Shown: positions 1 through 39,243 of the stretch, one piece after another
How positions within the stretch are numbered: the stretch's first letter is position 1
How the letters are laid out: every line of letters starts with the position of its first letter
From: Octopus bimaculoides
Lineage: Eukaryota
Direction: 5' to 3'
Length of the DNA stretch: 39,243 nt
NCBI RefSeq assembly: GCF_001194135.2
Contig: NC_069000.1
Span: forward strand, 18,265,159 to 18,304,401
The notes under the pieces: model-generated
Database searches by the model: none
What the model was told of the DNA's origin: nothing
What the model saw: only the letters and a program-made list of their open reading frames with translations
Program-made: the position numbers and the translations under genes

Positions 1-300
1 AAATGGCTGAAGTCCAAAAGATAGTGCTCATGGGAACTGCCCATATCCTACGTAAAATACTGTCTATGTGATCTCAAATTTTAAAGCAAACATAATTTTC
101 TTATGGTTTCTTAAACATTCACTTGAACAAAACTGTACAAATCCAAATATATGGTACCCTAGGCATAACACCTACATGAACTTCTAACTTGTTGTCTCTT
201 GAGGTCTCTGGGTGAGACTTGGATCCAACTTGTACAAATGCAAAACAAAAGTCAAACATAAAATAATAATAATAATAATGATGATGATGATGATGATGAT
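1..300 (+). mobile_element. 3' end of a non-LTR retrotransposon with a restriction-like endonuclease (R4/Dong/Hero-like), ending in (TAA)n
   Basis: Bases 3-71 encode MAEVQKIVLMGTAHILRKILSM*, resembling the QKxxLxGTAxILR C-terminus of RLE-type elements. A ~190-nt UTR follows, then AAT/GAT repeats from ~260. Confidence 0.6.
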
Positions 301-426
301 AAGAGCAATAATAATAATAATAATAATAATTATTATTATTATTATTATTATTATGATAAAAGCAATAATAATAAATTGAGGTTATTACTAAGTGATGATG
401 ATGATGATTCTGTTGTCTTTATACAG

Positions 427-506
427 CTCTACATAAAAGGAGAGAGCAAAGAATGTATCAACAATGACGTTCGAACTCTTGCACTGAAAGCTGCCACCAC
501 ATTAGT
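427..506 (+). CDS. MROH1: MROH1 exon a (LYIKGESKECINNDVRTLALKAATTL+gt), phase 0 to 2
   Basis: Acceptor tttatacag, donor GTATCCTTT. Aligns with human AYIRAEPPDSLRTPIRKKAMLTCTYLV. GT plus the T of the next exon makes Val. Confidence 0.88.
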
Positions 507-3500
507 GTATCCTTTTTTTTTAGTCAAAAGTCTCAATTAAAATCCTCATCCTCCTTCAAATTTCCATTTACCAATCACTCACTCGTCTTCTTACCAATTG
601 TTTCCTACATCAAGTTAACACACTCTTTTTTTTTTTTTCATTTTTTTTTCTTTTTTTTTTAAGTAGGATATGGAGTCATATCTAATAACTAGGTCAATAG
701 TTGGCTCAGTCTACTAGTTAAACCTATCATTTAGAGTTCTGCTGCATCCATTGTATTGTCGAAAGAAACTGACATTTGATGGCTGAAGTGAATTCACTGT
801 AAAAGATAACTGTTGTTAAGAAGCTTGCTTTGCAGCCACATGATTTTGGATTCAGTCTCACTAAACAGCTCCTTGGGCAAGTGTCTTCTGCTATATATTG
901 GGTTGTCTGAAAAGTTCATGCCGATTTATAGTAGCTTACCTTTCGACTTATTTGCCATGAAAAAAATAGTACTTGAATACTGTAGGTAGAGCTATTTGCC
1001 TTTTTATTAAAAGCTGCAAAAACATCTCAAAAAAACCATGACTCAGTTTCACATTTTTGTTCATCAGACAATCTTGATTACATCTGTCCATCGAACGGGA
1101 AAGTGAAGCTGTGTGTCACAGTTTTTTGTTATGGTTTTGCAGCTTTTAATAAAAAATACATACATACATATATATATACAGAGAGAGAGAGAGAGAGGTG
1201 TATAAATATGCACATGCAGAGACACAAACACATGTATGCATGCTACCCTCCGTCTCTGGCAAAATAAACACACTATCACACAATCAGATATGCATGCCCT
1301 TACTAACACGTATATTCATACAAGCATATTGATGTACATACATATACACCAACATAGAAACGATGAAACATGTATTAGTTGTCTCCCTTGACCCAGATTC
1401 TTTTATTTATAAGTCAACTGGACCCTAAACTAAATGAAAAGGAAGTTGAAGATCTCGTAGAGTCGGCGACCACCAATGTTCTTTCTCTACCCCTTGATGG
1501 CTGTGCGCCAAAGAAGGGCAAAGAAGAGACATACGAGGAAGTTGTTGAAGCTGGGGAACATCTTAAGGATGCCATCAACGCTTTAAACACTCTTTTGAAG
1601 GAGATACTTCGCAAAGATCTCACTCCAAATGGACTTGAAAGTATATTTAAGGTAAATATTTCACATATTCTACTACTTCCGTGCATTTTACTATTCTAAC
1701 ATAAGGGAAAGAGTTTTGTAGGTGACAGTTTGGGATGATGAAGGTATTCATATTTTTTACAGATTTTTATGAGATTTTCCCGAAATTACAAAAGCCATAC
1801 TCATATTTTATTAACAAACTCAACCACTCTCAATTTAATTTGTAATAAAACGACCGTTCGAACCAAAGGAGGATGGCGACGAGACGGAAAAGGCTCCTTT
1901 TAACCTGTCGCACAGTCGAACACAAAAACATGTTACATGACATAGAAGGCTTGTCATGAGAGATACGAGCCAAGTGACAATAAAAGGAACAGAGAGTGAC
2001 AGAGACAACCGTTAGATATATAAAGAGAGTAAGTTTATTAACATAGTGAAACTGTAGTGTCTGTGCGTGCATGCATGCGGCATATATAAATAAGACAATA
2101 CATAAGTCAGGCCTTCGTGTACAAGAGTATGTATGCAACAATATGAATGACGGACTGTCGTATAAGCAAGAGTGTGTATACAATATGTGTGTGTGTGTGA
2201 GAGAGAGAAACACAGAACATAGAAAAAGTGTCTGTAACATAGACTGTAAAAGTCTTAAACACAGAGATAGAGAAATACCAGCTCATATAAGAGTTACACA
2301 AGATGATAGAATGTTCATACGCAGGAAGTTGTGGCCAAGGGAGCAGAGCTGTTGTGTCTCTTGCTGTGTGTGTTGAGCGTCGATGCTGCAACCGGTTACC
2401 TGGTACAGAATATTTTCACAGGTTAGTTCTGACCGTTAAACTTCGTGGATGGGAATAATCCACTCAAACAGTGTCGAGATGTAACCGCGTTTGTAGTTGT
2501 TGGTGTATACTCTGGTAGTGGTGCTGCTGGTGACGACATTGGTGGTGTTGACGTCATCGCTGGAAACTGGCTGGAGCTGTGTTCTGTATGTGTGGTCAGC
2601 GACCAGACCTGTGAGAGGTCTGAAATCGAAGACGACCGACGTCGTTGGAGCGGGCTTATTTACATATGAAATAGGGCTCACCGGAAACCCAGAAAAACTC
2701 TCTCTCACGTGACCTTATTTGAAGGCCACGATTGGACGGTATGCACCCTGGCGTAAAGCAGAACTGGGGACAATTGCTGCGCAAATGAGAACCAATCAGG
2801 GTGGTGAACACAAGGGTCCAAGGCAACCGAAGGCTAGATGTTAGCCGCTTCGTTATCATTTGTGATTGAATGCCCGAGAGAGAGGTTTCATTACAAATTT
2901 GTCAATTTATGAAACAAACGTTCCTTTAAAGAGCAAGTGTATTCATATATAAAAGATAAATAACATTTAACTATTTATTATGAAAAGAGTGAACACCAGT
3001 TTTTGATAAAATATATTTTTATTGAATGTTATTGAAAATCACTTTATATTGCAGAGCTGTGGACTTTGTTTCTTTGTAGACTATTCTGAGAAACACAGGC
3101 CCATAAATATGTACTAGAATAATGTTATAGAGTATTGGTACTCTCTCACTCTCATTTTATTGGGTTGGTGCATAATTATTGCGGGTTTTTTCATCAAATT
3201 TTATTCAACAAAAGCAATAACAACATGTGTCAAAAACATCTTTAACTGATTATTCCGGAGCTAATATAAAACTATGTTATTCTATTTTCAGCACCTCAAA
3301 ATATGGTTATCCTCTTCAAGTGACTTCCACAGAGAAAGAGTTTTGGAAACTTGGTTGTTGTTACTTCGATTTTTCCGTGAAAATGTGAATCCAGTAAACA
3401 CAGTGAGTTTTCCTATAAGACACCAGAAATAGGTTCCATTTAATTAGTTTAGGTTCTCTTCTTTCTCTTCTCTTAACCCTTTAGCATTTAAACCAGTCAT

Positions 3501-5148
3501 ATCTGATCCAAATATTCTACCTGCTTTATGTCCAAACTGACCAGATCTGGCCTCTCATACCTAACCTATAATGTCATATTAAAAATAAACTATTACATGA
3601 TTGAAATTTTGAAGTGACAAGATAATGCATGATCAATTCTAAATATATGAATAAATAAGGCGCAGGAGTGACTGTGTGGTAAGTAGCTTGCTTACCAACC
3701 ATATGGTTCCGGGTTCAGTCCCACTGCGTGGCACCTTGGGCAAGTGTCTTCTACTATAGGCTCGGGCCGACCAAAGCCTTGTGAGTGGATTTGGTAGACG
3801 GAAACTGAAAGAAGCCTGTTGTATATATGTATATATATATATATGTATGTGATGTGTGTGTGTATGTTTGTGTGTCTGTGTTTGTCCCCCTAGCATTGCT
3901 TGACAACCGATGCTAGTGTGTTTATGTCCCTGTCACTTAGCGGTTCGGCAAAAAGAGACCGATAGAATAAGTACGGGGCTTACAAAGAATAAGTCCCGGG
4001 GTCGATTTGCTCATCTAAAGGCGGTGCTCCAGCATGGCCACAGTCAAAATGACTGAAACAAGTAAAAGAGTAAGCATTACATTTGACAGAGTAATCTGAA
4101 TGCTAAAGGGTTAAATTTGTTGACTGCAATAAAGCTTGTAGTTTCTTATTATCTTTTAACCAAAAGGGAATGAAGTGCCCATGCCCTGGGCACTAGCATT
4201 GCATTCTCTCTTGTATAAAACAAGCTTTGTTACACTCAATACAGGGCCTTCTGAAACTCTTAGAAAAGAGACAGAGAAGAAGGACAGTGTGGGGTCTTCA
4301 CAAGGTACCCAAAGCACCAGGCAGTGGTGTTAAACTGGGCAGTGAATTAAAATTATTGCCTGAATATGCCATGGTGGAATTTGAACTCAGACTACAAAGA
4401 TCCAGAGCAATTACCACAAGGCATCTGGTCTGATACTCACCAGTCCATGATTCTGGATTGATACTCTTTGTGTTAATCCAGAACACATGAAAGGCAGAGT
4501 TGATGAGCAGCATTCGAACCAACAATATATCTGTTCTACCGAGTCACCATTCATGTTAGAAATGGTGTAAAAGTAGACTAACCCTTTAGCATTTAAACCA
4601 GCCATAGCTGACCCAAATATTCTACCAGTTTTATGTCCAGACTGACTAGATTTGGCCTCTCACACCTACCCTACAATGTCATTATAAGAATAAACAATCA
4701 CCTCATTGAAATCTCAAAGCTACATGATAATGATTGATTCAAAACAGTGTGAATAAATAAGCATTATATTTGACAGAGTAATCTGAACACTAAAGGGTTA
4801 AGGAATATGATGTTGCTGTTTAGTTCCCAATCAGACCTGATTGGGCATATCAAAGATATTTCAAAGCTTTGGTCATCCCAACTTTTTGTATATGTATGCA
4901 AAAGATATTTGGGTGTCATTTGAGAGAATTTGATTGCTATTTCTAGCTACTTAAATGACCACATTCATATTTTTTTATTGTTTCATAAGGATTCAAATTC
5001 CGCCAAGGTCAACTTTGCCTTTCATCCTTTTGAGTTGATAAAAAAAAGAAGTACCAGTTGAGTACTGGGGTCAATGTAATTGATTATCCCCCTCCCCCAA
5101 TTTCAGGTCTTGTGTCTGAAGCAGAAAGGATCATCATCATCATTGCTA

Positions 5149-5182
<34 letters not shown>

Positions 5183-6932
5183 GGCAAGCTGGCAGAATTA
5201 GTAGCACCGGGGGCAAAATGTTTAGCAGCCTTTCATCTGTCTTTATTTCCTGAGTTCAAATTCTGCTAAGGTTAACTTTGCCTTTCATCCTTCCAGGGTT
5301 GATAAAATAAGAACCAACCGAGTACTGGGGGAAGGGGGGTCAATGTAATCAACTGATCTCTTCCCACCAAATTGCTGACTTTGTGCCAAAATTTGAAACC
5401 ATCATCGTCATCATCATCATCATCATCATCATCGTGTATATGTAATATTACTTAATATTAACCAGACATCTTTATTTTCTTAATTGCAGTCTGACTTTTC
5501 TAACATTGGGATTTTCTTAGCTAATTTGATACCTCGTTGTTCTGACCCTGTCATCAAAGTCCGTAAATTATCTCTGAATTGCGTCCACACTATCCTTGAG
5601 AGTGCAATGATTATGGAAGGTCAGTTCCTTTCTTTTTGTTTCATTTTTGTTTACTTTCATATTTTTATTTATTTCATTACCCCTCATTTTTTTTTTTTTA
5701 AATAGTCTTTTTTCTTTTCATTTTTGCGTGTTTTTCTTTTCTTTTTACTTGTTTCAGTCATTTGATTGTGGTCATGCTGCAACACTGCCTTGAAGTGTGT
5801 TTGTTGAACAATTTTAAGCCTAGTTCTTATTCTCTTGGTCTCTTTGCCAAACCTCTAAGCCATGGGGACACAAACACACCATCACTAGCTATCAAGCAGT
5901 GATGGGAGGACAAACACAAAGACGTATACATATATACACACACACACACACACATATATACAGGGTGTGGTGAATAAATTGTTGTCTAAATTACGTAAAA
6001 ATGAAAATAACACTGACATCTCATTTTAACAGATATATTTACCAAAATTACATAAAAATTTCTTAAATACTAAAGAGTAAATTTATTCAATAAAATCTCC
6101 AATGGCTTCAACCACAGCCTCCAGATGACTTTGGAATCTCCTGCATCTCTTCTGGACAGTCTCCTTTTTTATGTTGGTGAATGCTGCCACAATACTTGTC
6201 TTCAGTTCATCTTTGGTGTTACAAGGACTTTTGTTGGTCTCTTGCTCAGCTGTGCCCCACACATAATAATCAAGGGGGTTGCAGTCTGGTGCAGTTTTGA
6301 AAAGACTGGATTATCTGTCCGTCTCACCATCTTAACACAGAATTTATTGAACTTAGGTGTTTTGTTGCTTTTTTTTATATCTCAGGTGAAAATCCACACA
6401 ATGATGTGATGTTAAATGGATTCCAGACTTTGAATGAAAGGATTGAGAAATCTGACACCAACGTGCTGTTTGTAGTGGCAGTTGACATCTCTAAAGTAAG
6501 ATACTTGTGATATTTTTACTTTTTGTTTGGATGTGTGTTTATATAAACCTGCTGATGTTCAAGTGTGTCTGAATGTGTGATTTCATGTGAACTTGTGTTC
6601 ATGTAGTAGATGTAGTGGATTTCTAAAGTATGCTGTGACTTTCTACATTTCTCTATCCATAGAAGACTTTATATTTGTGTGCTTGTATATACTCTCTCTT
6701 TTACTCTTTTACTTGTTTCAGTCATTTGACTGTGGCCATGCTGGAGCACCGCCTTTAGTCAAGCAAATCGACCTCAGGACTTATTCTTTGTAAGCTTAGT
6801 ACTTATTGTATCGGTCTTCTTTGCCGAACCGCCAAGTTATGGGGACGCAAACACACCAGCATCGGTTGTCAAGCGATGGTGGGGGGACAAACACAGACAC
6901 ACAAACATACACACACACACACGCACACACAC

Positions 6933-6987
<55 letters not shown>

Positions 6988-7949
6988 TATATACATATAT
7001 ACAACGGACTTCTTTCAGTTTCTGTCTACCAAATCCACTCACAAGGCTTTGGTCGGCCCGAGGCTATAGTAGAAGACACTTGCCCAAGGTGCCACGCAGT
7101 GGGACTGAACCCGGAGCCATGTGGCTGGTAAGCAAGCTACTTACCACACAGCCACTCCTACGCCTGTGTATATACATTTGTTTATTCATCCATATTTTTC
7201 ATACTTGCTTGCATTGAAAGAAAAGATTTTTAAAGCAACATTTGACAGATGCTCTTCCTTTTGCCACACCTTACCTGTTTTCCAAGCCTGTCTCTCTGTC
7301 ATATTTTAGTCTCTCAACATTTGGCATAAAACCATCTCCCCATCTACTACAACGCCACTCAGTTTAGGGAGCTTCTTCTTTTCCTTTGTCTAGCAAGCTA
7401 CTTGGTGACTCCGCTAGTGCCAGTATCATGAAAAAAGCACCCAGTACACTCTGTAAAGTGGTTGGCTTGAGGAAAGGGATCCAGCCAAAAAAAACCATGC
7501 TAAAACAGACATTGGAGCTTGAAACTATCTTCTGGTTCATTGTATCCTGTCAAACCATCCAACACATACCAGAATGGAAGATGGATGTTAAACGATGATA
7601 TGTGTGTGTATTTACACATTCAAGAAAATGTTCTTGATGCAGTCACAATATTTGAAAAATAAATTTTACATTAATAATTCACTAAAAAAATATGTCTGTT
7701 TATGCTGGCATTAGGAAGGGCGTCCAGCTATAGAAACCATGCCAAAACAGATAATCGGAGTCTAGATATCTCTCTAATTGGCCAGCTCCTGTCAAACTGC
7801 CCAGCTCATGCCAACATTGAAAATGGATGTTAAATGATGATGATATTTTTATTGAGGTATGGGCAATTGTGTAGCATGAGCAGATATCTGTGAGTGTGTT
7901 TATATGTCTGGTAGGGTATACAACATTTTTTTCCTTGGTTATATGTGTT

Positions 7950-7997
<48 letters not shown>

Positions 7998-10900
7998 CAA
8001 GCATTCATGCTGTCTTGTAAATGAATACACACATGTGCACACATGCACACATTTAAAAATTTAAGAAAAAGTTCTTGATGCAGTTCCTACATTTGGAAAA
8101 TTATTTTATCAATTAAAAATTATCTGTATGCATCTGTTTATGTTGAAGTGTGAATTAGTGTCCTATGCCTGCATCTATCTGGTTTATATGTGTATGAGGT
8201 AGTGTGTTGCATAAATTAAATTTTTTTTTCTGGTGATGTGTGTATGCATTCTTACTGTCTTATAAATAAATACCAGTAACATATTAGGGCCCATACCAAT
8301 TTACTGTACCAACAGTGTAACTGTATCTGAAGATATTATTTATGACATTTTTGCATTTCTTCATTCAATTGTACATTATTACTTATTTTGATGTGACAGG
8401 TCGTGGCCAAAAAGCTTCCCAAAACACAACTGATGTCCTTCTTGAGTGTTTTAGAAGAAGGTTTGGTAGACAGCATGGCTCACAGTTCTTCCGGCTCCTG
8501 TGTCATGTTAACCAGTTTAATGAAACAACGAGGACGAGAGCTTCGAGAAGATGTAAGTTTCACAGTCACAAGATGCTTTTCATTATTATCATAGTCATTA
8601 AGGCAGTGAGCTGGCAGAACTGTCAGCACACTGGGCAAATTGTTTAACAGCATTCTGAGTTCAAATCCCACCAAAGTCAATTTTGCCTTTCATCTTTTTG
8701 GGGTCGATAAAATAAATATCACTTGGGTACTTATTTTATCGACTTACCTTCTCCCCCAAATTGCTGGCCTTGTGCCAAGATTTGAAACCATTATTATTGT
8801 AGTTTTTGTTGCTGTTATCGTTGTTATTATCAACCCCATAAAGGTTAGCAGCTCAGTCAAAGAGACAAGCTGTGGAAAAGTGTGTCTGACAAACTGTGAC
8901 CACACCTGCTCACCATCAAGTAAATGCTGGAGATGCTGTAGCCTGAGCGCATGTCTGCACATCAATAACCACGACATGCCCAGCCCTCCATTCAGCTTCT
9001 GTTGACAGCAGATGGAGCGCCTGACTAGTGGAACACGCCCTTTCCACAGAAAGTGGAAGAGTAAGCACACCAGCTTAGTCAACCAGCAAATGGGACAAGG
9101 GACGATGGTCAAACAGTAATGTACGCATTTGCCACCTCCACTTGACCTTTCCGGAACAGCTTTTTCTCCACCTGGAGGTCTAGACCAAACCAGACTCTGA
9201 GCAATTTAATGGGACTGTCTTATCTGTCCAGTGCCCCATGACACTGTTGGACAGCATGGATTTGCCTCTCTGGGTGCCTTAATAATAAGAATAATAATAA
9301 TGATAATAATAATAATAATAATAATAACAATGTTAATAATAATAATAATAATAATAATAACAATGATAATAATAATAATAACAATGATAATAATAAAAAC
9401 AATAATAACAATATTAGTGTAGTAATAGTGAATGATAATATATTAACAGTAAATAATAATATATTTTATAAATAATACAATTCAGAAAAAAAGAATCATC
9501 TGTTATTCCTTCCCTCCATCTCTCTCTCTGTCTGTCTATCTGTCTCTCTCTCTCTCTCTCTGTCTGTCTATCTGTCTCTCTCTCTCTCTCTGTGTCTCTA
9601 TCTCTCTCTGTCTCTCTCTCTCTCTCTCTCCATCTCTCTCTCTATCTATCTATCTCTCTCTCTCTCCACCTCCTCTCTCTCCCTCTTTCTTTCTCTCCCT
9701 CCTCTCTCTCTCTCTCATATTTTTGAGTAATTGTATAAAATATTATTTTCTCATTGAAGGTTAGCACTATTATAGAGACATTACACCAACGCCTTGAATA
9801 TATTCAGCACTCACAATCACGAACTGGGACCCTAAGAGCCCTACGAACTGTCATTTCACAACACCTTCCTGTAGCCCTGAAGTGTCTTTTAGCTTACCCA
9901 ATACCTTATGACACGTAAGTGAGCAATTGTTATTTATACCTTTTTTATTCATTTTTTTAATATTTATTTATTTGTGTTTTAGAATCTAAACAAATTTTTT
10001 GGGTTGAGGACTATGGGACCCAGAGCTCTCTGACTGCTTTTGTAGATTCTAGGTTGTTTTTTTGCCCCTCTGAATTTCTGAAATGTAATATTATCATTAT
10101 TATACACCAATGCTCTGCAACCGGTAATGCTGCAGCACACTGAACCCAAAATCATGTCGCTGAGAAGCAAACCTCTTACTGCACAATCACACCTGTGCCT
10201 TATATTCTCAGAATTTCAAACTGAATCCTAACCACTGGAGAAAATTGTTCTCTTTTGTTGACCATACCAGGGATATTTTTGTACTAGTTATTTTCATATT
10301 TCTGATGCCATTTACTTATTCTGCTTAAAACAGTGCAGGGAGATATTTTGCAAGGTTTTTTTTCTTTTATAGAGCAGGACCTATTATTATCCATAGTCCC
10401 TCTTTGACGCTCTAGGCCCTGGAATGATATACCAGCCAAATCCCTCCTCATCTTATAGCCCCGAAACAGAGTATAGGTGGATTAACTGACCTAGGGATTG
10501 AACTTACATGTTAAGTACATGTTTAGGGACTGAACTTACATGTTAAGTATTGCAGTTTATTTGGTAGATGTGAGGTACTACTACATGTACTGAGGGTTGA
10601 TATATTTTAACCATTCCTTTGAAGACAGTACCCCGACTTGGGTACAGTGCAAGAACTGAAACTAGTCAAAAGAATTACTGAATATGAAATGAAGATATTT
10701 AGTATTTTGCCAAAGTTCTGAGTACAGTTTTCACCAAAATTGCCTTCCATTATTCTGAATTTGATAAAAGTCTATAAATACTGAAGTTGATGGTGCTCCA
10801 GTTTGGCCACTGTCCAAGTACTGAAACCAGTAAAGACTATAACAAATGTCCATACAAATGAATGACACAGATTGCTGATTTCATCAGTTTTAATCGTATC

Positions 10901-13517
10901 TGCTAAGTTTCATGTAAAGATTGCAAAAAAAAAAAAAAAAAAAAAAAAGAAAATAATCATTTAAAGAAAAAACGAATTTTAATAAACAATTTAATTAACT
11001 AATAACATTTTTTGTGGCTTCTTTTTATTTTCAGCAACATTTGTGCCATCTGGTGTTGTTTGGCTGAAGATCCACAGCTTGTAACAACTATTGTTGACCA
11101 GCTGTTGGAAAATCTCCTTGCCCAGCGACCCTACGAGGAGCGAACAGATAATAAAGAATCATCCCACTATGCTTTGATTGGTCCACTTTCTGTGAGTCAT
11201 TTCTTTGACCTTTCATTGGTCCATTTTCTGTGAATCAATTTCTAGTTATCTGATTGGTCCATGTTCTAACATGCTCCCCAATTTCATTCAATCCATTTTC
11301 TGTGTATTTGTTATTCATTTGATTGATCCATTTTCTATAAATCGATTTCTAACCATTTGACTGGTTCGTTTTCCCACCAAAATTTGTGAGCTATTTCATT
11401 GATTCATTTACTATAAATGAATTTCTAGCTATTTGATTGGTCCATTTTTTTCTTTTTCTTTTTGTGATCACTTACAAGCTACTTGATCTCTGTTCTGTGT
11501 GAATCAGTTGCTACTTATTTCATTGGTTAATTTTCTTTGGAAGAATATCTTGCCTTTTGATTAGCCCAATTTCTGTGAATTAATTGCAAGTAATTTGACT
11601 TGTCCACTTTCTGTGTTAATCAAGCCTTTTAGCTTTTGATTTATCAACTTTCTAAGGCACAAAACTATTATTATCTAATTATATCCAAAATTCTATGTCA
11701 TCTCAAAAAGCCATCTTCTACACCAATCAGTTTTATTACATTGTTTCACTAAAAGCATTTATATTTTCTGTTTTGGAATTGTGACACTTGAAGCAGATAA
11801 GACTATAAATAATGGCATGTAAAAATTGGGTTTTAAAAAACTTTTGGGTAAAAAAAAAGGTTGAAGGCTATCCATGGGACTTGAACCCACATCTTCTGTA
11901 AAAACATGACAGACATTCTAACATTTCCACACTGGCAACCTTCAGCAGTTTCAATCCAAAGGCTTTTTTAACCCAATATTTACACACTATTATATATAGC
12001 TTCATCTGCTCCAAGTTTCACCATCCCAAAAAGAAATATTTCATGTTTTTTCAGTTTCTAAATTATGAAGTCAACCATGTATCTACTTTTTACTTTCCAT
12101 ATTTCAGGTCATGTGTGCATTTGAGCAGATGTTGACAGTGGCACAAACTGAAAGTGTTGTCATTGACCAATTCCACAGACTCTTCTCAGCCATGATATTG
12201 ATTGTTGGATCACTTGCCGGTGCGAAACCTCCAAGATCCACACGTGTAAGTGTGTGCCCTCTAACTTCTTGGTTTTAATTTGTAACTGATTCTATTATTT
12301 ATAATTAAAATGAAACTGAAACTAAGCTATTTACTGCATATGTTAAAAACATCTTATATAGTGGTGATACTGCTGTTGTTGTCGTTTAACCCTTGGCCAG
12401 CTTTACTGAGCAATGTTGAATTAAGTCTCTTTCCAGGCCTAATGTCTTTTCTTGACAGATTGACTGAGGAAAAGCATACATAGAATCAAGTGTACCACTC
12501 AACTAGACATCAAAGTATTTGAAGCAGATTTAAACTCATAGCCTATAGGTTAAATATATCTGGGAATACACTATCCAATGTGTCTTTCTCTGCTTTTAAG
12601 CTTGTAGGATATAGTCTAAGGGAGATTCAGTTATTATGATCAAATTCTGTTGTTCTTTAGTTGCTCCAATCAAATTAACTGGAGTTGATCTGTGACACGG
12701 AAGTAACCTTTTGAATGGTGTACGTCAGAGAAATGGCCAAATAGTTATAGTATCATGCTACGAACCCATAGATCATGAGTTCATATCTATTGCAAGTGTT
12801 TTGTTAATTAGTTAATTGAGCAGTATACTTGATTCTATATATACACTTCTGTTCAGTTTGTCAGAAATAGATACTTGACCATCTGAAAAGAGAGTTAATT
12901 CTACATTATTTTGGTTCCCCGAATTCTCAGAAAAGAGCCATTATTGATCAATTTGAGTCAGAAAAGAGAATTGGAGCCAGTATCAATGAGCTTATTTCTA
13001 TCTCAAATTAATGTTTATAATGGTTAAATGTTAACATTGAAAATATTGATTGATTAATAATTTTTTGTTCTTAATTTTTCAAACTATTTCCACAGAATGA
13101 CAATGAACCTCGGAAAACCTCTGCCCTTGGAAATATTTCATTTATTCAACCCAGCAGGTGAAAAACAACTCTTCCTTTTTTTGATGATTTCCATCAACTT
13201 TTTAAAATAATTCATTTATCACAAGCATTGGTACAAAACTACTAGAGAGAGAATTTTGGGAATCACCTCAGCACTAATACAAGACTGGTGGTATATTTAT
13301 TTCATCAAGGAAAAATACAAATGGCTCTATTGAGATCTGAACTCAACACACAGACATAAAAGACTACAATTAGGTATTTAGTCCAACACTCACTTGTATC
13401 TGCTGTTCACTGCCCTGATAATGCTTTTATGAAAGGCAAAGTTGACCACCGAGGTCAACTTCCCCTTTCAGTCTTTCAGAGTCCATAGAATATAGTACCA
13501 GCCTAGTACTGTAATTG

Positions 13518-13568
<51 letters not shown>

Positions 13569-16500
13569 TATATACATATACACATACATACATACTAGGA
13601 AGGGCATCCAGCTGTAGAAACTCTGCCAAATTTAGATTGGAGCCTGGTGTTGCCATCCGGTTTCACCAGTTCTCAGTCAAGTCGTCCAACCCATGCTAGC
13701 ATGGAAAGCGGACGTTAAACGATGATGATGATGATGATGATGATATACATACACACATACATGAAATAGCATACACATATACAACAGATCAAATGGAAAC
13801 ACTGTTTTATTTTATCAATTACTCACAAACTAATCAATCTTTTACTCAGCCATATTATACCTGTTATAATGAAATAAAGAATACCTTCACAATATTTTAT
13901 TACAGCCTCGTTGTGAAAGCTTTTGGAATGTTATTGGAGAGGGCAAACCTGAAAGACGTCACCAACTATCTACAGGAACATTCCTATTGGACGATGTTTG
14001 AAGACCCTGACAACTACCCTGAGGCCTTTACTGCACTTGCAAGGTGAGCTGCCTTTTTTATTGTTGTTGTTTAACCCCAGATCAGTTCTGATCAATTCAG
14101 ACCTATGATCAAAACCTTTTCAATCACGATTGTCCATCCATCCATCTTCTCTGCCCTCTATTCTTTGGAGGGTCATGGGAGTAGAGTTCTCAGGCATCAA
14201 GTCCACAGAGTCTACCAGAAGCAACTGTCACTAGACTTTCTGGATGGATTCCCAAGTATGACTAACTGAAACTATGGATATTATCCAATCATTTTACTTG
14301 TTTTGGTCTGCACCAAGGTCTTGTACTGGTTGGCTCAACTTGGAGAATCTGTTTTGTGACTCTTTCTTGCAACATTCTAATCACATGTCCATAACACTGG
14401 TGCTGTGATCTGTCAATGTGGAGAGATAACAGCTCAACCTGGAGAAACTCCCTGATCTCCAGGCCAAGCACCCTGTCAAGTAATGTTACTGATGAAACAG
14501 ATCAAATACCTTGCAGTATTTTTGTTCTTTCTCTTCATATTTGGAGTTCAAATCATGTTAGAATCAATTAAGGAAATGAAGTATCAGCCAAGTACTGGTA
14601 TAAGGTATTTGACTGATCTCCATCCTTCCCCTTGTATGTGTCCTTGTGTCTGAGATAGACATACTTATTAACAGGGTTTTTTATTCCTATGGTGGAGAAA
14701 GAATGTCTAAATTATAATATAAATGCCAGATTACCTTTTGTTATAGTATAAAGTACTGGGATTTACAATGCTTATGTAATGTTAATCATAAATACATTCT
14801 ATTTCAGTGCAGAGTTCAACCATGCATTGATCAATGTACTTCTCTTCAAATATAAATGCTATATTCATGTAGTGTTCATATTTCACGAGTGTTGATTAAT
14901 ACATGATTGAACTTTAATGAATACAATATAAAGTTTAAGCATGTATTCATTGATGTTCTTTTTATTGAATGTCAAAGCAATATTAATACTAAATATATGC
15001 AGAATATAAATCTGCCATTCAGTTTAAGCATGCATGCATCAATTCAGTCTAGTTTAGGCATGCAGCATGAATTTTATACCCGTTGAGAATGCCATTCAAC
15101 AATGTGATTCACTTTAAGCATGTGATTGGTGATGCTTTTCTCATGGAATGTTAAAATAATGTGAATGCCCACCACATCCAGAATGCTATGTATTAGACAA
15201 GCATGCATTCATTTCTTATTTTCCCTTATCTCTTATCTTTTGGTTCCAGTTCTGTAAATCTTGAAATTAATGCAATATTTCCAAATTGGAATTTAAAAAG
15301 CAGACTATAAACATGGTTAGCCAAGAATTTAATATTTTTAGCTAAAAGTGCCAAAAAAAATGGCCTCTATTTGGTTGCTTGACCTGCTAGAAACAACATC
15401 CAAGTTTCCTTCATATATCCTACTACTTTTAAAAGAAGGACATCTGTGTATCTAAAGTAATATAATCATGAGTACACTATACCATTGGCTAATATAGGTT
15501 GATGGTAGCTAAAATACCATTGATCAGAGATCTGCTAACTTGTGACTGATGTAAAGTTAAACAATAGCAACAATAATATCACATTTTTAGACTACACTAG
15601 AACAATAGTTTAGATTATAGATGAACAATAAAGCTTAATTCAACCTGAAGATTATTGACGAGCTGCTGAGGAAATTTCAAGCTTGGATTAATAATTACTG
15701 AGGGTTTGGAAGATCAAGACAGATTGAGTGTTAACATAATCTAAAGTAGAGGAGTAGCAAAATATCATAACGATGACCTAAAGACCTTGCAGTATCTAGT
15801 TACAAATTTCATTGGTCTGAGTTCCAATTTCACCTGGGTTGGTTTTGCTTCTCATCTCCCTGTGTTCAATAATATAGGTATCTACAAGAAATATATACCA
15901 CTGTCTGCCAAATTTACTATAGTCCCCTACCTTACAAAATTTTTAGTTTATGACGTGTGGACATGGCTGTATGGCTTAAAAGTTTGCTTCCCAACCACAT
16001 GGTTTCAGGTTCAGTCCCACTGTGTGCTACCCTGGGCAAGTGTCTTCTACTGTAGCTCCATGCTGACCAAAGCCTTGAGAATGGATTGTATATTTCAACT
16101 TTGAACTATGAACTTTCAGTTGGGGTAACCACAACAATCAGTTCTATATTGTATAACCATCACCACAACAACAATATGTGATAATGATGTAGATTATAAC
16201 AATGATGATGATGAGGAGGATGACAAATATTTACAACAAAGTTGACAATACAGACACATGTGTGGCTGTGTGAGAAAAAGCTTGCTTCCCAACCACATGG
16301 TTCCAGGTTCAGTCCCACTCTGTGACACCATGGGCAAGTACCTTGTACTATAGCCTTAGGCTGACCAAAGCCTTGTGAGTAGATTTGGTAGACAGAAACT
16401 GAAAGAAGCCTGTCATATATACGTGTGTGTGTGTGTGCCTTTGTATTTAGGTTTATCCCCCACCATCGCTTGACAACTGATGTTGGTGTGTTTACGTCCC

Positions 16501-17703
16501 CATAACTTACCAGTTTGGCAAAACAGACTGATAGAATTAGTATCAGGCTTTAAAAAAAAATAAGTACTGGGGTTGATTCATTCAACTAAAAATTCCTCAA
16601 GGCACTGCTCCAGCATGGCCACAGTCTTATGACTGAAACAAGTAAAAATAAAAGAATATACATACCTGATTAATTCAATCACTATATCATCACATACAGT
16701 AACCTAATTAGTTCAACTCTATCTTTTACAGAACTCTTTCACAAAACAACCCCAACTTTATACCTCAGATTGTTATTACTCTACACCCTGCTTTACCTAG
16801 TTATCATGAGCCCCAGAGAATAGTGACTGCTGCTTTCTATGCTGAGGTAAATCTATCTCTTATATTCTTTCTTTACTTTATTGATCTAGATGTCTTTCTT
16901 ACTGTCTCTCTGTCTTTCTCTTTGTCAACATATCTATATATATATATTGCCAATTAACCACAGGCACTATATACTTGGTCTTCACTTCAGATTTATCATT
17001 ATTCTTATTTTAATATCCTTTGTCTGAAATCTTTTGTCACATCCTTTTGTCCGCTTCAACAATTCTCCTTCTGGTGTGTCTTCTCCTGTTCTGTTCAGTC
17101 CATTCTAAACAGAACAGTAGGAGGCACATGGAATAGAGTCATTGAAGAGGTCATGGGATGTGTGATGAAAAATTTCAGACAAAGAAACTAAAATAAGAAT
17201 AATAATAAAGCTGAAATGAAGATCAAATATATAGTGTACATGTTTAATTGGCAAAATATGACCATCCCCAAGTATAACAATATATATATACTTATCTATA
17301 TATATACATATATATANNNNNNNNNNNNNNNNNNNNNNNNNNNNNNNNNNNNNNNNNNNNNNNNNNNNNNNNNNNNNNNNNNNNNNNNNNNNNNNNNNNN
17401 NNNNNNNNNNNNNNNNNNNNNNNNNNNNNNNNNNNNNNNNNNNNNNNNNNNNNNNNNNNNNNNNNNNNNNNNNNNNNNNNNNNNNNNNNNNNNNNNNNNN
17501 NNNNNNNNNNNNNNNNNNNNNNNNNNNNNNNNNNNNNNNNNNNNNNNNNNNNNNNNNNNNNNNNNNNNNNNNNNNNNNNNNNNNNNNNNNNNNNNNNNNN
17601 NNNNNNNNNNNNNNNNNNNNNNNNNNNNNNNNNNNNNNNNNNNNNNNNNNNNNNNNNNNNNNNNNNNNNNNNNNNNNNNNNNNNNNNNNNNNNNNNNNNN
17701 NNN

Positions 17704-17752
<49 letters not shown>

Positions 17753-20700
17753 TGCCTGCATAACTATCTGCCTGCTCGCTTGCCTTTCATTTAATCTGTT
17801 GATAATTTGTCAATGTTTTTATATCTATTTTTCTGTATGTTTATCTGTTGATCTGCATGTCTGTCTGACTATCTATTTCCTATCTTTGACTCCCTGTTTA
17901 TCAGTCAGTCTACTTGCCCCTATACCTCTGTCTGTATTGTTCATCTACAAGATTATCATCTAACTGTCTGTCAGACTGTTTGTATTTGTCTACATTACCA
18001 TTTATATATTTTTGTCTGTCTTCTTTCTCTTTCTATCTCTCTATATTATTGCTTCATGCACACTGTAATCCACACACACGCACACTTCAAATATTATTAC
18101 TTATTTCACACTACTCCAAATTGTCACAGTAATGAATTACAACACCATAAAATATTCACAACTCCACAATGTACCCACAACTGCACAAAATACCCTCAAT
18201 ACTACAACATACCTACAACACTACAAAATTCCCATGACACCTCAAAGTACCCACAACACTCATTTCACCCACATTAACACAGTTCTTTAACTCTTTAACA
18301 TCTAAACTGGCCATATCCGGCCTAAATATTCCACCTGTTTTATGATCAGACTAAACAGATCCAGCGTCCCACCCCTACCTTACAATGTTATTCCAAAAAT
18401 AAACAATTGCATCACTGAAATCTTGAAGCTATAACATAATGCATGATTCATTCAAAAACAATAGGAATAAATGAGCATGACATTTGACTGAGTAATCTGA
18501 ATAGTTAAGAAGGGTTAAGTAATTCTACTAATGATGAAATTTAAATATATCTAATGAAACAGTCACCATCTGATGAATCCATGTAACAAATCACTTACCC
18601 TGCCCTAGTCACAGCAACCATATCTATTCACTGACATATAAGCCAATGATGGTACCCTTATGTGGTTGATTACTTTGCTAGATGTAGTAGTCAAAACTCA
18701 AATAATACTTCATTTTAAAATATAGGAAAAGACACAGTAGATGATTTAGTTCTAGATAAATTATCTGAAACAAAACGATAGATGACCACTGTTGGAAAGG
18801 CTTTTGATCATATCTCTGCTTGATCAGAGTTGATCTAGAGCTAAACAACAGCATTCATTGCCACCTCTTTACTATATCTCACATCCCAAACATCTTGGAA
18901 GGCTTGTGAACATTATGTGCATAGCTCTTCCATCCAGACTGAACAAATTTGAGGGCTTGTGAGTGTCACAGGCATAACCCTTTCAGCCAGATCAAACCCT
19001 GTACAAAATTCCATTTCTTCCTCCCCAGAACTACAATATTATTGAATTCCTTCCCTGCCCAGAATTTTGCTGTAATCATTGACCTTACAAGTCAACATCA
19101 ACTACAAATAAACCAAACCACTTTAAGGGAGCCCTGTTTCTAGGGAGAAGGTTGAGAAGAAGGGTTAGTTTCTATGATCTTTGAAAGTTCTTTCTACCAA
19201 CATCTTGATAATAATACTATCTGAGAAGAAAAGATTTGAAAAAGTGGTTAGGGTACAGCTTGTGGATTATGGCATGACTGGACATAAGTGGAAGTAGCAT
19301 TCAGAGAAGCAGAGGCCATTATAGTTAGTTAGTTCTCTCTGTGCTATGGGGCCATAAGTCTGCAACATGATCTCTCCGACCATCTCAGTTTTCTGCCACT
19401 GTTCTGGTCTCATTCTAGCTTCTCCACCTTTCTTATCTCCTTCCCTTGTTGATGGTCCTTCACCATGTGGTTTTAGGGCACCCTGCTGCTCTTTACCCCT
19501 CAGGCTAACACTTTAGTGTCACCATACAATCACTTTCTTGATCTTTTCAGAGGACATGTCTGGTCCACTTCCAATGTCTGCATCTTATTTCATCCCCTAC
19601 CCCCATAAAAATTGAGTTGATTACAGAAACTGCAACAAATCAAAACCTACCCAATTCTGGCAAAACCATGATTATGGACAGGATAGTGACTGGAAGCAGA
19701 ATGTCACCAATGGCGCAAAACCAAAACTCATTATAGTACTAGTGATAAAAAGACAGAGTGTGGGGAAAGTATGTCTGTGGATCAGAAATTGTAGTGTGTT
19801 GGTGAGTGAGTCTTTGTTGATCAATCTGGTTATCTCTTTTTTGAAAAGGCTACAAGCATTGCTCCTCCTCCACTTCTGGAGTACTTACGTTTAAAAGATA
19901 TTGGTGGGTGTACACAATAACAACAACAATTCAATAACCTTAACTATGGAATGATAATCAAAAATTTATCTTACAATTGTTGATGTCACCAACTGTAACA
20001 CTAAATAACACCACCACCATCACCACTATTACCACCACCACTATCACCGTCACCACTATCACCACCCCACTTCTATTCTACCCCCTTCCAACACTTTTGT
20101 AAATTGTTTTTTTTTTATGTAAATTGTTCTTTTTTTTGTAAATTGTTTTTCATGTCTTAACTATATTTTTACAGCTCATCAACCAGAAATGTCCAGAGAA
20201 AACAGTTCTTATTGAATCAATTATCAATGGTTTATTGAGTCGGATGGTGGACAGCTCCCATATAGTTCGAATGTATTGTATACGAGGCCTCGGTAATATT
20301 GCCAGCATGGGTAAAGACTTAGTAAGTAGAAATAATAGTGTTGTCTCTAATTACTGAAGACATAAAGAGCATATGGTATTCTTATGTCCAATGATATAAA
20401 GATATACAATATCAATTGTGCTAAATATGGAGTTATGATAGTTTGGATGTTAAGTTATATGATGGATTTAGAGTTATGATGTATTGGATAAGAAATTATT
20501 ATTGTATCGGTGTGAAGGTTATGACATTTAGTTATGTGTTGGTTGTGGAATTATGATGTCCTGGATTTTGAATTATATTAGTTTGGATGTAGTTATAACA
20601 TGTTGGATAAAAAGTTTAGGATATGTTGCTTGCAGGTTTATGATAGTTTGGATGTGTAGTTATGATGTGTTGGATATGGAGTTATCATAATTTGAATGTG

Positions 20701-23700
20701 GAGTTATATGTTGGATGTGCAGTTATGATATGTGGAATAGGATTTATGACATAGCAGATACAGATTTATCACATATTGAATGTGGAGTTATTATGTGTTG
20801 TAAATGTTGGATATGGAGTTGTGACATTAAATGTTGGATGTAGTCTTAAGATGATGTATGTGAAGTTTTATGATGGTGAATGTGAAGCCTTAAAGTGGTG
20901 GATCTGAAGTCATGAGATGTTGGATGTGAAATCTTAAGATGTTGAATGTAAAGTTTTAAGATGTTGGTTGTAATGTCTTAAGATGTTGGTTGTAAAGTCT
21001 TAAGATGTTGGTTGTAAAGTCTTAAGATGTTGGTTGTAAAGTCTTAAGATGTTGGTTGTAAAGTCTTATGATGCTAGATGTGAAGTCTTATGTTGTTGGA
21101 TGTGAAATCTTAAGATGGTGGATGTGAAGACTTGAAGTTCAATACGGTGTTGTAAGAAGTTAGGTGTGATGTTAGGAAGTTATTAATGTAAAGTTAGGAT
21201 ACAATGAATGTGAAGTTATGAGAGGGATGTGTAGTTACAATAGGTTCGCATGTATATTATTTAGACTGAAGATATGGAGTTATGAAAGCTACCAATGACC
21301 TCACTAATATGACCTGGGAGTCTTAAGATGGTGGATGTGAAGTTTTATGATGTTGGATGTGAAGTGTTAAGGTGGTGGATCTGAAGTCACGAGATGTTGG
21401 ATGTGAAATCTTAAGATGTTGAACGTAAAGTCTTAAGATGTTGGATGCAAAATCTTAAGATGGCAGTGAGCTGGCAGAATCATTACCACGCTGGGCAAAA
21501 TGCTTAGTGACATTTTGACCATCCTTACATTCTGAGTCCAAGTTCTGCCAAGGTTGACTTTACCTTTCATCCTTTCAGGGTCGATAAAATAAGTATCAGT
21601 TGTACACTAGGGGTCAATGTAATCAACTATCCCCCTTCCCCCAAATTGCTGGCCTTGTACCAAAATTTGAAATCAATATGACTTGGGAGCTACCAGCTCA
21701 AAAGGTCAGTAGGAGGTCAGTAGTTCCCATCTTGTCACTAGTGGTATACTGTATCCAGGAATTAGCCTCTAAATTCTTAAATGTCCTGTTCAATTACCTA
21801 ATTATCAGCATGTTTTTTGTACCTGTTTGTATGGTGAAGAGGACCAGATCCCATAAATCTTTGCATACTACTTTCGTAAGTGGGATTGATGTGGTGATTG
21901 ATATTACCCAGTCAGAATATATGTGCAAATCCTTCTACCTGACAGGTAATTCTGATGTGATGTAATTGATGTTATCCTGTCTGAACATCTACACTCCCTT
22001 TTACCAGACTGGTAAGATTGATGTGACTGATGTTGCCCAGCCCAAACGTATGCAGGGAAAACTACAAATGGGGAGAGAAAGCCAAGTATTTGGTCCAAGT
22101 ACTTGAAATAAAACTACATGGTATCCACAAAGTCTGGGTACATGGAGTAAATAAAATCATAACATAAACAATTAAATATAAGAAATAATAATTTCTTAAA
22201 GTATGTGTTAATCCCCATGTACCCAGACTTTGTGGACACCCTGTATAATTGCCAAGGGCACCAAATATCAGTGATTGTGTTAAGGTGGACTTGCTACTTC
22301 ATTGAAAAACTAAAAATATAAACAGGCCTTGGTGTTTGTTATCAGGGTATCAACCTTGATAGGTTTTTCAACTGGGAAAGAAAGATAAGATAATTTGAAT
22401 AGAGATTTGTATGTAGAAATGAGGCTGAGGTTTAACATAGTAAGGATTTGTTGAAAGGGGTGGTTGGTGCATAGACATAACACATTGCTCTCTTCAAGAC
22501 TACCCAGTGTGGAGCCTTCATGTAGATACTCAACATGCTGAAATAGCCAGGAATTTCTCCTTCAACTCACACCCTACCATATGATAAAAAAACACATTGG
22601 ATTATAGATAACTAAATTACAACAGGTATATAGTCCATTTTTTGTATTATAGTGCATTGTTGTACCATTCAAAACTTTTTATTCTTTACAAACAATACAC
22701 AATGCTTCAAGCGAACTACAATACTCTCACATTGGATAATATTACTGAGGTGCCTGATTCAAGAAGAAAAGATGGTATAATAATGGCTAAATGCACCTTT
22801 GTTCATAATCCTGTTTGCTCCTTCAGGGCTGATCTGGGACTTAATAACAGCAACATCTGATTTTGGGGCGTCTTCAGCAGAGTTTACTCCACTGTAAGCA
22901 TTTATATCATCATCCACATTTCTTCCTGTAGATATTGACCTGCATATGTTTGGGCTGGGCATTGACCACCTCAGTCTAAACTACTCTGTGGAATTAAGGC
23001 CTGCAAAGGTTATGATGAAGATGGGGCTATTCCTTTACCCCAAATCAGGGGTTTTCAAACTTTTTGACTTGCGGACCCCTTTGTATTTCAGGCTTTACCT
23101 TAGGGACCCCCTTTTAAACGCTTATGAAATTTATACATAAATATTTGCTTAAAATAACATATATTTTTACATTTATTTATTTAACAGTATTTAACAAATA
23201 GGTTTATTGTCAATTAAAAGATTTCAATTAAAAAACATATATAAAATCAAATTGCCCATAAAAAGTATTTGCTCTCCACAGNNNNNNNNNNNNNNNNNNN
23301 NNNNNNNNNNNNNNNNNNNNNNNNNNNNNNNNNNNNNNNNNNNNNNNNNNNNNNNNNNNNNNNNNNNNNNNNNNNNNNNNNNNNNNNNNNNNNNNNNNNN
23401 NNNNNNNNNNNNNNNNNNNNNNNNNNNNNNNNNNNNNNNNNNNNNNNNNNNNNNNNNNNNNNNNNNNNNNNNNNNNNNNNNNNNNNNNNNNNNNNNNNNN
23501 NNNNNNNNNNNNNNNNNNNNNNNNNNNNNNNNNNNNNNNNNNNNNNNNNNNNNNNNNNNNNNNNNNNNNNNNNNNNNNNNNNNNNNNNNNNNNNNNNNNN
23601 NNNNNNNNNNNNNNNNNNNNNNNNNNNNNNNNNNNNNNNNNNNNNNNNNNNNNNNNNNNNNNNNNNNNNNNNNNNNNNNNNNNNNNNNNNNNNNNNNNNN

Positions 23701-26700
23701 NNNNNNNNNNNNNNNNNNNNNNNNNNNNNNNNNNNNNNNNNNNNNNNNNNNNNNNNNNNNNNNNNNNNNNNNNNNNNNNNNNNNNNNNNNNNNAGCAATA
23801 TTACCATTACTGTGGTTTTCATCATAATCGTCATATCATCCTCTTCATCATCACCATTAATATTACCATCATCATCATTATCATCCTCATAGCAATTATC
23901 ATAACTAACATCATCTCAATTATTGTCTGCAGCAGCAGCATCATTATTATCACCATCATCATCATCATCATCAACTGTTATCTGTAGCAGCAATATTACC
24001 ATTACTGTGGTTATCATCATAATCGTCATATCATCCTCTTCATCATCACCATTAATATTACCATCATCATCATCATCATCATCATTGATCTTTGTATGCA
24101 AGTGTAGGTGTGTGTAAGTGTATGTACTCTTTTACTGGTTTTTGAGTCAGTGATATGTTGCCATGCTGGAGTACCACCATCAGTGCTGTTGTAGAATTCA
24201 TTAGATAAACCAATTTTGAATGCCCAACTTCAAATAGATAAACCAATTTTGAATGCCCAACTTCTCTTCTACTGTTGACTACCCTTTATGGCAATGTAAG
24301 CTGCTGAGGAAGAAGTGTCTGCTTCCATCCAAAGAATTTAGTAACATTCATACCTCCAGGCAAAAATCCATCTTTCAAAAGTTTTCAGTCTGCTCTCACA
24401 AACATATATGATATTCCTCTCACCTTATTATTAATAATAATCTTTCACTTTCTCTCTTCTTTCTCCCTGTTCTCCATCTCTACAGGAAGTGCCTTGTGTG
24501 CGTGCTGAAGCAATCCTACTGTTTGGCAATTTGTCCAGATTTGGAGGAGGACAATCAAAAGCAGCCATACTGGAACAAATTCATTCAAATTTTGTTAGTT
24601 TGTTGTTACATTTAAATGATGCTGAGGTGGATGTACGCAAGGTAAAAATCTACTCCTGAAACAATTCACATTTAATTTTATAATTTTGTGATGATACTTC
24701 CTTTTTGTGTTTAGTTTGCAAGATTCTTGATGTGAATTTGTGTGTTGAAACAAATTTTGTTGTAGAGTGTGATAGTTCGCTTGAAGCATTGTAATATTGA
24801 AGAAGGTAAAAACAGAAAAAATAGAAAGCTTCTAACAATGCAGAAAGTTTTATAAAACCTTTATATTTCAGGTGCAAAGGCCCATATTCGGAAGAAAAAC
24901 AGTCTGGGAAATGTTCAGTTATGCAGGTTCTATTAACCCATTCAAATCCTCTGGCATTATGTAGCAGCAGCAGTCACTCTCCAAACATAGGTTTAATCAA
25001 TGCTCCAAGCATTGTAGCAATAGTTGGAAGTTTGTTTACACCAACACTTGAAGCATCAATTCCACTAATGGTTGGAGAGTGACTGCTGCTGCTACATAAT
25101 GCCAAGGGATTTGAGTAGATTAACAGAACCTGCATAACTGGACATTTTCCAGACTGTTTTTCTTCTGAAGATTAGCCTTTGTGCCTGAAATATAAAGGCT
25201 TTATAAAACTTTCCATATTGTCAGAAGCTTTCTATTTTCTCTCTTTTTATCTTCTTCAAACACAGTCATGCATGTCTGCACCTATTAGTGTTAATGCAAA
25301 ATATATTCAAACAATGATCACATATGTAGATAGAATATTTAGCAATATAAAATATACTGAAGTACCAACTAACTGTGTGGAGGAAGGCGTTCACACACAG
25401 AAGTGCATAGCAACACAATTTCTATCAGATATTGGTGGTTATAACAGTTTACAGTACAAAATGCATACCTATATTGACTATGTAAACAGAGAAATTCATT
25501 CTCACACATATATTGTTACATAGCCTTGTAACTTCTATTAAATATTTATACCAGTAATAGATAATAATGCACATTTAACCACTGATACAGCAAAGAAACA
25601 TATTCACACATACATAAGTACTTAGGAACACAACTTCTATCAAACATTGGTGGCTGTAATAGTTAATATCTCTTTTTTTATTTTTTACTTATTTCAGTTG
25701 TTGAACTGTGACCATGCTGGGACACATCCTTGAAGGGTGTAGTTGAGATAATCAATTCTAGTACTTATTTTAAAGTCTGGTGCTTATTCTATTGGTCTCT
25801 TTTGCCAAACCGCTAAGTTACATCGGTATAAACACCCAACACTGGTCATCAAGCAGTGGATGGGTACAAACAAAAACACACACATGCACACATAATATAC
25901 ACATAGGTGGAATTCTGGTTTAAGCATCCCGTATAACCTCTGATGGCTCTTTTATTTTTTGGAATTTTCAGAAAATTGTTGTCAATTTGTATTCTATACA
26001 TGGGAATTCATGCAATTTTGAAAGAAAATTTTTTTGTATGTGATTTAAGGGTGACTTAGCTGTTGTTTTTAGTACATCTCATGACCACATGATACCTTGC
26101 TCATTTCTTGATGTTTTTCAATATTTTTCTCGCCATAAACATTTAATGGAATGATGATGCACCCAGGGGTGCTCCATTGCTGGGACTTAAGCAAAAGCTT
26201 CAGACTCTCTTTACTCTTTCACTTGTTTCAGTCATTTGACTGTGGCCATGCTGGAGCAAATCGACCCCAGGACTTATTCTTTGTAAGCGCAGTACTTATT
26301 CTATCGGTCTCTTTTGCCGAACCACTAAGTTACAGGGACGTAAACACACCAGCATCGGTTGTCAAGCGATGTTGGGGGGACAAANNNNNNNNNNNNNNNN
26401 NNNNNNNNNNNNNNNNNNNNNNNNNNNNNNNNNNNNNNNNNNNNNNNNNNNNNNNNNNNNNNNNNNNNNNNNNNNNNNNNNNNNNNNNNNNNNNNNNNNN
26501 NNNNNNNNNNNNNNNNNNNNNNNNNNNNNNNNNNNNNNNNNNNNNNNNNNNNNNNNNNNNNNNNNNNNNNNNNNNNNNNNNNNNNNNNNNNNNNNNTTAA
26601 ACTGTCCATATTTTAAACTCTGATTTTAAAGTAAAATTCAAAAACCCGTGGAAATTTTAGGATTTGTGGGAGCAGGGTTAAGAAATAGAAGGAGAACATT

Positions 26701-29363
26701 TTTTTTCCATATTTGTATGAATTCTTGTGTAGAACATAAATTTGCAAAAATTTTCTGAAAATTCCAAAACCAGAATTCCATCTACACACATACACATGCA
26801 TGCACACACACGCACGCACACACATGTATATATGTATGTATGTATGTATGTATACACATATATACAGTGAGTTTCCATCTACCAAATTCCCTCCGAAGGC
26901 ATTGGTCAGCCTGGGGCTATAGTAGAAAACACTCCCCTAGGGTGTTGCACAGTGGGATTGAACCTAAACCTGCATATTTCCAAAACAAGCTTCTTAACCA
27001 CACAGCCATACTTGCACCTATTAGTATGAAAATATAGTCAAATACGAACTCTTTATGTAGATTTAGTAGTTAGCAATAAAAAAAATAGTCAAATACTGAC
27101 CACATGTATAATTGTATTAATTGGTAGTGTAAAAATAAGCAAATACTAATCATATATGTATATAACAAAATTTCATTTGTTAACTTTCTTGTTAATATTC
27201 ATTAACATAGTTTTGATTATGTTAATTGAAAAGGCGAGTTGTGTCTTTCTTTTTTAGCCCTAAGTCAACTCCAATAAACCAAACCTATAATCAAAGATAT
27301 TCAAGCCATGCCCTCCTATCTTTCTTCTAGGCCAACTATATTCAAAGGTTACATGATTCAATGTATCCTTTCTTCTTTAAGAAAATTGGGTGTGATATAA
27401 GGAGATACTGGCTGCTATTTCTAGCAGCTCAAGCGACCATATAGAGGCTCGCATGCTGGTTGATGAGGCAGCAGGAACGAAACCACTGGTTTTCTCCTTT
27501 AGGCAGGATTAATATCATGTTACCTATGAATGCCATGGTTATTACGTCAGTCCTGATGAAGCAAATCCATGATTAAAGACATTCTATCAGTGGCCAACCA
27601 TCCTTCTGTTTTTTTTTTTATTGTTTCCTTTTGCATTCCGCATTCTCAGCTTATTGAAGACCATATCATCCATTGTGTCCTTCCTTTTTCTTAAGGTAAT
27701 AAGGTGTAATTTGAAGGAGACTTGGCTGCTATTTCTGGTGGAAGAATGAAATACATGGCTCACTTGTGTCAGTGGTGGCAGTGGTGGTGGTGGCAGCAGT
27801 GGTGGTTGTGGGGGATAGTGATATCATAGTGGTGGAGGTGTCGGTAGTGGTGATTAAAGTGGTATAATAGTAGTAGTGGTGGTGGTGGTGGTGGTGGTGT
27901 TTGTAGTGACGATGTGGCGAGCTGGCAGAATTGTTAGCACGCCAAGCGAAATGCTTAGCAGTATTTTGTCTGCCGTTATGTCCTGAGTTCAAATTCTGCC
28001 ATGGTTGACTTTGCCTTTCATCCTTTCAGGGTTGATTAAATAAGTACCAGTTACATACTGGGATCGATTTAATTGACTTAATCCCTTTGTCTGTCCTTGT
28101 TTGTCCCTTCTATGTTTTGCCCCATGTGGGCAATAAAGATATAAATATTTTAAAATTTTCTATTTCCAGGCTTGTAAATTCACATTGCGGTCATTGGGAT
28201 CATTATTAGACTGCCCAAAGATTGATGAGAAGTTCCAAAAGCTTCTCTTAGATGATGCCAACTTGTATTACGGAGAATTCATGAACGACATTTCCAAACT
28301 AATCGTAAGAGCAAGTTTTATGGTTTTATTGTTGTTGTTGTTGTTGTGGTGGAGGTAATAATGATAATTGTTGTTGTTGATTAATCCTATATCAATCCTA
28401 ACTGAGTAGACCTCTGATTAACAGTCATGATCCATGCATACAAGCTTGTCGATTCAGGTACTGGTGCTGCATAAACACACCTGTGCTGATGCTGTGTAGA
28501 TGCACCCATGCCAGTGCTGCATAGATGTATTCATGCTAGTGCAGCATAAATGCACCTGTGCCACTGCTGCATAAATGCATCCATGCTGCTGCATAAATGC
28601 ACCTATGCCAGTGCTGCATAGACACACTCATGCCAGTGCTGCATAAGCGCACCCATGCTGGTAGCACATAAAAGTCACCCACTACACTCTGTTAAGTGTT
28701 TGGTGCTAGGAAGGGCATCCAGCCATAGAAACTATGCCACAACAGATAACTGGAGTTTGAACAGCTCCCAGCAAGCCAGCTCCATGTCAAGCCATTCAAC
28801 TCATGCCAGCATGGAAAGCAGATGTTAAACAATGTTAATGGTGATGATGATGATCACACACACGTATAGTTGTCATCATTATCATCAATTTTTGCATTCC
28901 ATACTGACATGGAGTGGATAGATGGTTTGACAGAATCCAGTTAGCAAGATGACTGCATTGAACTCCATTGTCTGTTTTGGCATGATTTCTATAGCTGGAT
29001 GTCAACTACCTAATGTCAACTAATGTCAACTACCCTACAGAGTGTACTGGCTGCTTCTTTCATGGCAGTAGCTCTAGAGAGGTCACCAAGTAACTCGCAA
29101 GATGAGACTCCTTGACTGAGAGTGGTAGCTTTGTGCCAGTTGTTGGGTGACTGAAATATAATAAAGGAACAAGAACAGATGTGTTGCTATAGAGGAGATA
29201 CATGACTACTCCAACACACACACACAGAATTCATAAAACACAAAAGACAGGGACAAGTGGTGTAGACAACAAACAGATGTATTAGTTCAATGCTCAGGAA
29301 GTGAAAAAGTCTTTAATGTTTCGAGCCTACGCTCTTCCACAGAAAGGAACACAGAAAGAAACT

Positions 29364-29404
<41 letters not shown>

Positions 29405-30795
29405 TACTACTTTCTTCAACATATCCTTCTTAGTCCAAGACAGCACTTGGCTGGTACTTTATTTTATTGTCTCCTGGAAGAATGAAAGGCAAAGTTGACC
29501 TCAGCAAAATTTGAAGTCAAAACATAAAGGGCTGCAACTAAACACATTTTGTTTGATACTTGAATGATTCTGTCCATACACTGCATTTATAAACACACAC
29601 ACACACACACATGTGTATGTTGTATCTATCTGTGGGTCAATGCCAGTGCTGCCTGACTGGCTCCCCCATGTCAGTGGCACTTAAAAAGCACCATTCAAAC
29701 ATGGTTGATGCCAGTTCCCCCTGACTGACTCCCATGCCAGTGGCATATAAAAAGCACCATCTGAACGTGGTCGATACCAGTGCCATCTGACTGGCTCCCA
29801 TACTGGTGGCACATAAAAGCATCCACTACACTCTCAGAGTAGTTGGCATTGGGAAGGGCATCCAACTGTAGAAACCTTTCCAGATCAGATTGGAGCCTGG
29901 TGCAGCCTACTGGCTTGCCAGTCCTCAGTCAAACCGTCCAACCCTTGCCAGCATGGAAAACAGACGCTAAACAATGATGATGATGATGTTATATATATAT
30001 ATATATGTTAAATCTTTGAACGAGGTATTAACAGTAACTGCACGATAAAGTGAAGTATATTTGCCACTTAAATGTGGCTGACCCCGAGGGGTGGATGTTA
30101 CTGTTGCTTTTAGATGTGTGTCGNNNNNNNNNNNNNNNNNNNNNNNNNNNNNNNNNNNNNNNNNNNNNNNNNNNNNNNNNNNNNNNNNNNNNNNNNNNNN
30201 NNNAGTGGCAAATATACTTAACTATACATATATATATATATATATGTATGTATAATAAAAGCATCGAAGAATAAAGTAAGCGATATTGATTTTAATACAC
30301 TGTTTACAACTGTTTCACTACTTCACATTTTAACTACTCCTGCATCATGTTTGTTAGTGTGTTAGCAATTATTGATTCTGTTTTCTGCACTGTGTAAATA
30401 GTTTTTTCTTGTACATATGGTAATTGATTCATCAGATCATTGCAAAGAGCAATAAGCTGATTAATTTGGTGACTTCACCAATAAGTATTCTCATCACTTT
30501 CAAAAGTGGGCACATCTTAATAATCTTATTCATTCAAGGCAAAGATGGGAAGAAATAGAAGCAGAAATAATTTGACAAAATAATTGACTCGGTTCCACTT
30601 TATTCAGTGTTTCATAGACACAAATTAGCATGTACATTTTTAGATGTATGTCTGAAGATGTAGCTGCTTATCTGTGCTTATGAAACTTTAAGAAATGTAA
30701 AGTCGAATCAATGTGTTGTTAAATACAACTCCAACTAATGTTGAGTAATACTTTCTTTTGATTGTTCATCTACCTGTCTTTTTATCTCTCTATTT

Positions 30796-30840
<45 letters not shown>

Positions 30841-33072
30841 CTCTCTCTCTCTCTCTTTCACACACACATGTGCAAATGTGCATACACATACATGTATGTA
30901 ATTACATAAGCTGCAATGTATAACTAAAAAGAAATAAACTACTTGATACATTTAGTTTATCTATTCATTTGTTAGAAGGTGAAGTTTCACTCTTTTGCTA
31001 TACTGAATTTCTTGACCAGACATCTTTTCCCCAGTGAGAAAGTGAAACTCCAACTTTTAGCAAATGAATTTACACTCGTGCACTTAAATCTTCATTGATG
31101 ACATTAACCATCTTCTTCATTTGTGGTTCTTTTCCTAACTCACAACCTTACCTTTGATGTGCAGCTCCAGTTGCAAACAGATAGATAAATTTAGTATATT
31201 TGCAGATTTGGAGGAAGCAGATTCAACTTTCACAGACACACACACACACACACACTCTCTCTTTCTCTCTCTCTCTCTCTTTCTCTCTTTCTTGTTATTT
31301 GCATTGATTTTCTGTTTTTTGCTTCAGATTAAGGAAATGCCAGACAAAATTAACCAATACTTGTTGTCTTGTATGTCATTCTACAACAGTATTTGGGCAG
31401 AAATTCGTGCCAATTCCGCTATGTTTTCAGGTAACGACAATACTTAAATGATTTTTGGCTGTCTTTCCTAAAGCAAAATTTCCATCCCTCAATTATTTCA
31501 CATATAGTTTCTATATATCTCAACATTTACTGAATAATTTTATAATCATCATCTTCATTTTATATGTTTTTCCATGCTAGAATAGGTTTGGCAGGTCTTT
31601 TCTAGCAAAGTAACTTTACTCTTGTCACGGTCCAACAGTCGTCATAGTTATTTTTTTGTGAAGATCACCATCTTCATATCAACCATTACCATTTTTTCCA
31701 CACGTCCTATTCCTAAAACCCTTCCCATTTGGATCATTTGACAATTTTTCACTTCTTCACCAAGCTATGAGCCTTCACGCACAATACATGACCAGGCAGA
31801 AGTACAGTTATGTGGTAAAAAGCTTGCTTCCCAACCGCATGGTTCTATGCGCAGTCCCTCTGCATGGCATGTTGAACATGTCTTTTACCGTAGCCTCAGG
31901 TGACCAAAGCTTTGTGAGTGGATTTGGTAGACAGAAACTGGAAGAAGCCTGTCATATATGTATGTGTGTGTGTGTCTGTGTTTGTCCACCACCATTGCTT
32001 GACAACCATTGTTGGTGTGTTGATATCCTCATAACATAGTGGTTCAGCAAAAGATATTGATAGAATAAGTACCAGGCTTATAAAAAACAAAACCTAGGGT
32101 CAGTCCATTCTCCTAAAAATTCTTCAAGGTGGTGCCTCAGTATGGCTGCAGTCTAATAACTGAAACAAGTAAAAGATAAATGCCAAAAGATATCAATGTA
32201 AGGTTTCTATTTTCATGGCTTTCACAAGCCATCCGTTAACAATCAATTTTCTTAGTAACCATCAGGTTTTAAGGTATGTTTTCTTGTCAAGGGCCTTCTC
32301 CTTGTCAACAAATACTACATATAGTGTTTTGCTCTAAGCCAAGAAACTTCTGTAGTTGGTTCACTAAGAAGAGGATGTCAGATGTTCCTGTGCTAGCATC
32401 AAGCTAAATTGCATCTCATCTACACTAATTTTACCTTGATAGCTGCAATATAATTCTGCACTTCTTTAAAGCATCTCCTTTGCGCTTGTAGCAGTTGACA
32501 ATGATACTGCTACACCATCTGTTGGTGGAAGTAATACCTCCTTGCACCACCAGATTAACTAGGATGTCTCCTATTTTCACCATTTATATTCAACATCCAT
32601 GGCCCTGAAAGGTCTATTATTTTAACTGCCTTCCTATGCTTAATGGTTCTTTCAACAACATAGCAGTAAACCTTGATAGCTGGTTCTTCTATTGAGTTCA
32701 TGCGGGGCAATCCTTCTCTCTCTCTCTCTCTCTCCTCCTCCTCCTCACATGACAACCACTTTTAGGAACACATCCATACCTCTTTCTACAGATTCACGAT
32801 GACACTACCTCACAGTTCAGAACACTTCACAACACAAACCATTTTATTTTGGTTTCTTTCCTTGCTAACATATACCTGACACCTAGCTAACCTTTCTAGC
32901 TTCCTGCTATCATTTCTTACCCACCTCTTTCTTTCAATAATCTGACAACTATACTCCATTTTAAAACTAGGGAGCAGGTTCTAAAGGATCTATTTTACTT
33001 TTCCAGGTTTTCTCCTTGGGAATTTGACGAAGGAAAGCTACAGCACTTTGCCCCGGGAACATATATGCACAG
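427..33072 (+). CDS. MROH1: MROH1/HEATR7A orthologue, partial: 17 visible coding exons, 2194 nt (~731 codons). The 5' part, one internal exon and the last exon are not visible.
   Basis: Exons joined by hand stay in frame through all GT-AG junctions. The peptide is collinear with the C-terminal half of human MROH1 as I recall it: KDLTPNGL~RNMTPQGL, IPRCSDP~SPRCADL, VAKKLP~IAKRLP, QRIVTAAFYAE~QRVTTTAFLAE, CIRGLGNIA~VLRGLANLA, LLLHLND~LLLHLQD, YGEFMN~FGEFLN, WAEIRANS~WENVRAAA. Confidence 0.93.
507..1413 (+). other. U12-type (minor spliceosome) GT-AG intron, 907 nt, phase 2
   Basis: The 5' splice site GTATCCTTT (507-515) is the U12 consensus. A branch-site-like TCCCTTGAC lies at 1384-1392, ahead of the AG at 1412-1413. 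Confidence 0.85.
803..905 (+). mobile_element. Degraded 5' part of SINE family A
   Basis: agcttgcttt...ccacatg...ttcagtc...ttgggcaagtgtcttct matches the head of the intact copy at 3659. Confidence 0.6.
1414..1651 (+). CDS. MROH1: MROH1 exon b (QLDPKLNEKEVEDLVESATTNVLSLP...RKDLTPNGLESIFK)
   Basis: Lies inside ORF 1379..1699. Acceptor tttataag at 1413, donor AAG|gtaaat. Confidence 0.92.
1841..2895. mobile_element. Solo LTR (Gypsy- or BEL-like), 1055 bp
   Basis: Begins TGTAATAAAAC and ends GTTTCATTACA (10/11 inverted match, TG...CA termini). Flanked by a 4-bp direct repeat AATT (1837-1840 and 2896-2899). CpG-rich compared with the flanks. Confidence 0.78.
3292..3402 (+). CDS. MROH1: MROH1 exon c (HLKIWLSSSSDFHRERVLETWLLLLRFFRENVNPVNT)
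   Basis: Acceptor ctattttcag, donor gtgagt, 111 nt. Similar to human HLSPWIKSPRGHERARAL. Confidence 0.92.
3477..4110. mobile_element. piggyBac-type MITE with TTAA target duplication, interrupted by a SINE
   Basis: TTAA|CCCTTTAGCATT ... AATGCTAAAGGG|TTAA. Homologous to the uninterrupted copies at 4582 and 18291. Confidence 0.78.
3659..4073 (+). mobile_element. Full-length tRNA-derived SINE, family A
   Basis: Head GGCGCAGGAGTGACTGTGTGG with a B-box-like GGTTCAGTCCC, an internal TA/TG microsatellite, and tail GACTGAAACAAGTAAAAGAG. Many copies in the window. Confidence 0.88.
4582..4797. mobile_element. piggyBac-type MITE, uninterrupted copy (216 bp)
   Basis: ctaa|CCCTTTAGCATT ... ACACTAAAGGG|TTAA. 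Confidence 0.75.
4990..5400 (+). mobile_element. Two tandem copies of SINE family C (partial 4990-5130; near-complete 5183-5400)
   Basis: Shared GAGTTCAAATTCxGCxxAGGTxxACTTTGCCTTTCATCC core and CCAAAATTTGAAACC tail. Other copies at 8602, 21462, 27911 and 33438. Confidence 0.8.
5490..5619 (+). CDS. MROH1: MROH1 exon d (SDFSNIGIFLANLIPRCSDPVIKVRKLSLNCVHTILESAMIME+g)
   Basis: Acceptor taattgcag, donor gtcagt, 130 nt, ends in phase 1. Lies inside ORF 5484..5705. Confidence 0.93.
5743..5920 (-). mobile_element. 3' half of SINE family A
   Basis: tttacttgtttcagtcatttga...ggacaaacac is the reverse complement of the family A tail. Confidence 0.75.
5961..6300 (-). mobile_element. Truncated Tc1/mariner (maT-like) DNA transposon: transposase C-terminus plus one TIR
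   Basis: The minus strand at 6289-6083 reads PDCNPLDYYVWGTAEQETNKSPCNTKDELKTSIVAAFTNIKKETVQKRCRRFQSHLEAVVEAIGDFIE*, a variant of the SPDLNPxDY motif. The terminus TA|CAGGGTG is at 5959-5967. Confidence 0.88.
6386..6495 (+). CDS. MROH1: MROH1 exon e (GENPHNDVMLNGFQTLNERIEKSDTNVLFVVAVDISK)
   Basis: Acceptor ttttatatctcag, donor gtaaga, 110 nt. Phase 1 to 0 fits both neighbours. Confidence 0.88.
6697..7164 (-). mobile_element. Full-length SINE family A, young copy
   Basis: Reverse complement of 3659-4073, about 95% identical by eye over the head. Has an expanded CA/TA microsatellite. Confidence 0.9.
7420..7843 (+). mobile_element. Two tandem 3' fragments of retroposon family D (AGGAAGGGCATCCAGC...ATGGAAA.GGA.GTTAAA-(GAT)n)
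   Basis: Same tail as the copies at 13596, 28700 and 29840, ending in GAT repeats. Confidence 0.7.
8400..8552 (+). CDS. MROH1: MROH1 exon f (VVAKKLPKTQLMSFLSVLEEGLVDSMAHSSSGSCVMLTSLMKQRGRELRED)
   Basis: Acceptor gtgacag, donor gtaagt, 153 nt. Overlaps ORF 8403..8594. Confidence 0.94.
8602..8790 (+). mobile_element. SINE family C
   Basis: GGCAGTGAGCTGGCAGAA head, core and TTTGAAACC tail. Starts 50 nt after the exon f donor. Confidence 0.82.
8860..9275 (-). mobile_element. Degenerate L1/Tx1-clade LINE ORF2 fragment (region after the RT domain)
   Basis: ORF 8744..9112 reads VPCP...FHFLWKG...VRRSICCQ...GGLGM...ALRL, with LLxVWFGxDLQ upstream. This pattern is typical of L1/Tx1 ORF2. Confidence 0.7.
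9278..9420. repeat. (AAT)n-based microsatellite
   Basis: Directly visible. It is the source of the poly-I and poly-L ORFs. Confidence 0.95.
9515..9716. repeat. (TC)n/(TCTG)n compound microsatellite just upstream of exon g
   Basis: Directly visible. Confidence 0.95.
9760..9914 (+). CDS. MROH1: MROH1 exon g (VSTIIETLHQRLEYIQHSQSRTGTLRALRTVISQHLPVALKCLLAYPIPYD+ac)
   Basis: Acceptor ttctcattgaag, donor gtaagt, 155 nt, ends in phase 2. Similar to human VPEIVSVLRSKL...LLGSPLPLD. Confidence 0.92.
11035..11191 (+). CDS. MROH1: MROH1 exon h (NICAIWCCLAEDPQLVTTIVDQLLENLLAQRPYEERTDNKESSHYALIGPLS)
   Basis: Acceptor tttattttcag, donor gtgagt, 157 nt. Lies inside ORF 11012..11233. Confidence 0.93.
11173..11650 (+). 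repeat. Degenerate 38-bp tandem repeat (about 12-13 units) starting inside exon h
   Basis: Units of TTT(G/C)ATTGGTCCATTTTCTGTGAATC... start at 11173, 11211, 11249, 11282, 11318, 11356, 11394 and 11432, then continue more degenerately. Confidence 0.8.
12108..12245 (+). CDS. MROH1: MROH1 exon i (VMCAFEQMLTVAQTESVVIDQFHRLFSAMILIVGSLAGAKPPRSTR)
   Basis: Acceptor ccatatttcag, donor gtaagt, 138 nt. Similar to human ATCALFEVMS...YPQLFVVLLLRV. Confidence 0.92.
13096..13157 (+). CDS. MROH1: MROH1 exon j (NDNEPRKTSALGNISFIQPS+ag)
   Basis: Acceptor tatttccacag, donor gtgaaa, 62 nt. Its phase 0 to 2 is needed to join exons i and k. It falls in a poorly conserved linker. Confidence 0.78.
13596..13743 (+). 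mobile_element. Retroposon family D 3' end with (GAT)n tail, young copy
   Basis: AGGAAGGGCATCCAGCTGTAGAAAC...GCATGGAAAGCGGACGTTAAAC(GAT)n with CpGs retained. Confidence 0.82.
13906..14043 (+). CDS. MROH1: MROH1 exon k (LVVKAFGMLLERANLKDVTNYLQEHSYWTMFEDPDNYPEAFTALA+ag)
   Basis: Acceptor tttattacag, donor gtgagc, 138 nt. Lies inside ORF 13793..14047. Confidence 0.92.
14200..14510 (-). mobile_element. RTE-clade LINE, degenerate ORF C-terminus
   Basis: ORF 14289..14471 reads IREFLQVE..L.IDRSQHQCYGHVIRM.QER..KQIL...RP..RP, matching the RTE consensus QLRWxGHVxRM...RPRGRP. Confidence 0.8.
15958..16087 (+). mobile_element. SINE family A, 5' part only
   Basis: Head through CCAAAGCCTTG matches family A. 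Confidence 0.75.
16253..16658 (+). mobile_element. Full-length SINE family A ending ~75 nt before exon l
   Basis: Head, internal TG repeat and GACTGAAACAAGTAAAA tail are all present. Confidence 0.85.
16732..16846 (+). CDS. MROH1: MROH1 exon l (TLSQNNPNFIPQIVITLHPALPSYHEPQRIVTAAFYAE)
   Basis: Acceptor atcttttacag, donor gtaaat, 115 nt. QRIVTAAFYAE matches human QRVTTTAFLAE. Confidence 0.93.
18291..18514. mobile_element. piggyBac-type MITE, third and more diverged copy
   Basis: TTAA|CTCTTTAACAT ... AAGGG|TTAA. Collinear with 4582-4797. Confidence 0.72.
18900..19125 (+). mobile_element. Possible degenerate CR1/L2-like LINE ORF2 3' end
   Basis: ORF 18949..19143 reads FFLPRTTILLNSFPA, resembling the SFFPRTxxLWNSLP motif. 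Confidence 0.4.
19335..19600 (-). mobile_element. RTE-like LINE 3' ORF remnant with stops
   Basis: The minus strand reads EIRCRHWKWTRHVL*KDQESDC...PEG*R..G.PKTTW, resembling RRWKWIGHVLR...WxPEGKRxxGRPKxTW. Confidence 0.68.
20175..20321 (+). CDS. MROH1: MROH1 exon m (LINQKCPEKTVLIESIINGLLSRMVDSSHIVRMYCIRGLGNIASMGKDL)
   Basis: Acceptor atttttacag, donor gtaagt, 147 nt. Has a HEAT-repeat D-x4-VR-x4-RGLGN pattern. Confidence 0.94.
20420..21460. repeat. G/T-rich minisatellite with a core 22-bp unit TAAGATGTTGGTTGTAAAGTCT
   Basis: Exact 22-bp periodicity at about 20960-21070 (units at 21001 and 21023), with degenerate units on both sides. Confidence 0.88.
21462..21674 (+). mobile_element. SINE family C
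   Basis: Head, core and tail match the copies at 5183 and 8602. Confidence 0.82.
22117..22243. mobile_element. 127-bp Tc1/mariner-type MITE
   Basis: 31-bp TIRs match at 28/31: CATGGTATCCACAAAGTCTGGGTACATGGAG and CCCCATGTACCCAGACTTTGTGGACACCCTG. TA lies on both sides. Confidence 0.88.
22760..22990 (-). mobile_element. Possible decayed LINE apurinic-endonuclease fragment
   Basis: ORF 22759..22962 reads DDDINAY...APKSDVAVI...GANRIMNKGAF, loosely like RTE endonuclease D..K..FY...PKxDxxxxxGDxNAxVG. The catalytic GDFN motif is not intact. Confidence 0.35.
23046..23281. mobile_element. Left end of a hAT-like non-autonomous element running towards the gap
   Basis: CAGGGGTTTTCAAACTTTTT...GGACCCC is a typical hAT terminus. 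The partner end is not seen. Confidence 0.5.
23794..24085. repeat. (CAT)n-rich tandem duplication, period 195 bp
   Basis: AGCAATATTACCATTACTGTGGTT...ATATTACCATCATCATCA occurs at 23794 and 23989, nearly identical over ~85 bp. Confidence 0.85.
24486..24641 (+). CDS. MROH1: MROH1 exon o (EVPCVRAEAILLFGNLSRFGGGQSKAAILEQIHSNFVSLLLHLNDAEVDVRK)
   Basis: Long pyrimidine tract ending ctctacag, donor gtaaaa, 156 nt. Confidence 0.94.
24797..25259. repeat. Long inverted repeat (foldback): 188-bp arms (24797-24984 and 25072-25259) with an 87-bp loop
   Basis: The arms align without gaps with 22 mismatches by my count (~88%). Confidence 0.92.
25680..27020 (-). mobile_element. SINE family A split into 25680-25905 and 26783-27020 by an inserted TIR element
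   Basis: The tail half and head half are on the same strand and both abut a CA/TA microsatellite at the break. Confidence 0.7.
25906..26782. mobile_element. Unclassified TIR element with TA flanks, containing a second SINE A (26207 into the gap)
   Basis: TA|GGTGGAATTCTGGTTT ... AAACCAGAATTCCATC|TA, plus extended subterminal inverted similarity (TTTTGGAATTTTCAGAAAATT / AATTTTCTGAAAATTCCAAAA). Confidence 0.7.
27255..27735 (+). mobile_element. Two tandem copies of dispersed repeat family B (TTTAGCCCxAAGTCA...GGAGAxTTGGCTGCTATTTCTAGC)
   Basis: Related fragments lie at about 4810-4965 (+), 15350-15560 (-), 18690-18850 (-), 22540-22620 (-) and 26040-26095 (+). Class unknown. Confidence 0.55.
27911..28140 (+). 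mobile_element. SINE family C variant with a different 3' tail, ending ~30 nt before exon p
   Basis: Head and core match family C. The tail TTAATCCCTTTGTCTGTCC...GGGCAATAAAG differs from the other copies. Confidence 0.75.
28170..28304 (+). CDS. MROH1: MROH1 exon p (ACKFTLRSLGSLLDCPKIDEKFQKLLLDDANLYYGEFMNDISKLI)
   Basis: Acceptor tctatttccag, donor gtaaga, 135 nt. Similar to human ACRFALRMCGPNL...LHFGEFLN. Confidence 0.94.
28455..28853 (+). mobile_element. Retroposon family D copy with a ~29-bp internal tandem array (ATGCACCCATGCCAGTGCTGCATAA)
   Basis: About 7-8 units at 28455-28680, followed by the CACTACACTCT...AGGAAGGGCATCCAGC...(GAT)n tail. Confidence 0.75.
28868..29135 (-). mobile_element. 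Retroposon family D-related copy, inverted and tail-to-tail with the previous one
   Basis: catcatcaatttt...ccatactgacatgg...atagctggatg is the reverse complement of the family D tail. Confidence 0.6.
29641..29988 (+). mobile_element. Retroposon family D copy with three ~66-68-bp internal repeats
   Basis: Units start at 29641, 29709 and 29775 (TGCCAGTG..CTGACTGGCTCCC..GTGGCA..TAAAAAGCA), followed by the standard tail. Confidence 0.8.
31328..31430 (+). CDS. MROH1: MROH1 exon q (IKEMPDKINQYLLSCMSFYNSIWAEIRANSAMFS+g)
   Basis: Acceptor ttttgcttcag, donor gtaacg, 103 nt. Lies inside ORF 31154..31447. Confidence 0.93.
31793..32179 (+). mobile_element. Full-length SINE family A, diverged
   Basis: Head, internal TG repeat and tail are present. 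Confidence 0.82.
32275..32700 (-). mobile_element. Degenerate RTE-type reverse transcriptase fragment
   Basis: The minus strand reads WCSSIIVNCYKRKGDAL...VDEMQF...LYVVFVDKEKALD with stops and frameshifts. This resembles RT domains 1-3 of RTE (YKGKGD, EMQFGF, FVDxEKAFD). Confidence 0.78.
33007..33072 (+). CDS. MROH1: MROH1 exon r (GFLLGNLTKESYSTLPREHICT+g)
   Basis: Acceptor ttacttttccag, donor gtagtt, 66 nt, phase 1 to 1. Similar to human GFLVLH...VDLDQLIA. Confidence 0.88.
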
Positions 33073-33437
33073 GTAGTTAATGCAGGAACTTACCTTTAAT
33101 TATATCACATAATGATTTTTTACTGTATTGCTGCATGATTGGTATCATACTATCAACTGCTGGTGCACATATATTATTCATTTATATACCATATTGATAA
33201 TGTGACACATATACTGTGTTTTAATATTGCTAATACTTCAATTTTACCCATGTAATGTAATATGTTATAATATCTTTATAAGATATATGATTGCTGGTGT
33301 AACTTATGATATTACTGATACAATTTATCAAGACAACATATGTATGGTTTGTTAATTTTTATATCATTACTTCATTTTGTATTGCTGTTTTTGATTACAC
33401 AACTGTTATGTTATTTATATAATATTAGGTAATTATA

Positions 33438-33651
33438 GGGCAACAAGCTGGCAGAATTGTTAGCATGCTGAACAAAATGTTTAGCAGCATTTCATCCGTC
33501 TCCATGTTCTGAACTCAAAATCTGTTGAGGTTGACTTTGCTTTTCATCTTTTTGGGTGTCAATAAAATAAATACTAGTTGAGCACAGGGGTTGATATAAT
33601 CAACTTACCCACTCCCTTGGACTTCCTGGCCCTATGCCAGAATTTGAAACC
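33438..33651 (+). mobile_element. SINE family C
   Basis: Head, core and tail match the other copies. Confidence 0.8.
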
Positions 33652-34120
33652 AATATAATATTAAATACTATTTATGGTAATGATATTTATCATTTATAGT
33701 AATAGTATTTATCATTGCGATATTGCCAGTATTAATGGGTTGATAGTTTTATATTTTTGTGATAATGTGATATAATTTTAGTTTGCTTTCCATAAAGTGA
33801 GGACAGGACAACAGTTATCAGTTGCTTCGAGGTCTTTGTTTTCATTTGGATGCATTTTTGCCCATGTAAATGCTGAAGTGCACACTCTAGTTGCCATAAC
33901 TGTATAATTATTTTGTTAGTTTTCATTGATCCAACCATAGAAGTAGATTTTCAAGTCAAATAAGTGACAGCTACAACCGTAATGGGCAAGCATTTTTACA
34001 GTTGGTTGAATGGGTTTAGTGACACACCACTGGCTGTTAGTTTACATCACTGGTGCAAATGGCTGAGGGTAGTGCTAAGTAAGGCTTACTTAGGAGCACT
34101 ACCCTATTGTATAATATGAC

Positions 34121-34280
34121 AGGCACAGTCATAGCTGTGTGATTAAGAGGCTTGCTTCCCAACCATCTGGTCTTGGGTTCAATTCAACTGTGCAGCATGT
34201 TGGGTAAGTGTCTTCAACTATAGCCCCAGGCCAACCAAAGCCTTGTGGGTGGATTTGGTTGGTAGAAGTTGAAAGAAACC
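34121..34280 (+). mobile_element. SINE family A, 5' half
   Basis: Head through GAAAGAAACC matches family A. Confidence 0.72.
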
Positions 34281-34337
34281 AACCACTCATTGTGAAAACT
34301 AATAGAAAATCATCATATGGTACATGTATCTTTACAT

Positions 34338-34600
34338 CATCATCATTTTGCATCCATATTCCATGCTAGAATGGGTTGGATCATTTGACAGGATGCAACA
34401 GGTGAGAGGACTGTGTTGAGCTCCAGTGTCTATTTTGGCATGGTTTCTACAGTTGGATGGCCTTCCTAAAGCCAACCAATTTACAGAGCATACTGGCTGC
34501 TTTGTTGTGTGTGTAACCAGCACTAGTGAGGTCACCAAATAGCTTGCAAAACAAGACTTCTTGATTGAGAGTGGTGAGGATTATTGAGGAAGGTGGCATA
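34338..34600 (-). mobile_element. Retroposon family D copy
   Basis: catcatcatttt...ttccatgctagaatgggttgga...ggatggccttcctaa is the reverse complement of the family D tail. Confidence 0.7.
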
Positions 34601-34925
34601 TACCAGCTAGAGTATGCTAGATGGATAGGAACAAATGTCTTGCTGATACATGGCTACCCTAGCTAGAAAAGGAGAGAAGATGGTGGTGATGAGTGTCCAG
34701 GCCCCCTCTGGGTACAAGAGTGTGAATACAAGAAGGATTTATTTATATATTATAGTTATCAGTTAGAACAGGTTTAATCAAGCATTATTAATAACAACCT
34801 TAATACATTCTATTGTATTTTGAGAGTCAATCTACATCATAGATATAGGCTTCGTAGAAAATTTAAAACTAAGAATCATCAGATCAACTTTTGTATCCGG
34901 TCAGCTCATTGTAATTTACAGTATG

Positions 34926-34958
<33 letters not shown>

Positions 34959-35875
34959 TGGCTTAAAAATTTTCTATCCGGTCAGCTCATTGCAATTTAT
35001 AATATATATCTTAATATCTTAATATGAAACCAACGGTAGCCTTAATACACAAATAAAAAACTTTTATCCACCAATATGGTGTTGAGCACTCATTTTCATT
35101 GTACGACCTTCATGCATATGTATATATATATATGTATAATAAACAGAAAACATATATAGTATAGTATTCAATGCTCCATTAGAAATAAATAAATTCCAGC
35201 AAAATGCTAAAACAATTACATAAGACGAGTAGAAACATTATGCAGTCATGCATTTTACCTCATCTGTGTTTGGCAATAAATACAACAATTGATGTTAAAG
35301 TTCCAATATATATATATTTTTCCCCTTATATAAATAATCAACAACTTTGCATGTCGCGTAAAACGTATGATTTGTTAATTATGATACCTTGTATGGCTGT
35401 TTTCGATTACATGACTAATATAATTAATCAACAACTTGGCCTGTCACGTAAAATTTGTGAGGTTGTTGATTATTTGCATAGTGAGGGTAAAATGTATATA
35501 TTTGAAGCCTTAACCTCATCGATTGTTGTATTTATTGCAGAACACTGATGAGGTGAAGTGCATTATTGCATAATGTTTCCACTACTCTTGTGTAATTATT
35601 TTGGTGTTTTGCTGAAATGCATGTATGTCCTTCATAGCACTGAATACCACACCTGTTTTCTGTCTGTTATTATCTCTATAATTTGGCTCATATTCTGCAC
35701 TCTAGCATGTCCCAGGTTTGATGCCCCTACTGAGCTCAGTTTTGGGTTGCATGTTGCATCTTACTGTGCCCCTTTTGGATTTTGTATATATGTATACAGT
35801 CGTCAAATAATCCATAAGTCAGAAAAAATATGCATTTGTATACTTGTCAGTGGTGCAGGCATATTAACCAAAATT

Positions 35876-36178
35876 GTTGTTGTTACTCCGTCGCTTATGA
35901 CGTCGAGGGTTCCAGTTGATCCGATCAATGGAACAGCCTGCTCGTGAAATTAACGTGCAAGTGGCTGAGCACTCCACAGACACGTGTACCCTTAACGTAG
36001 TTCTCGGGGATATTCAGCGTGACACAGTGTGACAAGGCTGACCCTTTGAATTACAGGCACAACAGAAACAGGAAGTAAGAGTGAGAGAAAGTTGTGGTAG
36101 AAGAGTACAGCAGGGTTTGCCACCATCTCCTGCCGGAGCCTCATGGAGCTTTAGGTGTTTTCGCTCAATAAACACTGC
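35876..36178 (-). mobile_element. CpG-retaining retroposon 3' end with an (ACA)n tail on the minus strand
   Basis: A sharp CpG-rich block starting at TTGTTGTTGTT on the + strand, with no ORF. Family not identified. Confidence 0.55.
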
Positions 36179-36679
36179 ATATCATATAATGAGATACTTG
36201 ATTACAGCACCGTCAAGTAAACCATGTGCTCTTTAGAGATGGCTCGTTTGGAAAAAGACATGGGGACTGCTCTCTGTTACATAAAGTTTTCAGTAGTTAA
36301 CATAACATTTACTTTTATCATCACTTCTCGTCACTCCAACATGAATGAATTCCAAAACATTTGCATGTCAAACATTAAATTATTCTACAATCTCTTTACA
36401 TTTTACAATTTTACTTCATTTCTTTCAAGTCTTATATTTCTTTTTTATATTTTTCTTCTGTCATGCTTTATCTTGTAATTATTTTCTGCATCTTATTTTC
36501 AATTTATTTCATTTTTTTTTTTTTTTGGTTGCATATTTTCTTTTTTTTTCTTTTTAATTTTAAATATTTTTACACTGTTGATCTTTAGGTTTCAATACTC
36601 GTGGTAAGTTTGTGCATGTCTCCGAAATTATCCTTAGTATACTGGCTTTTTAATTAATTTGTTTTCTTATAGCAATCGT

Positions 36680-36995
<316 letters not shown>

Positions 36996-37629
36996 GTATA
37001 TACTTGTATAAAAGTCAAATTTTTTAGACAATTTTTTAAGGTCAAATCTATGGGGTCAACTATTACAGGGATATTACTTTTGAGGGGCTGAAATTCAAGC
37101 TAGAATCTGAAGTACCATATCAGCAACAGAAGTCCAACTGATGTCTAAGCAAATAATAAAAACAAAAACACAATGAATTACAGCAATGCTACCAATTCTA
37201 TGCATCAAAACACATATCCTAGTAAAACATAAAGGTTTAGCTATTAATTGAATGTTTTTCGCCTTACCAAAGTCATGCCTTTGTATGAATTCAGACAGTG
37301 GCATTTGCCAGTGTTCACCAATAGAGTTGTCTGTGAAACACGTTTCTCACCATGTAAATAATGAGTGTATGATGCATTTGTTTATTGTGCTTGAAGATGT
37401 ATGCAGGCTTGCAGCATATCCTATGCATACATTTTAGAAATGGTGATGTAGCACCCATCAACAAATGTGTAGTGCTTGCTATTAAATGGTGTTTTACTAT
37501 AAGCGCCAAGCATTCCACCTATAGAGCAGGCTACAGTAAGGTAGCCACACAATTTGGTAACAGTCTTATTTCTACATACAGGATAATACGGTACCTTGAC
37601 CCACAAATGTTGTCCTGTGGTTTGTGAAA

Positions 37630-37720
37630 TACTTGGGTCGACTTTTATGCGGAGGTCTATGGAAAATTCCCAGTTTTTTAGCCAAAAATAGGGGGTTGAC
37701 TATTACTCAAGTATATATGG
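37630..37720. mobile_element. Possible terminus remnant of a pogo/Tigger-like TcMar element
   Basis: GGGTCGACTTTTAT...GGGGTTGACTATTACTCAAGTATATATGG resembles GGCTTATACTCGAGTATATACGG ends. A related motif lies at about 37052-37075. Confidence 0.35.
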
Positions 37721-38916
37721 CGTGTGTATGTGTATATANNNNNNNNNNNNNNNNNNNNNNNNNNNNNNNNNNNNNNNNNNNNNNNNNNNNNNNNNNNNNN
37801 NNNNNNNNNNNNNNNNNNNNNNNNNNNNNNNNNNNNNNNNNNNNNNNNNNNNNNNNNNNNNNNNNNNNNNNNNNNNNNNNNNNNNNNNNNNNNNNNNNNN
37901 NNNNNNNNNNNNNNNNNNNNNNNNNNNNNNNNNNNNNNNNNNNNNNNNNNNNNNNNNNNNNNNNNNNNNNNNNNNNNNNNNNNNNNNNNNNNNNNNNNNN
38001 NNNNNNNNNNNNNNNNNNNNNNNNNNNNNNNNNNNNNNNNNNNNNNNNNNNNNNNNNNNNNNNNNNNNNNNNNNNNNNNNNNNNNNNNNNNNNNNNNNNN
38101 NNNNNNNNNNNNNNNNNNNNNNNNNNNNNNNNNNNNNNNNNNNNNNNNNNNNNNNNNNNNNNNNNNNNNNNNNNNNNNNNNNNNNNNNNNNNNNNNNNNN
38201 NNNNNNNNNNNNNNNNNNNNNNNNNNNNNNNNNNNNNNNNNNNNNNNNNNNNNNNNNNNNNNNNNNNNNNNNNNNNNNNNNNNNNNNNNNNNNNNNNNNN
38301 NNNNNNNNNNNNNNNNNNNNNNNNNNNNNNNNNNNNNNNNNNNNNNNNNNNNNNNNNNNNNNNNNNNNNNNNNNNNNNNNNNNNNNNNNNNNNNNNNNNN
38401 NNNNNNNNNNNNNNNNNNTATATATATATATATGTATATATATATGTATAGATACGTAAATATACATTTATATATAGGTAGGTAGATACATATAAATATA
38501 TATTCAAAGTGCTGACTGACCACTGCTCAAGTTTTATGTTTTTATACCAACAAAATTTGAGTAACAAGTCTCCCAGTCTCAGCTTTGAATATATATTATC
38601 CTACTTCCTCATATTGATTACTTTTTATGTTTAATTACCTTCACACCTGTATGCAACCATTCATAATCACACACACACATATACTTATGCATATTTATAT
38701 ATGTTTATGTTGGTATGTATTTTTTTATATTGACTTCTATTGTCTTGTTAGAGCCTGATGTGTGTTGAAGATTCAGTTTGTTATTGTCACCAATGACTAA
38801 CAGGATCTGTTGTCACCAACCCACTAACTTGTCATCACCAATGACTAAGCAAATCACTTATCAATAATGACTAACTGCTATTTCCACATATGCTTTGTCA
38901 ATCCAATACACATGAC

Positions 38917-39243
38917 TATATATGTATGTAAATATGTGTGTATATCTAAATATATGTATGTAAATATGTGTGTATATCTAAATATATGTATGTAAATATG
39001 TGTGTATATCTAAATGTATGTATGTAAATATGTGTGTATATCTAAATATATGTAAATATGTGTGTATACCTAAATATATGTATGTAAATATGTGTGTATA
39101 CCTAAATATATGTATGTAAATGTGTGTATACCTAAATATATGTATGTAAATGTGTGTATATCTAAATGTATGTATGTAAATATGTGTGTATATCTAAATG
39201 TATGTATGTAAATATGTGTGTATATCTAAATATATGTAAATAT
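38917..39243. repeat. 32-bp minisatellite ATATATGTATGTAAATATGTGTGTATATCTAA, about 10 units, running off the window
   Basis: Directly visible periodicity, with occasional 28- and 30-bp variants. Confidence 0.92.

What the first reader, a model, noticed from the sequence alone, without database searches (positions are those of the whole stretch)
507..1413. U12-type minor-spliceosome intron in MROH1
Seen: this is the only donor of the 17 that reads GTATCCTTT, the full U12 5' consensus. TCCCTTGAC (8/9 match to TTCCTTRAC) puts the branch A at 1391, 22 nt before the 3' splice site. The nearer AG at 1395-1396 would give a stop (TAA at 1410-1412), so 1413 is the only in-frame acceptor. Known: U12 introns are rare, slowly spliced and depleted in phase 0; this one is phase 2. 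Inference: MROH1 expression here depends on the minor spliceosome, and annotation pipelines could mis-split the gene at this point.
Basis: partly seen in the sequence, partly recalled or inferred. Interest (0 to 1): 0.72.

Follow-up and report, generated by a model that had tools for sequence, protein, structure and literature searches.

The report
Conserved U12-type intron in MROH1
The stretch 507-1413 is a genuine minor-spliceosome (U12-type) intron in an MROH1 gene, but it is the counterpart of a minor intron already catalogued in human and mouse MROH1 and conserved from sea anemone to primates, so it is correct but ordinary.

Summary
Exon 427-506 ends ...TTAGT|GTATCCTTT. TCCCTTGAC lies at 1384-1392 with its A at 1391. 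AG 1412-1413 precedes exon 1414-1651, and the intron is phase 2 inside a Val codon. I built weight matrices from human minor introns. With them the donor ties for first of 39,232 + strand positions and the branch site ranks fourth. Every other donor tested (11 of the 15 others located) scores negative. Dozens of MROH1 proteins align without a gap across the predicted junction TLV|QLDP.

The same codon is split by a GTATCCTT intron in a gastropod, a sea anemone, a spider and a primate. Three of the four carry a strong U12 branch site 11-12 nt from the acceptor; in the spider the branch site is degenerate. Caenorhabditis, from a group that lacks minor splicing, has a 49-nt GTAAGT intron at that position.

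The peculiarities are a 22-nt gap between branch point and acceptor (optimum 11-13), an AAG acceptor, a decoy AG 5 nt after the branch A, and an in-frame U2-like alternative (505/1396). No RNA data could be reached, so the splicing itself is inferred.

The parts
427..506 (+). Upstream MROH1 exon (80 nt, LYIKGESKECINNDVRTLALKAATTL + GT of the Val codon). It is preceded by the acceptor ...tttatacag.
   Evidence: tblastn and blastp with Babylonia P0005 and other MROH1 proteins match this exon.
507..515 (+). U12-type 5' splice site GTATCCTTT. Exon positions -2/-1 are GT, not AG.
   Evidence: The weight-matrix score is 15.0 bits, equal to the median of 44 human GT-AG minor 5' splice sites and tied for rank 1 on the + strand. 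The same sequence sits at the same codon in four other animals.
507..1413 (+). The intron: 907 nt, GT-AG, phase 2, rich in simple repeats.
1382..1393 (+). U12-type branch-point 12-mer TCTCCCTTGACC (core CCTTGAC). The presumed branch A is at 1391, 22 nt before the intron end.
   Evidence: Score 11.4 bits, equal to the median of 77 human minor branch sites, and rank 4 of 39,232. The next best candidate in the last 60 nt scores 3.5 bits.
1395..1396 (+). Decoy AG 5 nt after the branch A. With donor 507 it gives a stop at 1410-1412. With donor 505 it gives an in-frame U2-like alternative (+ILLFIS, -V).
1412..1413 (+). The 3' splice-site AG (context tttataAG|TCAA), the first AG far enough from the branch A.
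   Evidence: The junction TLV|QLDP matches homologues without a gap.
1414..1651 (+). Downstream MROH1 exon (238 nt, T of the Val codon + QLDPKLNEKEVEDL...GLESIFK), followed by the ordinary U2 donor GTAAAT.

Best explanation
Positions 507-1413 are a GT-AG U12-type (minor-spliceosome) intron of an MROH1 orthologue. It is the direct counterpart of the minor intron catalogued in human and mouse MROH1.

The likely mechanism rests on established knowledge of minor splicing and is not shown here:
1. The U11/U12 di-snRNP recognises GTATCCTTT (507-515) and CCTTGAC (1386-1392) together.
2. The A at 1391 attacks the 5' splice site.
3. The AG at 1395-1396 is too close to the branch point to be used.
4. 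The next AG (1412-1413) is ligated to exon 1414-1651, restoring the Val codon GT|T and the conserved peptide ...TLVQLDP....

The intron is ancient. It dates at least to the cnidarian-bilaterian ancestor and kept its U12 donor in most lineages sampled. In a nematode it was converted to an ordinary U2-type intron.
For: **Sequence shown directly**
- Motifs, coordinates and phase are as described.
- The exon -2/-1 bases are GT, not AG. No validated GT-AG U12 intron has AG there (PMC10853781). A U at -1 is the base over-represented in GT-AG U12 introns (PMC7367187).

**Computed**
- The donor scores 15.0 bits and the branch site 11.4 bits. Both sit at the median of the human minor introns from MIDB Table S2 and rank tied-1st and 4th of 39,232 positions.
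- The 11 other window introns I scored have donor scores of -3 to -17 bits.

**Junction**
- More than 40 MROH1 homologues align across the junction with blastp. Most are ungapped there; examples are Babylonia ATLVKLDPPLSEAEVFDLV and P0009 TLVKLDPPL.
- Pfam HEAT_Maestro_2 spans the junction.

**Orthologous introns at the same Val codon and phase**

| Species | Donor | Branch site | A to 3' splice site |
|---|---|---|---|
| Babylonia | GTATCCTTG | CTCTCCTTAACT | 11 nt |
| Nematostella | GTATCCTTT | CATTCCTTGACC | 11 nt |
| Uloborus | GTATCCTTT | TTACACTTAACT (2.9 bits) | 11 nt |
| Carlito | GTATCCTTT | TTGCCCTTAACT | 12 nt |
| C. brenneri | GTAAGT | none; 49-nt intron ending TTTTCAG | not applicable |

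**Literature**
- MIDB lists the MROH1/Mroh1 minor intron with GGTGTATCCTTT and GGGCCCTTAACT or GTGCCCTTAACC (PMC6717393 supplement).
- Molluscs, including Octopus sinensis, are relatively rich in minor introns (PMC10639083).
Against: - The distance from branch point to 3' splice site is 22 nt. The optimum is 11-13 nt (PMC3584512), and the four U12-type orthologues have 11-12 nt.
- The acceptor is AAG, and a T-rich stretch (TTCTTTTATTTAT) lies between branch site and acceptor, which is more U2-like.
- An in-frame U2-like alternative (505/1396) exists.
- No transcript evidence for this organism was reachable. Both protein searches with the window's own peptides found no same-species protein.
- The organism, and whether it has minor snRNAs, could not be checked from the window.
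Confidence: 0.9

Rival explanations
1. The intron has U12-looking signals but is removed, wholly or partly, by the major (U2-type) spliceosome. On this reading it is a 'hybrid' or minor-like intron on its way to conversion. The lengthened gap between branch point and acceptor and the T-rich tract would let U2 snRNP and U2AF use the 3' end.
For: - The spacing is 22 nt, against 11-12 nt in the U12-type orthologues.
- 12 of the 16 bases before the acceptor are pyrimidines.
- The literature reports that some GT-AG U12 introns can be spliced by both machineries (PMC10853781).
- A longer branch-point distance goes with unresponsiveness to minor-spliceosome inhibition among minor-like introns (PMC11347168).
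- Conversion at this very position happened in Caenorhabditis, and the donor has decayed in the leech.
Against: - The donor is a full U12 consensus with GT, not AG, at exon -2/-1, and is a very poor U1 target (AGT|GTATCC).
- The branch site scores at the median of human minor introns.
- AAG is a weak U2 acceptor.
Confidence: 0.07
2. The real junction uses the neighbouring U2-like pair, donor TTA|GTGTAT (exon end 504) and acceptor CCCAG|ATT (exon start 1397). This stays in frame and encodes ...TTL-ILLFIS-QLDP.
For: The reading frame is open, and the acceptor has a CAG preceded by a C/T-rich stretch. Cryptic U2-type sites next to minor introns are a known source of alternative splicing.
Against: - It would delete the conserved Val and insert six residues that no homologue has.
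- The donor GTGTAT with A at -1 is weak.
- It ignores the fact that the GTATCCTT donor is conserved at exactly this codon in four other animals.
Confidence: 0.02
3. The U12-like motifs are a chance resemblance in AT-rich intronic DNA.
For: GTATCCTT is expected 1.27 times per window by chance. A second copy exists at 27363 that is not a splice site.
Against: - The motif sits exactly at the homology-defined exon end.
- It is paired with a top-4 branch site in the last 40 nt. Only 0.3% of such stretches hold one.
- It is conserved at the same codon across phyla.
Confidence: 0.01

Closest known systems
Human MROH1 / mouse Mroh1 minor intron (MIDB, Olthof et al. 2019, PMC6717393 Tables S1/S2: human chr8:144243943-144244221, mouse chr15:76433618-76433826)
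   Same: - Same gene family.
- GT-AG U12 type, with the donor xGT|GTATCCTTT splitting a Val codon.
- The branch site is of the CCCTTRAC form, with C instead of T before CCTT, as in the window.
- The primate locus L003 shows that the position in the protein (..YLV|NLEP..) is the same as TLV|QLDP.
   Different: - The mammalian introns are short: 198-279 nt against 907 nt.
- The tarsier has its branch A 12 nt from a CAG acceptor. The window has 22 nt and an AAG acceptor, with an intervening decoy AG.
Orthologous U12-type introns in Babylonia areolata (L002), Nematostella vectensis (L001) and Uloborus diversus (L005)
   Same: Identical position and phase, and a GTATCCTT donor.
   Different: All have the branch A 11 nt from the acceptor. 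The spider branch site is degenerate (ACACTTAAC, 2.9 bits).
U2-type intron at the same position in Caenorhabditis brenneri (L007)
   Same: Same codon and phase: GCCTTAGT|...|ACAATTGGAGCC.
   Different: It has a GTAAGT donor and a TTTTCAG acceptor and is 49 nt long. It is an ordinary major intron, as expected in a lineage without a minor spliceosome, and illustrates U12-to-U2 conversion.

Membership tests
U12-type (minor-spliceosome) GT-AG intron | 5' splice site matching RTATCCTT from intron position +1 | tested here: met
   GTATCCTTT at 507-515. It scores 15.0 bits, the median of 44 human GT-AG minor 5' splice sites, and is the top score in the window.
U12-type (minor-spliceosome) GT-AG intron | Branch-point sequence matching TCCTTRAY near the 3' end | tested here: met
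   TCTCCCTTGACC at 1382-1393 with the core CCTTGAC intact. It scores 11.4 bits, the median of 77 human minor branch sites, and ranks 4 of 39,232.
U12-type (minor-spliceosome) GT-AG intron | Short distance from branch point to 3' splice site (optimum 11-13 nt) | tested here: inconclusive
   The distance is 22 nt. That is outside the optimum quoted in PMC3584512. It is still inside the search ranges used by the classifiers: -40 in MIDB and -55..-5 in intronIC. The orthologues have 11-12 nt.
U12-type (minor-spliceosome) GT-AG intron | No AG at exon positions -2/-1 before a GT-type U12 donor | tested here: met
   The exon ends ...TTAGT, so -2/-1 is GT. The criterion comes from PMC10853781.
U12-type (minor-spliceosome) GT-AG intron | No distinct polypyrimidine tract | tested here: inconclusive
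   The 16 nt before the acceptor (TTCTTTTATTTATAAG) are T-rich with 12 pyrimidines. The window as a whole is AT-rich, with about 36% GC.
U12-type (minor-spliceosome) GT-AG intron | Orthologous intron is U12-type in other species | tested here: met
   Babylonia, Nematostella, Uloborus and Carlito share the position, phase and GTATCCTT donor. Human and mouse are listed in MIDB.
U12-type (minor-spliceosome) GT-AG intron | Excision by the U11/U12-U4atac/U6atac spliceosome, and presence of those snRNAs in the organism | not testable with these tools
   No RNA-seq and no genome of the source organism was reachable. No snRNA lies in the window (Rfam found 0 hits). The literature reports minor introns in molluscs, including Octopus sinensis (PMC10639083).
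MROH1 (maestro heat-like repeat family member 1) | HEAT_Maestro domain architecture, with best homologues annotated as MROH1 | tested here: met
   - PF21047 HEAT_Maestro scores 171.6 bits and PF23210 HEAT_Maestro_2 30.3 bits.
- The exons are collinear with Babylonia MROH1 residues 832-1641, apart from one exon of about 48 aa (residues ~1433-1480) and a short stretch (~1264-1289) that were not found.

The most novel reading that the evidence does not exclude
In this lineage the ancient MROH1 minor intron may be caught in an early stage of drifting towards U2-type or 'hybrid' status. Its acceptor has moved to 22 nt from the branch A, behind a decoy AG and a T-rich tract. Splicing might therefore be shared between the two spliceosomes, or unusually inefficient or regulated. 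The leech orthologue shows the same 21-nt spacing with an already decayed donor, which would be a later stage of the same path.
Probability: 0.1. Interest if true: 0.35.

Novelty: already known. Interest (0 to 1): 0.17.

Why it matters
The practical value is for annotation. The 506|1414 junction should be kept when this gene is annotated, because predictors that do not model U12 sites demonstrably misbuild MROH1 at this point. The old Nematostella model is one example and a UniParc vertebrate entry is another.

Biologically, it adds one more data point showing that this minor intron has been held at one codon since before cnidarians and bilaterians split. It was converted to U2-type where the minor spliceosome was lost. 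It does not open a new question. The unusual 22-nt gap between branch point and acceptor is only a small curiosity for people who study how the 3' splice site of U12 introns is chosen.

Tried and rejected
**Searches that led nowhere**
- The search for homologous proteins with the 106-aa joined peptide found nothing.
- The same search with about 588 aa of concatenated exons found only two EukProt transcripts. One of them (P0001) starts exactly at the junction, so it could not test it.
- Full-text searches for MROH1 or HEATR7A together with U12 or 'minor intron' gave nothing relevant. The gene appears only in MIDB supplementary tables.
- A search for papers on the distance from branch site to 3' splice site gave nothing, and PMC60238 is not held.
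- The supplement of PMC10639083 that is held does not list genes.
- The look-up of encoding contigs had no record for P0005.
- Rfam found nothing in the window.

**Uninformative loci**
- The catshark locus (L004) and the acoel locus (L008) are intronless, so they say nothing about the intron.

**Readings considered and rejected**
- The second GTATCCTT at 27363 as a real donor: there is no exon there.
- The AG at 1395-1396 as acceptor for donor 507: it gives a stop codon.
- A weak second branch candidate, GATTCTTTTATT, 8 nt from the acceptor: it scores only 3.5 bits.
- The 505/1396 pair: it contradicts the homology.

**Not found**
- The exon homologous to Babylonia residues ~1433-1480 and the last coding exon.

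Full report
**1. What is in the sequence**

The window is AT-rich, repeat-laden eukaryotic DNA with five assembly gaps. Reading 1-2400 confirms every coordinate in the finding.
- An exon preceded by ...tttatacag starts at 427 and ends ...ACATTAGT at 506.
- GTATCCTTT occupies 507-515.
- TCCCTTGAC occupies 1384-1392, with its single A at 1391.
- AG dinucleotides lie at 1395-1396 and 1412-1413.
- An open exon runs from 1414 to 1651 and is followed by GTAAAT.

Joining 506 to 1414 gives LYIKGESKECINNDVRTLALKAATTLV|QLDPKLNEKEVEDLV.... The intron splits the Val codon GT|T, so it is phase 2.

**2. Gene identity**

tblastn with two EukProt proteins and with Babylonia, spider and other homologues lays out 16 exons on the + strand. 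They are collinear with the C-terminal half of MROH1.

The conceptual protein hits Pfam HEAT_Maestro at 171.6 bits. HEAT_Maestro_2 matches across residues 3-93, which spans the junction. The homologues found by the exhaustive profile search are named 'maestro heat-like repeat-containing protein family member 1' by NCBI and UniRef. The closest available one is the gastropod Babylonia areolata, about 47% identical over the two exons. The source species itself could not be identified with these tools.

**3. Is the junction right?**

More than 40 homologues align across the junction with blastp, most of them without a gap there. Examples are Babylonia ...ATLVKLDPPLSEAEVFDLV, P0009 ...TLVKLDPPL and sawshark ...HLVQLNPRLNEAD. 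Homology therefore fixes 506|1414.

Donor 505 (TTA|GTGTAT) with acceptor 1396 is also open in frame. It would replace the conserved Val with ILLFIS, which no homologue has.

**4. Are the signals U12-type and beyond chance?**

I built weight matrices from 44 GT-type 5' splice sites and 77 branch-site 12-mers of human minor introns, taken from MIDB Table S2.
- The donor AGTGTATCCTTT scores 15.0 bits. That is the training median, and it ties for first of 39,232 + strand positions.
- The branch site TCTCCCTTGACC scores 11.4 bits, also the training median, and ranks fourth.
- Only 0.3% of 29-position stretches hold a branch site that good.
- The 11 other window introns I scored have donor scores from -3 to -17 bits and ordinary GTAAGT- or GTGAGT-like donors.
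- GTATCCTT occurs just twice in the window. The other copy (27363) is not at an exon end.
- Exon positions -2/-1 are GT. U at -1 is the base enriched in GT-AG U12 introns (PMC7367187). The absence of AG there is a property of all validated GT-AG U12 introns (PMC10853781).

**5. Comparative evidence**

Genomic loci were recovered for seven MROH1 genes. Five of them carry an intron in the same Val codon and the same phase as the window.

| Species (locus) | Donor | Branch site | A to acceptor | Intron length |
|---|---|---|---|---|
| Babylonia (L002) | TGT\|GTATCCTTG | CTCTCCTTAACT | 11 nt | 650 nt |
| Nematostella (L001) | TGT\|GTATCCTTT | CATTCCTTGACC | 11 nt | 523 nt |
| Uloborus, spider (L005) | TGT\|GTATCCTTT | TTACACTTAACT (degenerate) | 11 nt | 2112 nt |
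| Carlito, tarsier (L003) | GGT\|GTATCCTTT | TTGCCCTTAACT | 12 nt | 198 nt |
| Caenorhabditis brenneri (L007) | GTAAGT | none; acceptor TTTTCAG | not applicable | 49 nt |
| Helobdella, leech (L006) | GTTCGT (decayed) | CGTCCTTTAACT | 21 nt | 473 nt |

Caenorhabditis, which belongs to a group known to lack minor splicing, keeps the position as an ordinary U2-type intron. The leech keeps the position but its donor has decayed. The catshark contig and the acoel contig carry intronless ORFs and are uninformative.

**6. Already catalogued**

The supplementary tables of Olthof et al. 2019 (PMC6717393) list a minor intron in human MROH1 (chr8:144243943-144244221) and in mouse Mroh1 (chr15:76433618-76433826). 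The human signals are GGTGTATCCTTT and GGGCCCTTAACT. The mouse signals are GGTGTATCCTTT and GTGCCCTTAACC. The 5' 12-mer is identical to the tarsier sequence at the orthologous position, so this is the same intron.

Larue and Roy 2023 surveyed minor introns in more than 3000 genomes, including Octopus sinensis, and note that molluscs are relatively rich in minor introns. The current MIDB covers 263 species, including molluscs. The finding is therefore a correct recognition of a known, deeply conserved minor intron.

**7. The annotation inference**

- The old Nematostella model EDO46470.1 translates straight through the donor (...SLV-YPFVLDLPCLTSF...) and skips the following exon.
- UniParc entry P0079 shows the same LV-YP read-through.
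- The leech model uses a donor 27 nt downstream, which adds nine residues.

**8. What is unusual**

The window is the only U12-type copy with a 22-nt gap between branch point and acceptor. It also has an AAG acceptor, an intervening AG at +5 and a T-rich spacer. The optimum quoted for U12 introns is 11-13 nt (PMC3584512). Among minor-like introns, a longer distance goes with insensitivity to minor-spliceosome inhibition (PMC11347168).

This leaves a modest possibility, about 10%, of hybrid or shared splicing. It cannot be resolved without RNA data. No such data were reachable: protein searches with the window's own peptides returned no same-species sequence.

**9. Verdict**

The mechanism (recognition by U11/U12, branching at A1391, skipping of the too-close AG, ligation at 1413|1414) is inferred from established knowledge of minor splicing. 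Novelty is 'already known', and interest is low.

Noticed in passing
window 27363-27370 and 29109-29128 (+): There is a second perfect GTATCCTT, and 1.75 kb downstream a perfect TCCTTGAC with an AG 13 nt after its A. The pair straddles exon 28170-28304 and has no flanking coding exons by homology. It is probably chance, since 1.3 and 2.4 such motifs are expected per window. In principle it could form a cryptic U12 splice pair.
   Followed up: partly
window 505-506 / 1395-1397 (+): An in-frame U2-like alternative splice pair: donor TTA|GTGTAT and acceptor CCCAG|ATT. It would encode ...TTL-ILLFIS-QLDP. It overlaps the U12 signals and is a candidate cryptic site if minor splicing fails.
   Followed up: partly
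window 17317-17703, 23282-23793, 26385-26596, 30124-30203, 37739-38418: These are assembly gaps (runs of N). The exon homologous to Babylonia MROH1 residues ~1433-1480 was not found between 20322 and 24485 and may lie in the 23282-23793 gap. The last coding exon was not found after 33074.
   Followed up: partly
L001 13233-13880 (Nematostella vectensis DS469527.1): The deposited model EDO46470.1 reads through the U12 donor (LVYPFVLDLPCLTSFHFYSTF) and omits the true next exon (KLNPRLTDAEVFDVVK..., starting at 13756). This is a clear mis-annotation caused by the minor intron.
   Followed up: yes
L006 8712-9184 (Helobdella robusta KB097495.1): The donor at the conserved position has decayed to GTTCGT. 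A U12-like branch site, CGTCCTTTAACT, remains 21 nt from the acceptor. The deposited model uses a donor 27 nt downstream, which inserts FVTFLIWLN. This looks like an intron losing its U12 identity.
   Followed up: partly
L007 3475-3523 (Caenorhabditis brenneri OZ038406.1): A 49-nt GTAAGT...TTTTCAG intron sits at exactly the same codon and phase. This is an example of conversion from U12 to U2 type in a lineage without minor splicing.
   Followed up: yes
L004 501-5429 (Scyliorhinus torazame BFAA01015570.1) and L008 301-5370 (Convolutriloba, ENA contig): Full-length MROH1 ORFs without any intron (4929 and 5070 nt). These may be processed copies, transcript-derived contigs or real intron loss. 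I did not resolve which.
   Followed up: no
window 258-374 and 630-660: A long (ATA/ATG)n microsatellite lies just upstream of exon 427-506, and T-runs lie inside the intron. The intron also holds (TACA)n and (GA)n tracts around 1150-1200.
   Followed up: no
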